DNA of 64,000 nucleotides from the NCBI GenBank assembly GCA_965226375.1, contig CBDDCX010000008.1, positions 704,001-768,000 on the forward strand, read 5' to 3'. Below the pieces are notes generated by a model. The model was not told the origin of the DNA, made no database searches, and saw only the letters and a program-made list of their open reading frames with translations. Position 1 is the first letter of the stretch; each line of letters begins with the position of its first letter. A program made the position numbers and the translations under genes. Positions 1 to 64,000 of the stretch are shown here, piece by piece. The DNA comes from Longimicrobiales bacterium. Lineage in GTDB: Bacteria; Gemmatimonadota; Gemmatimonadetes; Longimicrobiales; Gaopeijiaceae.

Positions 1-351
1 ATCTATCGCTCGGGTGCGGGACTGACCCGGGCGGCCGACCGGCTGCGCGAGCTGCAGGAGCGCTTTCGTAACGTGGCCGTGCAGGATAGCAGCCGAACGT
101 TCAACACGGAGCTGACCTCCGTCTTGGAGCTGTCCTCCATGCTCGACGTTGCCGAGTCGATGATCCACTCCGCGTTGTGGCGCGAAGAATCCCGGGGCGC
201 ACACCAAAGGACCGATTTCACCGATCGTGACGACGAGCGTTTCCTGGCGCACTCGCTCACCTATCGTAATTCCGACGGCTCTTCCCGGGTCGAATCTCTG
301 CCGGTGACGATCACCCGGTGGCCCCCTGCTGAGCGAGTTTACGGGAGGTAG
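1..351 (+). CDS. frdA: Fumarate reductase flavoprotein subunit, C-terminal part (truncated by window edge)
   Basis: Frame 1 is open from base 1 (IYRSGAGL...); contains [17 protein letters not shown] and ends [13 protein letters not shown]; directly upstream of frdB. Confidence 0.9.
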
Positions 352-356
352 TAGCT

Positions 357-1100
357 GTGGATGACCGTATCACCATGCGGCTGGCGCGGTACCGTCCCGA
401 GGAGGAAGCCGAGCCGACGTTCGAGGAATACGAGGTGCCGTGCCACAAAGATTGGGTGGTGCTCGACGCTCTGAACTACATCAAGGACCAGCTGGACGGC
501 ACGCTGTCGTACCGTTGGTCGTGTCGCATGGGCATCTGCGGTAGTTGTGGCATGACCGTCAACGGAGAGCCGAAGCTGACCTGCGAGACGTTTCTCACCG
601 ACTACGCGCCGGGCCCAGTGCGTCTCGAGCCGCTGCAAAATTTCCCCGTCATCCGGGACCTCATCGTCGAGATGACGGACTTCATGGAAAAGCTCACGAC
701 GATCAAGCCCTGGATCGTCCGCGATGAGGAGCGGCCTCTAGCCGAAGGAGAGTACAGGCAGACGCCGGAGGAACTGAGCGAGTACAAGCAGTACAGCATG
801 TGTATCAATTGCATGCTTTGCTACGCCGCCTGCCCGGTGTACGGCCTCGACCCACATTTCCTCGGGCCGGCCGTGATCGCACTGGCGCAGCGGTACAATC
901 TCGACTCGCGCGACGAGGGATCCGCTGAGCGGCTGGACCTTCTCTCCCAGCACGAGGGAATCTGGGGGTGCACCTTCGTGGGCGAGTGTACGAAGGTCTG
1001 TCCGAAGAACGTCGATCCCGCCGGTGCCATTCAGCGCTACAAGCTGGATGCGGCGCTGACCACGCTCAAGGATTTGCTTTTGCCGTGGGGCGCCAAATGA
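357..1100 (+). CDS. frdB: Fumarate reductase iron-sulfur subunit
   Basis: [15 protein letters not shown] 2Fe-2S motif; [12 protein letters not shown] and [12 protein letters not shown] ferredoxin motifs. Confidence 0.95.
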
Positions 1101-1519
1101 GCGAGCAACCGACATACACGCGTTTCCACCCACGCTGGTATCGTCCGCGGATTTCCACGTGGTGGTGGTTGAAGCGTCCGTCCTCGTTCGTGTTCATCTT
1201 GCGCGAGCTGAGCAGCATGTTCGTGGCATGGTTCGTCGTCTTCTTTCTGGTGCTGGTCGCTGCAGCGGGGCGCGGAGAGGCGGCTTACCAGGAGTTCATG
1301 CGTTGGACCGCGCACCCGGGCGTCGTACTCGTCAACCTCGTCAGCTTGTTCTTCGTCCTATTTCACGCCGTCACCTGGTTCAACCTGGCACCCCGGGCAA
1401 TGGTGCTGCGCCTGCGAGGCAAGCGAGTGCCGGGGACACTGATCGCCGCTTCCAACTACGGCGCGTGGGTGGTGACGTCTCTCCTGGTGGCGTGGATCAT
1501 CCTCGCCGGGTCGAGGTAG
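1097..1519 (+). CDS. frdC: Fumarate reductase membrane anchor subunit C
   Basis: ATG at 1097 overlaps the frdB stop; [18 protein letters not shown] and [12 protein letters not shown] motifs; three hydrophobic helices. Confidence 0.88.
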
Positions 1520-1521
1520 CG

Positions 1522-1875
1522 ATGGTAAGGCGAACGCTCGAGCCGATCTTGTGGATTCTCTTCAGCACCGGCGGTGTGGTGGCCGCTCTGGTGATCCCGG
1601 TCCTGCTGTTCCTGTTCGGCCTCGCCTTCCCCCTCGGCTGGCTCTCGCCCCCCAGCCATGCCCACTTGCTTGCGGTGTTGGGTCACCCGATTGGGCGTGC
1701 TACCATATTCGTCTCGTGCACGCTGTTATTGTTTCACTGGGCGCACCGCTTTCGCTACACACTGTACGACGGGTTGCAGACGAAGCACCTGAACGAGTTG
1801 ATCGCCCTGCTGTGTTACGGGGGCGTGCTCGTCGGTACCGTTTCTGCAGGGTATCTCGTCCTTCAGCTTCCGTAG
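1522..1875 (+). CDS. frdD: Fumarate reductase membrane anchor subunit D
   Basis: RRTLEPILWILFSTGGVVAAL...FHWAHRFRYTLYDG...CYGG motifs; follows frdC. Confidence 0.88.
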   Translation: MVRRTLEPILWILFSTGGVVAALVIPVLLFLFGLAFPLGWLSPPSHAHLLAVLGHPIGRATIFVSCTLLLFHWAHRFRYTLYDGLQTKHLNELIALLCYGGVLVGTVSAGYLVLQLP

Positions 1876-1877
1876 CC

Positions 1878-2292
1878 ATGTCCGATCCCGTCTCCTGCCT
1901 GAACGCTGCCCTGGAAGGTCGCTACCGATGCAGCTAATGCAACGGGCGCGGACGCCAACCTGGAAGCACGGGTTCGGTCTGCGCTCTCGCTTGGCGCTCA
2001 GTATGATCTCACCTGCCGCCTGGTATCTGGGCTGAGGAGATTGGATGCCTCACAGGCCGGGATCGTGAGCCTGGTTGGGATCCAGAATCTCACAAGCCTG
2101 ACAGACCTCCGCCTTCGCGACAACTCGATCACTGACCTCAGCGCGTTGAGCGGGCTCACAGGCCTGACGAGCCTCCGCCTCGGCAACAATGCGTTCACAG
2201 ACATGAGGGCGTTGAGTGGGCTCACGAGCCTGACGTTTCTAGGCCTCGACGACAACTCATCCCCCTCGTCCATGATGTCAGGTTTGGCATAG
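1878..2292 (+). pseudogene. Decayed chimeric remnant: 19-codon Ser/Thr-kinase-like N-terminus (1878-1937) followed by an internalin-type LRR fragment
   Basis: MSDPVSCLNAALEGRY then stop; in another frame ADANLEARVRSAL cap and 22-aa LRRs (LTSLTDLRLRDNSITDLSALSG); no good start and an abrupt end. Confidence 0.6.
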
Positions 2293-2323
2293 CTTTTGGG
2301 TGCGTGGGCCGAGCGCCCGTTGA

Positions 2324-4267
2324 TCAGGCCGGCTCGGGCTCACTCTTCGTCGGAGAGTTCAGGGTAAAGTAGAACGTGGCTCCCTCGCCCGGTTCGGCCT
2401 GGACCCATACACGTCCCCCATGGCGCTGTACGATGCGATCCACGGTGGCCAGGCCGATCCCAGCACCCGGAAATCCCTCCTGGGAATGCAGGCGCCGGAA
2501 GGGGGTGAATAGGCTGTCTGCGTAGGCCATGTCGAGGCCGACGCCGTTGTCTTCCACGAAGTAGGCCGTGGCTCCGTTCTCCTCCCGGGCTCCGACCCGA
2601 ATCCGCGCGTCCCGCGGTCGTTTGCTCGTGAACTTCCAGGCGTTTCCAAGGAGGTTCTCGAGCACGGAACGGATCAAGCGGGGGTCGGTGTGGGCAAGTA
2701 GGTTCGGTTCGATCTCCACGGAAGTGAGGCGGGACGGATCGCGTTCCATCAACGCGTCGACCACTGACTGGGCCAGTGCCGACAGATCGATTTCCTCGGT
2801 GGCCAGCGTTCCTCTCGTGGCCCGCGAGAGGCCCAGGAGACCGTCGATGAGGTGCCCCATGTCGAGGCCGGCGGCGTGGATGCGTTGCAGGTAGTCGATG
2901 CCGTCCTCGCTCAGGGTTTCCGTGTGGCGTTCCAAGAGTTCTTCGCTGAAGCCGACCATACTCTGCAAGGGCGCCCGGAGGTCGTGGGAGACCGAGTACG
3001 AGAACGTCTCCAGCTCGGCGATGGTGGCCTCCAGGTCGGCACTCCTCTGTTGGATCTCGGTCTCCGCTCGGACTCGCTCGGTCGCGTCGTGGATAATGCC
3101 CACGAACAGACGTCGCTCTCCCAGCAACATCTCACTCACGGCCAGGTCGATGGGAAATACCGTGCCGCCTCGTCGTTGTCCCTCGACCCGTCGACGTGAC
3201 CCGATGATGTGCTTTCGCCCGGTATTGACGTATGCATCGATGTATGCGTCATGCCGACCTCGGTCCGGCTCCGGCATGAGGAGCTTGATGTTGCGTCCGA
3301 TGGCCTCGGCGGCGGAGAGGTCGAACATGCCTTCGGCCGCGGGGTTGAACTCCCGAACGGTGCCCAACTCGTCGACCGTGACGATACCGTCGAGCGCGTT
3401 GTCGACCACGCTCCGGACGCGCGCCGGACTCTCCTCGGCCTGCCGAAACAGCGCGAGCATGCTGATGAGCAACCCCACCAGGACCAGGAGGTAGCTCACC
3501 TTCTTGAGGGTGTGGGCAATGTCGAACTCGATATCGAACAGTTGGTCCGAAAAGGACATGAAGACCGCCTGGCCCACCACGCCGACGATCAAGGAGAGAA
3601 CCAGCCAGTGCTCGAAGGTGTCGTGTCGCCAGGCGCCCTTCTTCAAGTAACCCGTGAGCGCGACGGCGAAGAACAGGGCGGGACCGAACTCCTCCGGGCG
3701 GTGGAAGAAGAGGTCCGGATAGTAGGCGTCCGGCAAAGGGACGAACGCAAAGAAAAGAAAAGCCGTCGCTGTCAGGAGTCCCGAGACCACATATACGGAA
3801 CGCTCCCCGATGAGTCCCCAGCGCCCCCGCCTTTGCTCATGGAGCCATGCCGCCCAACTCAGTGTGAGCATGATCGACAGAAACAGCCTCGAAGCGATCC
3901 AGCTCCAGGTGATGAGCGAGGGAAGGTCCGACGGGAGGTAGGCCGCGAAGAAGCTCGAGGTTACTACCGCGTGGTACCCATCGAGGAGGGCGGTGCCCAG
4001 GAAGCCCGCCCCGATGAAGAGGAAGGTGTTGTTCTTCTTGCTGTAGAAACGCACCAGCGCGATGACGCCCACCGCCAGGGCCAGAAGAGTGGCCGCGGTT
4101 TCCATGAGCGTATGGAGCTCCGTACTACCGAGCCAGGTGGCGTTCCGGGCGAACGGGTAACTGAGAGCGAGGGCCGTGCCGAGGATCCAATACGACTGGA
4201 TACGACGGTTGACGGCCGGGTTCACGAGCCCCTCGGGTGAGCTCGTGTCGAGGGTCAACGGATTCAT
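2324..4267 (-). CDS. Membrane sensor histidine kinase (MASE3-like TM region, PAS, HisKA, HATPase)
   Basis: Multi-TM N-terminus (LHTLMET, FLGTALLDGYH); FixL-like PAS; H-box SYSVSHDLRAPL; NLLGNAWKF, DNGVG and GAGIGLA boxes. Confidence 0.92.
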   Translation of the reverse strand: MNPLTLDTSSPEGLVNPAVNRRIQSYWILGTALALSYPFARNATWLGSTELHTLMETAATLLALAVGVIALVRFYSKKNNTFLFIGAGFLGTALLDGYHAVVTSSFFAAYLPSDLPSLITWSWIASRLFLSIMLTLSWAAWLHEQRRGRWGLIGERSVYVVSGLLTATAFLFFAFVPLPDAYYPDLFFHRPEEFGPALFFAVALTGYLKKGAWRHDTFEHWLVLSLIVGVVGQAVFMSFSDQLFDIEFDIAHTLKKVSYLLVLVGLLISMLALFRQAEESPARVRSVVDNALDGIVTVDELGTVREFNPAAEGMFDLSAAEAIGRNIKLLMPEPDRGRHDAYIDAYVNTGRKHIIGSRRRVEGQRRGGTVFPIDLAVSEMLLGERRLFVGIIHDATERVRAETEIQQRSADLEATIAELETFSYSVSHDLRAPLQSMVGFSEELLERHTETLSEDGIDYLQRIHAAGLDMGHLIDGLLGLSRATRGTLATEEIDLSALAQSVVDALMERDPSRLTSVEIEPNLLAHTDPRLIRSVLENLLGNAWKFTSKRPRDARIRVGAREENGATAYFVEDNGVGLDMAYADSLFTPFRRLHSQEGFPGAGIGLATVDRIVQRHGGRVWVQAEPGEGATFYFTLNSPTKSEPEPA

Positions 4268-4458
4268 TACGGCTGGGGTCTCCCCGAACGCATGTTTAGG
4301 ATCGTGGTTAGTATGCCCCGCGACCGCGGGATTCGGAATTGGACTTTGGTCCTACGGCCCGAGTCTGGGCGGGTACGGTGGTCGGACCCCGAACCCCACC
4401 GTAGAATGGGGTGCCCTCCGCCGCACCGATCACATCTCAACTCCCTAGGAAACCAGCG

Positions 4459-6714
4459 ATGAAGAAGCTGCTCCTCACGTTCGCATTGATCACTCTGGCG
4501 TGCTCTTCGCAGCGCGAGTCCACCGACGAAGTCGCCCGTTGGGAGGCGCGCGCCGAGGGGATCACGATCATTCGGGACGATTGGGGCGTACCTCATATCT
4601 ATGGGCAGACGGACGCGGATGCGGTCTTCGGGCTCATGTATGCCCAGGCCGAAGACGACTGCAACCGCATCGAGGTCAACTTCCTGAACTCCCAGGGTCG
4701 CCTGGCTGAAGCCGAGGGCGAGGGTGAGGTCTGGCGGGACCTGCGGATGAAGCTCTTCATCGACCCCGCCGATATGCAGGAGATGTACGCCGACAGTCCG
4801 GAGTGGCTGCAGGCTCTCATGGACTCCTGGGCCGACGGCCTCAACTACTACCTGCATACCCACCCGGACGTCCGGCCGAGGGTTCTTGCCCGCTTCGAGC
4901 CCTGGATGGCGTTGAGCTTCAGTGAAGGCAGCATCGGTGGGGACATCGAGCGGGTGAATCTCGAGCGGCTCGAGGCCTTCTACGGAGACCCCGAGGGCCA
5001 GATGGCCGCCGTTATTCCGTCACAGGATTTGGCCGGGCCGTCGGGAGCGAGGATGGCCGTGGCCCGCACACCCAATCCCAGGGTCGCGAGCGCCCTGGTC
5101 GAGTCCGACCCCTATGCCGAGCCGGAGGGCTCCAACGGGTTCGCGATCGCTCCATCCAACACCGTGAACGGCAACGCGCTGCTCCTCATCAACCCACACA
5201 CGTCCTTCTTCTTCCGCCACGAGGCGCACGTGGTCAGTGAAGAGGGCCTGAACGCCTACGGCGCGCTCACGTGGGGACAGTTCTTCGTGTACCAGGGGTT
5301 CAACGAGACGACGGGCTGGATGCATACGTCGAGTGGAGTAGACAACATCGACGAGTACCTGGAGACGGTCGTCGAGCGAGACGGTCAGCTCGTTTACCTC
5401 TATGGGGACGAGGAGCGACAGGTCGATATGCGTACCGTCACGGTGTCGTACAAGACCGACACCGGCATGTCGGCACGGGAGTTCACGATCTACCGGACAC
5501 ATCACGGCCTGATCGTGCGGGCAGTCGACGGTCGGTGGGTGAGTGTGGCGCTCATGGAGGAGCCGATACGAGCTCTCATCCAGTCCTACTCCCGCACCAA
5601 GGCGGCCAACTACGACGAATTCGTCGAGACGATGTCGACGCACACGAACTCCTCGAACAACACGGTGTTCGCGGATGCCGAAGGCAACATCGCCTACTTC
5701 CACTCGAACTTCATTCCCGTTCGGGACACGCGCTTCAACTGGCTCGAGCCCGTGGACGGCAGCGATCCGGCCACTGATTGGCAGGGCGTGCACACGCTCG
5801 AAGAGACTCCGGGGTCTCACAATCCGTCCAACGGGTGGATTCAGAACACGAACAACTGGCCGTTCTCGGTGAGCGGTCCCACGAGTCCGAATCGGGAGGA
5901 CTTTCCGGTCTACGTACAGCGCAGTGGGGAGAACGCCCGCGGACTACATGCCATACGGGTGCTCGAGGGAAAGACGGACTTCACGGTTCAGGGATTGATC
6001 GACGCCGCGTTCGACAGCTACATGACGTGGTTCGAGCCGATGATCCCGGCTCTGCTGGGTGACTACGACGCGCTCCCGGGGTCCGACTCCCGGAAGAGTC
6101 GACTCGCCGACCAGATCTCGCTGCTGAGGGACTGGGATCTACGCTGGGGCGTCGAGTCCATCGAGACCTCGTTGGCGATCTTCTGGGCCGATGCCCTCAT
6201 GCGTCAGGCGGGTGACGCGGCCCAGAGCGCCGGAGTGTCGATCTCGGACTACATCGCCACGTCGGCGGCGGCCCGCCTTCGGCTGGAGGCTTTGGCCTCC
6301 GCAACGAATCGCTTGGCTGAGGACTTCGGTAGCTGGCGGACCCCTTGGGGGGAGATCAATCGATTCCAACGGCTCACCGGAGACATCGTCCAGCCGTTCA
6401 ACGACGATGGCCCGAGTGCCCCCGTGGGCTTCGCGTCATCCCGCTGGGGCTCCTTGGCCTCATTCGGTGCGCGGCCGTACGAAGACACTAAGAGGTGGTA
6501 CGGCACGAGCGGAAACAGCTTTGTGGCCGTAGTGGAATTCGGCGATCGCTTGCGGGCGCGGGCGGTCACGGCCGGTGGCCTGAACGACCAACCGTCATCG
6601 CCACACTTCAACGATCAGACGGAGCGCTACTCGACGGGAGATCTCCGAGAGGTCCGGTTCTACCGCGAGGACGTGGAAGCGAATGCCGAGCGGGAGTATC
6701 GGCCGGGAGGCTAG
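4459..6714 (+). CDS. Penicillin acylase family (Ntn-hydrolase, S45) lipoprotein
   Basis: MKKLLLTFALITLAC lipobox; IIRDDWGVPHIYG, YAQAED, and catalytic Ser motif GSNGFAIAP...LLINPH. Confidence 0.9.
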   Translation: MKKLLLTFALITLACSSQRESTDEVARWEARAEGITIIRDDWGVPHIYGQTDADAVFGLMYAQAEDDCNRIEVNFLNSQGRLAEAEGEGEVWRDLRMKLFIDPADMQEMYADSPEWLQALMDSWADGLNYYLHTHPDVRPRVLARFEPWMALSFSEGSIGGDIERVNLERLEAFYGDPEGQMAAVIPSQDLAGPSGARMAVARTPNPRVASALVESDPYAEPEGSNGFAIAPSNTVNGNALLLINPHTSFFFRHEAHVVSEEGLNAYGALTWGQFFVYQGFNETTGWMHTSSGVDNIDEYLETVVERDGQLVYLYGDEERQVDMRTVTVSYKTDTGMSAREFTIYRTHHGLIVRAVDGRWVSVALMEEPIRALIQSYSRTKAANYDEFVETMSTHTNSSNNTVFADAEGNIAYFHSNFIPVRDTRFNWLEPVDGSDPATDWQGVHTLEETPGSHNPSNGWIQNTNNWPFSVSGPTSPNREDFPVYVQRSGENARGLHAIRVLEGKTDFTVQGLIDAAFDSYMTWFEPMIPALLGDYDALPGSDSRKSRLADQISLLRDWDLRWGVESIETSLAIFWADALMRQAGDAAQSAGVSISDYIATSAAARLRLEALASATNRLAEDFGSWRTPWGEINRFQRLTGDIVQPFNDDGPSAPVGFASSRWGSLASFGARPYEDTKRWYGTSGNSFVAVVEFGDRLRARAVTAGGLNDQPSSPHFNDQTERYSTGDLREVRFYREDVEANAEREYRPGG

Positions 6715-6738
6715 GACCTCGAGCGAAGAGACCGCATG

Positions 6739-7143
6739 CTACCGCCGAAAGACGAAGATGGTATTGTCGGACCGGAGAGTTACCGCCGAGGCCGTTACGA
6801 GCCCCGTGTCGACGCTCCCGTTGGGGCAGCTCACCGTGATGGCTCCATAGCTGTACGTGTACTCGCACTCCAAGGAGTTGTCGACTGTGGTCTCCACTCC
6901 GTCCTCCGTCGTGAGCAGAGTCAGTGCGACCCGGCAACTCGTGCCCTCACGTAGGATCAGGCTCCCGGCCGTAACCTCGGTCCTTGCGGGGCCCAGGCTG
7001 AGCAGCCTCCACGGAAGAGCTGCCCCGTTTACCGATTCGAGCGTGTAGGCGCCCGTCACGTCGATCTCGGTCGGGCCTAGACCGTCGCCCCGACAGCCGA
7101 GCAGGGAGAGGGCCGACAGAGCAACCAGTATCGTGCGGTGCAT
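6739..7143 (-). CDS. Small beta-rich lipoprotein (lipocalin-like)
   Basis: MHRTILVALSALSLLGC lipobox; VTGAYTLESVNG motif. Confidence 0.65.
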   Translation of the reverse strand: MHRTILVALSALSLLGCRGDGLGPTEIDVTGAYTLESVNGAALPWRLLSLGPARTEVTAGSLILREGTSCRVALTLLTTEDGVETTVDNSLECEYTYSYGAITVSCPNGSVDTGLVTASAVTLRSDNTIFVFRR

Positions 7144-7311
7144 GGACTCCACTCTCATGGGTTCGCCCAGAGCGGACGGACGCTCTGCACGAGCGTAGGG
7201 GCCCCCAGGGGGGTTAGCAAGCCAGCGCGGGAACTCACCCACGCTCTGGTGAGTTCCTAGCGTGATGCCCAGGCAGGCGACCTGCTGGACCGAGGGACGG
7301 TGCGGACAATC

Positions 7312-8436
7312 ATGAGACAGAGCCCTGCCAAGACGACGTTTGGACTTGTCGCCCTCGTCCTGATGACGACGGCGTGTGGTGAGTCAGCCGTGGTCGACCG
7401 CTTCCCTAAGCTCCAACGCGAAGAAGACGGCACCTGTAGCATTCCCGAGAGCCAGATCATGTCGGGAGGCGTTCCGATCGACGGGATTCCAGCCTTGTCC
7501 GATCCCGAGCTCGTCGGCGCCGCCGACCCGAACGCCAGCTACGTGCGAACGTGGGATCGCGTCATCGGCCTTCAGATCGACGGTACCTACATCGCGATCC
7601 CCCACAGTGTCCTGTGGTGGCACGAGATCGTGAACTTCAGTGCCTTTGAGACGCCCCTGGCTGTGACGTACTGTCCGCTCACGGGATCGAGTATGGTCTT
7701 CGATCGCACGGCCGCGGGCGGAGCCGAGTTCGGGGTTTCCGGTCTGCTCTTCAACAACAACCTGATTCTGTACGATCGCTCGGAGGACCAATCCTTATGG
7801 CCCCAGATGTTGCGGGGAGCGCGCTGTGGACCTCGCGACGGCCAGATGTTGGATATGGTGCCATCCATCGAGATGCGATGGGACTCGTGGGTGGAGCTTC
7901 ATCCGGATACGAAGGTGATATCGATTGCCAGCTCGCTCAACCGCAACTACCAGCAGTACCCATATGGGGACTACGAGAGCCTGTATAACGACAGGACGCT
8001 GTTCCCGCAGGGTGACTTCGATGGACGTCGTCCGCCGAAGGAGCGCGTGCTGGGGATTCCCTATGCGGATGGAGGGGGCATGGCCTTCCCGTTCAACGCA
8101 CTGGACTCGGGCGGAGACCGGGCGGTGGTCCACTCTCGGGTCGAAGGCAGGGAGATCGTCGTGTTCTGGGACCATGACTCCAAAGCCGCGGTAGCCTTCG
8201 AGACCACGCTCGAGGGTCAGGCTCTGGTCTTCGAGCTCGTTGAAGGACGGTACGTGGATGGACAGACGGGCAGTGAGTGGACTCTGGACGGACGGGCGAT
8301 CTCAGGTGGCCTGGAAGGCCAGCAGCTGGTCCAGGTCACGAACGGTTATGTGGCGTTCTGGTTTGCGTGGGCCACCTTTATACCGACCACGGACCTGTGG
8401 CTGACCCAGCGGCCGGTGCCTGAACTTTCCGACTAG
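7312..8436 (+). CDS. DUF3179 domain lipoprotein
   Basis: LVLMTTAC lipobox; SGGVPIDGIPAL, WHEIVN, VTYCPLTGS, FGVSGLLFNNNL, SLWPQ and FWFAW motifs. Start could be 7300. Confidence 0.85.
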   Translation: MRQSPAKTTFGLVALVLMTTACGESAVVDRFPKLQREEDGTCSIPESQIMSGGVPIDGIPALSDPELVGAADPNASYVRTWDRVIGLQIDGTYIAIPHSVLWWHEIVNFSAFETPLAVTYCPLTGSSMVFDRTAAGGAEFGVSGLLFNNNLILYDRSEDQSLWPQMLRGARCGPRDGQMLDMVPSIEMRWDSWVELHPDTKVISIASSLNRNYQQYPYGDYESLYNDRTLFPQGDFDGRRPPKERVLGIPYADGGGMAFPFNALDSGGDRAVVHSRVEGREIVVFWDHDSKAAVAFETTLEGQALVFELVEGRYVDGQTGSEWTLDGRAISGGLEGQQLVQVTNGYVAFWFAWATFIPTTDLWLTQRPVPELSD

Positions 8437-8562
8437 CGGCCATCTCTGGCCGGCACCGGGGGTGGCGCCCGGTTCTCGATCGCAGCAGCTTACCGTCCAA
8501 GTCCGCCGAGTGGGATCGTCAGGTCCACCACCCCTTACCAGCTCCCATTTGAACTGGTACCA

Positions 8563-10623
8563 ATGCCCGTAGACGCCAATCCACTTCTCCTAGAACTCGA
8601 GCGCACGCCCTTCGACCGGATCGAGGCGTCGCATGTTGTACCGGGCGTCCGACAGATTCTGGACAGTGCGCGGGCGGCCATCGCAGAGCTCTGCTCGGGA
8701 CCCCTCCCTCCGACCTACGTCGACACGATCGAGCGTCTCGACGACGTCATGGAGCGAGTGAAGACTCGTGTCGGTCCGGTCACGCACCTCTTGTCGGTCG
8801 CGGAGACGCCGGAGCTGCGAGAAGCGTTCAACAAGGTCTTGCCGGAGATCACGGAGTTCTGGACTCGGATCACGTTGAATGAGGCCTTGTGGATCCGTCT
8901 GAAGTCGTTCGCGGAGACGGATGAGGGACTGGGGCTGAGTGGAATCCGGCAACGTCATCTCGACACCGTGCTGCGAGACTTCAGGAGGGCCGGAGCGGAC
9001 CTTTCCCCCGAGGGGAAGGACAGACTGAGCGCCATCCGCCTCGAGCTATCGCAGCTCCAGCGGAGATTTTCCGAAAACGTTCTCGACGCCACCAACGCGT
9101 ATACGCTGCTAGTCACCGACGAGACTCGCCTCGAAGGCGTTCCTGTCGCCGATCAGCAAGAGGCCCGGCGCAAGGCCACCGAGGCCGGCAAGGAGGGCTG
9201 GCTTCTCACCCTCGACTACCCCTCGTTCGAACCGGTCGTCAAGTACGCGACGGACGGAAGCCTGCGTAAAGAGCTGTTCGACGCTTATGTGTCACGATGC
9301 CGGGAGGGCGAGTTCTCCAACGTGGCGATCATCGGGCGCCTTCTGGAGCTCCGCAGGGACCTTGCCGACGTGCTCGGCTACTCCGACTTCTCCGACTTCC
9401 GCCTGGAGGATCATATGGCGAAGACGGGGCAGGGGGCGTTCGAGTTCGTCGAAGAGCTGACTGGCCGGACGCGCCCGTATTGGGAGCGCGATCTCATGGA
9501 ACTGCGTGTCCACGCGCGGGCTCTCGGCCTCGAGGATCTCTATCCTTGGGATGCGGCATTCGTGAGCGAGGACCTACGTCGTGAGCGATACGACATCGAC
9601 GACGAGGTCATACGACCGTACTTCCCGCTGGAACGCGTGATGGACGGCCTGTTCGAGGTGGCCAGGCGGGTGTTCGGTCTCGTCGTGCGCCGACGTCACA
9701 TCAAGGAAATATGGCACTCTGACGTGCTCTTCTACGACCTGTTGGACGCGGACGACGGCACTCACCTAGGATCGTTCTACGCGGACTGGCATCCTCGTCG
9801 GGAGAAGCGTCAGGGTGCCTGGATGAACGACCTGGCCACCGGCGGGCCCACGGGAGACGGATTCGAGCCGCACGTCGGGATCATCGCCGGGAACCTGACC
9901 CCGCCCAAGGGGGACCTCCCGTCGCTTCTCACGCATCGGGAGGTGGAGACGATCTTCCACGAGTTCGGGCACCTTCTTCATCATCTGACGTCTCGTGTGC
10001 CCATCGCCCCGATGGCAGGCATCAACGTGGCCTGGGACTTTGTCGAACTCCCCTCTCAGATCATGGAGAACTGGACGTGGGAGGCAGAGGCGCTACCCCT
10101 CTTCTCGGGCCACTATGAGACCGGAGAGCCGCTCCCCGAGGAGCTCTACGACCGGCTCCGGCGTGCGCGGCGTTTCATGGGTGGGTGGAGGCAGATGCGG
10201 CAACTGTCTTTCGGATTCCTCGACCTTCGGCTACACCGCGACGAGACGTCGCCGACAGAAGGAGAGGTCATGGCGCACATCGAAGGGCTTCTGGCGGGCT
10301 ACATGCCGTGCCCCGCCTTCGCGAGCGCCCACACGACGGCCTCGTTCACGCACATCTTCTCGGGCGGGTATGCAGCCGCATACTACTCGTACCTTTGGTC
10401 CGAGGTTCTGGAGGCCGATGCCTTTGGGCGGTTCAAACAAGAAGGGATCTTCAACCGGGAGGTCGGAAGGGCTTATCTGGACTGTATTCTGACCAGGGGC
10501 GACAGCGAAGAGCCCGAAATCCTCTTCCGTGACTTCATGGGTCGGGACCCCGATCAGCAGGCCCTGCTCGAGCGCAATCTTGGGCCACCTCTCGAGGAGG
10601 CTGCTCAAGGCTCGGCGTCGTAG
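8563..10623 (+). CDS. prlC: Oligopeptidase A (peptidase M3A)
   Basis: NPLL N-terminus; KRQGAWM, FHEFGH zinc motif, WDFVELPSQ and HIFSGGYAAAYYSYLW. Confidence 0.92.
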   Translation: MPVDANPLLLELERTPFDRIEASHVVPGVRQILDSARAAIAELCSGPLPPTYVDTIERLDDVMERVKTRVGPVTHLLSVAETPELREAFNKVLPEITEFWTRITLNEALWIRLKSFAETDEGLGLSGIRQRHLDTVLRDFRRAGADLSPEGKDRLSAIRLELSQLQRRFSENVLDATNAYTLLVTDETRLEGVPVADQQEARRKATEAGKEGWLLTLDYPSFEPVVKYATDGSLRKELFDAYVSRCREGEFSNVAIIGRLLELRRDLADVLGYSDFSDFRLEDHMAKTGQGAFEFVEELTGRTRPYWERDLMELRVHARALGLEDLYPWDAAFVSEDLRRERYDIDDEVIRPYFPLERVMDGLFEVARRVFGLVVRRRHIKEIWHSDVLFYDLLDADDGTHLGSFYADWHPRREKRQGAWMNDLATGGPTGDGFEPHVGIIAGNLTPPKGDLPSLLTHREVETIFHEFGHLLHHLTSRVPIAPMAGINVAWDFVELPSQIMENWTWEAEALPLFSGHYETGEPLPEELYDRLRRARRFMGGWRQMRQLSFGFLDLRLHRDETSPTEGEVMAHIEGLLAGYMPCPAFASAHTTASFTHIFSGGYAAAYYSYLWSEVLEADAFGRFKQEGIFNREVGRAYLDCILTRGDSEEPEILFRDFMGRDPDQQALLERNLGPPLEEAAQGSAS

Positions 10624-10646
10624 CCGGAACCCGTGCTTTTCGGGGC

Positions 10647-10675
10647 TTGATGACCTTTTATCTAGTCGTTAGCTT
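10647..10675 (+). promoter_or_regulatory. Putative sigma70 promoter for the tRNA-tuf operon
   Basis: TTGATG-N17-TAGCTT upstream of tRNA-Tyr. Confidence 0.45.
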
Positions 10676-10768
10676 ACCAAGCTCGCCTGGAAAAGGCCGC
10701 CTACGTCGGGCGGCTTGCTTTGTTCCGGGGTAACGAGGTCGCGGGGTAGAGGCCCCGGATCGGTATCT

Positions 10769-10850
10769 GGTGGGGTACCGAAGCGGTCAAACGGGGCAGA
10801 CTGTAAATCTGCTGGCTAAGCCTTCGTAGGTTCGAATCCTACCCCCACCA
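10769..10850 (+). tRNA. tRNA-Tyr (GTA)
   Basis: GGTGGGG/CCCCACC acceptor; anticodon loop CTGTAAA; long variable arm; GGTTCGAATCC; CCA not encoded. Confidence 0.95.
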
Positions 10851-10875
10851 CTAGAGTCCCATGACGATAAGCTTT

Positions 10876-10949
10876 GCGGGAGTAGCTCAGTTGGCTAGAG
10901 CATCAGCCTTCCAAGCTGAGGGTCGCGGGTTCGAGTCCCGTCTCCCGCT
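10876..10949 (+). tRNA. tRNA-Gly (TCC)
   Basis: GCGGGAG/CTCCCGC acceptor; CTTCCAA loop; GGTTCGAGTCC. Confidence 0.95.
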
Positions 10950-11045
10950 CTTAATAGTAGGAAGCGAAGGGAGTGCGAGACGAGACGGGGTTCCCGTCTC
11001 CCGCTCGGTTGTAGAGCGCTCAGTAGGAGCGTTCCAGTGGGTGGC

Positions 11046-11117
11046 GCTCCGATAGCTCAGTGGTAGAGCGCCTCCTTGGTAAGGAGGAGGTCCCGGGTTC
11101 AAATCCCGGTCGGAGCT
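11046..11117 (+). tRNA. tRNA-Thr (GGT)
   Basis: GCTCCGA/TCGGAGC acceptor; TTGGTAA loop; GGTTCAAATCC. Confidence 0.95.
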
Positions 11118-11181
11118 CTTTAGGAGCTCTTCAGGTGTTGCGGCACAATTAAGGGAGCGATCCAACCCAACGAGGGGAACC

Positions 11182-12372
<1,191 letters not shown>

Positions 12373-12376
12373 GTAG

Positions 12377-12466
12377 GGATTCGAATTTGATCGCGCCGCG
12401 ACTCGGAGCTGACGCTACTGCCGCTTCGCGGCAGACCCTCGCTGCGGCGCGATCAAATTCGAATCC
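12377..12466 (+). repeat. Palindromic element: 23-bp perfect inverted repeat enclosing an inner hairpin
   Basis: GGATTCGAATTTGATCGCGCCGC (12377-12399) and its reverse complement (12444-12466); inner CTGCCGC-TTC-GCGGCAG. Confidence 0.85.
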
Positions 12467-12772
12467 TTCGGACATGCGTCACTCCGGTACTACGCCGGAC
12501 GGTCGCGCGGGCTTGGCGGGAAGGACGTCCGTTGCACGCCCACGCGGCGGCTTATTGAGGGCTTGGGCAGGTAGGTAGGGAGGTACGAAGCAAAGAGCTA
12601 GATGGAACGAGAGGTGGGGTGCTGGTTGCCCCGAGGAACACACGGGTAGCGGCGGAGCGAAGTTTTCTTCCGCAGCGTCCCGTCACCACGGTGTAGCGGA
12701 GGAAGGAAGCTTCGCTCAAGCCGCGGTACACGAAGCAGCAGCGGGGCCAACACCCCGCGACGAGAGGAAGAC

Positions 12773-12925
12773 ATGGCTAGAGAGAAGATTATCCTCGCTT
12801 GTACAGACTGCGAGGAGCGGAACTACCACACTGCGAAGAACAAGCGCTTGCATCCGGAGCGGGTGGAGCAGCGTAAGTACTGCCCGCGGTGCAAGACGCA
12901 CACGGCTCACAAAGAGACCAAGTAG
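12773..12925 (+). CDS. rpmG: 50S ribosomal protein L33 (Zn-binding type)
   Basis: Translated by hand (below the ORF cutoff): [50 protein letters not shown]. Confidence 0.95.
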
Positions 12926-12927
12926 CT

Positions 12928-13140
12928 ATGGCTATCGGTGAGAAAATTGCGAGCACTCGGGACTTCGTCGAGGAGTGCTGGGAGGAGCTGGGCAAGGTAA
13001 CTTGGCCCGACTACGAGCAGCTCAGGAGTGCCACCCTTGTTGTCATCGGATTCGTGATCCTCATCGCGGCTATCCTCTGGATGATGGACGTGGTTTCGCG
13101 GACCGTAATCGGCTTCATCATGGGCCTCTTCGGGGCTTGA
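12928..13140 (+). CDS. secE: Preprotein translocase SecE
   Basis: ELGKVTWP motif plus one TM helix; lies between rpmG and nusG. Confidence 0.92.
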   Translation: MAIGEKIASTRDFVEECWEELGKVTWPDYEQLRSATLVVIGFVILIAAILWMMDVVSRTVIGFIMGLFGA

Positions 13141-13151
13141 GTGACGCGCAT

Positions 13152-13703
13152 ATGATCATGGCTCACTCCAAGTGGTATGCGATCCAGACCTACTCAGGGC
13201 ATGAGAACAAGGTCCAGAAGCTGATTCAGCGTCGCATTGAAGAGGGGGGCGCTGAGGACGAGGACAAGGAGATCAGGGACGTCGTCGTCCCGACTCAGGA
13301 CGTGGTCGAGATTCGCAACGGAAAGCGGGTCACGGTCACGAAGCGGCTGTACCCCGGATACGTGTTGGTGAACATGGACCTGAACGAGAGGACCATGCAC
13401 ACCATCAACAACATCCAGGGTGTCATCAAGTTCGTCGGTGCTGGAAAGTCGCCGCAGCCTCTGCACGAAGAAGAGATCAACAAGATTCTCGGCATCGAAG
13501 TGGAAAGAGAAGACGACGGCACTCAGGAGGAGATCCCGTTCCACGTCGGGCAGGTGGTCGAGATCATGCAGGGTCCGTTCAGTGACTTCTCCGGCACGGT
13601 CCAGGAGATCTACGAGGAAAAGGGCAAGGTCAAGGTCGAGGTGTCGCTCTTCGGGCGGCCGACCTCGGTCGAATTGGATTACACGCAGCTGAAGGGGTTC
13701 TAA
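13152..13703 (+). CDS. nusG: Transcription factor NusG
   Basis: KWYAIQTYSGHENKV, LYPGYVLV, KOW motif and SLFGRPTSVEL. Start is 13152 or 13158. Confidence 0.97.
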   Translation: MIMAHSKWYAIQTYSGHENKVQKLIQRRIEEGGAEDEDKEIRDVVVPTQDVVEIRNGKRVTVTKRLYPGYVLVNMDLNERTMHTINNIQGVIKFVGAGKSPQPLHEEEINKILGIEVEREDDGTQEEIPFHVGQVVEIMQGPFSDFSGTVQEIYEEKGKVKVEVSLFGRPTSVELDYTQLKGF

Positions 13704-13735
13704 GAACCTTTTCGGCAACGTCTCGGGATTAGAAA

Positions 13736-14161
13736 ATGGCGAAGAAGGTCATCGGTCTTATCAAGCTCCACGTCTCGGGTGGTCAGGCGAACCCTGCTCC
13801 CCCAGTGGGCCCCGCGTTGGGCCAGCACGGCGTGAACATCATGGAGTTCTGCAAGCAGTTCAACTCCAAGACTCAGCAACAGCCCGGGGTGACGATTCCG
13901 GTGGAGATCACGGTCTATGCGGACCGCTCCTTCACCTTCATTACCAAGACCCCGCCCGCCTCCTTCCTTATCAAGAAGGCTGCGGGTCTGCAGAAGGCGT
14001 CGGGTGAGCCCAACCGCGAAAAGGTGGGCAAGGTCAGCAGGAAGCAGCTCGAGGAGATCGCCGAGACCAAGTGGGTCGATCTGAACACGCAGGACATGGA
14101 TGCCGCGGTCCGGATGCTTTCCGGCACAGCCCGCTCCATGGGCATCGAGGTAAGAGGATAA
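13736..14161 (+). CDS. rplK: 50S ribosomal protein L11
   Basis: [28 protein letters not shown]. Confidence 0.98.
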
Positions 14162-14345
14162 CGATAGCAAAAACGCCATGAATAACGCTCACGGGGTCGA
14201 TCGGGATTTTCCCACAGCGACCATCTGAGAGCGAAGCGAACAGCAGGGAGCGAGGAGATAATCCCGCTCGACCCCGCTGCCCAGTCCATTGACCACCTGG
14301 TGCGAGCCGCCACGGGTGGGAGGATGAACGAGCCGGCTCAGAGCT

Positions 14346-15047
14346 ATGCCAAAACACGGTAAGAGATTCCGTGACGCCAAGGCCAAGGTGCCTGTAGGCG
14401 TCCAGTTCAAGCCCGACGAAGCGGTCCAGATGGTCAAGGATCTGGCGTCGGCAAAATTCAACGAGACCGTCGAGGTCGCGACATGCTTGAACGTCGATCC
14501 CCGGAAGGCCGATCAGATCGTTCGAGGCACCGTCGTCCTGCCGCACGGCACAGGTAAGACCGTGCGAGTGCTGGTCATCGCACAGGGCGAGAAGGAGACC
14601 GAGGCGACCGAAGCGGGTGCGGACTTCGTGGGCGTGGAATACGTCGACAAGATCCAGCAAGGCTGGATCGACTTCGATGTGTGCGTCGCGACTCCGGATC
14701 TGATGGGAAAGGTGGGTCCCCTCGGTCGTATTCTCGGCCCCCGGGGACTCATGCCGACTCCCAAGGGTGGTACGGTGACCTTCGACGTAGGTCGCGCCGT
14801 CAAGGAGATCAAGGGCGGAAAGATCGAGTACCGCGTGGACAAGACCGGGAACGTGCACGTTCCCATCGGCCGTGTCTCATTCGAGCCCGATCAGCTGCAT
14901 GACAATCTGGGCGCCATCATGGATTCCATCGTTCGGGCCAAGCCGTCAGCGGCCAAGGGTACGTACGTGAAGAGCGTTACGATCTCGAGCACCATGGGGC
15001 CCGGCGTGGCAATCGATCCGAACCTGTTTCTTCGCCGGAGCAAATAG
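14346..15047 (+). CDS. rplA: 50S ribosomal protein L1
   Basis: [12 protein letters not shown] and LGPRGLMP motifs. Confidence 0.98.
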
Positions 15048-15578
15048 ATGAACCGCACCCAAAAAGAAGCCTTCGTCGCGGACTTCCGCGACAAAGTCGG
15101 AAAGGCTCCGGTCATGTACCTGACCGATTTCTCCGGATTGGACGTGAAGTCCATGACGACCCTTCGGCAGAACCTCAAGGCTTCCGGGGCCGAGTACCTG
15201 GTGGTGAAGAATCGCCTGGTAAAGCGGGCCCTCGAAGATCTCGACCTGCCCGACATTACCGAGGCCCTGCTCGGCCCCACCGGGGTCGTCTTGGGCTACG
15301 GGGGAGTCGTCGAGCCCGCGAAGGTCATCAGTGACTTCGCCAAGGAACACGGCGACAAGCCGGTGTTCAAGCTCGGCGTGCTCGACAACAAAGTGGTTTC
15401 GGCCGACGAGATAAAACGCCTGGCCAAGCTGCCCCCCCGGGAGCAGCTGCTCGCCGAGTTGGCCGGAGCCTTCGAGGCGCCGATGGCCATGCTGGCGACC
15501 GCAATGGAGGGCAAGCTCCAGGAGATGTCTGGTCTCCTGGACGCTCTCAAGGATCAGAAGGAGGCCGAGGGGGAATAG
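15048..15578 (+). CDS. rplJ: 50S ribosomal protein L10
   Basis: VVKNRL and LAKLPPREQLLA motifs; operon position. Confidence 0.96.
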   Translation: MNRTQKEAFVADFRDKVGKAPVMYLTDFSGLDVKSMTTLRQNLKASGAEYLVVKNRLVKRALEDLDLPDITEALLGPTGVVLGYGGVVEPAKVISDFAKEHGDKPVFKLGVLDNKVVSADEIKRLAKLPPREQLLAELAGAFEAPMAMLATAMEGKLQEMSGLLDALKDQKEAEGE

Positions 15579-15660
15579 CCTCCTGGCATATCAGGTAACA
15601 ACGGGAATTCACACCCAGCCCTGTGCAGAGACGGGGTGAACTGAGGAGAGAGCCACGACC

Positions 15661-16038
15661 ATGGCTACCAACCAAGAAGAGCTTCTCGAGACCATCGGCA
15701 ACATGACCGTCCTCGAGCTGTCGGAGTTCGTCGACGCGTTCAAGGACAAGTTCAACGTCACCGCAGTGGCCGCCCCTGTGGCCGTTACAGGCGGACCGGC
15801 TGCCGGCGCCGAGGTCGCTGAAGAACAAGACGAGTTCGACGTCGTGCTCGAAGGCGTGGGCGACAAGAAGATCCAGGTTATCAAGGTGGTCCGCGAGGTC
15901 ACTAGCCTGGGCCTGAAGGAAGCCAAAGAGGTCGTCGACAGTGCCCCGAGCACCGTCAAGGAGGCCGTCACGAAGGACGAGGCCGAGCAGATCAAAGCGA
16001 AGCTGGAGGACCAGGGCGCAACGGTAGCCCTGAAGTAG
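15661..16038 (+). CDS. rplL: 50S ribosomal protein L7/L12
   Basis: [21 protein letters not shown]. Confidence 0.98.
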
Positions 16039-16242
16039 GTCACACCTGTGACGTCACCTCTCGGTTCGGCTGAGAGACGTCGGGTGAGCCCCGCCGGTGG
16101 TGGGGCTTATCACCGCAGGGCCAACTCGCGTCGGTCCCTGGAGACGTACGTGTACGTCCCCGGGTCCGTTCGCTTCTTCTGTTGTTGAACACGTGCTTGT
16201 TCGGCCTCCCTTCGGAGTCCGAGCCGCCAAAGGGGGCAACCC

Positions 16243-19200
16243 TTGGATATTAGGAAAGATGATCGTGCGGTAGTGAGCTTTGCGAAGCTCAAGCGGGTCA
16301 TGCCGATGCCCAATCTGTTGGACGTCCAACTCCGCTCATTCGAGAAGCTCGTGGAGCAGGACGTAGATCCCGCGGAGCAGTGGGACTTCGGCCTGGACCG
16401 GGTATTCGCAGAGATCTTCCCCATCTCCGACGTGAACGAGAACTTCACGCTCGAGTACGTCACGGCTTCTCTGGGTGAGCCGAAGTACTCGGTCGAGGAG
16501 TGTATCGAGCGGGACATGACGTATGCGGCGCCCCTCAAGGCGAAGCTGCGTTTGATCGTTTGGGAGCAGCTGGAAGACGGGGGCGAGAAATGCCCCGGCG
16601 ACATCATCGAGAAGGAGGTCTATCTCGGTGACCTGCCCCTCCTGACCGAGTTGGGCACCTTTATCATCAACGGTGCCGAGCGCGTCGTGGTGAGCCAGCT
16701 GCATCGCTCCCCGGGCGTGGTGTTCGAGGAGAACATCCACCCCAACGGATCGAAGCTGCACAGCGCCCGCATCATCCCCTTCCGGGGCTCGTGGGTCGAG
16801 TTCACCATCGATATCAACGACATCTGTTACGTCCACATCGACAAGAAGAAGAAGTTTCCGGCCACGGCGCTGCTCAGGGCGTTCGGCTACGGGACGGACG
16901 CTGACGTCTACCAGATCTTCTTCACCACGAAGAATGTGGACCCCCGCGCCGTCGACAAGCAGGGCACCAAGGAGTGTCTCGGCTCGATCATCGCCGAGGA
17001 GATCATCGATCTCGAGACCGGTGAGGTTCTGATCGAAGAGTCCACCGAGATCGACGAAGAGGTGGCAGAGCTTCTCGACCGGACCGGCCGTAAGAGGATC
17101 AAGATCTACGCCAGCGAGAAGGACACCGGTCGCGGCGAGAGCCCCATCATCAAGAATACGCTCCGCAAGGATCCCACGGACAGCGAAGAAGAGGCGCTCA
17201 ACGCCATCTACTCGCTCCTGCGGCCCGGCGACGCACCGAACATGGAGACGGCCCGGGCAGCGCTGGAGCGCGTCTTCTTCAACCCCAAGCGTTACGACCT
17301 CGGCCGCGTAGGCCGTTATAAGATCAACAAGCGCCTCGGCGTGGACGCGCCCGGGCACGAGACGGTCCTCACCAAAGAGGACTTCGTCGAGATCCTCCGG
17401 TACCTCATCGAGCTGAGCGAGGGCCGCGGAAGCACTGACGATATCGACCACCTCGGCAACCGCCGGGTCAGGACCGTGGGCGAGCTCATCGCGAACCAAT
17501 TCTCGGTGGGCTTATCCCGGATGGCACGGCTCGTCAAAGAGCGCATGTCCATCAACACGGATCCGGACAAGGTCAACATCGACGACTTGGTGAACGCCCG
17601 CACGGTCTCCGCGGTCATCCAGGCCTTCTTCGGCTCGTCTCAGCTCAGCCAGTTCATGGATCAGACGAATCCGCTTGCGGAGCTGACTCACAAGCGGCGC
17701 CTGTCTGCGCTGGGCCCCGGTGGCCTTACACGAGAGCGCGCCGGCTTCGAAGTCCGCGACGTGCACTACTCCCACTACGGCCGCATGTGTCCGATCGAGA
17801 CCCCTGAGGGTCCCAACATCGGGCTCATCACCTCCCTCACTACATACAGCCGAATCAACGAGCTGGGCTTCGTGGAGACTCCGTATCGGAAGGTGGTGAA
17901 GAACCGGGTCACCACCGACATCGAGTGGCTCTCGGCCAACGAAGAGGAGGAGGTCCGAATCGCGCAGGCCAACGCGCCGCTGGACGACAAGGGAAATTTC
18001 GTCAACGAATTCGTGCTCTGTCGTGAGCGGGGAGACTTTCCGCTGCTCCGCCCCGGGGACATCGACTACATGGACGTGGCGCCCGACCAGCTGGTATCCG
18101 TGGCTGCGGCGCTGATCCCGTTCCTGGAGCACGACGACGCTAACCGGGCCCTCATGGGCTCGAACATGCAGCGCCAGGCGGTGCCGCTCCTCTACACGGA
18201 TGCGCCGCTCGTGGGTACCGGCCTCGAATTCAAGGTGGCCAGAGACGCGGGTGCGGTGATCACGGCTCGCCGCGGAGGACGGATCGTGCACGTGACGGCC
18301 GACGAGATCGTCATCGACACCGGCACCGTCATGCCGGGCAAGACCGATCAGCCGCTGGCCAAACTTGCCCAGTACGATCGCTACCGTCTCAAGAAGTTTT
18401 GGCGTACCAACCAGGACACGGCGATCAACCAGCGACCGCTGGTGAAGGAGGGCGAACAGATCAACCCGGGCGACATCATCGCCGACGGGCCTTCGACCGA
18501 CAGCGGGGAGTTGGCGCTGGGTCGTAACGTCGTCGTCGCCTTCATGCCCTGGTACGGATACAACTACGAGGACGCCATCGTCATCAGCGAAAAGCTGGTG
18601 AAGGAGGACGTCTTCACGTCGATCCACATTCAGGAGCTCGAGCTCCACGTGCGGGATACCAAGCGCGGGATGGAGGAGATCACCCGCGAGATTCCGAACG
18701 TGGCCGAGGAGAGCCTGGTCGATCTGGATGAGCGTGGAATCGTCCGAGCCGGCGCGCGCCTTACCAGTGGCGACATCCTGGTGGGCAAGATCACGCCGAA
18801 AGGTGAGACCGAGCTCTCACCCGAGGAGAAGCTTCTGACCGCCATCTTCGGTGAGAAGGCCAAGGACGTGAAGGACTCGTCCCTGCGCGTGCCTCCGGGA
18901 ATGAGCGGCACCGTCATCGACGTAAAGATCTTCTCACGACGCATCGACGATCCGCTTCTGGAGAAGGAGCACGGAGCGCGCATCGGTGAGCTTCGCCAGC
19001 AGGAGCGCGAGGAGATCAATCGCATCAGCGCGGCTCGGGATGAGGAGCTCCGTGAGGTCCTCCACCTGAACACCGTGGCTCTGGCCCTCAAGAAGGGAAC
19101 GGTCGAACCGTTCTTCAAGGAGGGCTTCAAGCTCACCAAGGAGATTCTGGAAGAGCTGAAGTTCAACAAGCTCGATCTCAGCACCCTCAAGGTGAAGAGT

Positions 19201-20436
19201 AAGGACGCCAGTGGGCGCCTCCGGCGTGTGGTCGACGAGGCCCAGAACCGTATCGAGCGGGTGAAGGCGAAGACTGAAGAACAGATCGACAAGGTCTTCC
19301 AGCCCGACGAGCTCCCGCCTGGGGTGGTCCAACTCGCCAAGGTGTACATCGCCGAGAAGCGAAAGATCTCCGTGGGCGACAAGATGGCCGGACGGCACGG
19401 CAACAAGGGCATCATTGCGCGGATCGCTCCCGAGGAGGACATGCCGTTCCTTCCCGACGGGACACCCGTCGAGATCGTACTCAACCCTCTGGGCGTGCCC
19501 TCACGCATGAACGTAGGACAGGTCCTGGAAACGCACCTTGGATGGGCGGCGCATGTCCTCGGATTCGAGGCAAAGACGCCGGTCTTCCAGGGGGCTTCAG
19601 AGGATGAGGTTGGGCTCCTTCTCAAGGTTGCCGCGCTCCGGTGGGCCCACCAATGCTTGGACATCAAGGCGGAGATGCCGGCCCTCGACGCCGAGTCCAC
19701 GACCGGGCTCATCGACCTGGCTCACGACCTGCCTCCCAAGGAGGTGGGCGCCAGCAACGGGAACGGGGAAGACCTGTCCAAGAGCGGTATCGGACGGACC
19801 CTGGATGCGTACCTGAGCCTCAAGCTCTCCAAGCCTCAGGCCGCCTTCTTCGACGGGCTTCGGGACTACCTGGTCCAAGCGGGCAAGGAGCTGTCCGAGC
19901 GCAAGGACGGAACGTTCTCGGAAGAATTCCCGGCCGTCGCGCATCTGAATCGAAAGCAGAAGCTGGACGAAGGGCTCGACGCGGCCTCTCGTGAGATCAT
20001 GATGGCAGCGAGCATTTTGCCCAACGGAAAGGTCTACCTGAGGGACGGACGCAGCGGACGTCAATTCGACTTCCCCGTGACCGTCGGCATGATCTACATG
20101 CTCAAGCTCAGCCATTTGGTGGACGACAAGATCCATGCACGGAGCATCGGACCCTACTCCCTGGTTACGCAGCAGCCACTGGCCGGTAAGGCCCAGTTCG
20201 GTGGGCAGCGATTCGGGGAGATGGAGGTCTGGGCGCTCGAGGCGTACGGAGCCGCACACACGCTCCAGGAGATCCTCACGGTGAAGTCTGACGATGTAAC
20301 GGGCCGCTCCAAGGTCTATGAGGCCATCGTGAAGGGAGACAACCTTCCGCAACCCGGCATTCCGGAGTCATTCAACGTGCTTGTAAAAGAGCTGCAGGCC
20401 CTCGGCCTGAGCGTAACTCTCGGCCGGGAGGAATAG
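16243..20436 (+). CDS. rpoB: RNA polymerase beta subunit
   Basis: [24 protein letters not shown] and [20 protein letters not shown] start. Confidence 0.99.
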
Positions 20437-20439
20437 ACG

Positions 20440-23400
20440 ATGATCGATTTCCCAAGGTCCAGAGAGCAGCGCTCCGCGGACTTCGACTTCATCCAGATCA
20501 GGATCGCCTCTCCAGAGCAGATCCGCTCCTGGTCGTTCGGTGAGGTGACGAAGCCCGAGACCATCAACTACCGGTCCTTCAAGCCGGAGCGCGACGGGCT
20601 GTTCTGCGAGCGCATCTTCGGTCCGGTCAAGGACTGGGAGTGCCACTGCGGAAAGTTCAAGCGGATCCGATTCCGTGGACACGTCTGCGATCGCTGCGGA
20701 GTGGAGGTCACGCTCTCCAAGGTGCGCCGTGAGCGTATGGGCCACATCGAGTTGGCCGTGCCGATCTGCCACATCTGGTTCTTCAAGACGTTGCCCAGCC
20801 AGTTGGGATACCTGGTCGGGATGACGCTGCGGGACCTGGAGAAGGTGATCTACTACGCGTCGTACGTGGTGGTGCACCCCGGTAAGCAGGACGTCGAGTT
20901 CCTCGAGCTCCTCGACGAGGACGAGTATTACGACCTGCGCGTGAAGTCGCGCGATAAGGGAGACGAGCGCTTCAAGGCCGAGATCGGTGCCGAGGCGGTT
21001 CGCACGCTTCTGAAGATGCTCGACAGCCCCGAGCGCCGGATCAACGATCGCAACTCCGACGGCAAGGGCCTAGATCGCCTTGCGACCTGGTTACGTATCG
21101 AGATCGCTACGGAGACGTCACAACACCGCAAGAAGAAGAAGCTGAAGCGGCTTAAGGTCGTCGACGCCCTTCGTCACTCGGGGGACAGTGCGGACACACG
21201 GAACCGCCCCGAGTGGATGATCATGGATGTGGTTCCCGTGATTCCGCCCGACCTTCGGCCGCTGGTTCCGTTGGACGGTGGCCGGTTCGCCACCTCCGAC
21301 CTGAACGACCTGTACCGTCGGGTCATCAACCGGAACAACCGGCTCAAGAAGCTGATCGACATGCGTGCTCCGGAGGTCATCCTCCGCAACGAGAAGCGCA
21401 TGCTACAGGAGGCTGTCGACGCACTCTTCGACAACGGACGGCGCTCGAAGGCCATTCGCGGCAGGGGTAAGCGTCCGCTCAAGTCCCTGTCCGACATGCT
21501 CAAGGGCAAGCAGGGACGCTTCCGCCAGAATCTGCTCGGAAAGCGGGTCGACTACTCCGGCCGTTCGGTCATCGTGGTCGGTCCCGAGCTCAAGCTGCAT
21601 CAGTGCGGTCTACCCAAGGCCATGGCCGTGGAGCTCTTCAAGCCCTTCATCATTCATGAGTTGGAGAAACGCGGCGAGGCCGAGACCGTCAAGAGAGCCA
21701 AGAAGATCGTCGAGCGTGACGATCCCAAGGTCTACGAAGTCCTCGAGGACATCATCAAGGACCACCCGGTCCTGCTCAACCGGGCCCCGACGCTACACCG
21801 CTTGGGCATTCAGGCGTTCGAGCCCGTGCTCGTGGAGGGGAAGGCCATCCGGATTCATCCGCTCGTGTGCGCGGCGTTCAACGCCGACTTCGACGGGGAC
21901 CAGATGGCCGTTCACGTGCCTCTGTCGTTCGAGGCGCAGCTCGAGGCCCGAGTGCTCATGCTGTCGAGCAACAACATCCTTCTGCCGTCCAACGGCCGGC
22001 CGGTGGCAGCACCGTCGCAGGACATGGTCATCGGTGGTTACTACCTGACCAAGCCGGCCCTGGCCATCTCGGATCTGGAAGAAGTGGCGTACAACAGCAA
22101 GGCGCCCAAGAACGCCCGTACCGCGGCTGAAGAGGGCCTGAACGAGATCTTCGCCGAAGCGTCTCACTTCTCAACGTTCGGTGAGGTGGAAATGGGACTG
22201 GAGGGCGGTTGGCTCCAGTTCAACAGCCCGTGCTGGTACTGGGTGGACAAACACCCCGACGAGGAGGGGGACCACGACGGTAGCTGGCTCAAGACCACGG
22301 CCGGCCGCGTGATGTTCAACTCGATCATCCCGCCGGAGCTCGGTTTCTTCAACCAGACCTTCGGCAAGAAGGAGCTGGGAGATCTCATCTTCGAGTGTAC
22401 CTCGGTGGGGCTGAGCCGTACGACGGAGTTCCTCGACCAGCTGAAGGACTTCGGTTTCCGGTACGCCACCATGGGCGGCGTGAGCGTGGGGATCTCAGAT
22501 CTGGAGGTTCCTGAGGAGAAGCTGGAGATCCTGCAGGAGGCCAGTGAGCAGGTGGCCCGCTTCCAGAAGGCTTATTCCAGCGGGTACATCTCCAACGGTG
22601 AGCGGTACAACAAGGTCATCGACACCTGGACCCACGCCAACAACGACGTGGCCGACGCCATGGTCAGACGGTTGGAGCGCTCCCAAGAGGGCTTCAACCC
22701 CGTCTACATGATGATGACCTCCGGGGCGCGGGGTAACCGCGATCAGATGCGACAGCTTTCCGGAATGCGTGGCCTCATGGCCAAGCCCCAGAAGAAGCTG
22801 ACCGGTGGCATCGGTGAGATCATCGAGAGTCCGATCAAATCGAATTTCCGAGAGGGCCTGTCCGTGGTGGAGTACTTCATCTCCACCCACGGCGCGCGCA
22901 AGGGACTTGCCGACACGGCGCTGAAGACGGCTGATGCGGGTTACCTCACGCGCCGTCTCGTCGACGTCGCCCAGGACGTGACCATCATGCAGGACGACTG
23001 CGGCACCATCCTCGGCCTCGATATGACCGCCCTCAAGGAGGGTGAGGACATCATCGAGCCCCTCCCGGACAGAATCGTGGGCAACGTCGCTCTCGAGGAT
23101 GTCTATGATCCCATCGACGGGGAGCTTCTGGTCGAGGCCGGCCAGCTCATCGAAGAGGAGACCGCGGAGGATATTGAAGCTGCCGGGATTCAGCTCGTGA
23201 AGATCCGGTCGGTGTTGACATGTGAGTCCAAGCGGGGACTCTGCCACATGTGTTATGGCCGCAACCTGGCCACCATGAAGCTCGTGGACATCGGCGAGGC
23301 AGTAGGGATCTTGGCCGCCCAATCGATCGGTGAGCCGGGCACGCAACTCACGCTACGGACGTTCCACATCGGAGGAACGGCTGCCCGCATCGCGGCTCAG

Positions 23401-24735
23401 ACACAGCGTCGCTCGAAGATCGACGGTGTGGTGTCTCTGGAACGGGTCACGACGGTTATGACGCCGAACGACGAGCTGATCGTAACATCACGCGAGGGGC
23501 AGATCGTGCTCAAGACGGCTGAAGGCCAGATTCGCAGTCGCCTGAGCGTTCCGTACGGTGCGACCCTGGCTGCTGAAGAGGGACAGGTTATCGAGTCCGG
23601 CGACCAGCTCTTCAGCTGGGACCCGTACTCCGAGCCGATCGTGGCCGACTCCGGCGGAGTCGTGAACTTCCTAGACATCGTCGGTGATCAGACCATGCGG
23701 GAAGAGCTCGACGAGTCCACGGGTCGTCGCCAGATGACGATCATTGAAGACAGGAACAAGAAGCTCCACCCAACCATTCAGATCCGGAAAGACACGAAGA
23801 AGGCCGAGAAGCTCCGCGAGTTTATCATCCCCGTGGGAGCCCAGCTTACCGTTCGAGACGGTGAGAAGATCAACCCCGGCGACACGATCGCGAAGATCAG
23901 TCGCGAGGTCTACAAGACCAGGGACATCACCGGTGGCCTTCCCCGTATCGCGGAGCTTTTCGAGGCCCGCCGCCCGAAGGATCCTGCGGTCATCACGGAG
24001 ATCGATGGCACGGTGCGCTTCGGCGACATCAAGCGAGGCAAGCGAGAGGTCATCGTGACGCCTGAGACGGAAGAGGGAGAAGAGAGGGCCTATCCGGTGC
24101 CCGTCGGTAAGCACATGCGGGTGCACGAGGGTGACCGGGTGCGGGCGGGTGACCGTCTGTCCGAGGGTCCGATCAACCCGCATGACATCCTGAAGATCAG
24201 AGGCCCGCGGGCCGTGCAGGAGTACCTGCTCAACGAGATTCAGGAGGTCTACCGACTGCAGGGCGTAAAGATCAACGATAAGCACATCGGTGTGATCGTC
24301 CGGCAGATGCTCCAGAAAGTTCGCATCATCGATCCAGGTGAGACACAGCTGCTCGAGGGAGAGAACGTCGACCGCGTCGAGTTCCGCGAGGTCAACAGCA
24401 AGTCGATCAAGGATGGCAAGAAGCCGGCTCGTTCCGAGCCCTTACTGCTCGGGATCACCAAGGCCAGCCTCACCACCGAGTCGTTCATCTCGGCAGCTTC
24501 CTTCCAGGAGACGACCCGGGTGCTCACGGACGCAGCGGTCCGCGGTGCCAGGGACGACCTGAAGGGACTGAAGGAAAACATCATCATCGGTCACCTCATC
24601 CCGGCCGGTACCGGCATCCATCGTTATCAGGACGTGGAGTTCATGGTCGAGCAGTCGTTCTACGAAGAAGAGATCCTGCCGTTGGCGGATCCGAGTGAGC
24701 TCGTAGCCGGGTTGGAAGAGGTTACTGCGGACTGA
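20440..24735 (+). CDS. rpoC: RNA polymerase beta' subunit
   Basis: [12 protein letters not shown] catalytic motif; Zn finger; SI3-type insertion. Confidence 0.99.
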
Positions 24736-24740
24736 GTAAT

Positions 24741-24836
24741 CGGGGAGAGGCTCGTCGCCTTCCGCTCCGCGCGGACGCTACGCTCTGCGGCGTTGCCGCA
24801 GACCCGCGCTTCGGGAAGGCGACGAGCCTCTCCCCG
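24741..24836 (+). repeat. Palindromic element after rpoC: 23-bp perfect inverted repeat with inner hairpin
   Basis: CGGGGAGAGGCTCGTCGCCTTCC (24741-24763) and its reverse complement (24814-24836); inner CTGCGGC-GTT-GCCGCAG. Confidence 0.85.
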
Positions 24837-24931
24837 GTTGACGGCTTGGGGGCGTCGGGCACCTCTACCGAGGTAGTACCGGCGCTCTCTCGGATCTTCC
24901 ACGTTGGCTTTTAGCGGGGGCGTATAGGTCC

Positions 24932-26134
24932 ATGAAGGGGGTCGATCCTGCGATCGATTTTGTTACCGAAGTTCTGGCGGGGCGTGCGCCGTTTGAACTT
25001 GGACCTGCCGGGCCTGATCGGGATCGGACTCTGGAGCTTCTGGCGTTTCATCGCTTGATCGGGCTCTGGTATGCGGAGGCCCGAGGGTCGGCATCCGATG
25101 AGGCCGGATCGTCTGAGCCTGGGGGCGAGGTGGACTCGGAGTGCCGGGCTCGCCTCAAGGACCAGTACCTTCGGACGGGACTCCACTCCACGCTCGTCCT
25201 CGAGTCTGCTCAACGGGCGGGTGCGGCTCTTTCCCGTGAGGGCATCCGCTCCATCGTGTTCAAGGGTGCGGCGCTCCTGCAGAATGGCACCTACGGGCAG
25301 CCGGCGGCGCGCAGCCTGGACGACACCGACCTGCTGATCCCCGAGGCTGCGGCAGGTGCTGCGGTTCGGGCTTTGCAAGCTGTGGGGTTCGAACCTTGGG
25401 TCGAGTGGGATGAAAACCGTATTGGGTGGCTGCCCGCTTTCACGTTCTCCGACGGTCAGGCGCCGAATGGCATGTCGATCAGCCTCGACCTGCACTGGCG
25501 CACCCCCTACACGTCGTTCCGCAGTGGCTCGGATGAGGAACCCGGGACTTTGTGGGAGGGGGCCGACCTCGAGGCGGGGCTGCCGGCCGAGGAGCCGCAC
25601 TTTCTGCTCCTGGTCGAGCACTTTTTGAAGCACCTGCGTGTCGTGGCGCATGTGAGGGCGCTGGGCGATCTGGTCCGGTCGCTGGATCGTATATCGAAGC
25701 CCGAGCTCCTGGCCGGTCTAGCCGATCGGCGTGGGAGCCTGCGTGGGTTGCGGGTCATGCTGGCCTTTCTCAGGGACGGGTTGCGGGTGCGTGTACCGGG
25801 GGAGGTTCTTTCCGCCGCTGGCGTGCCCGGGAAGATGCCTCGAGCGGCTTCGAAGTTGCTGGATCGATCGCGCCTCTTCGGCACGGAGCCGCCCGTGTCG
25901 GGCGGCCGAATCCACGGGCTGTGGCTCCAGTGGGCCTTCGCAGGATCGCCCTCGGTGATGGTACGTGATGCCTACGACGTGGTGTTGCCCCCCGCGTCCT
26001 GGCTGCGACATCGCTATCCGGAGGTCTCGACCGCATGGAGCCGCCGGCGCCTTCACCATATCAAGACCGTCGCGACCTGGCTGATGGGTCGGGGCGTGTC
26101 GCCCCTTTCTCCGAATCAGGAGTTCGAGGAGTGA
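24932..26134 (+). CDS. Nucleotidyltransferase family protein (NTP_transf_5-like)
   Basis: GIRSIVFKGAALL..TYGQPAARSLDDTDLLI (KG...R..DxDLL) and SLDLHW motifs. Confidence 0.85.
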   Translation: MKGVDPAIDFVTEVLAGRAPFELGPAGPDRDRTLELLAFHRLIGLWYAEARGSASDEAGSSEPGGEVDSECRARLKDQYLRTGLHSTLVLESAQRAGAALSREGIRSIVFKGAALLQNGTYGQPAARSLDDTDLLIPEAAAGAAVRALQAVGFEPWVEWDENRIGWLPAFTFSDGQAPNGMSISLDLHWRTPYTSFRSGSDEEPGTLWEGADLEAGLPAEEPHFLLLVEHFLKHLRVVAHVRALGDLVRSLDRISKPELLAGLADRRGSLRGLRVMLAFLRDGLRVRVPGEVLSAAGVPGKMPRAASKLLDRSRLFGTEPPVSGGRIHGLWLQWAFAGSPSVMVRDAYDVVLPPASWLRHRYPEVSTAWSRRRLHHIKTVATWLMGRGVSPLSPNQEFEE

Positions 26135-27015
26135 GGGTTCGCTTCTCGTTCGAGGGTGCCGAGACCGAGGTCGTTGTCTCGGATCCCGCGCTCGCTCCCT
26201 CAGTGGCGATGCTGTTCCCGGATGGTCGGGTAGAAGAGTTGGTGGAGTCTGGGCTCGGAGCCACGGTCATGCGTGTGACTGCGGGGCCCGCCGGGTACGA
26301 TTTTTTGTCCCACCAGGGTCGTTCGACGTTCGACTCCGTTCCCGATCTCCTCGCGGCAGTGGAGTTCGCTGTTGTGATGGACCTGCTTGCAAAAGATGGT
26401 CGGGGCACTCATCTGCATGCCGCCGCCGCCGTGACCCCGTACGGTGCCATGTTGGTCTCCGGTCCTTCCGGGGCGGGCAAGTCCAGTTTGGCGTTGGCAT
26501 GGTCCTTGGCGGGTTATCCCCTTCTTGGCGACGACGTGGTTCGCTTGGACGAGAATGGCCTCCTCGGGCCCTTCCCAAGGTTGCTCAAGGTCCGCCCAGA
26601 CCTCGTGACGGAACACGGGCTCGCGCTGGCGGCCACGCCGGCGTGGGACCCGGGGAGCGATGAGGCGTGGTTCGACCCGACGACCGCGGGGGGTTGGGCG
26701 TCCGCCGGTTGTCGCGCAGCGCTGGTCGCCCGCATAGAGTATGGTGCCGGAGATAGAGTGCACATCCGAGAGGAAGAGACAGGTGAGGGGCTACGCCTCC
26801 TTCTGGATGCCGTACAGACCACGGGCTTACGCAGGGAGCAGAGTATGGACCGCATCATCGCTCTGTTGGAGGGTGCACGGGTCTTCGCCGTCCGCTTCGG
26901 ATCGTCTTACGAGGCGGCCCGTGAACTGGCCGAGATGGTCGGGGGGGGTGGGTTGGCCGGGGAGGATGTGGTTCCGCCGGTTCGGGATGATCCCGCGTCT
27001 GGAATCGAACCGTGA
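26131..27015 (+). CDS. HPr kinase-like P-loop kinase
   Basis: GTG overlaps the upstream TGA; HLHAAA, Walker A GPSGAGKS and YPLLGDDVV HprK signature. Confidence 0.85.
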   Translation: MRVRFSFEGAETEVVVSDPALAPSVAMLFPDGRVEELVESGLGATVMRVTAGPAGYDFLSHQGRSTFDSVPDLLAAVEFAVVMDLLAKDGRGTHLHAAAAVTPYGAMLVSGPSGAGKSSLALAWSLAGYPLLGDDVVRLDENGLLGPFPRLLKVRPDLVTEHGLALAATPAWDPGSDEAWFDPTTAGGWASAGCRAALVARIEYGAGDRVHIREEETGEGLRLLLDAVQTTGLRREQSMDRIIALLEGARVFAVRFGSSYEAARELAEMVGGGGLAGEDVVPPVRDDPASGIEP

Positions 27016-27302
27016 CGGAGTCCGCCGTCCCCCTCGAGGCCGATCACCCCAGAGCGAGGGAAGACGCTGTCTTCCGATCGCTCGGGAGGGAGTGGGTCAT
27101 CTACGATCCCCGTACCCGGCTCCTGCATGTGCTCAATACGACAGCTGCTCTGGTATGGTCTTTCTGCGACGGCACGAGGTCCCCGGAAGAGATTGCCCAT
27201 GAGCTGACCGGCGTGCTGACCGACCTCCCCTCCGAGAATCTCGTGGTCGACCAAGTGCGCGAAGCGCTCAACGGGTTCCGCGAGCAGGGGTTGCTCGTTT
27301 GA
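27012..27302 (+). CDS. Stand-alone PqqD family protein / RiPP recognition element
   Basis: 96 aa; EWVIYDP...HVLNTTAALVWSFCDGTRSPEEIA...FREQGLL pattern. Confidence 0.9.
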   Translation: MTESAVPLEADHPRAREDAVFRSLGREWVIYDPRTRLLHVLNTTAALVWSFCDGTRSPEEIAHELTGVLTDLPSENLVVDQVREALNGFREQGLLV

Positions 27303-28255
27303 GCGTGCTCTACTACGCGGGCCTGCTGGGTTACTCGAATCGTATCGATGCGTTTCAGGGGGCGATCCAGGAGGGCGTGCGCCCCGGTGACCGGGTTCTC
27401 GATGTCAGGACCGGGCTCGGGACTTTCGCCTTTTTCGCCGCTCGGTCCGGGGCGCGCTCCGTGGCCGCCGTCGATTCGAGCCCCGTCGTTCACCTGGCGG
27501 AGGCCCTCGCTGCCGCCAACGGCCTGGCCGACCAAATGGAGTTCGTAAGGGGATCATTGCCCCAGGTCTCCCTCGAGGGCGAGTTCGACGTCATCATCTT
27601 CGAGGACTTTCCGACTCCGTTTCTCGATCGGCCCACCTTCGCACTGCTCGAGACCCTTCAGGAGGAGCATCTCTCCCACGGTGGACGGATGATCCCCCGC
27701 TCCGCCCGCATGCACCTGGCTCCCGTTCAGTCACGGTCCGTCCACGACGCGACCTTTCCGCTGGACGAGTTGGACCTCGATCGTTTCGACCTCGACTGGA
27801 GTGGCGTTCGACCGTTCCTGGCCAACACACCTCGGCGCGTAGACCTGAGACCCGAAGACATTCAGGGTGAGGCGGTGTGCGGAGCTCCGATGCCTTTGGA
27901 CCCCGTACCGATGGCGGCGGCGCTTCGAGTAGAGGGAAGCTGGAGCGCGGGGGAGCCGGGAGTCGTACATGGGCTGGCGCTGTGGTTCGATCTCGAGGTC
28001 CACGAAGGGGGTTGGATCTCCAATGCGCCAAAGGCGGAGCCGGAGCCCTGGGGGCAGTGGCTTCTGCCTGTCGATCCGCTGCTCGAGGTCGCCGCCGGCC
28101 AGACGCTTTATGCGTCGGTCTGGCGCGAGGCTCTGGAGGATGGCGGTCCCGGGTGGTTGGCATGGGAGTGCCGCGTGGAAGATGACATTCGAACGGGGCA
28201 CGAATTTGCGGGTAGGTTGGCAGGACCGGAGGATCTGGCGGGCTCCGGATCGTGA
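27299..28255 (+). CDS. PRMT-fold (protein arginine methyltransferase-like) SAM-dependent methyltransferase
   Basis: R.DAFQGAI helix; motif I VLDVRTGLG, VAAVD, FDVIIFE and GRMIP; beta-barrel HGLALWFD...ISNAP...PWGQ. Confidence 0.8.
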   Translation: MSVLYYAGLLGYSNRIDAFQGAIQEGVRPGDRVLDVRTGLGTFAFFAARSGARSVAAVDSSPVVHLAEALAAANGLADQMEFVRGSLPQVSLEGEFDVIIFEDFPTPFLDRPTFALLETLQEEHLSHGGRMIPRSARMHLAPVQSRSVHDATFPLDELDLDRFDLDWSGVRPFLANTPRRVDLRPEDIQGEAVCGAPMPLDPVPMAAALRVEGSWSAGEPGVVHGLALWFDLEVHEGGWISNAPKAEPEPWGQWLLPVDPLLEVAAGQTLYASVWREALEDGGPGWLAWECRVEDDIRTGHEFAGRLAGPEDLAGSGS

Positions 28256-28316
28256 GTTCGGCAGTCCGGCTGGATTTGCGATACCAAAGGCGCTGTCGAC
28301 TACGAAGTCACAGGAG

Positions 28317-28344
28317 TTGACATTCCATCGAGCGTTCGTAGACC
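28317..28344 (+). promoter_or_regulatory. Possible sigma70 promoter for the small peptide gene
   Basis: Perfect TTGACA at 28317; TAGACC 16 nt downstream. Confidence 0.35.
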
Positions 28345-28417
28345 TTTGTAGAGTAGGTGTGTCTGTGTTGGCCAATCACTCATTGGTGCACGCTTGAACC
28401 CCGCAAGGAGAGAGGCC

Positions 28418-28645
28418 GTGGAAGACAGACGCAATTTCTTGCTCAAAGTGGCCACGGGCGTTGCTTACTCTGCGCCGGTGATCCGGACGCTCGCATCGCC
28501 GCCCGCCCTCCTCGCCCAGGGGGGTGAGAGTGAAACGACCCAGAAAGGGGGCCAGGGCATGGAGATGGGCATGCTGGTCATTCAGAGCCCGGAGCCGCCG
28601 ACGACGACCAGTACCGCTCCCTGGGCCAAGAAGCCCGGAGGGTGA
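28418..28645 (+). CDS. Putative RiPP precursor peptide with twin-arginine leader (75 aa)
   Basis: AGGAGAGAGG RBS then GTG; MEDRRNFLLKVATGVAYSAPVIRTLASPPALLA-QGGESETTQKGG...PTTTSTAPWAKKPGG; directly after the RRE/kinase/NTase/MTase genes. Confidence 0.7.
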   Translation: MEDRRNFLLKVATGVAYSAPVIRTLASPPALLAQGGESETTQKGGQGMEMGMLVIQSPEPPTTTSTAPWAKKPGG

Positions 28646-28802
28646 GACCCCACGAACGCCGTTCTGGAGCCCACGGGTAACAGCCCCTTCGCCGGCTCGC
28701 CCACAGGCTTCAGCCACCCTCCCTTCTTCTCCCGAACACCTGCAGCCCGCCCTACCCCATAAACCCTCCGGCTGAAGCGGGTTTTCAGGGTGCCCGACCC
28801 CG

Positions 28803-28831
28803 TTGACACCCCCTAGGGCCTCTTTTAACTT
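28803..28831 (+). promoter_or_regulatory. sigma70 promoter of the str operon
   Basis: TTGACA-N17-TAACTT upstream of rpsL. Confidence 0.6.
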
Positions 28832-28896
28832 TCCAAGTCTTTCCCGGAGATGCGCCGAAGCGTCGGTGACTCCGGCTCCGAAACCGCGCTAGAACC

Positions 28897-28935
28897 CGCG
28901 CCTTGAGGGTGCGTCATGAGGCGCGTTTTTTTTTT
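28897..28935 (+). terminator. Terminator-like hairpin with T10 tract in the rpsL leader
   Basis: CGCGCCT...AGGCGCG followed by TTTTTTTTTT. Confidence 0.55.
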
Positions 28936-28957
28936 GACGACATGAACCTGGGCTGAC

Positions 28958-29329
28958 ATGCCTACGATCAACCAACTCGTTCGCAAGGGACGTCGCGAGC
29001 TTCAGAAGAAGAACAAGTCCCCTGCATTGCAGAAGAACCCTCAGAAGAGAGGGGTCTGCACCCGTGTGTATACCACCACTCCCAAGAAGCCGAATTCGGC
29101 TCTTCGGAAGGTGGCCAGGGTGCGGCTGACCAACGGGTATGAAGTGACGTCATACATCGGGGGCGAAGGACACAACCTCCAGGAGCACTCGATCGTGCTC
29201 ATTCGAGGTGGCCGGGTGAAGGACTTGCCTGGCGTGCGATACCATGTCGTCCGGGGAACCCTGGACGCATCCGGTGTCAGCGATCGGCGCCAGGGTCGGT
29301 CCAAGTACGGCGCCAAGAGACCTAAGTAG
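28958..29329 (+). CDS. rpsL: 30S ribosomal protein S12
   Basis: [11 protein letters not shown] and [10 protein letters not shown]. Confidence 0.99.
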
Positions 29330-29339
29330 CGGATAGAGA

Positions 29340-29810
29340 ATGAGTCGTCGTTCAAGGGCAGTCCGCCGGGAGCTCATCCCGGATCCGAGGTACAATTCGA
29401 CCGAGGTGACCAAGTTCATCAACAACCTCATGGTCGCCGGGAAGAAGTCCCTGGCTGAGAAGATATTCTACGGAGCTCTGGAGATCTGCGAGGAGCGTTC
29501 GGGCCAACCCGCCCTGAACATCTTCACGCAGGCGCTCACCAACGCCAAGCCTGCTCTCGAGGTCAAGAGCCGGCGCGTCGGTGGCGCCACGTACCAGGTG
29601 CCCATCGAGGTTCGGCCCGAGCGCCGGACTGCACTTGCGAGCCGTTGGCTCATCAGCTTTTCCCGCAGTCGTGGGGAGAAGACGATGGCCGAGCGACTCG
29701 CGTACGAGTTCCTGGCTGCGAGCCGGGGTGAGGGCGCAACTATCAAGAAAAAGGACGACACGCATCGGATGGCGGAGGCGAACAAGGCGTTCGCCCACTA
29801 TCGCTGGTAG
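29340..29810 (+). CDS. rpsG: 30S ribosomal protein S7
   Basis: [11 protein letters not shown] and [13 protein letters not shown]. Confidence 0.99.
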
Positions 29811-30097
29811 TCAAAATCCGCTTGAGCGCCGGTTGCCGCTGAACAAGGCCCGGTAGTAAAGCTCAACCCTGTTGTCTCGCGCATGGAGCGTCGAGGCACG
29901 AAGCGCGGAGGCTGCCGGTGCAAGGCTACGGCAGCCAAAAGGAAGGGCGCGCTTCTGCTTCGAATGGCCTGTGCGCGTTTTTGCGCCGACAGGCTGTGGT
30001 TCAAGGGTGTGGTCCAGGAAGGTCCACGAAGGACGGTTGGACAGCACGACGAACGGTTGGATAGACGGAATACAGTTCGACAGACGGAATAGAGAAG

Positions 30098-32197
<2,100 letters not shown>

Positions 32198-32235
32198 CCG
32201 ATCACCGGAACAGGCGTAGGACGCCTTCGAGGATA

Positions 32236-33831
<1,596 letters not shown>

Positions 33832-33836
<5 letters not shown>

Positions 33837-34140
33837 GGACAGGATCAGAATCAGGCTGAAGGCCTTCGACCACTGGGTCGTGGATCAGACGGCGGCGGAT
33901 ATCGTGCGGACGGCGCAGAAGACCGGTGCTACCGTGCGGGGTCCTATTCCGTTGCCCACGCGGCGGGAGCGTTGGACGGTTCTACGCTCGCCGCACATCG
34001 ACAAGAAGAGCCGTGAGCAGTTCGAGCTCCGGACGCACAAGCGGCTCATCGACATCGTTGACAGCCGCCCTCAGACGGTCGACGCGCTGACGAAGCTCGA
34101 TCTGCCTGCTGGCGTAGACGTCGAAATCAAGGTCGACTAG
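33832..34140 (+). CDS. rpsJ: 30S ribosomal protein S10
   Basis: [17 protein letters not shown] and SREQFE. Confidence 0.99.
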
Positions 34141-34142
34141 AA

Positions 34143-34760
34143 ATGCCCGGATTGATTGGAAAGAAGATCGGGATGACCCGGATCTTCGACAAAGACGGAA
34201 CGGCGCAGTCCGTGACGGTCGTGGAGGCGGGGCCTTGCCCGGTGCTCCAGCTCAAGAGCGAAGAGACCGATGGGTACACGGCCGTCCAGTTGGGCTTTGG
34301 GGCCCAGAAGGACAAGCGCGGCAGCATGGCTGAAAAGGGCCACGCGGCCAAGGCCGGAGTCGACGTGGCTCCCCGCCTGGTTCGTGAGTTCCCGGTGGAC
34401 GAGGGGGCTGAGCTGGAGCTCGGACAGTCCATCACGGTCGAGGTCTTCGAGGCGGGGGACTCGGTCAAGGTGACCGGTACCTCCAAGGGGAAGGGATTCC
34501 AGGGTGTGGTAAAGCGCTGGGGTTTCGCGGGGCGGCCGGCTTCGCACGGTCACTCCGAGTCGAGGACGCCGGGTTCCATGGGACCCGGAACGGATCCGTC
34601 GAGGGTGATCAAGGGCAAGAAGCTGCCGGGGCGCATGGGTGGCCGAAGGGTTACCCTGGGCAACCAAAAAATCGTGAGAGTGGACGCCGAGCGTAACCTT
34701 CTCTTTATCAAGGGCGGGGTTCCGGGGTCCAGAAACAGCTATCTGTTGATACAGACGTGA
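34143..34760 (+). CDS. rplC: 50S ribosomal protein L3
   Basis: GKKIGMT and KGKGFQGVVKR. Confidence 0.98.
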   Translation: MPGLIGKKIGMTRIFDKDGTAQSVTVVEAGPCPVLQLKSEETDGYTAVQLGFGAQKDKRGSMAEKGHAAKAGVDVAPRLVREFPVDEGAELELGQSITVEVFEAGDSVKVTGTSKGKGFQGVVKRWGFAGRPASHGHSESRTPGSMGPGTDPSRVIKGKKLPGRMGGRRVTLGNQKIVRVDAERNLLFIKGGVPGSRNSYLLIQT

Positions 34761-34763
34761 CGC

Positions 34764-35876
34764 ATGCTTAAAGCACGCTACTACCAGACTGATGGAGCCC
34801 AGGGGAGTGAGCAGAACCTTCCCGAGTGGCTCTTCGATGGGGTCGTCAACGAAGACGTTCTCCACCAGGTGATCAAGGCCTATCTGTCGAACCAAAGACA
34901 GGGGACGGCCTCGGCCAAGTCCCGTGGACAGGTGAAGGGTGGTTCGGCCAAACCCTGGAAGCAGAAGGGGACTGGACGCGCCCGTTCAGGAACGATCCGG
35001 GCCGCTCAGTGGGCAGGTGGTGGTGTCGCCTTCCCGCCGATCCCCCACTCGTGGCGCCAACGGGTTCCGAAAAAGGTACGGGCCCTTGCCCGGCGCTCCG
35101 CGTTCAACACGCGGGCCCAGGGTGAGCGGGTGGTCCTGGTGGACGCCATCGAGTTCGAGGCTCCCAAGACCAAGCAGCTCTTGACCTTCCTATCGGCCAT
35201 CGGTGCAGAGGGCAAGACCCTGGTACTGACCGACGGGGCCAAGGACAACGTCCACCTTTCGGCCCGCAACCTGCCGCACGTCGAGACACGTCCCTTCGGC
35301 CAGGAATCTGCCTACGACATTCTGTGGGCCAACGTGGTCGTCATCGAGAAGACCGCTCTGGACGCGGCCGAACCGTCTGAGGCGGACCGCGACGCGACAA
35401 CGACCAGGGACCGTGGTGAGCCAGAGGTGCGGGGTCGTGAACGTGAGGCGGCCGAGGCCCAGGCCGAGCGCCGGAAGGCTCGCAGGGGCCACACGAAGTC
35501 GGCCAAGCCGGCGGCTCCCAAGGCCAAGCCCGCAGTCGAAGAGTCGAAGCCCAAGGCCGAAGCGAAAGCCGAAAAGCCCGCGAAGAAGCCGGAACCCGAG
35601 GCGACTGCTGAAGCACCCGCCGAGGCCGCACCCGCCGAGGCAACACCGGCTCCCGAGACCGAGGCGCCCGCCGCAGAGGGAGGCATCGACATCGCCTCTG
35701 TGAAGCCGCCCAAGGTCGGAGAACTGGCCGAGTTCCTCGCGCAGTTCGACTCGGCCGACGACGTGAACGCTCTCAAGGCCAACGACAGCCGCAAGACGGC
35801 CCAGGCCCACTACGACGCGCGCTTGCTCGAGCTTTCGGGTGGTGGCGACGCACAGGAGGAGGGCGACGATGCGTGA
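34764..35876 (+). CDS. rplD: 50S ribosomal protein L4 with ~165-aa C-terminal extension
   Basis: KPWKQKGTGRARSG core; Ala/Glu/Lys/Pro linker and a small helical tail. Confidence 0.95.
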   Translation: MLKARYYQTDGAQGSEQNLPEWLFDGVVNEDVLHQVIKAYLSNQRQGTASAKSRGQVKGGSAKPWKQKGTGRARSGTIRAAQWAGGGVAFPPIPHSWRQRVPKKVRALARRSAFNTRAQGERVVLVDAIEFEAPKTKQLLTFLSAIGAEGKTLVLTDGAKDNVHLSARNLPHVETRPFGQESAYDILWANVVVIEKTALDAAEPSEADRDATTTRDRGEPEVRGREREAAEAQAERRKARRGHTKSAKPAAPKAKPAVEESKPKAEAKAEKPAKKPEPEATAEAPAEAAPAEATPAPETEAPAAEGGIDIASVKPPKVGELAEFLAQFDSADDVNALKANDSRKTAQAHYDARLLELSGGGDAQEEGDDA

Positions 35877-36180
35877 TGTCTACGACGTGATCTACTCGCC
35901 GGTCATCTCCGAGAAATCCGCGCAGGCCATCGATGAAGAAAACGTGTACACCTTCATCGTGAACAGGACCGCGAACAAGATCGAGATCGCCCGGGCTGTC
36001 GAGAAGCTCTGGGACGTGAAGGTCGATCACGTTCGCACCATGAGATACGCCGGGAAGGCCAAGCGGGCCATGATGGGCCGCATGTCCCGGAATCCGGCTT
36101 ACGGACGGCGCCCCGCCTTCAAGAAGGCGGTGGTTCAGCTTGCCGAAGGCGACCACATCGAGTTCTACGAGGTCGGATAA
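35869..36180 (+). CDS. rplW: 50S ribosomal protein L23
   Basis: [18 protein letters not shown] and FKKAVV. Confidence 0.97.
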
Positions 36181-36185
36181 CGCCG

Positions 36186-37028
36186 ATGCCTATCAAGAAA
36201 TTCAAGCCGGTCACTCCGGGAATGCGGTTTCGCTCCATTGTCGACAACTCCGACATTCTCACGAAGAAAGAGCCGGAGAAGTCGCTTCTGGAGCCGCTCA
36301 AGAAGTCGGGTGGACGCAACCACCACGGGAGAATCACCTCTCGCCGGCGGGGCGGCGGACACAAGCGCCGGTATCGCAAGATCGACTTTCGCCGTAACAA
36401 GACCGGGGTTCCCGGCAAGATTGCGGCCATCGAGTACGATCCGAACCGGAGCTCGAATATCGCGTTGGTCCATTATGTGGACGGGGAAAAGCGCTACATC
36501 CTGCATCCGCGGGGCCTTCAGGTGGGCACCATGATCGTGTCGGGGCCCGAGGCGGACATCCGCGTGGGCAATGCGCTGCCTCTCGGGAAGATCCCGTTGG
36601 GTACGGTGGTGCATAACATCGAGCTCAAGCCGGGCAAGGGTGGCCAGATGGCCCGTTCGGCGGGAGCCGGCGTGCAGATCGTCGCCAAGGAAGGCAAATA
36701 CGTCGCTCTACGGTTGCCCTCGACCGAGGTCCGGCAGGTGCTCAATACCTGCATGGCCACGATCGGCCAGGTGGGCAATATTGAGTACAATCTGCAGACG
36801 ATCGGTAAGGCCGGCGCCAATCGCTGGCGTGGCAAGCGCCCCGAGGTCCGTGGTGTGGCGATGAACCCCGTCGACCACCCCCTGGGTGGTGGTGAGGGCA
36901 GAGCCTCCGGAGGACGTCCTCCCGTGACGCCCTGGGGCAAGCGTGAAGGGACGAAGACCCGCAAGAGGAAGAAGCAGTCGAACAAGTACATCATCCGCGG
37001 ACGCAAGCGGGGCAAGGCTACAACGTGA
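36186..37028 (+). CDS. rplB: 50S ribosomal protein L2
   Basis: IEYDPNRS and [17 protein letters not shown]. Confidence 0.99.
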
Positions 37029-37044
37029 TGCCTCATGATCCGCG

Positions 37045-37146
37045 ACGGTGGAGCACAACGGTGGAGCACAACGGTGGAGCACAACGGTGGAGCACAATGG
37101 TGGTGCACAATGGTGGAGCACGATGGTGGAGCACGATGGTGGAGCA
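37045..37146 (+). repeat. Tandem array of about 7.8 x 13 bp, consensus AYGGTGGAGCACR
   Basis: ACGGTGGAGCACA x4, ATGGTGGTGCACA, ATGGTGGAGCACG x2, then a partial unit; intergenic between rplB and rpsS. Confidence 0.95.
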
Positions 37147-37158
37147 GAGGTCGGTCAT

Positions 37159-37446
37159 ATGCCGCGTAGCGTAAAGAAGGGTCCGTACATCGACGAGAAG
37201 CTTCTCATGAAGATCGAGATCATGAATTCCCGTGGGGAGAAAAAGGTCATCAAGACCTGGGCACGGGCGTCCACCATCTCGCCGGACTTCGTGGGACACA
37301 CGGTCGCGGTGCACAACGGGAACAAGTTCATTCCCGTGTACATCACGGAAAACATGGTGGGCCACAAGCTCGGTGAATTCTCTCCCACCAGGCTCTTCAG
37401 GGGTCACGGTGGAAGACTCGCCGACAAGCGGTCTTCGGTGAGGTAG
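37159..37446 (+). CDS. rpsS: 30S ribosomal protein S19
   Basis: [10 protein letters not shown] and [13 protein letters not shown]. Confidence 0.98.
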
Positions 37447-37453
37447 GCGAGAG

Positions 37454-37810
37454 ATGCAGATGCAAGCAACGGCGATTGCTCGTCACGTACGTATGAGCCC
37501 GCGTAAGATCCGCCTGGTGGTGGATCAGATCCGTGGGAAGTCGGTCAACGAGGCGTATGCCATCCTTCGATTCTCGAAGAAGGCTGCAGCGGATCCCGTG
37601 GGGAAGACCCTGCGCTCCGCCGTGGCGAACGCACAGAACAGAGCTCAGGACCATGGCGACGTCCTGGACGTGGACGAACTGACGGTCGCTACCGCGTTCG
37701 TCGACGAGGGCCCGACGCTCAAGCGTTGGAGGGCTCGCGCCATGGGTCGTGCTGGCCGCATCAACAAGCGGACCAGCCACATCACTGTAGTTGTGGACGC
37801 GAAGGAATAA
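37454..37810 (+). CDS. rplV: 50S ribosomal protein L22
   Basis: [16 protein letters not shown] and KRTSHIT. Confidence 0.98.
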
Positions 37811-37812
37811 GA

Positions 37813-38472
37813 ATGGGACAGAAGACTCACCCATTGGGGTTCCGTCTAGGGATCGTCAAGGACTGGAAGTCCCGCTGGTATGCCGAGCGTGACTTCCCGC
37901 GCCTTCTCCAAGAGGACGAGACCATCCGGAAGTACCTCCATCGGCGCCTCGCGCATGCCGCACTCTCCAAGGTGGAGATCGAGCGGAAGCCGTCGAAGAT
38001 CGTCGTCACGCTGTTTACAGCACGCCCCGGAGTGGTGATCGGAAAACGCGGAGCCGAGGTCGACAAGCTGCGCGACGAGCTGGCGGTACTGACCAAGGCG
38101 GAGATTTCCGTGAACGTCGAGGAGATCCGTCGGCCCGAGGTCGACGCCCGGTTGGTGGCCGAGAACGTGGCCCATCAGCTCCGGCAGCGGATCTCGTTCC
38201 GTCGCGCAATGAAGCGGGCCGTCCAGTCCGCCATGAGAGGTGGCGCCGAGGGCATCAAGATTCAGTGTGCAGGTCGCCTGGGCGGCGCCGAGATCGCACG
38301 CACCGAGGGATACAACGAGGGGCGTGTGCCGCTCCATACTCTCCGTGCCGACATAGACTACGCACAGGTTACTGCCATCACCACATACGGAACCGTAGGT
38401 GTGAAGTGCTGGATCTTCCGTGGCGAAGTCGTTGAAGAGCGCCGTGACCATACGTACTCCACCGGCGCCTGA
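37813..38472 (+). CDS. rpsC: 30S ribosomal protein S3
   Basis: [13 protein letters not shown] and [14 protein letters not shown]. Confidence 0.98.
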
Positions 38473-38505
38473 CCGCCGACGCTTCAGCGAGAGGATTAGA
38501 AGACG

Positions 38506-38922
38506 ATGCTAGCGCCAAAGCGCGTAAAACACCGTAAGACGCATAAGGGCCGGATGCGCGGAAAAGCGCTTCGCGGCAACAAGGTCTCGTTCGGTGAGTA
38601 CGGCCTCCAGACGACCGAGTGCGGCTGGATCTCGAACCGCCAGATCGAGTCCGCTCGTGTTGCCATGACCCGCCATATCAAACGTGGTGGCAAGGTCTGG
38701 ATCCGGATCTTTCCCGACAAGCCGATCACGTCCAAGCCGGCCGAGACCCGCATGGGCAAGGGTAAGGGTAATCCCGAGGGATGGGTGGCCGTGGTAAAGC
38801 CGGGCAGAATGATGTTCGAGCTGGAGGGTGTCGACGTGGAGGTCGCCAAGCGGGCCATGCAGCTAGCTGCAGCCAAGCTTCCCGTGGCGACGCGCTTCGT
38901 CATCCGAGAGCATCAGCTCTAG
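38506..38922 (+). CDS. rplP: 50S ribosomal protein L16
   Basis: [11 protein letters not shown] and RMGKGKG. Confidence 0.98.
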
Positions 38923-38942
38923 CAAACAGACGAGAAGAGACG

Positions 38943-39215
38943 ATGAAGGCTGAAGACATACGCGAGTGGGACAACACAGAGGTCTCCGCCCGGCTCGGGG
39001 AGTTGAAGGAGGAGCAGTTCCGCCTCCGCTTCCGGACCGGGACCATGGACCTCGAAAACCCCAAGATGCTGATGCATATCCGGCGCGATATCGCGCGCCT
39101 GCACACCATACTCCGAGAGCGTGAGATGGCCGCGCAATCCGAAGAGTCAATCGCGGAATCTGCAACCGCAGAATCCGCGGCCTCAACCGGGCAATCCGAA
39201 GAGTCGACCGAGTAA
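38943..39215 (+). CDS. rpmC: 50S ribosomal protein L29 with acidic C-terminal tail
   Basis: MKAEDIRE...[13 protein letters not shown] core plus a Ser/Glu/Ala tail. Confidence 0.95.
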
Positions 39216-39217
39216 CC

Positions 39218-39544
39218 ATGACAGAGAATACATCGGAACAGGCCGAAACGGCCGAGACTGCCGAGGCACCCGAGGCACCCGAGGCTGATGAGGCCCGGAA
39301 TCGGCGGAAGGTCCGGACAGGCGTGGTGACCAGTGACAAGAGCGACAAGACCGTGACCGTGCGAGTGGAGCGGCAGTTTGCCCATCCCCTGTACACGAAG
39401 CAGGTCAGGAAGACCAAGAAGTACCACGCCCACGACGAAGAGAATCAGTACAAGGAAGGCGACGTGGTCAGGATCGTGGAGACCCGGCCTCTGTCGAAGA
39501 CCAAGCGGTGGCGTGTACTAGGGCTGCTTGAACGCTCCGAATAA
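39218..39544 (+). CDS. rpsQ: 30S ribosomal protein S17 with acidic N-terminal extension
   Basis: [15 protein letters not shown] and [11 protein letters not shown]. Confidence 0.97.
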
Positions 39545-39594
39545 GAGCATCACCGCGCTTTTTACGTGATTTTGACGCGATTTAGGACACAGAG

Positions 39595-39963
39595 ATGATT
39601 CAGCAGGAATCGATCCTCAAGATTGCCGACAACTCAGGGGCCAAGAGCGCCCTGTGTATTCGGGTCTTGGGTGGATCACGGCGACGCTATGCCAGCGTCG
39701 GTGATGTGATCGTGGCCACGATCAAGGACGCCATTCCCAACTCACCCGTGAAGAAGGGTGAAGTGGTGCAGGCGGTGATCGTGCGTACGGCCAAGGAAGT
39801 GCGGCGTCGTGATGGTACCTACATCCGCTTCGACGACAACGCGGCGGTGCTCATCACCCCACAGGGCGAGCCCCGCGGCACCCGCATCTTCGGGCCCGTC
39901 GGGCGGGAATTGCGTGAGAAGAAGTACATGAAGATCGTTTCGTTGGCTCCGGAGGTGCTGTAA
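39595..39963 (+). CDS. rplN: 50S ribosomal protein L14
   Basis: [15 protein letters not shown] and SLAPEVL. Confidence 0.99.
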
Positions 39964-40301
39964 TGGCCAGCAATGCGTTGAAGTACTCGATCGTAAAGGG
40001 TGACCGGGTCAAGGTGATCCGTGGCAACCATCGCGATATGGAAGGAACCGTTCTCCGGGTGCTCAGGGATGACGGGCGGCTCGTGGTCGAGGGCGTGAAC
40101 ATGCGCAAGCGCCACGAGCGTCCCACCGAGGCGAATCCGGAGGGTGGAATCATGACCTTCGAGGCCCCGATCCACATGTCCAACGTGATGTTGGTGGATC
40201 CGGCCTCGGATCAGGCGAGCCGGGTCCGCACGCGGATCGAGGCCGATGGCACCAAAGAGAGGATTGCCGTAAAGACCGGCAATCCGATCCCCAAGCCGTA
40301 G
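39963..40301 (+). CDS. rplX: 50S ribosomal protein L24
   Basis: KGDRVKVIRG KOW motif and EAPIHMSNV. Confidence 0.97.
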   Translation: MASNALKYSIVKGDRVKVIRGNHRDMEGTVLRVLRDDGRLVVEGVNMRKRHERPTEANPEGGIMTFEAPIHMSNVMLVDPASDQASRVRTRIEADGTKERIAVKTGNPIPKP

Positions 40302-40367
40302 CGGGAGCCGTCGACTCACATCGGATCGACGTACACTGCTGTGGCGTGACTGTGGGACTGAGAGAGC

Positions 40368-40943
40368 ATGGAACCGAGACTACTGACACACTATAGGGAG
40401 CATGCCCGCGCACGGTTGGCGGAGCAGTTCCAGTGGGGGAACCCCCACCGGATTCCCAAGATCGAGAAGGTCGTGTTGAACGTGGGCGTGGGCGAAGCGT
40501 CGAAGAACGCGAAGCTCCTTACGTCCGTCGTGGAGGAGCTGGGCGTCATCACCGGCCAGAAGGCCGTGGTGACGCGCGCACGGAAGTCGATCTCGAACTT
40601 CTCGCTCCGCGAAGGCATGCCCATCGGAGCGGCGGTTACGCTTCGACAGCACCGTATGTACGAGTTCCTGGATCGACTGGTGAGTATCGCGATACCGCGG
40701 GTGAGGGACTTCCGCGGGCTGCGGACGCGCGCCTTCGACGGTCGGGGCAACTTCACGATGGGCGTCCGGGAGCAGATCATCTTCCCGGAGATCGACTACG
40801 ACAAGGTCGGTCAGATTCACGGAATGAACATCACCGTCGTCACGACGACTGACAAAGACGACGAGGCGCTTGCTCTACTTCGCGAGATGGGCTTCCCCTT
40901 CCAAGGGGCAGATCCGATCGTGATCGGGCAGCACGCCAACTAA
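40368..40943 (+). CDS. rplE: 50S ribosomal protein L5
   Basis: PRVRDFRG and FDGRGNF. Confidence 0.98.
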
Positions 40944-40961
40944 CACGGACAGGGGAGTTCG

Positions 40962-41147
40962 ATGGCCAGGAAGGCGTTGATCGAGAGGAACAACCGCGAG
41001 CCCAAGTTTCCGGGCCGGCATCGGAATCGGTGTCAGCGCTGCGGGCGCCCACGTGCATTCATTCGGAAGTTCGGGATCTGTCGGATTTGTTTCCGCCAGA
41101 AGGCCCTTCAGGGCGAAATCCCGGGCGTCCGGAAAGCAAGCTGGTAA
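40962..41147 (+). CDS. rpsN: 30S ribosomal protein S14 (type Z, Zn-binding)
   Basis: 61 aa; RCQRCGRP...ICRICFR. Confidence 0.97.
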
Positions 41148-41162
41148 AGGATTGAAACGGCT

Positions 41163-41555
41163 ATGATGACGGATCCCATTGCGGACATGCTCACGCGTAT
41201 CCGGAACGCCGGTAACGCAGGGCACAAGTGGGCGGACATGCCGGTCTCGAAGCTGAAGACCGAAGTGGCGCGCCTGCTGAAGGAGAACCACTTCGTCTAT
41301 GACTACAAGATTCTGGCCGATGGTAATTTCGGAGTTCTCCGTGTGTATCTGAAGTATCACGAAGAGGGCCCGATCATTCGGTACATCGAGCGTGTATCAC
41401 GCCCGGGTCGTCGTCGCTACGTGGCCGTTGATAAGATTCCCCGGGTTCGCAACGGACTGGGGATGGCCATCCTGTCCACTTCGCAGGGACTGATGTCGGA
41501 CCGGGTCGCTCGCAAAGAGGGCATGGGTGGTGAGCTCATGGCTCTGGTCTGGTAA
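41163..41555 (+). CDS. rpsH: 30S ribosomal protein S8
   Basis: DPIADMLTRIRN and SRPGRRRY. Confidence 0.98.
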   Translation: MMTDPIADMLTRIRNAGNAGHKWADMPVSKLKTEVARLLKENHFVYDYKILADGNFGVLRVYLKYHEEGPIIRYIERVSRPGRRRYVAVDKIPRVRNGLGMAILSTSQGLMSDRVARKEGMGGELMALVW

Positions 41556-41570
41556 AGGGATAGATCTGAT

Positions 41571-42113
41571 ATGTCTCGGATTGGAAAACAGCCCATCGAG
41601 GTGCCCCAGGGCGTCGACGTGACCGTGAGCGGGCAGAACGTGAAGGTGAAGGGTGCCAAAGGGCAGCTCACCTTCGACGCACACGCCGACATGACGGTCA
41701 CGATGGACGACGGGGTGGTCTCGGTTACGCGTCCTTCGGATCAGCCGCAGCACCGCGCGCTACACGGTCTGACGCGCACGCTCATCGCCAACATGGTCGA
41801 GGGTGTGGTCAACGGATACAGCAAGACCCTCGAGATCCAGGGGGTCGGCTATAAGGCGGAGAAGCAAGGCCAGGGCATCAAGTTGACCCTCGGCTTCTCC
41901 CACACGATCGAATATCCGGCGCCCGACGGCGTGGAGCTCGATACACCGAACCCGACCACGATTGTCATAGCCGGGATCGACAAACAAAAGGTGGGCCAAG
42001 CGGCCGCCGAGATTCGCGCCTTCCGTCCCCCGGAGCCGTACAAGGGCAAGGGCATTCGCTACCAGGGGGAGCACGTCCGCCGCAAGGCCGGTAAGACGGC
42101 TGCCGCGACCTAA
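41571..42113 (+). CDS. rplF: 50S ribosomal protein L6
   Basis: MSRIGKQP and [10 protein letters not shown]. Confidence 0.98.
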
Positions 42114-42127
42114 GAACGAACGGAATC

Positions 42128-42508
42128 ATGAGCACTAAAACCAAGAAAAACAGACCGGCTCAGCGGGCTCGGCGGCACGCGCGGATCCGAAAGAAGATCT
42201 GGGGTACGGCGGAGCGTCCGAGGCTGGTCGTGTTCCGTTCCCTGAAGAACTTCGAGGGGCAGTTGGTGAATGACGATGCCGGCAACACGCTGGTGGGTCT
42301 CTCCACGCTCTGTGCAGACCTCCCCGACTTCAAGGCCGAGGGCTCGAACCCGCGCGTCGAGCGCGCGCGTACTGCAGGGAAGCTTCTTGCGGAGCGTGCT
42401 GTGGCCAAGGGAGTCGAATCCGTCGTGTTCGATCGCGGTGGATACCAGTATCACGGCCGGGTCAAGGCATTCGCCGATGGCGCCCGGGAGGGAGGGCTTC
42501 AGTTCTGA
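42128..42508 (+). CDS. rplR: 50S ribosomal protein L18
   Basis: RPRLVVFRS and [13 protein letters not shown]. Confidence 0.98.
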
Positions 42509-43038
42509 TGGCCAGGGATCAAAAACGCAGAGAGAGCCGCGGGCGCGAGTCCGAGTTCACAGAGAACGTGATCCACATCAACCGCGTGGCCAAGGTCGTC
42601 AAGGGTGGTCGCCGGTTCTCCTTTACCGCGCTGGTGTCCGTAGGCGACCAGAAGGGTCGCGTCGGTATCGGGCTCGCCAAGGCGAACGAGGTGGCCGAGG
42701 CCATCCGTAAGGCCTTCGAGCGCGGCAAGAAGGACATGATCGAGATTCCCGTTCGTAACGGGACCATTCCGCACGAGATCATCGGCCGGTGGGGCGCGGG
42801 GCGCGTCATGTTGCGCCCGGCCTCGCCCGGAACCGGTGTGATCGCCGGTGGGCCGGTACGCTCCGTCCTCGAGGCCGTGGGCATCAAGGACATCCTGACG
42901 AAGAGCCAGGGGAGCAACAATCCGATCAACGTGGTGAGAGCGACTATGCACGGACTCACCAACTTGGTGACTCCCGAGCAGGCGGCCATGGAGCGGGGTG
43001 TTCCCGTGGAGGTCATCCTGGGAGGCGATCGTGGCTAA
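42508..43038 (+). CDS. rpsE: 30S ribosomal protein S5
   Basis: [16 protein letters not shown] and GTGVIAGG. Confidence 0.98.
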
Positions 43039-43213
43039 CAAGCTGTCCATCACCCAGGTCCGGAGCGGCGTCGGTCGCAAGTTCAAGCACAGGCGTACGT
43101 TGACGGCCCTTGGGTTCAAGAAGCACCAGCAGACGGTGGTGCATGACGATACACCTGCTATCCGCGGGATGGTGAAGCAGGTTTGGCACCTGGTAAAGGT
43201 AGAAGAGATCTAA
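43031..43213 (+). CDS. rpmD: 50S ribosomal protein L30
   Basis: GTG start; ITQVRS...TLTALG...AIRGMV. Confidence 0.95.
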
Positions 43214-43215
43214 GA

Positions 43216-43779
43216 ATGTCCGAGCTACACGAACTACGTCCCGCTCCTGGCTCCACGAGCCGGTCGAAGCGGAAAGGGCGAGGCCCAGGCTCCGGGAAAG
43301 GCAAGACTGCCGGTCGCGGAGAGAATGGCCAGAAGTCCCGCAGTGGTGGCTCCATCCGTCTCGGATTCGAGGGCGGACAGATGCCTTTGCAGAGGCGTAT
43401 CCCCAAACGGGGATTCACGCAGCGCAACCGCACCGTGTACCAGATCGTGAACGTGGGTGATCTCGGTCGTATCGAGGGAACCACGGTCACCGCCGAGCTG
43501 TTGAAAGAGGCGGGTTTGATCCGGTCCGCGAGTCGGTTGGTAAAGATTCTCGCCACGGGCGACGTGAGCCAGGCGTATACCGTCGAGGCACACAAGTTCA
43601 GCGGCGGCGCCGTGACCAAAATCGAAGCGGCCGGCGGATCGACCACGGTGCTCACGAGCGGCGGGAGCGACTCGCGGGCCAAGGGCTCCAAGCTTCAGAA
43701 GAAGAGGGTGCCGGAGAAGGCTGCCGCAGAGGCAGCGGACACACCGGCTGCCGAGGCCGAAGCGGAGACCGATGGTTAA
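43216..43779 (+). CDS. rplO: 50S ribosomal protein L15 with C-terminal extension
   Basis: [11 protein letters not shown] and [12 protein letters not shown]. Confidence 0.97.
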
Positions 43780-45085
43780 CCCGATTCCGAATCTTTTCCG
43801 GGTTCCGGAGCTCAAAGAGAAGATCCTCTTTACGCTCTTTATCATGTTCATATACCGGTTCGGTGCGCACATCACCGTGCCCGGTGTGGACGTGGGAATC
43901 CTACGTCAGCAGTTCGGAGCCCTGCAGGGCGGGATTCTCGGCATCTACGACATGTTCGTGGGTGGCGGTCTCAGTCGGGCCACGATCCTGGCCCTGGGCA
44001 TCATGCCCTATATCTCCGCCAGCATCATGTTCCAGCTACTGGCTGCCGTCTTCCCCACCGTGGAGAAGATGCAGAAAGAGGGCGAGGACGGACGGCAGAA
44101 GCTCACGCAGTGGACCCGTTACACCACGGTGCTCCTGAGCGCGATCCAGGGATTAAGCTACGCGGCCTTCCTGAACAGCACGGGTGCGGTTCGTAACCCC
44201 GGATTCGTCTTCAACTTGACCACCACGGTCACGCTCACGGTCGGAGCCATCTTTGTCATGTGGCTCGGTGAGCAGATCACGGAGCGCGGGATCGGGAACG
44301 GAATGTCGCTCCTGATCTTCTTCTCCATCATCGAGGGCTTTCCGGCAGCCGTGGTCAGGACCTGGGAGTCTTTCGTTGCCGGGCAGATCCAGATCTTCGC
44401 GGTCGTGATGCTCGTCGTCGTGCTGATCGGGATCACCGCGGCCGTGGTGGCGATGACCATGGGCTCGAGGAAGATACCGGTTCAGATCCCGAGAAAAGTG
44501 GTCGGGCGTGGGCGTATTCGAGAGGGGCAGAAGAGCTTTGTTCCGCTGCGCGTGAATTCCGCCGGAGTCATGCCCATCATCTTTGCCCAGTCCTTCATCG
44601 TCGTGCCGGGCACCATTGCCCAGTTCGCCGGTCAGACGGGCGGCTTCCTCGATACGATTGCGGACATCTTCCAGCCCGGACCCGTCTATTACGTCACCTA
44701 CGGTCTCCTGATCGTCTTCTTCACGTACTTCTATACGGCCATCATCTTCAATCCGGTGGATCTGGCCGAGAACTTGAAGAAGCAGGGGGCCTTCGTACCG
44801 GGTGTCAAGCCGGGAGCTCGCACGGCCGAATACATCGACCGCGTGCTCACCAGGGTGACTCTGCCAGGGTCGATTTATCTGGCGCTGATCGCGCTGGTGC
44901 CGTTCTGGATCTTCAGCCTCTTCAACATCCAGACGTTCTTTTTCGGGGGCACGGGCCTTCTGATTGTCGTGGGTGTGGGCTTGGACACCGTCCAGCAGGC
45001 GCAGCAGCACCTGCTGCTCCGTCACTATGACGGGTTCATGAAGAAGGGTCGCGTGAAGATGCGTGGTCGTTCCCGATACATGTAG
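43772..45085 (+). CDS. secY: Preprotein translocase SecY
   Basis: [18 protein letters not shown] and GVMPIIFA. Confidence 0.98.
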
Positions 45086-45100
45086 CCGGTCGGACACTTT

Positions 45101-45751
45101 ATGTACGTCATTCTTTTGGGACCCCCGGGGGTTGGAAAAGGCACCCAGGGGGTCCTTCTTGCTGAAGGCCGGGGTTTGGAGCGGCTGGTCACGGGTGATC
45201 TGCTTCGCCAGGCCCGGGCCGAGAGCACCGATCTCGGCCGGGAAGCCCAACGCTTCATGGATGCGGGCGAGCTGGTCCCGGACGACGTCATGATCGGCAT
45301 GGTCAGAGAGAAGCTCGCGGCGATTCCCGCGGGCACGGGCGTCGTCTTCGACGGTTTTCCGCGGACCGGTGCTCAGGCGTCCGGTCTCAACATGATGCTC
45401 GGCGAACTGGGCAGGAGGATCGATCAGGTCGTGGTCCTCGAGGCGCAAGACGAGCCCCTGGTCCAGAGGATCGCCGGCCGTCGGTCGTGCCCTCGGTGTG
45501 GCGCGGTTTACAACGTCTTTCTGGCTCCGCCGACCGAAGATGGCGTGTGCGACAACGACGGCTCCGTACTCCAGCATCGCACCGACGACAGCCCCGAGAC
45601 CGTTCAGCATCGACTCGACGTGTACCGGAACCAGACGGCGCCCGTGATCGACTATTACGAGGCCAGCGGCGCACCGGTACACCACGTCGATGGTGACCAG
45701 AGCGTAGACGATGTTCAGGCGGCGGTAGTCGCCGCGCTTGATGTGGCCTGA
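45101..45751 (+). CDS. adk: Adenylate kinase
   Basis: GPPGVGKGTQ, DGFPR and Zn-type LID (CxxC...CxxD). Confidence 0.98.
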   Translation: MYVILLGPPGVGKGTQGVLLAEGRGLERLVTGDLLRQARAESTDLGREAQRFMDAGELVPDDVMIGMVREKLAAIPAGTGVVFDGFPRTGAQASGLNMMLGELGRRIDQVVVLEAQDEPLVQRIAGRRSCPRCGAVYNVFLAPPTEDGVCDNDGSVLQHRTDDSPETVQHRLDVYRNQTAPVIDYYEASGAPVHHVDGDQSVDDVQAAVVAALDVA

Positions 45752-46521
45752 TGATCCACCTGAAGACCCCGGATGAGATCGATATGATCGCCCTTGGCGG
45801 GGCCATCATCGCCGACTTTCTCCTGGAGGTCCCGTCTCGCATCGCCCCCGGCGTCTCCACGCTGGCGATCGATGCGTTCGCCGATGATTTCATCCGCTCC
45901 CACGACGGAGCCGTGCCCGCGTTCAAGGGACTCTACGGCTTCGCCGGCAGCGTTTGTATCTCACTGAACGAAGAGGTGGTTCACGGGATCCCCAAGGCGG
46001 ACCGGGTCCTGGTGGAGGGCGACATCGTCTCCATCGATGTCGGAGTCAAGCTCGACGGTTGGTGCTCCGACTCGGCGTGGACCTTCGCGGTGGGGGAGGT
46101 GGACGAGCAGACCCGCCACCTGCTCACTGTGACGGAGGAGTCCCTGCTGGCGGCCATCGCCGCGGCCAAGGAGGGCGATCACGTCGGCGACATTGGTGCC
46201 GCCGTCATGGGGCGGGTCGACGGTACGGGGCTGCACATCATACGGGACCTCGTGGGCCACGGCGTAGGCCGGGAAGTGCACGAGGAGCCTCAGGTTTCGA
46301 ACCTCGGACGCCCGGGCATCGGTCCCCTTCTGAGGGAGGGAATGGTCCTCGCTATCGAGCCCATGCTCGCGTGGGGAACCGAGAACATCAGGACTCTGGA
46401 AGATCGTTGGACCGTCGTAACTCAGGACGGCACCCGGTCCGCACATTTCGAGCATACCGTGGCCGTGACGGTCAACGGGCCGCGCATACTGACCGCGGCC
46501 CCGGTGGAGACGTCGGTCTGA
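45751..46521 (+). CDS. map: Methionine aminopeptidase type I
   Basis: NEEVVHGIP, GHGVG..HEEP, AIEPM and SAHFEHT. Confidence 0.98.
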   Translation: MIHLKTPDEIDMIALGGAIIADFLLEVPSRIAPGVSTLAIDAFADDFIRSHDGAVPAFKGLYGFAGSVCISLNEEVVHGIPKADRVLVEGDIVSIDVGVKLDGWCSDSAWTFAVGEVDEQTRHLLTVTEESLLAAIAAAKEGDHVGDIGAAVMGRVDGTGLHIIRDLVGHGVGREVHEEPQVSNLGRPGIGPLLREGMVLAIEPMLAWGTENIRTLEDRWTVVTQDGTRSAHFEHTVAVTVNGPRILTAAPVETSV

Positions 46522-46546
46522 ATACGACGAAAGCCCCCGGAATGCC

Positions 46547-46575
46547 TTGAAGGGCAGGGGACCTTCCATTATCAT
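46547..46575 (+). promoter_or_regulatory. sigma70 promoter for the rpmJ-rpsM (alpha) operon
   Basis: TTGAAG-N17-TATCAT. Confidence 0.6.
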
Positions 46576-46613
46576 TACAAGCTCTGCTAGAAACGCACGT
46601 AAAGGCACGAAAA

Positions 46614-46730
46614 ATGAAGGTTCGAAGCAGCGTAAAACCGATTTGCGAACACTGCAAAGTGATCCGTCGCCGGGGTGTGGTGAGGATCATTTGTTCGCGT
46701 AATCCCAGGCACAAACAGCGCCAGGGCTAA
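46614..46730 (+). CDS. rpmJ: 50S ribosomal protein L36
   Basis: Translated by hand: [38 protein letters not shown]. Confidence 0.97.
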
Positions 46731-46793
46731 ACGCTGTTTCGCCGATGTCAACGGCGCCGAAGTGCACTCGATAACAGTTGAAGAGATGGTGGT

Positions 46794-47174
46794 ATGGCAC
46801 GCATCGCAGGTGTTGATCTTCCGAAGAGCAAGAGGATAGAGGTCGCGCTGACCTACATCTACGGTATCGGGGCGTCCCGGTCGAAAGAGATTATGGGCGC
46901 GACGGGTGTCGACCCGGACCGCCGGACCGTCGACCTCACCGACGATGACGTGAACAGGTTGCGTCGCGAGATCGAAGGCAACTACAAGGTCGAGGGTGCC
47001 CTCCGGACCGAGGTTTCCATGAACATCAAGCGTCTCATGGACATCGGGTGCTACCGGGGCATCAGGCATCGCCGAGGGCTGCCCGTGCGCGGGCAACGCA
47101 CGCACACGAACGCCCGAACCCACAAGGGTTCGAGGCGGTCCATCGCAGGTAAGAAGAAGGCGCCGAAGAAGTAG
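46794..47174 (+). CDS. rpsM: 30S ribosomal protein S13
   Basis: [10 protein letters not shown] and GLPVRGQRT. Confidence 0.99.
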
Positions 47175-47232
47175 CGGAGCGCGTCGAGCAAAGTTGGACC
47201 CTTTCGATCAAAACCACGAAGGACGGTAGCGA

Positions 47233-47820
47233 GTGACCGAAGAAGAAGCAGCAGAATCACCAACCGCGGACAAGTCCGCGGTGTCCGCGGAGCCATCCGC
47301 AGGGGCGCCACCGGAGGTGGCGCCCACAGAAGCACCCGCAGGAGCGCCCGCGGCGGCACCCGCCGAGTCGTCTCCCGCAGAGTCGTCTCCCGCTCCCGCA
47401 GAGGCGTCTGCGGCAGCTCCGTCGGAGGCGCCCGAAGCGGCTCCATCGTCGCGTAGGCGCGGCAAGAAGGTCGTAGAGGCCGAAGGGGTCGCGCATATCC
47501 AGGCGACCTTCAACAACACGCTGATCACGATCACAGACAACGCGGGCAACACCGTCGTCTGGGGCAGTGCCGGCAAGGCAGGCTTCAAGGGCTCCAAGAA
47601 GTCGACACCCTTCGCCGCAACCGTGGCCGCCGAGCAGTGCGGTCGCGAGGCCGTGGCCATGGGTGTCAAGCGCGTGAACGTCCGAGTCCAAGGGCCCGGC
47701 TCGGGGCGCGAGTCCGCGATTCAGGCTCTCTCGGCGGCGGGGTTGCACATCAAGTCCATTCAGGATGTCACCCCGCTTCCCCACAACGGTTGCCGCCCGC
47801 CCAAGAAACGTCGGGTCTAG
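47233..47820 (+). CDS. rpsK: 30S ribosomal protein S11 with ~70-aa Ala/Pro/Glu N-terminal extension
   Basis: [10 protein letters not shown] and [17 protein letters not shown] at 47233 after GAAGGA; no in-frame ATG near the usual start. Confidence 0.93.
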
Positions 47821-47842
47821 TCAGGTCTAGAAGAGAAACAGC

Positions 47843-48478
47843 ATGGCACGATATACAGGACCGGTTTGCAGACTCTGTCGCCGTGAGGGGCAGAAGCTCT
47901 TTCTGAAGGGTCAGAAGTGCTACACGGAGAAGTGCGCCGTCGAGCGGCGCGCCTATCCTCCGGGTCAGCACGGCCCGGCTCACGCTCGTCGGCGCAAGCA
48001 GTCGGACTACGCCGTCCAGCTCCGTGAGAAGCAGAAGGTCAAGAGAATCTATGGGCTCCACGAGCGTCAGTTCCGGAGCCTGTTCGAGCGTGCCACCACC
48101 CGAGACGGCATCACGGGTGAGAACATGCTCATCTCGCTCGAGTCCCGGTTGGATAATGTGATCTTCCGGATGGGATTCGCACCGAGCCGAGGCGCCGCCC
48201 GACAGATCGTTCGGCACCGCCACGTGGAGGTGAACGGGCGCACAGTGGACGTGCCGTCCTACCAGGTGGGCCCCGGTGACGAGATTGCCATCCGACCCAA
48301 GTCCAAGGACATGGTGTCGGTCCAGGTGAGCCTCGAAGCCAGGACCCGACCCGCTCTTGTAGAGTGGCTCGTCCTCGACGAGAAAAATCGCGTCGGCCGG
48401 ATGACCCGTCGCCCAACGCGACTGGACATTCCGCTGGCGGTCCAAGAACAGCTCATCGTGGAGCTCTACTCGAAGTAA
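47843..48478 (+). CDS. rpsD: 30S ribosomal protein S4
   Basis: [23 protein letters not shown] and IVELYSK. Confidence 0.98.
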
Positions 48479-49536
48479 TGGAGGCTTCCGTGCAGATAGA
48501 TCTTACCGGATTGGTACTACCCGAGCGGATCGAGGTCGCCGGGACCTCGGATGATGGGCGCTCGGCTGAGTTCGTGATCGAGCCTCTCGAGCGTGGCTTC
48601 GGCCACACTCTGGGCAACTCGGTGCGCAGGGTGCTCCTGTCGTCGCTCCGTGGAGCGGCCGTGTGGGCATTCCGGATCGACGGTGTGGTGCACGAGCACC
48701 AGATCGTTCAAGGCGTGGTCGAAGACGTCCATCAGATCATCCAGAACCTCAAGTCTCTGGTCGTGACCCTGGACGACGACATCGACGAGGCGACCCTCGA
48801 GATTCGCGTGGACGAGGCGGGTCCCGTAACGGCGGCGAACATCACGCCGTCCGGGGGAGTGACCGTCCACGACCCGGACCATCACCTGATGACGCTCCAG
48901 GACAAGCGCAAGCTCAACATCGAGCTGCACGTCAACAAGGGCCGTGGATTCGTATTGGCCAACCAGCACGAGCTTCCCAGGGGAGCGCCGGTCGACATGG
49001 TCCGTATCGACGCGATCTACAACCCCGTCCGCCGCGCCAACTTCTCCGTCGAGGAGACGCGGGTCGGGCAGCGGACCGACTTCGACCGGCTGACCCTGCT
49101 CGTCGAGACGGACGGATCCGTCGATCCGGAGTTTGCGGTCCGTTACTCGTCGGAACTGGTTCGGAAGCATCTCGAGTTCATGCTCTACTTCGGCGAGGGC
49201 GGCGTGCCGCAGATCACGCCTCCCGGTGCCGTCGAGGTTCCGGATCGCCTACGCGACCTGTTCGACCGTCCCATCGAGGATCTGGCCGAATTAAGCGTAC
49301 GGTCCCGTAACTCATTGCAGAAGGAGAACATCCGCACTCTCGGCGATCTCGTTCAGCGCTCCGAAGACGAGATGCTGGGCATCGAGAACTTCGGTAAGAA
49401 GTCGCTCAAGGAGATCTCGGACTTCCTTGATGAGCATGGCTTACACTTCGGTATGAGCCTAAGGCAGGGCGACGACGGTCAGCTCTTCCTCGTGGACGAG
49501 GATCCGGTCGAGCAGGCCGAGGCCAGCGAGGAATAG
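48478..49536 (+). CDS. rpoA: RNA polymerase alpha subunit
   Basis: [22 protein letters not shown] and [10 protein letters not shown]. Start is 48478 or 48490. Confidence 0.98.
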
Positions 49537-49546
49537 GGCAGAGACG

Positions 49547-49900
49547 ATGAGGCACAGAAAGAAGGGCCGGGCCCTCTCCCGGACCGCCAGTCACAAGAAG
49601 GCGACGATGCGCAACATGGTAACGTCGCTCTTCCAGCACGAGCGGATCGAGACCACCACGGCCAAGGCCAAGGAGCTCCGTCCGTTCGCCGAGCGGCTCA
49701 TTACGCTGGGCAAGCGGGGTGACCTGCACGCTCGCCGTTTGGCCGGCCGCCAGATCGCAGACCGGGATGTTCTCGGTAAGCTCTTCGACGACATCACCCC
49801 GCGCTTCACCGAGCGGCCGGGCGGATACACCCGCATCCTCAAGTTGGGGACTCGTCGAGGAGACGCCGCAGAGATGGCGCTGATCGAGTTGGTCGATTAG
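49547..49900 (+). CDS. rplQ: 50S ribosomal protein L17
   Basis: [10 protein letters not shown] and RPGGYTRI. Confidence 0.98.
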
Positions 49901-49955
49901 ACTGGCGAGATCTCGAATCTCTCGTACTGAACACGAGCGGGGAGTACAGCATATA

Positions 49956-50510
49956 ATGGCATCGTTCGGGTCCCGAAAAGGCGCCGCTGACGGCGGGTCC
50001 GTAGTTCTGATGGTGGCGACATTTGTTATCATCGGCGGTTTTCTAGCTTGGCTGAACATACAGACCGCCGAGAGTGAGGTGGAGGTGGTCTTAGACTCCT
50101 CCGCTGGCTCCGGGTTGTTGGATTCGGCCCCCATTGTGGACGCAGCCACGTTTGGCTCCGATCCCATGGCACATACCGCGGGTGTCATCCGGATCAACAA
50201 CCTGTCGGTGCAGAGCGCTGTGGGTTCCGCGGGCTTCTTCGTGGAGATGCCGAACCAACCGGGGCCGTACCTGATCAAGATGGGAGCCCGGGTGCTGGCT
50301 GACAGCGTGGCGGTCCCAAGTGGCTCCACGGTCTCGTTGGTCGGTCAGGTCTACGCCATGTCGGACAGTGTGGCGGACGACTGGGTGGCATCAGGTGCGA
50401 TCACGGAGAACGACAGGATCTTGGCGACGTTCGCGCAGTCGTTCTTGGAGATAGTGGACATCATCGTCATGGAAGGCGGGGGCGGCGACGATGGTGGTGG
50501 AGATAACTAA
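49956..50510 (+). CDS. Hypothetical protein with N-terminal membrane anchor and acidic extracytoplasmic domain
   Basis: Single TM ([18 protein letters not shown]); fills the gap between rplQ and rpmB. Confidence 0.7.
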
Positions 50511-50536
50511 CGGGCTCAGCCCGAGGATATAGAGAA

Positions 50537-50752
50537 ATGGCTCGAGTGTGCTATTTGTGTGGCAAGGGACCTGCGACGGGGAACAACGTGAGTCACGCCC
50601 ACAACAAGACCAGACGGCGTTGGCTGCCGAACCTGCAGACCGTGAAGATCGTGACCCCGGAGGGCGACCGGCGTCGCGTGCGCGTCTGCACGAGCTGCAT
50701 CAAGGGCGGCAAGGTCATCAAGGCCCCCCCGGTCAATCCGGTCGAGGTCTAG
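50537..50752 (+). CDS. rpmB: 50S ribosomal protein L28
   Basis: [30 protein letters not shown]. Confidence 0.98.
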
Positions 50753-50780
50753 GACGGCTGCACGGTCGAGACGTGTAACG

Positions 50781-50814
50781 CGCCTCCGGGACCTGTGGGT
50801 CTCGGGGGCGTTTT
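50781..50814 (+). terminator. Rho-independent terminator after rpmB
   Basis: CGCCTCCGGGACC-TGTG-GGTCTCGGGGGCG followed by TTTT. Confidence 0.7.
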
Positions 50815-50928
50815 CGCGTTTGGGGGCAGGTGGTGGGATGGGGGATGGCCGGGTGAGCGACCCGAGGGGGCCGTCGTCGCAGGAGATTTCTTGCCTTGGG
50901 GATCCGTCCTGCCCCTATATTGGCGTCC

Positions 50929-51735
50929 ATGAACACTGCCGAGACACTTGAAGTGCCCGTCGGTGTCCCCCCCCTGGCCGGCCGGACTGTGGTGGTTACC
51001 AGGCCGAAGGCGCAGGCTGCGGAGTTGGCAGATGCGCTGGAGCGCCTGGGTGCTAACGTCATATGCTTCCCCACCATTCGTATCGTACCTCCCGATGATC
51101 CCGGGGCCCTGGAGAGAGCCTTATGTGGCGAGGCGGAGCACGATTGGGTGGTGTTCACTTCCGTGAACGGTGTTCTCGCCTTTGAGGCGGCGGCCGAGGC
51201 TGCGGGTCTCGACTCGCGTGCCTGCGTGCGTGATGCGTCCATCTGCTGTATCGGACCGGCCACGGCGCGAACGGCAGAGGCCGCCGGCCTTTCAGTCGAC
51301 CTGATACCCGAAGCCCATGTGGCGGAGGGCGTCCTGGAGGCGCTGGTCGCCACCGGTTCGCTGAACGGTCTGCGTATCCTCCTGCCCGTGGCCGACGGTG
51401 CCCGAGATGTTCTGCCGCAAGGACTTCGGGCGGGGGGTGCGGCGGTGGACGTCACCACCGCCTACCGGACGGAAGCGATCGAAGAGGCCCCACAGGACGT
51501 GCTCGCCGAGCTGGAGACCGGCGTGGATCTTGTGACCTTTACCTCACCGTCGTCCGTTCGGGGTTTTCGTAGGCTCGTGAAGGGACCCCCGATCGCTCCG
51601 GCCGCCGTCATCGGTCCGATCACAGCATCGACCGCGCGCGGCCTCGGGTACGATGTTACTGTGGAGGGGGAAGACTTTACGGTTGCGGGCTTGGTGGAGG
51701 CGGTGGTGTGCCACTACAGGGATGAACGCCAATGA
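50929..51735 (+). CDS. hemD: Uroporphyrinogen-III synthase
   Basis: LAGRTVVVTRP, WVVFTSVNGV, CIGPATA and TFTSPSSV. Confidence 0.92.
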   Translation: MNTAETLEVPVGVPPLAGRTVVVTRPKAQAAELADALERLGANVICFPTIRIVPPDDPGALERALCGEAEHDWVVFTSVNGVLAFEAAAEAAGLDSRACVRDASICCIGPATARTAEAAGLSVDLIPEAHVAEGVLEALVATGSLNGLRILLPVADGARDVLPQGLRAGGAAVDVTTAYRTEAIEEAPQDVLAELETGVDLVTFTSPSSVRGFRRLVKGPPIAPAAVIGPITASTARGLGYDVTVEGEDFTVAGLVEAVVCHYRDERQ

Positions 51736-52301
51736 GCGAGGAACAGCAGGGCTTGGACGGCGGCGGCCAACCCATCACGGCACCTGATCTCGAGGCTCTC
51801 GACACACGGGAGTCGATCCTGGATCCTGTGGTGTTGCGGTACACCGTAATGACCTATCTCGTGGTCTTGCCCGTCGGACACCTCTATTCAGTGTCGGTGT
51901 TCGGTGCCATGGCTACGCTGAGCGATTTCTTTCTGGGCATCATCCTGCTGGCCGGGTTCGCCGAGCTCGATCGCATGATTCCACATTACAGGGCACGGCG
52001 TAAGGAGCAGACGCCCCTGCTCCCTGCTCACCGGGCATTCCACGCGGCGGCGTTCCTGTTCATGGCCTTTAGTGGTTGGGTGGCCCTCGGGGGATTGTGG
52101 GGTTTTCACCCCGGCTATGCGGTCACTAAGGGCGTGGCATACATGGCCCTGGGACTGGGGGCGCTGGCCATCGTATGGTGTGGTGCGGAGTGGAACAAGG
52201 CGGCGGACGCGTCTTCCAGCGGCTGGTCCGCGGGCAGGATCTGTCCCAGGAAGACGAAGACGCCGAGCGATTCAGCGAGGGTTAAGCGACCGAGCGTATG
52301 A
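51732..52301 (+). pseudogene. Truncated polytopic membrane protein (possibly O-antigen ligase/polymerase N-terminus) with a junction-derived tail
   Basis: Four TM segments then an abrupt non-membrane tail; another frame at 52211-52285 reads like the C-terminus of a different gene. Confidence 0.5.
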
Positions 52302-52900
52302 GCACTCCCGAGAGCACATCAGACTACTTCGTTCACGAATCCAGCTTCGTGGACCCCGGGGCACGGATCGGTGCGGGGACCAAGATCTGGCACTTCTGTC
52401 ACGTCATGCCGGAGGCCGAAATCGGCGAGAACTGCTCCCTCGGGCAAAACGTCGTTGTCATGAGCCGGGTCAAGATCGGAGACGGTGTGAAGATCCAGAA
52501 CAATGTGTCCATTTACGAGGGAGTCGAGCTCGAGGCGGACGTCTTCTGCGGTCCCTCGATGGTCTTCACCAACGTGATCAACCCACGCAGCCATGTCTCC
52601 CGGAAGGAAGAGTACAGAAAGACCCTCGTGAGGCGGGGAGCGACGATCGGCGCAAACGCCACGATCGTCTGCGGAGTGACGCTGGGCTCGTATTCGTTCG
52701 TCGCCGCCGGAGCGGTGGTGACCAGGGACGTTCCGAGCTTCGCACTGGTCGCAGGTGTGCCCGCACGTCGGATCGGGTGGGCGTGTCGCTGCGGCATCAA
52801 ACTCGAGTCCGCGATCGGAAGGGTGGTGTGCGACGAGTGCGGCACGGAGTACGTCGCCACGGCAGATTCCGTACGGATGACAGGATCGACCGATGAGTGA
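52298..52900 (+). CDS. wbpD: Hexapeptide-repeat N-acetyltransferase, WbpD/WlbB-like
   Basis: IGAGTKIWHFCH, KIQNNVSIYEGV, FCGPSMVFTNVINPRS and C-terminal Zn ribbon. Confidence 0.88.
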   Translation: MSTPESTSDYFVHESSFVDPGARIGAGTKIWHFCHVMPEAEIGENCSLGQNVVVMSRVKIGDGVKIQNNVSIYEGVELEADVFCGPSMVFTNVINPRSHVSRKEEYRKTLVRRGATIGANATIVCGVTLGSYSFVAAGAVVTRDVPSFALVAGVPARRIGWACRCGIKLESAIGRVVCDECGTEYVATADSVRMTGSTDE

Positions 52901-53270
52901 TCCGTCGTCCTTCAAGATTGCGCTCGCCGGGTGCGGACGAATCAGCAAGAACCACTTCGAGGCCATCGATCACATCGATGGGCTTCGGCTCTCCGCCGTC
53001 TGCGACATCGAACTGGACCGCGCACAGGCGGCCGGATCCCAATGGTCGGTGCCCTCCTTCGGGTCGATCGAAGAGATGCTCGGCCACGCGGACTGCGATG
53101 CCGTCAGCATCGCGACGCCGTCGGGACTGCATCCGGCCCACGGCATCCTCGCGGCGCGCGCGGGCAAACATGTGATATCCGAAAAGCCCATGGCCATCAC
53201 CCTCGAGGCCGCGGACGAGCTTCTGCACACCTGTGACGAAGCGGGAGTGCACCTCTTCGTAATCAAGCAA

Positions 53271-54338
53271 ATGGGGTATTGCCTTAAGTCCACCGCCCAC
53301 TACATGTTGTGGTCATGGCGGTTCCGGCTTCTCAGCTCCGTGGCGGCGTGGACTATCCCCGTACGCGGCTGGAGTTGGACGAGTTCTTCCCCGACGATGC
53401 GGCATGCCTGGAGTACGTGGAGGGTCTGCGCTGGCCGGAAGGGTTTGTGTGCGTGGGCTGTGGCGGGTTGGGAGAGGTCTGGCGAGCATCGCGGGGGCGT
53501 CTCGTCTGCCCACACTGTCGAAGGCAGACCTCGGTGCTGGCGGGAACCGTGTTCCACCGCACGCGCTCGCCCCTGCGTCTGTGGTTTCTCGCTGCCTGGG
53601 AGCTCACGAGCCAGAAATACGGAGCCAATGCTCTCGGGCTCCAGCGCGTGCTCGGACTGGGAAGCTACAAGACAGCGTGGGTCTGGCTCCACAAGCTCCG
53701 CCGGGCCATGGTCCGACCGGATCGCGACCAGCTGAGCGGCGTTGTGCAAGTGGACGAGAGCTATGTCGGGGGCGTGGAGGCTGGAGTGCGGGGCCGCGAG
53801 ACGATCAAGAAGGCCATCGTCGCGATCGCCGCCGAGGTCGACGGACGCAAGATCGGGAGAATACGGCTGCGTTGGGTGCCCGACCTCTCCGCTCCGGTTC
53901 TGCGAGGCTTCGTCAAGGATAGCATCGCACCGGCAAGCACGGTGCATACCGACGGATGGCCAAGCTATCAGGGACTCGCCAAACTGGGCTTTCGCCACAC
54001 GGTCACGAACCTCTCGACCTCCGGCGATCCCGCTCACGTGCTCATGTCGGCCGTACATCGGGTGGCGTCTCTCCTCAAGCGCTGGGTCCTCGGAACCCTC
54101 CAAGGAGGGATCGCCCGCGAACACCTCCCCTACTATCTGGACGAGTTCACCTTTCGCTTCAACCGACGCACATCCCGGGCTCGCGGCCTGTTGTTCTACC
54201 GCTTGCTTGAGCAGGCTGTTCAGTGTGCTCCCACGCCAGCTTCGGCCCTTTACCTCGGCACCGGACGTGGGAAACGGCCCGCAGAGCCCCGGTAACCACT
54301 ATATCTTGGGGTCGGTGGACTTAAGGGAATACCCCCTT
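53271..54338 (+). mobile_element. IS1595-family insertion sequence
   Basis: Terminal IRs GGGGTATTGCCTTAAGTCCACC / GGTGGACTTAAGGGAATACCCC; flanking direct repeat TCAAGCAA(A) at 53263 and 54339. Confidence 0.92.
53315..54295 (+). CDS. IS1595-family transposase
   Basis: Zn ribbon (RWPEGFVCVGC...CPHC), VQVDESYVGG, VHTDGWPSY and YLDEFTFRFNRR. Confidence 0.93.
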   Translation: MAVPASQLRGGVDYPRTRLELDEFFPDDAACLEYVEGLRWPEGFVCVGCGGLGEVWRASRGRLVCPHCRRQTSVLAGTVFHRTRSPLRLWFLAAWELTSQKYGANALGLQRVLGLGSYKTAWVWLHKLRRAMVRPDRDQLSGVVQVDESYVGGVEAGVRGRETIKKAIVAIAAEVDGRKIGRIRLRWVPDLSAPVLRGFVKDSIAPASTVHTDGWPSYQGLAKLGFRHTVTNLSTSGDPAHVLMSAVHRVASLLKRWVLGTLQGGIAREHLPYYLDEFTFRFNRRTSRARGLLFYRLLEQAVQCAPTPASALYLGTGRGKRPAEPR

Positions 54339-55058
54339 TCAAGCAAAACCGGCTCAATCCTCCCGTCCAGCTCGTTAAGGCGGCTGTCGACAAGGGGCGT
54401 TTCGGTCGCATTCACCTCGTGAACGCGACCGTGCGGTGGACGCGTCCTCAAGAGTACTACGACATGGCCAAGTGGAGGGGCACTTGGGAGTTCGATGGAG
54501 GGGCCTTCATGAACCAGGCGTCGCACTACGTCGATCTCGTGCTGTGGCTGGGCGGGGCCGTCGAGTCGGTCATGGCGAAAACAGTGACACTGGCCAGGAA
54601 TATCGAGGCAGAGGACACGGGCGCGGCCGTACTCCGGTTCAGACATGGAGGGATCGGCGTGATCGAGGTCACCATGCTCACCTATCCCAAGAACTTCGAG
54701 GGTTCGTTCACGATCCTGGGTGAGAACGGCACCGTCAAGATCGGTGGCACGGCGGTGAACAAGATCGAGAAGTGGGAGTTCGCCGAATCTGACGACGACG
54801 ATCTGCTGGTTGAAGCGGCCAATTCCGAACCGCCCTCCGTCTATGGCTCGGGGCACGAGCCGTACTACAGGAATGTGCTTGCTGTGCTACGCGGGGAAGC
54901 AGCGCCGGGCACGGACGGTCGCGAAGGGCGCAAGTCTCTCGAGCTCGTTCGCGGCATCTATGAGTCTGCCAAGACCGGCTGCGAAGTGCCATTGCCCATC
55001 TGACGGTCAGGGCCTTGCCGGTCTGACCTGCCGACCGATGGCCGACCGGACAAGGGCG

Positions 55059-56162
55059 CTACTGAGCTGCCGCCCGTTCCAGCATCATCTGCACGTCAGG
55101 GACGAGCCGTTCCGCCCCTTCCACGCTGAGATGGCCCCGATCCCGCCATAATAGACGATCCCCGGCATGAGATTCGCATCGCGTCTCGGGACAGAGCCGC
55201 TCGGTGAAGTCGGCTATCAACAGCGCCGGCCACTGTGCTCGCAACCCCTCAAGGTACCGGCGATTGGCCTCCCGCTCATCGGCGATTTCTTCCAGTGAAA
55301 ACTCATCATGGCGCATTCCGCACACGATGGACGAGGAATCGACCCCTCCGGAGAGTGCGGCTCCAACCGGCACGTCACTCCTCAGGTGCTGCCTAATGTT
55401 GTCGAGGAAGCGTTCGCGGACAGCTTCGACCGCCTGCGGGTACGTGAGCTTGGACTCGACTCTGAACTGGGGCCGCCACCATCGAGGCAATTCGGTCAGC
55501 TGCCCGCTGGCGAGATCCAGGGACAGGGCCGTTCCTTGAGCAAGATGGGAGGCGCCCCGCACGAACGACTGGTTCACGGTGTCGTAGTCACCGTGAACCA
55601 GATAGTCGTAGCTGCGCTGCCAGTCGAGCTCGGGCGTTCCGGAGCGAAGCCGGAGGAGAGCCCCCAGCTCCGAGGCGAACACCAGCACTCCATCGGCATG
55701 GTCGAAGAACAGCGGTTTGATTCCGAACGGGTCCCTCACGAGGGTCAGCGTCTCACCCCGCGAATCGTAGATGCAGAAGGCGTACATTCCCGTCAGTCGG
55801 GGAAGGCAATCTGGACCCCAATGGGCCCATGCCTCGAGGAGGACCTCCGAGTCTCCGGAAGAACGGAACTCGACACCGACTCGCTCGAGCTCTTCCCTCA
55901 ACTCCACGTAGTTGTACACCTCGCCGTTGTACACGAGTGCGTACCGCCCGCAGCGCGACCACATGGGCTGCCGGCCCCGGTCGGTCAGATCGAGAATGGC
56001 GAGGCGGGTGTGCCCGAGGGCCACGGTCCCTCGCTCCGAGCGCCTGAACAGCGTGTCGTTTCCGTCCGGCCCCCGATGAGTCAGCGCATGGGCCGCGCCA
56101 GCGAGGCGGTTCTCGGCGTCGTGGGGCTCATGCAGCCACCACGCTCCGGCGAGGCCACACAC
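55059..56162 (-). pseudogene. Chimera: N-terminal ~285 aa of asparagine synthase/amidotransferase (AsnB) fused to an SGNH-type C-terminal fragment
   Basis: MCGLAG, HRGPD, YNGEVYNY, RDPFGIKPL and LSGGVDSS, then an abrupt switch to LCPETRC...WRDRGHLSVEGA (DxxH). Confidence 0.75.
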
Positions 56163-56165
56163 CGG

Positions 56166-57381
56166 TCAGCTCCCCTCCCGTTCGGTGCTCATCCAGAATC
56201 GTCCAGCCACAGACTCGACAGGACGGGTCCATACCGGTCCATCGTGTGGTTCTCGCGGACCCAAGAAGCCTGGCTGGCCGTGTCGACTCCACCCGATCGC
56301 ACCTGGTCGACCGCTTGGCGGAGGGTCGCAGGCAGCTCGTCCGCGTCCGTGACGAGGATCGGACATCCGTCGGGCAGGAGATCTCGAAGACCTTCGTCGA
56401 TACCGCAGATCACTGCGCAGCCTCGCATCAACGCCTCGACCCTCTGAAGACCATACCAGCCGATCGTCAACTGATCGACAACGATATCGGCCTGATCGTA
56501 GAGGGCGAACAGCATCGGTCTGGAAACGCTGTACCTCGACCCGGTTTCAAGTTCGAGCTCCGGCGTGAGGATTACGTTCACGCCTGCATCCTCAGCCCGT
56601 AGAGCCTTCGCAGCGGGCTCCAGAAGCGCTGTGCCCTTCATCGCGACATTGGAGGGTGCGTGGAGGATCGTGACATCTCCAGCCGCCTCTGGCAGCGTCA
56701 GCGCCGCAACCGAGTCCGCACACTCGGCATCGAACTTCTCGAGGTCCAGGACAACGGGGAGGAACCGGGCCGACGGCACGATCGTGAGCAGGTCGGGGGT
56801 TGATACCAGGATGTGATGGGCGAAGTCGATGGAGTCCTTGACGAGGCGTTCCTGCCACGGCGCGGACCGGGGGGGGGGGGGGGGGGGGGCTCGTCCGCCA
56901 CATCGGCGATCCCCCGCAGGTGGCGATCCTTCCACACCACGTACTCTGGGTTGCGAATGTCCGTGCCGACAAAGTGCATGACGACACGTTTTCCGAATAG
57001 CCGATACAGTCTCAGCTCTATCCGTCGCGCTTTTCTGGTAAGAATCGTCTCTCCCGACAGGAAATGGAAGATATCGAAGCGCCACAAGGCTAGGAGGAAG
57101 AACAGAAGGGCGTGAGTCCATTGGACCGGAGATGGGTGATCACTATACTGGAGCTCGTAGGTGTAACTGGTGGGATACTGGGTGTACGAAACCTTGTGCT
57201 TCACGAAGGACTCGACCTCGACCTGGTCGCCCAGGTGCTGTTCGATCCACTTGGAGTACAGCCCGATCCGCCAGCCGATATTGACAGCACCAAAGAGTAG
57301 CCGTTTCTTTCCTTTGCCTTGTCGGCGGAAGGGCCACCCTATCGGCAGAGAAGGACTCAGTACTCGAACGAAGATCCTCAA
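56166..57381 (-). pseudogene. Glycosyltransferase (GT-B-like) frameshifted at a C21 tract; start uncertain
   Basis: Upstream frame FDIFHF...GKRVVMHFVGTDIR and downstream frame VSTPDLL...HAPSN..KGT...ADIVVDQL..GWYG...EAL meet out of frame at the homopolymer. Confidence 0.75.
56869..56889. repeat. G21 homopolymer (C21 on the coding strand)
   Basis: Counted directly in the sequence. Confidence 0.9.
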
Positions 57382-57421
57382 CCTCCTGAGGCGTTTTTGG
57401 CTGTTGCCGGGACTAGAAGGG

Positions 57422-58231
57422 ATGGCCGCAGCGATGTTCGGCGGGTCCCGACTCGGAAGCCGGAGATCACGACTCCTTCCCAACTACTACCAGTTCCCGC
57501 AGCCATTTGAAAGGCTCGTGACCACGGATGAGGGGGTAAGGTTCCTCGCCGACGTGGGCACATTGCTGGGCTGGTGTCTACGCTTCAACATCCGCGAGCC
57601 GTCGCTCGAGAAGCTCTTCGGGCTCATGCGACCGGGAATGACCGTTGTCGACGTTGGAGCGAACATCGGCTTCACCGCCCTCACCGCTGCGAGTCATGTA
57701 GGTCCTTCCGGGCGGGTTATCGCATTCGAGCCACATTCGGCGAACTTCGCCGCGCTGCTGGGCAACCTCGAGTTGAATCCCGAGCTGAAGGTGGAAGCGC
57801 TCAACCTGGGTCTCGCCCGCGAATCGGGTCAGGCCAACATGGTGGAGCCGGTCGCGAGGAACCCCGGAGGTTTCCGTATTTCGTCTGCGTCCACCGGTGA
57901 GGGGATTGCTCTCGACTCCCTGGACGCGACCCTGGAGTGTGAAGGGGTCCGAGCGGTCGATGTGCTGAAGATCGATACCGAGGGATTCGAGTATGAAGTG
58001 CTCTGCGGATCCGAGCGTGTCCTGCGAGAGAGTCGGCCTGCGATCTTCATCGAACTGAGTGAGGGCAACCTGGCGGAGCAGGGATCATCGACGGTCGAGG
58101 TCCTCTCGTTCTTGATGGACCACGGTTATGACATCCGTGAGGCTGAGTCTGGGGAGACCATGGGACTCGGGGTCGACTACGGAGGCTGCCATTTCGATGC
58201 GATCGCCTTGCCTGTGGAGTCCTCCGCCTGA
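57422..58231 (+). CDS. FkbM family methyltransferase (start uncertain; protein-like sequence extends to ~57357)
   Basis: VVDVGANIG, VIAFEP, LKIDTEGFE and IFIE motifs. Confidence 0.85.
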   Translation: MAAAMFGGSRLGSRRSRLLPNYYQFPQPFERLVTTDEGVRFLADVGTLLGWCLRFNIREPSLEKLFGLMRPGMTVVDVGANIGFTALTAASHVGPSGRVIAFEPHSANFAALLGNLELNPELKVEALNLGLARESGQANMVEPVARNPGGFRISSASTGEGIALDSLDATLECEGVRAVDVLKIDTEGFEYEVLCGSERVLRESRPAIFIELSEGNLAEQGSSTVEVLSFLMDHGYDIREAESGETMGLGVDYGGCHFDAIALPVESSA

Positions 58232-58372
58232 AAGGACATCGCGGTGGGTCGCCGCACCGAGGGACTCTACCGTGGGACAGCAACCTCGCCTTGTAGTGCT
58301 CGTTCTAGGCCGTCATATTGCCATCGACCGCTCCGGCCTCCCATCCGTACCTGATCCTTGTCTCGCCCATCC

Positions 58373-59704
58373 ATGACCAACTCCCCCATCGACCACCTAC
58401 GCAACGGCGACCTCACCGTCGGCGTCATCGGATTGGGCTACGTCGGCCTCCCCCTCTCGGTCGAGATCGCCCGGTCGGGGCTCCACTGCGTCGGCTTCGA
58501 CATCCTCTCCGAGGTGGCCGAAGGGGTCAACTCGGGCCGGAGCCACATCGAGGACGTCACCGACGCCGAACTGGCGGAGATGGTCGCCACCGGGCGACTC
58601 GAGGCCACCACCGACATGTCTCGGCTTGCCGAGTGCGACGCCATCTCGATCTCCGTTCCGACGCCGCTGTCCAAGACACAGGACCCTGATGTCTCCCATG
58701 TGATCACCGCGTCCGAGGCCGTCGCAGCATCGCTCCGTCCAGGGCAGCTCGTCGTGCTCGAGTCAACGACCTATCCGGGGACCACGAGGGAGGTCCTCCT
58801 CCCGGCGATGGAGCGTACCGGTCTGCACGCGGGCACGGACTTCTTCCTCTGTTTCTCACCCGAACGTGTGGACCCCGGCAACGAGGTCTGGAAGACGAAG
58901 AACACGCCCAAGGTCATCGGGGGCATTACGCTGGCCTGTGCCGAGGCCGGACTGGCCGTCTACGAACGGTTCATCGACACCATGGTGGAGGTCTCTTCCA
59001 CCGAGGCCGCCGAGATGGTCAAGATCCTGGAGAACACATTCAGGGCCGTGAACATCGCCATGGTCAACGAGGTCGCCCTCATCGCCGATCGCCTGAAGGT
59101 CGACGTTTGGGAGGTCATCGAGGCTGCGGCCACCAAACCCTTCGGTTTCATGAAGTTCACGCCGGGGCCGGGTCTGGGCGGGCACTGCATTCCGGTGGAT
59201 CCCCACTACCTGGCGTGGAAGATGCGCACGCTCGACTACCGCACGCGATTCATCGACCTCGCGTCGGAGATCAACGCGGAGATGCCGGAGTTCGTGGTGG
59301 GAAAGGTACGAGCCGCTCTCAATGCCAACCGAAAGGCCGTGAACGGGGCTCAGGTCCTCGTGCTGGGCGTGGCGTACAAGAAGGACGTGAACGACGTCCG
59401 CGAGTCGCCGGCCCTAGACATCATCCGACTGCTGGCCGCGGATGGCGCTCGAGTGGAGTACCACGACCCTCTCGTGCCTGATGTAGCCGAAGACGGGACC
59501 CGCTTGGCCTCCGTTCCCCTGACCGATCAGGTGCTCTCGGATGCCGACGCCGTGGTCATCGTCACCGACCACTCAGAGGTCGATTACGGACGAGTGCTCG
59601 ATCGAGCCGAGGTGGTGGTGGACGCTCGCAACGTGACCGCTCCGCTCCTGAACGAGCGAGGTACCCGGGCAGGGGCCTGGATCGTGAAGGGTGGGTCCAA
59701 CTGA
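58373..59704 (+). CDS. wbpA: Nucleotide-sugar (UDP-GlcNAc) 6-dehydrogenase, WbpA-like
   Basis: GLGYVGLPL, LESTTYPGTT, FSPERVDPGN, GGHCIPVDP and AYKKDVNDVRESP. Confidence 0.88.
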   Translation: MTNSPIDHLRNGDLTVGVIGLGYVGLPLSVEIARSGLHCVGFDILSEVAEGVNSGRSHIEDVTDAELAEMVATGRLEATTDMSRLAECDAISISVPTPLSKTQDPDVSHVITASEAVAASLRPGQLVVLESTTYPGTTREVLLPAMERTGLHAGTDFFLCFSPERVDPGNEVWKTKNTPKVIGGITLACAEAGLAVYERFIDTMVEVSSTEAAEMVKILENTFRAVNIAMVNEVALIADRLKVDVWEVIEAAATKPFGFMKFTPGPGLGGHCIPVDPHYLAWKMRTLDYRTRFIDLASEINAEMPEFVVGKVRAALNANRKAVNGAQVLVLGVAYKKDVNDVRESPALDIIRLLAADGARVEYHDPLVPDVAEDGTRLASVPLTDQVLSDADAVVIVTDHSEVDYGRVLDRAEVVVDARNVTAPLLNERGTRAGAWIVKGGSN

Positions 59705-59727
59705 GGCCCGGGCCGAGCTAGCCACCC

Positions 59728-60915
59728 ATGAGTCCGGTCCTCGTCCACCGAGTGATCGCACGCCTGAACACCGGCGGGCCCGCCATGCACGTGGCGAACC
59801 TGGCCGCGGGGCTCGACCCCACGCGTTTTCAGACACGCCTCATCACAGGACGGATCACGGAGGATGAGGGTGACATGACCTACTACGCGCGCGATCGCGG
59901 CGTAGACGTGATCGAGATCGCCGGCATGTCGCGTACCCTGTCGCCGTGGAAGGACCTTCGGACCCTGCTCCGGCTCTTCAGGATCTTCCGGCGGGAGCGC
60001 CCGACTATTGTCCACACCCACACGGCCAAGGCGGGCACGGTCGCTCGTCTGGCTGCCCTGGCGGCCGGTGTGCCGGTGATACTTCACACGTTCCACGGAC
60101 ACGTGCTGGGGGGACGTTACTTCTCGTCTCTGAAGACACGCGTGTTTCTGGAGATCGAGCGTCAACTCGCTCGGGTGACAGACCGGCTGATCGTTCTCAC
60201 GCACCGGCAGGCCCGGGAAATGTCCGGCGACCTTGGCGTTGCTCCGCCGGAGAACTTCGCGGTGATCCCCCTCGGGTTGGACTTACAGCCATTCGCAGAT
60301 GTGGACCGAGGGCGGGCACGGCGGCGTCTGCGCGGCCAGGTGGGGGTGGATGACGACGGTCCGGTGATCGGCATCGTGGGGCGGATGGTGCCGGTCAAGA
60401 ACCATGAGCTCCTGTTCGATGCGGTGGAGCTTCTCCACGAGAGGATGGACCCGAAGCCACACGTCGTGGTGGTGGGGTCGGGAGAGAGGGAGGGCTTTCT
60501 GAGGCGGTACGCCGCCGAGAAGGGGCTGGACCGGTGGGTGCACTGGCTCGGCTGGCGGGAGGACCTGCCCGAGGTCTTTCCGGCGTTCGACGTGACCGCC
60601 CTGACGTCTTTCGATGAGGGTACGCCGGTCTCGCTCATGGAATCGCTCGTGTCCGGGACTCCCGTGGTATCACGGGCGGTGGGGGGAGTGCCGGAGATTC
60701 TGGAAGATGGGCGGCTCAGACATCTGGTGTGGAGCGACTCGGCCGGCGACTTTGCCGACGCCTTGGAATCGGTGCTGAAGGCGCCTCCGGAGCCGGAAAT
60801 GGTGGTCGAAGCTCGGGAGACTGTTCTCGGGCGCTATTCGGTTGAACGACTTGCTCGGGACATGGATCAACTCTACGTGGAAGTTCTGGGAAGAGCCGGC
60901 ATCCGCGTCAACTAA
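59728..60915 (+). CDS. Glycosyltransferase family 4
   Basis: IARLNTGGPAMH, HTHTAKAG, VGRMVPVKNH and EGTPVSLME. Confidence 0.92.
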   Translation: MSPVLVHRVIARLNTGGPAMHVANLAAGLDPTRFQTRLITGRITEDEGDMTYYARDRGVDVIEIAGMSRTLSPWKDLRTLLRLFRIFRRERPTIVHTHTAKAGTVARLAALAAGVPVILHTFHGHVLGGRYFSSLKTRVFLEIERQLARVTDRLIVLTHRQAREMSGDLGVAPPENFAVIPLGLDLQPFADVDRGRARRRLRGQVGVDDDGPVIGIVGRMVPVKNHELLFDAVELLHERMDPKPHVVVVGSGEREGFLRRYAAEKGLDRWVHWLGWREDLPEVFPAFDVTALTSFDEGTPVSLMESLVSGTPVVSRAVGGVPEILEDGRLRHLVWSDSAGDFADALESVLKAPPEPEMVVEARETVLGRYSVERLARDMDQLYVEVLGRAGIRVN

Positions 60916-60924
60916 CAGGACACA

Positions 60925-62043
60925 ATGACCATCCCCTTCCTGGATCTCCAGCCTCAATACGACTCGATCTCCGGCGAGTTGGACGCTGCGGTTCAGGCCG
61001 TGATCCGGTCTCAACGGTTCATTCTGGGCGAGCCCGTAGAACGACTCGAGACGAGCCTGGCCGAGATGCTCGGGGTGGAGTACACAGTCGGATGCGCGAG
61101 CGGTACGGATGCCCTCCTGCTGCCCCTACGGGCATTCTGGAGGCAATTTGGCGATGAGGTGGTCATTCCGACGTTCACGTTCTTCGCGACGGCCGGTGCC
61201 GTATGGAACGCCGGTTATCGGCCGGTCTTCTGCGATGTGGATGCGTCGACCTTCAACGTGACCGGGGAGTCGGTGTCGGCGGCATGGACGGATCGGACCC
61301 GGGGCGTCATCCCCGTGCACCTCTACGGGCAGATGGCGCCGCTGGATGAGATCGGGTATGTGGCTCGAGAGCGGGACGGATTCGTGATCGAGGACGCCGC
61401 GCAAGCGATCGGAGCGTCCCAGTGCGGCACATCTGGGACCGCGACATCGGCCGGGGTCGCTGGCGACGCCGGTGCGTTCAGCTTTTTCCCCACCAAGAAC
61501 CTCGGAGGCTTCGGCGATGGTGGGCTGATGTCGACGAACGACGCCGAACTGGCCGACAAGCTCCGGAAGCTCCGGGTCCACGGCGGCGTCAAGATGTACC
61601 ATCACGAGATGGTCGGGACCAACAGCCGTCTCGACGCCCTCCAGGCTGCGGTCCTCTCGGCCAAGCTTCCCCACCTCGAGTCTTGGTCTGAGGCACGGCG
61701 AGCGAATGCCGCTCTGTACGATGAACTCCTGGCGGACGTGGCCGACGTGATCACACCCGTAGTCAGCCCCGGCAATCTCCACGTCTACAACCAGTACACC
61801 ATAAGGGCGTGGAGGAGGGACGAGCTCCGGGCCCACCTCACGGCGCAGGGTGTGGGCAACGCCCTGTACTACCCGGTGCCGCTCCATCTTCAGGAGTGCT
61901 TCTCGGAGTTGGGATACCAGGAGGGAGACCTGCCCGTCTCCGAACAGCTCTGCAAGGAGGTCGTCAGCCTACCCATCTTCCCAGAACTGGGCGAAGATCG
62001 GGTCACGGCCGTCGCGGAGGCCATCCGGGAGTTCTACGGTTGA
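60925..62043 (+). CDS. DegT/DnrJ/EryC1/StrS PLP aminotransferase, WbpE-like
   Basis: SGTDAL, PVHLYGQ, EDAAQ, SFFPTKNLGGFGDGG and NSRLDALQAA. Confidence 0.93.
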   Translation: MTIPFLDLQPQYDSISGELDAAVQAVIRSQRFILGEPVERLETSLAEMLGVEYTVGCASGTDALLLPLRAFWRQFGDEVVIPTFTFFATAGAVWNAGYRPVFCDVDASTFNVTGESVSAAWTDRTRGVIPVHLYGQMAPLDEIGYVARERDGFVIEDAAQAIGASQCGTSGTATSAGVAGDAGAFSFFPTKNLGGFGDGGLMSTNDAELADKLRKLRVHGGVKMYHHEMVGTNSRLDALQAAVLSAKLPHLESWSEARRANAALYDELLADVADVITPVVSPGNLHVYNQYTIRAWRRDELRAHLTAQGVGNALYYPVPLHLQECFSELGYQEGDLPVSEQLCKEVVSLPIFPELGEDRVTAVAEAIREFYG

Positions 62044-62891
62044 ACATCCTCGTGACCGGAGCCGGCGGCCTGTTGGGTGGGGCGGTAGTCTGGGCTGCTC
62101 GCGAGCGGGGACACACCGTAGATGCGCTCGACCGCGCCGCCCTCGACGTCACCGATGCCGAGGCGGTGCACGGCCTAATTACCGAGCGGAAGCCGGACAC
62201 CGTGGTCCACTGCGCCGCATACACCGCTGTGGATCGAGCAGAGGAAGAAGCGGAGTTGGCCATGCAGGTCAACCGGGACGGGACGTCCAACGTGGCCCTC
62301 GCCGCGGCGGAGGTCGGGGCGGTGGTGTTCTTTCCCAGCACGGACTATGTGTTCGACGGCACGTCCGACCGCCCCTACGAGCCGGGTGACGAGCCCCGGC
62401 CGCTTAATGCCTACGGTCGCAGTAAGCTGGCTGCGGAGCAGATGTTGCGAGCGGGGGGAGGGAAGTGGACCATCGTTCGCACCAGCTGGCTCTACGGCGC
62501 CGACGGCAGGGACTTCGTGGACGTGATCCTGGGCTCCGGCGAACGAGCCGAACCGATGACAATCGTCGACGATCAAGTGGGTTGCCCGATGTGGACCGGG
62601 AGTCTCGCGCCGGCCCTTGTGGAACTTGCCGAACAGGGCGCCACGGGCACCCTGCACCTCTGTGACCGGGGCGAGGCCACCTGGCTCGATCTGGCTCGCG
62701 GGGTGGCATCCATTGGAGGCGTCGAGGTGGATCTCACTGCTACGACCACGGAGGCATGGGGCGCCGCCGCCGACCGGCCGCGCTATTCCGTGCTCGACTC
62801 GTCCAAGGCTGAAGCTCTATTGGGCCGTTCCATGCCTACCTGGGGAGAGTCCCTTCGGACCTATCTGTGTCGGAGAGGTGGAGTGTCCTGA
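62040..62891 (+). CDS. rfbD: dTDP-4-dehydrorhamnose reductase
   Basis: TTG overlaps the upstream stop; TGAGGLLG, CAAYTAVDRAE, STDYVFDG and YGRSK. Confidence 0.92.
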   Translation: MNILVTGAGGLLGGAVVWAARERGHTVDALDRAALDVTDAEAVHGLITERKPDTVVHCAAYTAVDRAEEEAELAMQVNRDGTSNVALAAAEVGAVVFFPSTDYVFDGTSDRPYEPGDEPRPLNAYGRSKLAAEQMLRAGGGKWTIVRTSWLYGADGRDFVDVILGSGERAEPMTIVDDQVGCPMWTGSLAPALVELAEQGATGTLHLCDRGEATWLDLARGVASIGGVEVDLTATTTEAWGAAADRPRYSVLDSSKAEALLGRSMPTWGESLRTYLCRRGGVS

Positions 62892-62939
62892 GGTGCGACG
62901 ATGTCGATCTCGAGTGGGGAAGATCGTGCTCGCGCCTCC

Positions 62940-63227
62940 TCAGGCCGGCACCATCCGCTCTACCTTCAGCTCCGCCGCCCGCTTTTCGGCCTGCCAAAGA
63001 TCGTAGTTCATCTGAAGCTGCATCCAGTGCCGTGCGGTTGAGCCAAAGGCTTTGCTGAGACGAATGGCCATATCCGGGGAGATTCCTGCGCGGCCGTTCA
63101 CGAGCTCGGAAAGGGTCTTGCGTGAAATGCCGAGTGCCCTCGCTCCGGCCGTCACTGTGAGGCCGAGCGGCTCAAGACAACTGATGCGGACGTGTTCCCC
63201 TGGATGGGGTGGGTCATGCATGGCCAT
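62940..63227 (-). CDS. higA: HigA family antitoxin
   Basis: [23 protein letters not shown] and [10 protein letters not shown]. Confidence 0.93.
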
Positions 63228-63241
63228 CGCTCTATCTCCTT

Positions 63242-63520
63242 CTAGTGATAGTCGGTCAAGTCTACGCGGTAGACGTTGCCATCTTCCATCCGGAAGACGA
63301 TTCGCCAGTTCCCGGTCACCTTCACCGACCAGTAGCCCTTCAAATCTCCTTTCCGGGCGTGCAGGCCGTAACCTGGAAGGCTCAGGTCCTCTGGTGTCTC
63401 CGCAGCATCCAAATCAGCCAGGATGACGCTAACCTTGGCGAGCATTTCCGGAGGGACGCCCCGCGCATCACCCTTTTCGTAGAGCCGCTTCAGTCCCTTG
63501 TGACGAGAGCCCTGTATCAT
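63242..63520 (-). CDS. higB: HigB family (RelE-like) toxin
   Basis: [27 protein letters not shown] and C-terminal DYH. Confidence 0.93.
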
Positions 63521-63525
63521 GCTCC

Positions 63526-63557
63526 GTTACTGTAACCTGTAACGTTACGGGTGTCAA
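63526..63557 (-). promoter_or_regulatory. higBA promoter with overlapping palindromic operators
   Basis: Minus strand TTGACA-N17-TACAGT, ending 8 nt before the ATG; palindromes GTAACGTTAC (63539-63548) and GTTAC-T-GTAAC (63526-63536). Confidence 0.75.
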
Positions 63558-63775
63558 ACAAGAAACAATACATTGGGTTAGATGCGGTCGAGACAGGGTC
63601 GGGTTGACGCTCACGAACGATGCGAGCATAGCCCGGGCGCTTGAATAGCCGCATGGGAACGGTACATTGGCGCCGTAGCACTCTGACCCCGAAAGCGGAA
63701 CGCAATGGCTGATTCGATCCTGGATGCTCCCGCACCTCGTCCCCCCGATTCCGTGTTCGAATTCGGGGAGATTCC

Positions 63776-64000
63776 ATGAAGGGCGTCGTCCTCGCGGGAG
63801 GCTTGGGCAACCGTCTCCAGCCCATGACCCGGGTCACCAACAAGCACCTCCTCCCGGTCTTCGACCGGCCGATGATCTACTTTCCCATCCAACAGCTCGT
63901 GTACGCGGGGATCGACGAGATTCTGATCGTGACCGGCGGAAACCACGCCGGGGACTTTCTCAGGCTTCTTGCGAACGGGAAGGACGTCGGGATCAGAGGC
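63776..64000 (+). CDS. Sugar-1-phosphate nucleotidyltransferase (RmlA/SpsI-like), N-terminal part (truncated by window edge)
   Basis: MKGVVLAGGLGNRLQPMTRVTNKHLLPVFDRPMIYFP. Confidence 0.9.
   Translation, partial: MKGVVLAGGLGNRLQPMTRVTNKHLLPVFDRPMIYFPIQQLVYAGIDEILIVTGGNHAGDFLRLLANGKDVGIRG

Follow-up and report, generated by a model that had tools for sequence, protein, structure and literature searches.

How would a short peptide encoded beside modification genes be recognised, modified and released? This question is raised by the window (the whole 64,000-nucleotide stretch of DNA that was analysed), which carries the rpoB-rpoC-rpsL region. Five genes, all in one orientation, separate rpoC from rpsL, namely those for a nucleotidyltransferase, an HprK-like kinase, a PqqD/RRE protein and a methyltransferase and a 75-codon ORF, and the same five-gene order was found in two same-genus genomes. 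An earlier note on this DNA had read the ORF as a precursor peptide gene whose leader doubles as a Tat signal with an embedded RRE-type motif, and had proposed that Tat export plus signal peptidase replace a dedicated protease and transporter. The evidence for the gene, for each leader motif and for the route out of the cell is presented here.

The precursor gene and its flanking signals

The ORF, motifs, counts and coordinates of the earlier note are all present in the sequence, among them the upstream TTGACA and a predicted core of 42 residues with 9 Ser/Thr and 3 Lys and with neither Cys nor Arg (Table 1). Within the precursor, DRRNFLLK occupies residues 3-10, YSAPVI residues 17-22 and LLA|Q residues 31-34. 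Twelve close homologues of the 75-residue peptide were identified, with identities of 53-99%, and a profile search of 50%-identity cluster representatives returned 109 hits at E<=0.001, including three long unrelated proteins and one read-through. For the family alignment 110 peptides were aligned, of which 109 were anchored. Dropped before counting were the near duplicates P0005-P0008, the long unrelated P0016, P0028 and P0063, the truncated P0017, the frameshifted P0021, the read-through P0115 and P0119, which was not anchored. The earlier note had rested its proposal on conservation of the ORF, of RR and of the Y/P motif; homologues were found, with RR in 105/109 and YxxPx[ILVM] in 103/109 anchored members. 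Because the homologues were gathered with a profile that contained the leader motifs, these motif counts are partly selected, and a search that began from the RRE, described below, served as an independent check.

Table 1. Features between rpoC and rpsL, in window coordinates.
Feature	Position	Strand	Basis
Nucleotidyltransferase (NTP_transf_5)	24932..26134	+	PF14907 E 4e-20; 15/32 loci
HprK-like kinase	26131..27015	+	TIGR04352 E 3e-7, below cut-off; 23/32 loci; longest ORF starts at 26035, alignment favours 26131
Stand-alone PqqD-type RRE	27012..27302	+	PF05402 E 2e-9; 22/32 loci
PRMT-fold SAM methyltransferase	27299..28255	+	profile E 4e-47 to PRMT6; 21/32 loci
TTGACA, possible -35 hexamer	28317..28322	+	kept in same-genus loci; sigma-70 scan 0 sites
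Shine-Dalgarno-like AAGGAG	28405..28410	+	sequence; 7 nt 5' of precursor GTG
Precursor peptide gene, 75 aa	28418..28645	+	GTG start, stop 28643-28645; homologues; RNA-library contigs
Twin-arginine-type motif D3-K10	28424..28447	+	family conservation; TatP default pattern
RRE recognition sequence Y17-x-x-P20-x-I22, plus nonamer P20-P28 common to RRE-fused relatives	28466..28501	+	family alignment
Predicted signal peptidase I site P28(-6), L31(-3), A33(-1) | Q34(+1)	28499..28519	+	pattern P..[LAVIT].[AGS]
Predicted 42-residue core: Ser/Thr-rich start, Gly/Met middle, Pro/Thr linker, PW tail	28517..28642	+	alignment
S38-K43, ending in conserved [ST]-x-K (T41-Q42-K43): likely kinase site, candidate methylation site	28529..28546	+	function inferred
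Conserved C-terminal tail S65-G75	28610..28642	+	STAPW and PW conservation

When the leader DNA was compared with that of two congeners, 18/29 and 17/28 of the differences fell at third codon positions, a bias which indicates that the precursor ORF is coding. A six-frame search with RR.F...Y.[AVT]P.[ILV] gave four matches in the 4.2-Mb genome, and the precursor alone was a full family member; the precursor profile likewise found one copy in the genome. A scan of genome contigs confirmed 1 of 109 pattern matches. The precursor was present in 10/41 relatives and, with 14 candidates scored per genome, in 20/401 genomes of the phylum, two of these weak. An unpublished genome (G025) is counted in both tallies, as well as in the counts of 32 loci (as L070), 33 peptides scored for a promoter and 20 RRE loci (as L120) given below, and underlies no alignment or conclusion.

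Within one study, two metatranscriptome runs yielded contigs that match positions 28398-28602 and 28519-28679 at 99-100% identity, a weak sign of transcription. Among the contig pieces listed for X17 and X20, long near-identical ones are absent over the enzyme genes and few over the ribosomal operon. The organism is rare in these runs, which were found using the precursor stretch itself and belong to one study, so the coverage neither ranks the genes nor shows a higher expression of the precursor. Two hits came from a homology search started with L072, a variant with short spacing, and no NCBIfam model matched the precursor peptide. Hits of the precursor in the ESM Atlas all scored under 0.9, with Tat-signal clusters among them, and were treated as leads only. 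In one congener the peptide gene (L017:8001-8211, the same place as L021) carries a one-base frameshift just past the cut site; the near-identical protein P0004 is intact, so this frameshift is probably an assembly error. Taken together, these observations confirmed that the precursor gene and its dual-motif leader are real.

The earlier note had also suggested a possible promoter for the precursor itself. TTGACA lies about 110 nt 5' of the RR codons in all three same-genus rpoC-rpsL loci, where the DNA has otherwise diverged, and within 260 nt upstream in 6/33 loci overall; its rate in the genome is 0.09 per kb. A sigma-70 scan of 24600-29100 returned no sites, and no -10 consensus emerged 3' of 389 genomic TTGACA sites. 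The conserved -35 hexamer thus stands without a consensus -10 element, and a separate promoter for the precursor is plausible. Neither a terminator-like site nor an unusual RNA fold was detected 3' of the precursor (fold z -0.72). Upstream of rpsL, positions 28804-28832 read by eye as TTGACA, 17 nt and TAACTT. This element, absent from the scan output, is likely a promoter that restarts transcription after the inserted cassette.

Leader motifs, the RRE and the Tat question

The family leader follows the consensus [DSNT]-R-R-x-F-L-[KLR]-[KR]-[LVI]-A-[KR]-G-x-x-Y-x-A-P-[VL]-[IV]-x-[TS]-L-x-x-P-x-x-[LAV]-x-[AG], and then Q. Counted from a core that begins at Q34, Y17, P20 and I22 fall at -17, -14 and -12, and lasso leaders are described with Y(-17)/P(-14)/L(-12) (PMC10368454). 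The class of RRE recognition motifs is given elsewhere as W/Y/LxxPx[LIV] (PMC12710340). The top named solved relatives of the adjoining RRE are the lasso B1 proteins TfuB1 and TbiB1.

The search that began from the RRE was positive in 74/401 genomes of the phylum, and 20 RRE loci, none of them used before, were inspected. In ten of these, RRE, leader and core are fused, giving 12 proteins in all; in three (L103, L104, L108) an unfused RR peptide adjoins the RRE or the kinase; in four the RRE lies close to or at the end of its contig, and in three no peptide was seen. Fusion of the RRE to the leader is good evidence that the two are partners. The fused family comprises 714 hits and 29-30 Atlas clusters, with Acidobacteriota commonest. 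Among the best 120 of the 714 proteins, 118 keep P-V-[VI]-x-[ST]-[IL]-x-x-P, a motif that the anchor itself required; the other two were not anchored and were left out. RR is present in 117 of the 118, at a median residue of 103 behind the folded RRE, and Phe follows at +3 in 1/117. Ser/Thr occurs after the site in all 118, and the cores mostly have at least four Cys. The Tyr of the YxxP motif is replaced by Leu, Ile or Val, a substitution described for the RRE recognition motif class (PMC12710340).

Free and fused leaders were aligned by hhalign with a probability of 86.5 and an E value of 4.6e-6. The fused-leader profile scored at least 10 bits in 86/110 free peptides, 0/550 shuffles and 6/39 of the genome's own Tat signals, and the shared nonamer was found in 104/110 free peptides and 0/39 of those signals. 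These profile comparisons relate free and fused leaders more closely than a general resemblance to Tat signals would. In an AlphaFold2 model of one fused protein the nonamer segment forms a strand (E122-126; block pLDDT 73; no contacts given), and in a Foldseek search with the fused model the RRE part alone was matched (best E 1e-3). Complex prediction for the RRE and leader residues 1-36 scored 0.68, but one control reached 0.51, and the prediction was given no weight for or against binding. The lasso register, the lasso-B1-like RRE next door and the RRE-leader fusions agree with the assignment of YSAPVI as an RRE-type motif in the earlier note, and recognition of the leader by the RRE is well supported as a prediction.

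The fused proteins from the RRE search (L107:5780-6307, L109, L110, L112-L115 and L117-L119) have an internal RR and mostly Cys-rich cores, and their loci adjoin HprK-like kinase and NTase genes. Locus L114 has three tandem copies, and the L109 fusion, which lies among IS elements, has three residues after the site. In L115 and L117, Ser/Thr/Pro-rich fused cores lie beside two glycosyltransferase genes (PF11397, PF00535), which suggests that these products may be glycosylated. No MauE/thioredoxin gene was found beside fused forms among 42 neighbours scanned.

The first part of the leader agrees with the twin-arginine motif proposed earlier. The peptides without RR have RK (three) or DR (one); F is kept in 101/109, S/T/D/N precedes RR in 101/109, and RR lies no more than 35 residues from the start in 107/109. 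The TatP default pattern was matched by 105/109, and this pattern by itself has been reported to give 15% false positives on cytoplasmic RR proteins (PMC1182353). The ALLA|Q of the earlier note is also compatible with a predicted signal-peptidase-I-like site at A33|Q34: Pro at -6, an aliphatic residue at -3 and a small residue at -1 (P..[LAVIT].[AGS]) were found together in 102/109 members. At single positions, A/G/S occurs at -1 in 106/109 and Pro at -6 in 105/109, and position -2 is free (3.4 bits). Leu stands at -3 in 74/109, exact Ala-x-Ala was found in 10/109, and Gln follows at +1 in 82/109.

The hydrophobic segment is less typical. In the query, the uncharged stretch between K10 and R23 is 12 residues long; the median is 14 in the family and 16 in the 39 Tat signals that belong to the genome itself (p 9e-5). 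An uncharged run of at least 13 residues, which we take to be the h-region threshold of TatFind, was found in 30/39 of those signals and 72/109 family members. Peak 12-residue hydropathy was similar, at 1.47 versus 1.61 in the genome's own Tat signals (p 0.07). Lys or Arg occupies RR+9 in 83/109 members, and with the short uncharged run this makes the segment after RR read as an amphipathic helix. The query matched none of the Tat HMMs PF10518, TIGR01409 and TIGR02811; at E<=0.5, matches across the family were 6/110, 20/110 and 49/110, respectively.

The genome encodes TatC, two TatA/B proteins and two S26 (LepB-type) peptidases. TatC was found in 33/34 carrier genomes, the one miss being 78% complete, a count that covers carriers only and so discriminates little. 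In membrane-tethered substrates, Tat is able to recognise an RR that lies internally (PMC5449189). Tat is also described as exporting short unstructured hydrophilic chains, an export that a short hydrophobic stretch brought to a halt (PMC6708511). One short stretch of this kind, MLVI, occurs in the core and by analogy would count against its Tat export; the RR of the fused relatives, about 100 residues inside and lacking Phe, would also count against Tat. In favour of the Tat export proposed earlier are the motif with its tolerated RK variants, its N-terminal position, the cut pattern after a leader of 33 residues, the HMM matches across the family, the peak hydropathy, the missing dedicated genes and the presence of TatA and TatC; the short charged h-region, the lack of an HMM hit for the query, the rarity of exact Ala-x-Ala, the hydrophobic run in the core and the internal RR in the fusions speak against it. 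On balance, Tat export with cleavage at A33|Q34 is judged rather likely.

Cassette enzymes, core and proposed mechanism

The neighbourhoods of 32 family members were compared; all are from Gemmatimonadota genomes, and several end at contig ends. Annotation covered the recurrent clusters and the closest single neighbours, 121 of 518 called proteins. Six of the 32 loci have a peptide and no cassette gene in the fetched DNA, and four of these are extra copies with a cassette elsewhere in the genome (G001, G002, G022, G411). No conserved peptidase, cyclase or exporter was found among the 121 annotated neighbours across the 32 loci, which bears out the missing dedicated protease and transporter of the earlier note in a genome that has TatA, TatC and two LepB-type peptidases. 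A shared dedicated peptidase was rejected as a candidate, with S51 in 2/32, M14 in 3/32, M28 in 2/32 and S9 in 1/32 loci. An ABC exporter directly follows the peptide in one locus (L057; 1/32), and three loci have an efflux operon nearby. In the 90%-complete genome the archaeal-type SpI model TIGR02228 had no matches, lasso B2 (PF13471) was matched only below cut-off, and PF00733 gave two partial hits, both outside the cassette. A second, weaker PqqD match lies inside a 516-codon frame elsewhere (G000:C8:1171635-1171802).

The Walker-A motif of the kinase, G-x-x-G-x-G-K, is invariant, and the RRE consensus includes an acidic DDEW stretch. The methyltransferase match to the PRMT6 profile spans 280 positions, with PRMT_C at E 1e-5. 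Among the PRMT hallmarks, which we take to be two arginine-binding glutamates and a Thr-His-Trp loop, the first Glu (E102) and the Trp are invariant in 18/18 homologues, and the second Glu and Thr-His are not kept. Because the first Glu is kept and the second is missing, the target may not be arginine. In the window, codon 27407-27409 specifies Arg where the SAM motif would have its first Gly; Gly is present in one DNA run and Arg in another, which indicates that the Arg allele is real, as a strain polymorphism, and the enzyme with this allele may be impaired. The C-terminal tail weakly matches an RRE profile in 9/18 methyltransferase homologues (E 0.002-0.07; TIGR03859 E 6e-4 in one). Such an RRE-like helical tail, in the last 60-90 residues, was noted in L053-L055, L058, L059 and L064-L067, and the window copy lacks it.

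The core is of low complexity and ranges from 3 to 95 residues across the family. Ser/Thr was found within the first eight core residues in 105/109 peptides (shuffle mean 73, max 87), and [ST]xK in 61/109 (shuffle mean 7, max 18). With L021 excluded, [ST]xK was found in 13/20 peptides beside a methyltransferase versus 0/5 without one, a comparison of kin that are not independent and hence a lead only. At the other end, STAPW is invariant in 12/12 close homologues and PW is kept in 83/109 (shuffle mean 18); S65-T66 is invariant only among close homologues. The earlier expectation of a conserved leader and a variable core was thus correct for the leader, but the core has a conserved start and tail. 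The TTTST run, which had been put forward as a plausible kinase target, was rejected as a family-wide site, since a Ser/Thr run of at least three occurs in only 23/109 peptides versus early Ser/Thr in 105/109. Conservation of the PW tail suggests that the product may have a binding partner, and pyroglutamate at Q34 is possible. Some cores are rich in His or Met (at least three His in 7/109, at least four Met in 41/109), L065, L066, L055 and L061 among them, a composition that might let them bind metals. In the neighbourhood of L065, L066 and L071 are an ECF sigma factor and an efflux operon.

From these comparisons we somewhat favour a model in which the precursor is a RiPP whose leader has two jobs, being bound by the RRE through YxxPxI and targeted to Tat before it is cut by signal peptidase I. 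The RRE would very probably bind Y17, P20 and I22 as a beta strand. The HprK-like kinase would then probably phosphorylate Ser/Thr near the core start, at S38, T40 or T41; these are favoured over TTTST because the related kinases BsfK and LppK phosphorylate core Ser3. It is more speculative that the nucleotidyltransferase would extend the phosphate and the PRMT-fold enzyme methylate a core residue, with K43 as the best candidate. Tat export and the cut at A33|Q34, with the likelihood given above, would release a linear 42-mer.

The twin arginines could also be explained without export. The RR helix might provide a docking site for the kinase, for the methyltransferase or for the RRE's acidic face, and merely mimic a Tat signal, the peptide being modified in the cytoplasm and leaving, if at all, by an unlinked route. 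The charged amphipathic segment after RR, with its frequent K/R at +9 (83/109), the acidic DDEW stretch in the RRE consensus and the absence of a Tat HMM hit for the query are consistent with docking, as is the RR kept without Phe about 100 residues inside the fused proteins; with a PRMT-fold neighbour and a core without Arg, the leader arginines could even be the substrate. However, RR is kept in all five loci without a methyltransferase and in 117/118 fused forms, most of them with at least four core Cys, and the methyltransferase lacks the second arginine-binding Glu. Docking also leaves unexplained both the cut-site pattern of Pro at -6, an aliphatic residue at -3, a free -2 position and a small residue at -1, found in 102/109, and the missing conserved protease and exporter. 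We regard docking as a doubtful alternative, at roughly one chance in four.

Two further explanations accept part of the two-job model. If the leader engaged Tat and was not cut at A33|Q34, it would serve as a membrane anchor or be cut elsewhere, and the inner membrane would carry the modified tail on its outer face. The prevalence of Leu at -3 (74/109), the rarity of exact Ala-x-Ala (10/109) and a long Pro/Gly/Thr linker before the PW tail, which would suit a tethered ligand, fit such an anchor, but a stable transmembrane helix would need a longer and less charged h-region, and the near-constant A/G/S at -1 (106/109) and Pro at -6 (105/109) argue for a cut; we consider an anchor improbable. 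Less probable still is that the cassette enzymes act mainly on other proteins, the peptide being a minor or relict substrate, or a companion that is secreted unmodified. Peptides without a cassette gene in the fetched DNA (6/32 loci), low-complexity cores of 3 to 95 residues and the damaged SAM motif of this strain's methyltransferase would be expected under that explanation, yet four of the six loci are extra copies with a cassette elsewhere, the leader nonamer is found in 0/39 other Tat signals of the genome, and the RRE-leader fusions tie the RRE and leader together.

A stronger form of the two-job model, which we advance tentatively and think unlikely to hold in full, is that the RRE grips the Tat signal's h-region and thereby gates export. 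The precursor would be kept in the cytoplasm until phosphorylated, nucleotidylated and methylated, and would then pass to Tat and signal peptidase I. Read in this way, the family might be a widespread undescribed RiPP class, with a PRMT-fold enzyme whose non-arginine target is [ST]-x-K/H/M, and the RRE-fused branch might be the same device in one chain, its chaperone left inside the cell. If true, an RRE site inside a Tat signal would show how a peptide can be modified first and exported later without dedicated genes, and would provide substrates for many orphan RRE/HprK/nucleotidyltransferase cassettes. It would also give a bacterial PRMT-fold enzyme a substrate that is small and defined, and offer a portable tag for secreting modified peptides. 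Release of RiPPs through a general pathway is established for Sec by the bufferins, whose authors consider bulky modifications poorly suited to Sec (PMC11626156), and the use of Tat to display lanthipeptides has been tried without success (PMC5686179).

Comparison with known systems

The literature searched contained no account of the precursor family or of an RRE leader of the Tat type, and the supplements of two papers (PMC12710340, PMC13381572) may list such clusters. A review of RiPP leader proteases makes no mention of Tat or signal peptidase (PMC10885120), and the RRE-Finder passages searched do not describe the cassette (PMC7470986). The best NCBIfam hits of the kinase and the RRE are to the HPr-rel-A system (TIGR04352, TIGR04353), both below cut-off (29.9 of 200 bits and 23.4 of 35 bits, respectively).

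Bufferins and oxazolins resemble the precursor in using general export and a housekeeping signal peptidase without dedicated genes. In contrast, bufferins are described as using Sec and other enzymes, with a signal peptide dispensable for modification (PMC11626156), whereas the precursor has its RRE motif inside the signal.

The phosphorylated lasso peptides, paeninodin, pseudomycoidin and Bradymonas bsf (PMC8498205, PMC10368454), share with the cassette a B1-type RRE, a kinase, a nucleotidyltransferase and the -17/-14/-12 register. BsfK is reported to phosphorylate Ser3, helped by the RRE (PMC10368454). Unlike these systems, the cassette has no lasso cyclase or B2 peptidase. Thr(-2), described as needed by B2 peptidases, is found in 6/109 family members, the query having Leu at -2, and the Asp/Glu of lasso core positions 7-9 is absent from the query, which has T-T-Q there. 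Membership among lasso peptides was rejected on these grounds.

The closest known family is that of the linear polyphosphorylated peptides (LPP; PMC13381572, 2026), described from Paenibacillus alginolyticus with the genes lppA-K-B-S-D-N. Both systems have a separate RRE, a kinase of HprK-like type and an NTP transferase, and both lack a cyclase. An LPP has a YxxPx[VI] leader and a linear Ser-phosphorylated core, LppK phosphorylating core Ser3, and its YxxP leader is cut and removed by a signal-peptidase-I-type enzyme (PMC13381572); the same design is proposed for the precursor. However, LPP clusters are reported to encode an archaeal-type SpI (LppS) and an MsbA-like exporter, and neither is conserved at the precursor loci. 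The LPP leader reads YxxPxVLxHQxIxFETxxS, of which the precursor leader shares only YxxPx[IV], without HQxIxFET. The precursor leader begins with an RR motif, whereas 'Tat' is never mentioned in the LPP main text (PMC13381572). The precursor is further set apart by its PRMT-fold enzyme and by its occurrence in Gemmatimonadota, LPP being described from Bacillota. Membership in LPP was rejected, given no S26 gene among the annotated neighbours, no TIGR02228 match in the genome, an MsbA-like exporter in 1/32 loci (L057) and a leader motif that is mostly absent. The product is likely a modified peptide exported and clipped by general Tat and signal peptidase machinery, a route that we found described for no other modified peptide. 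Judged from its alignments, of the two halves of a lasso leader the precursor family keeps the one for the RRE, with signal-peptidase-like determinants replacing those for B2.
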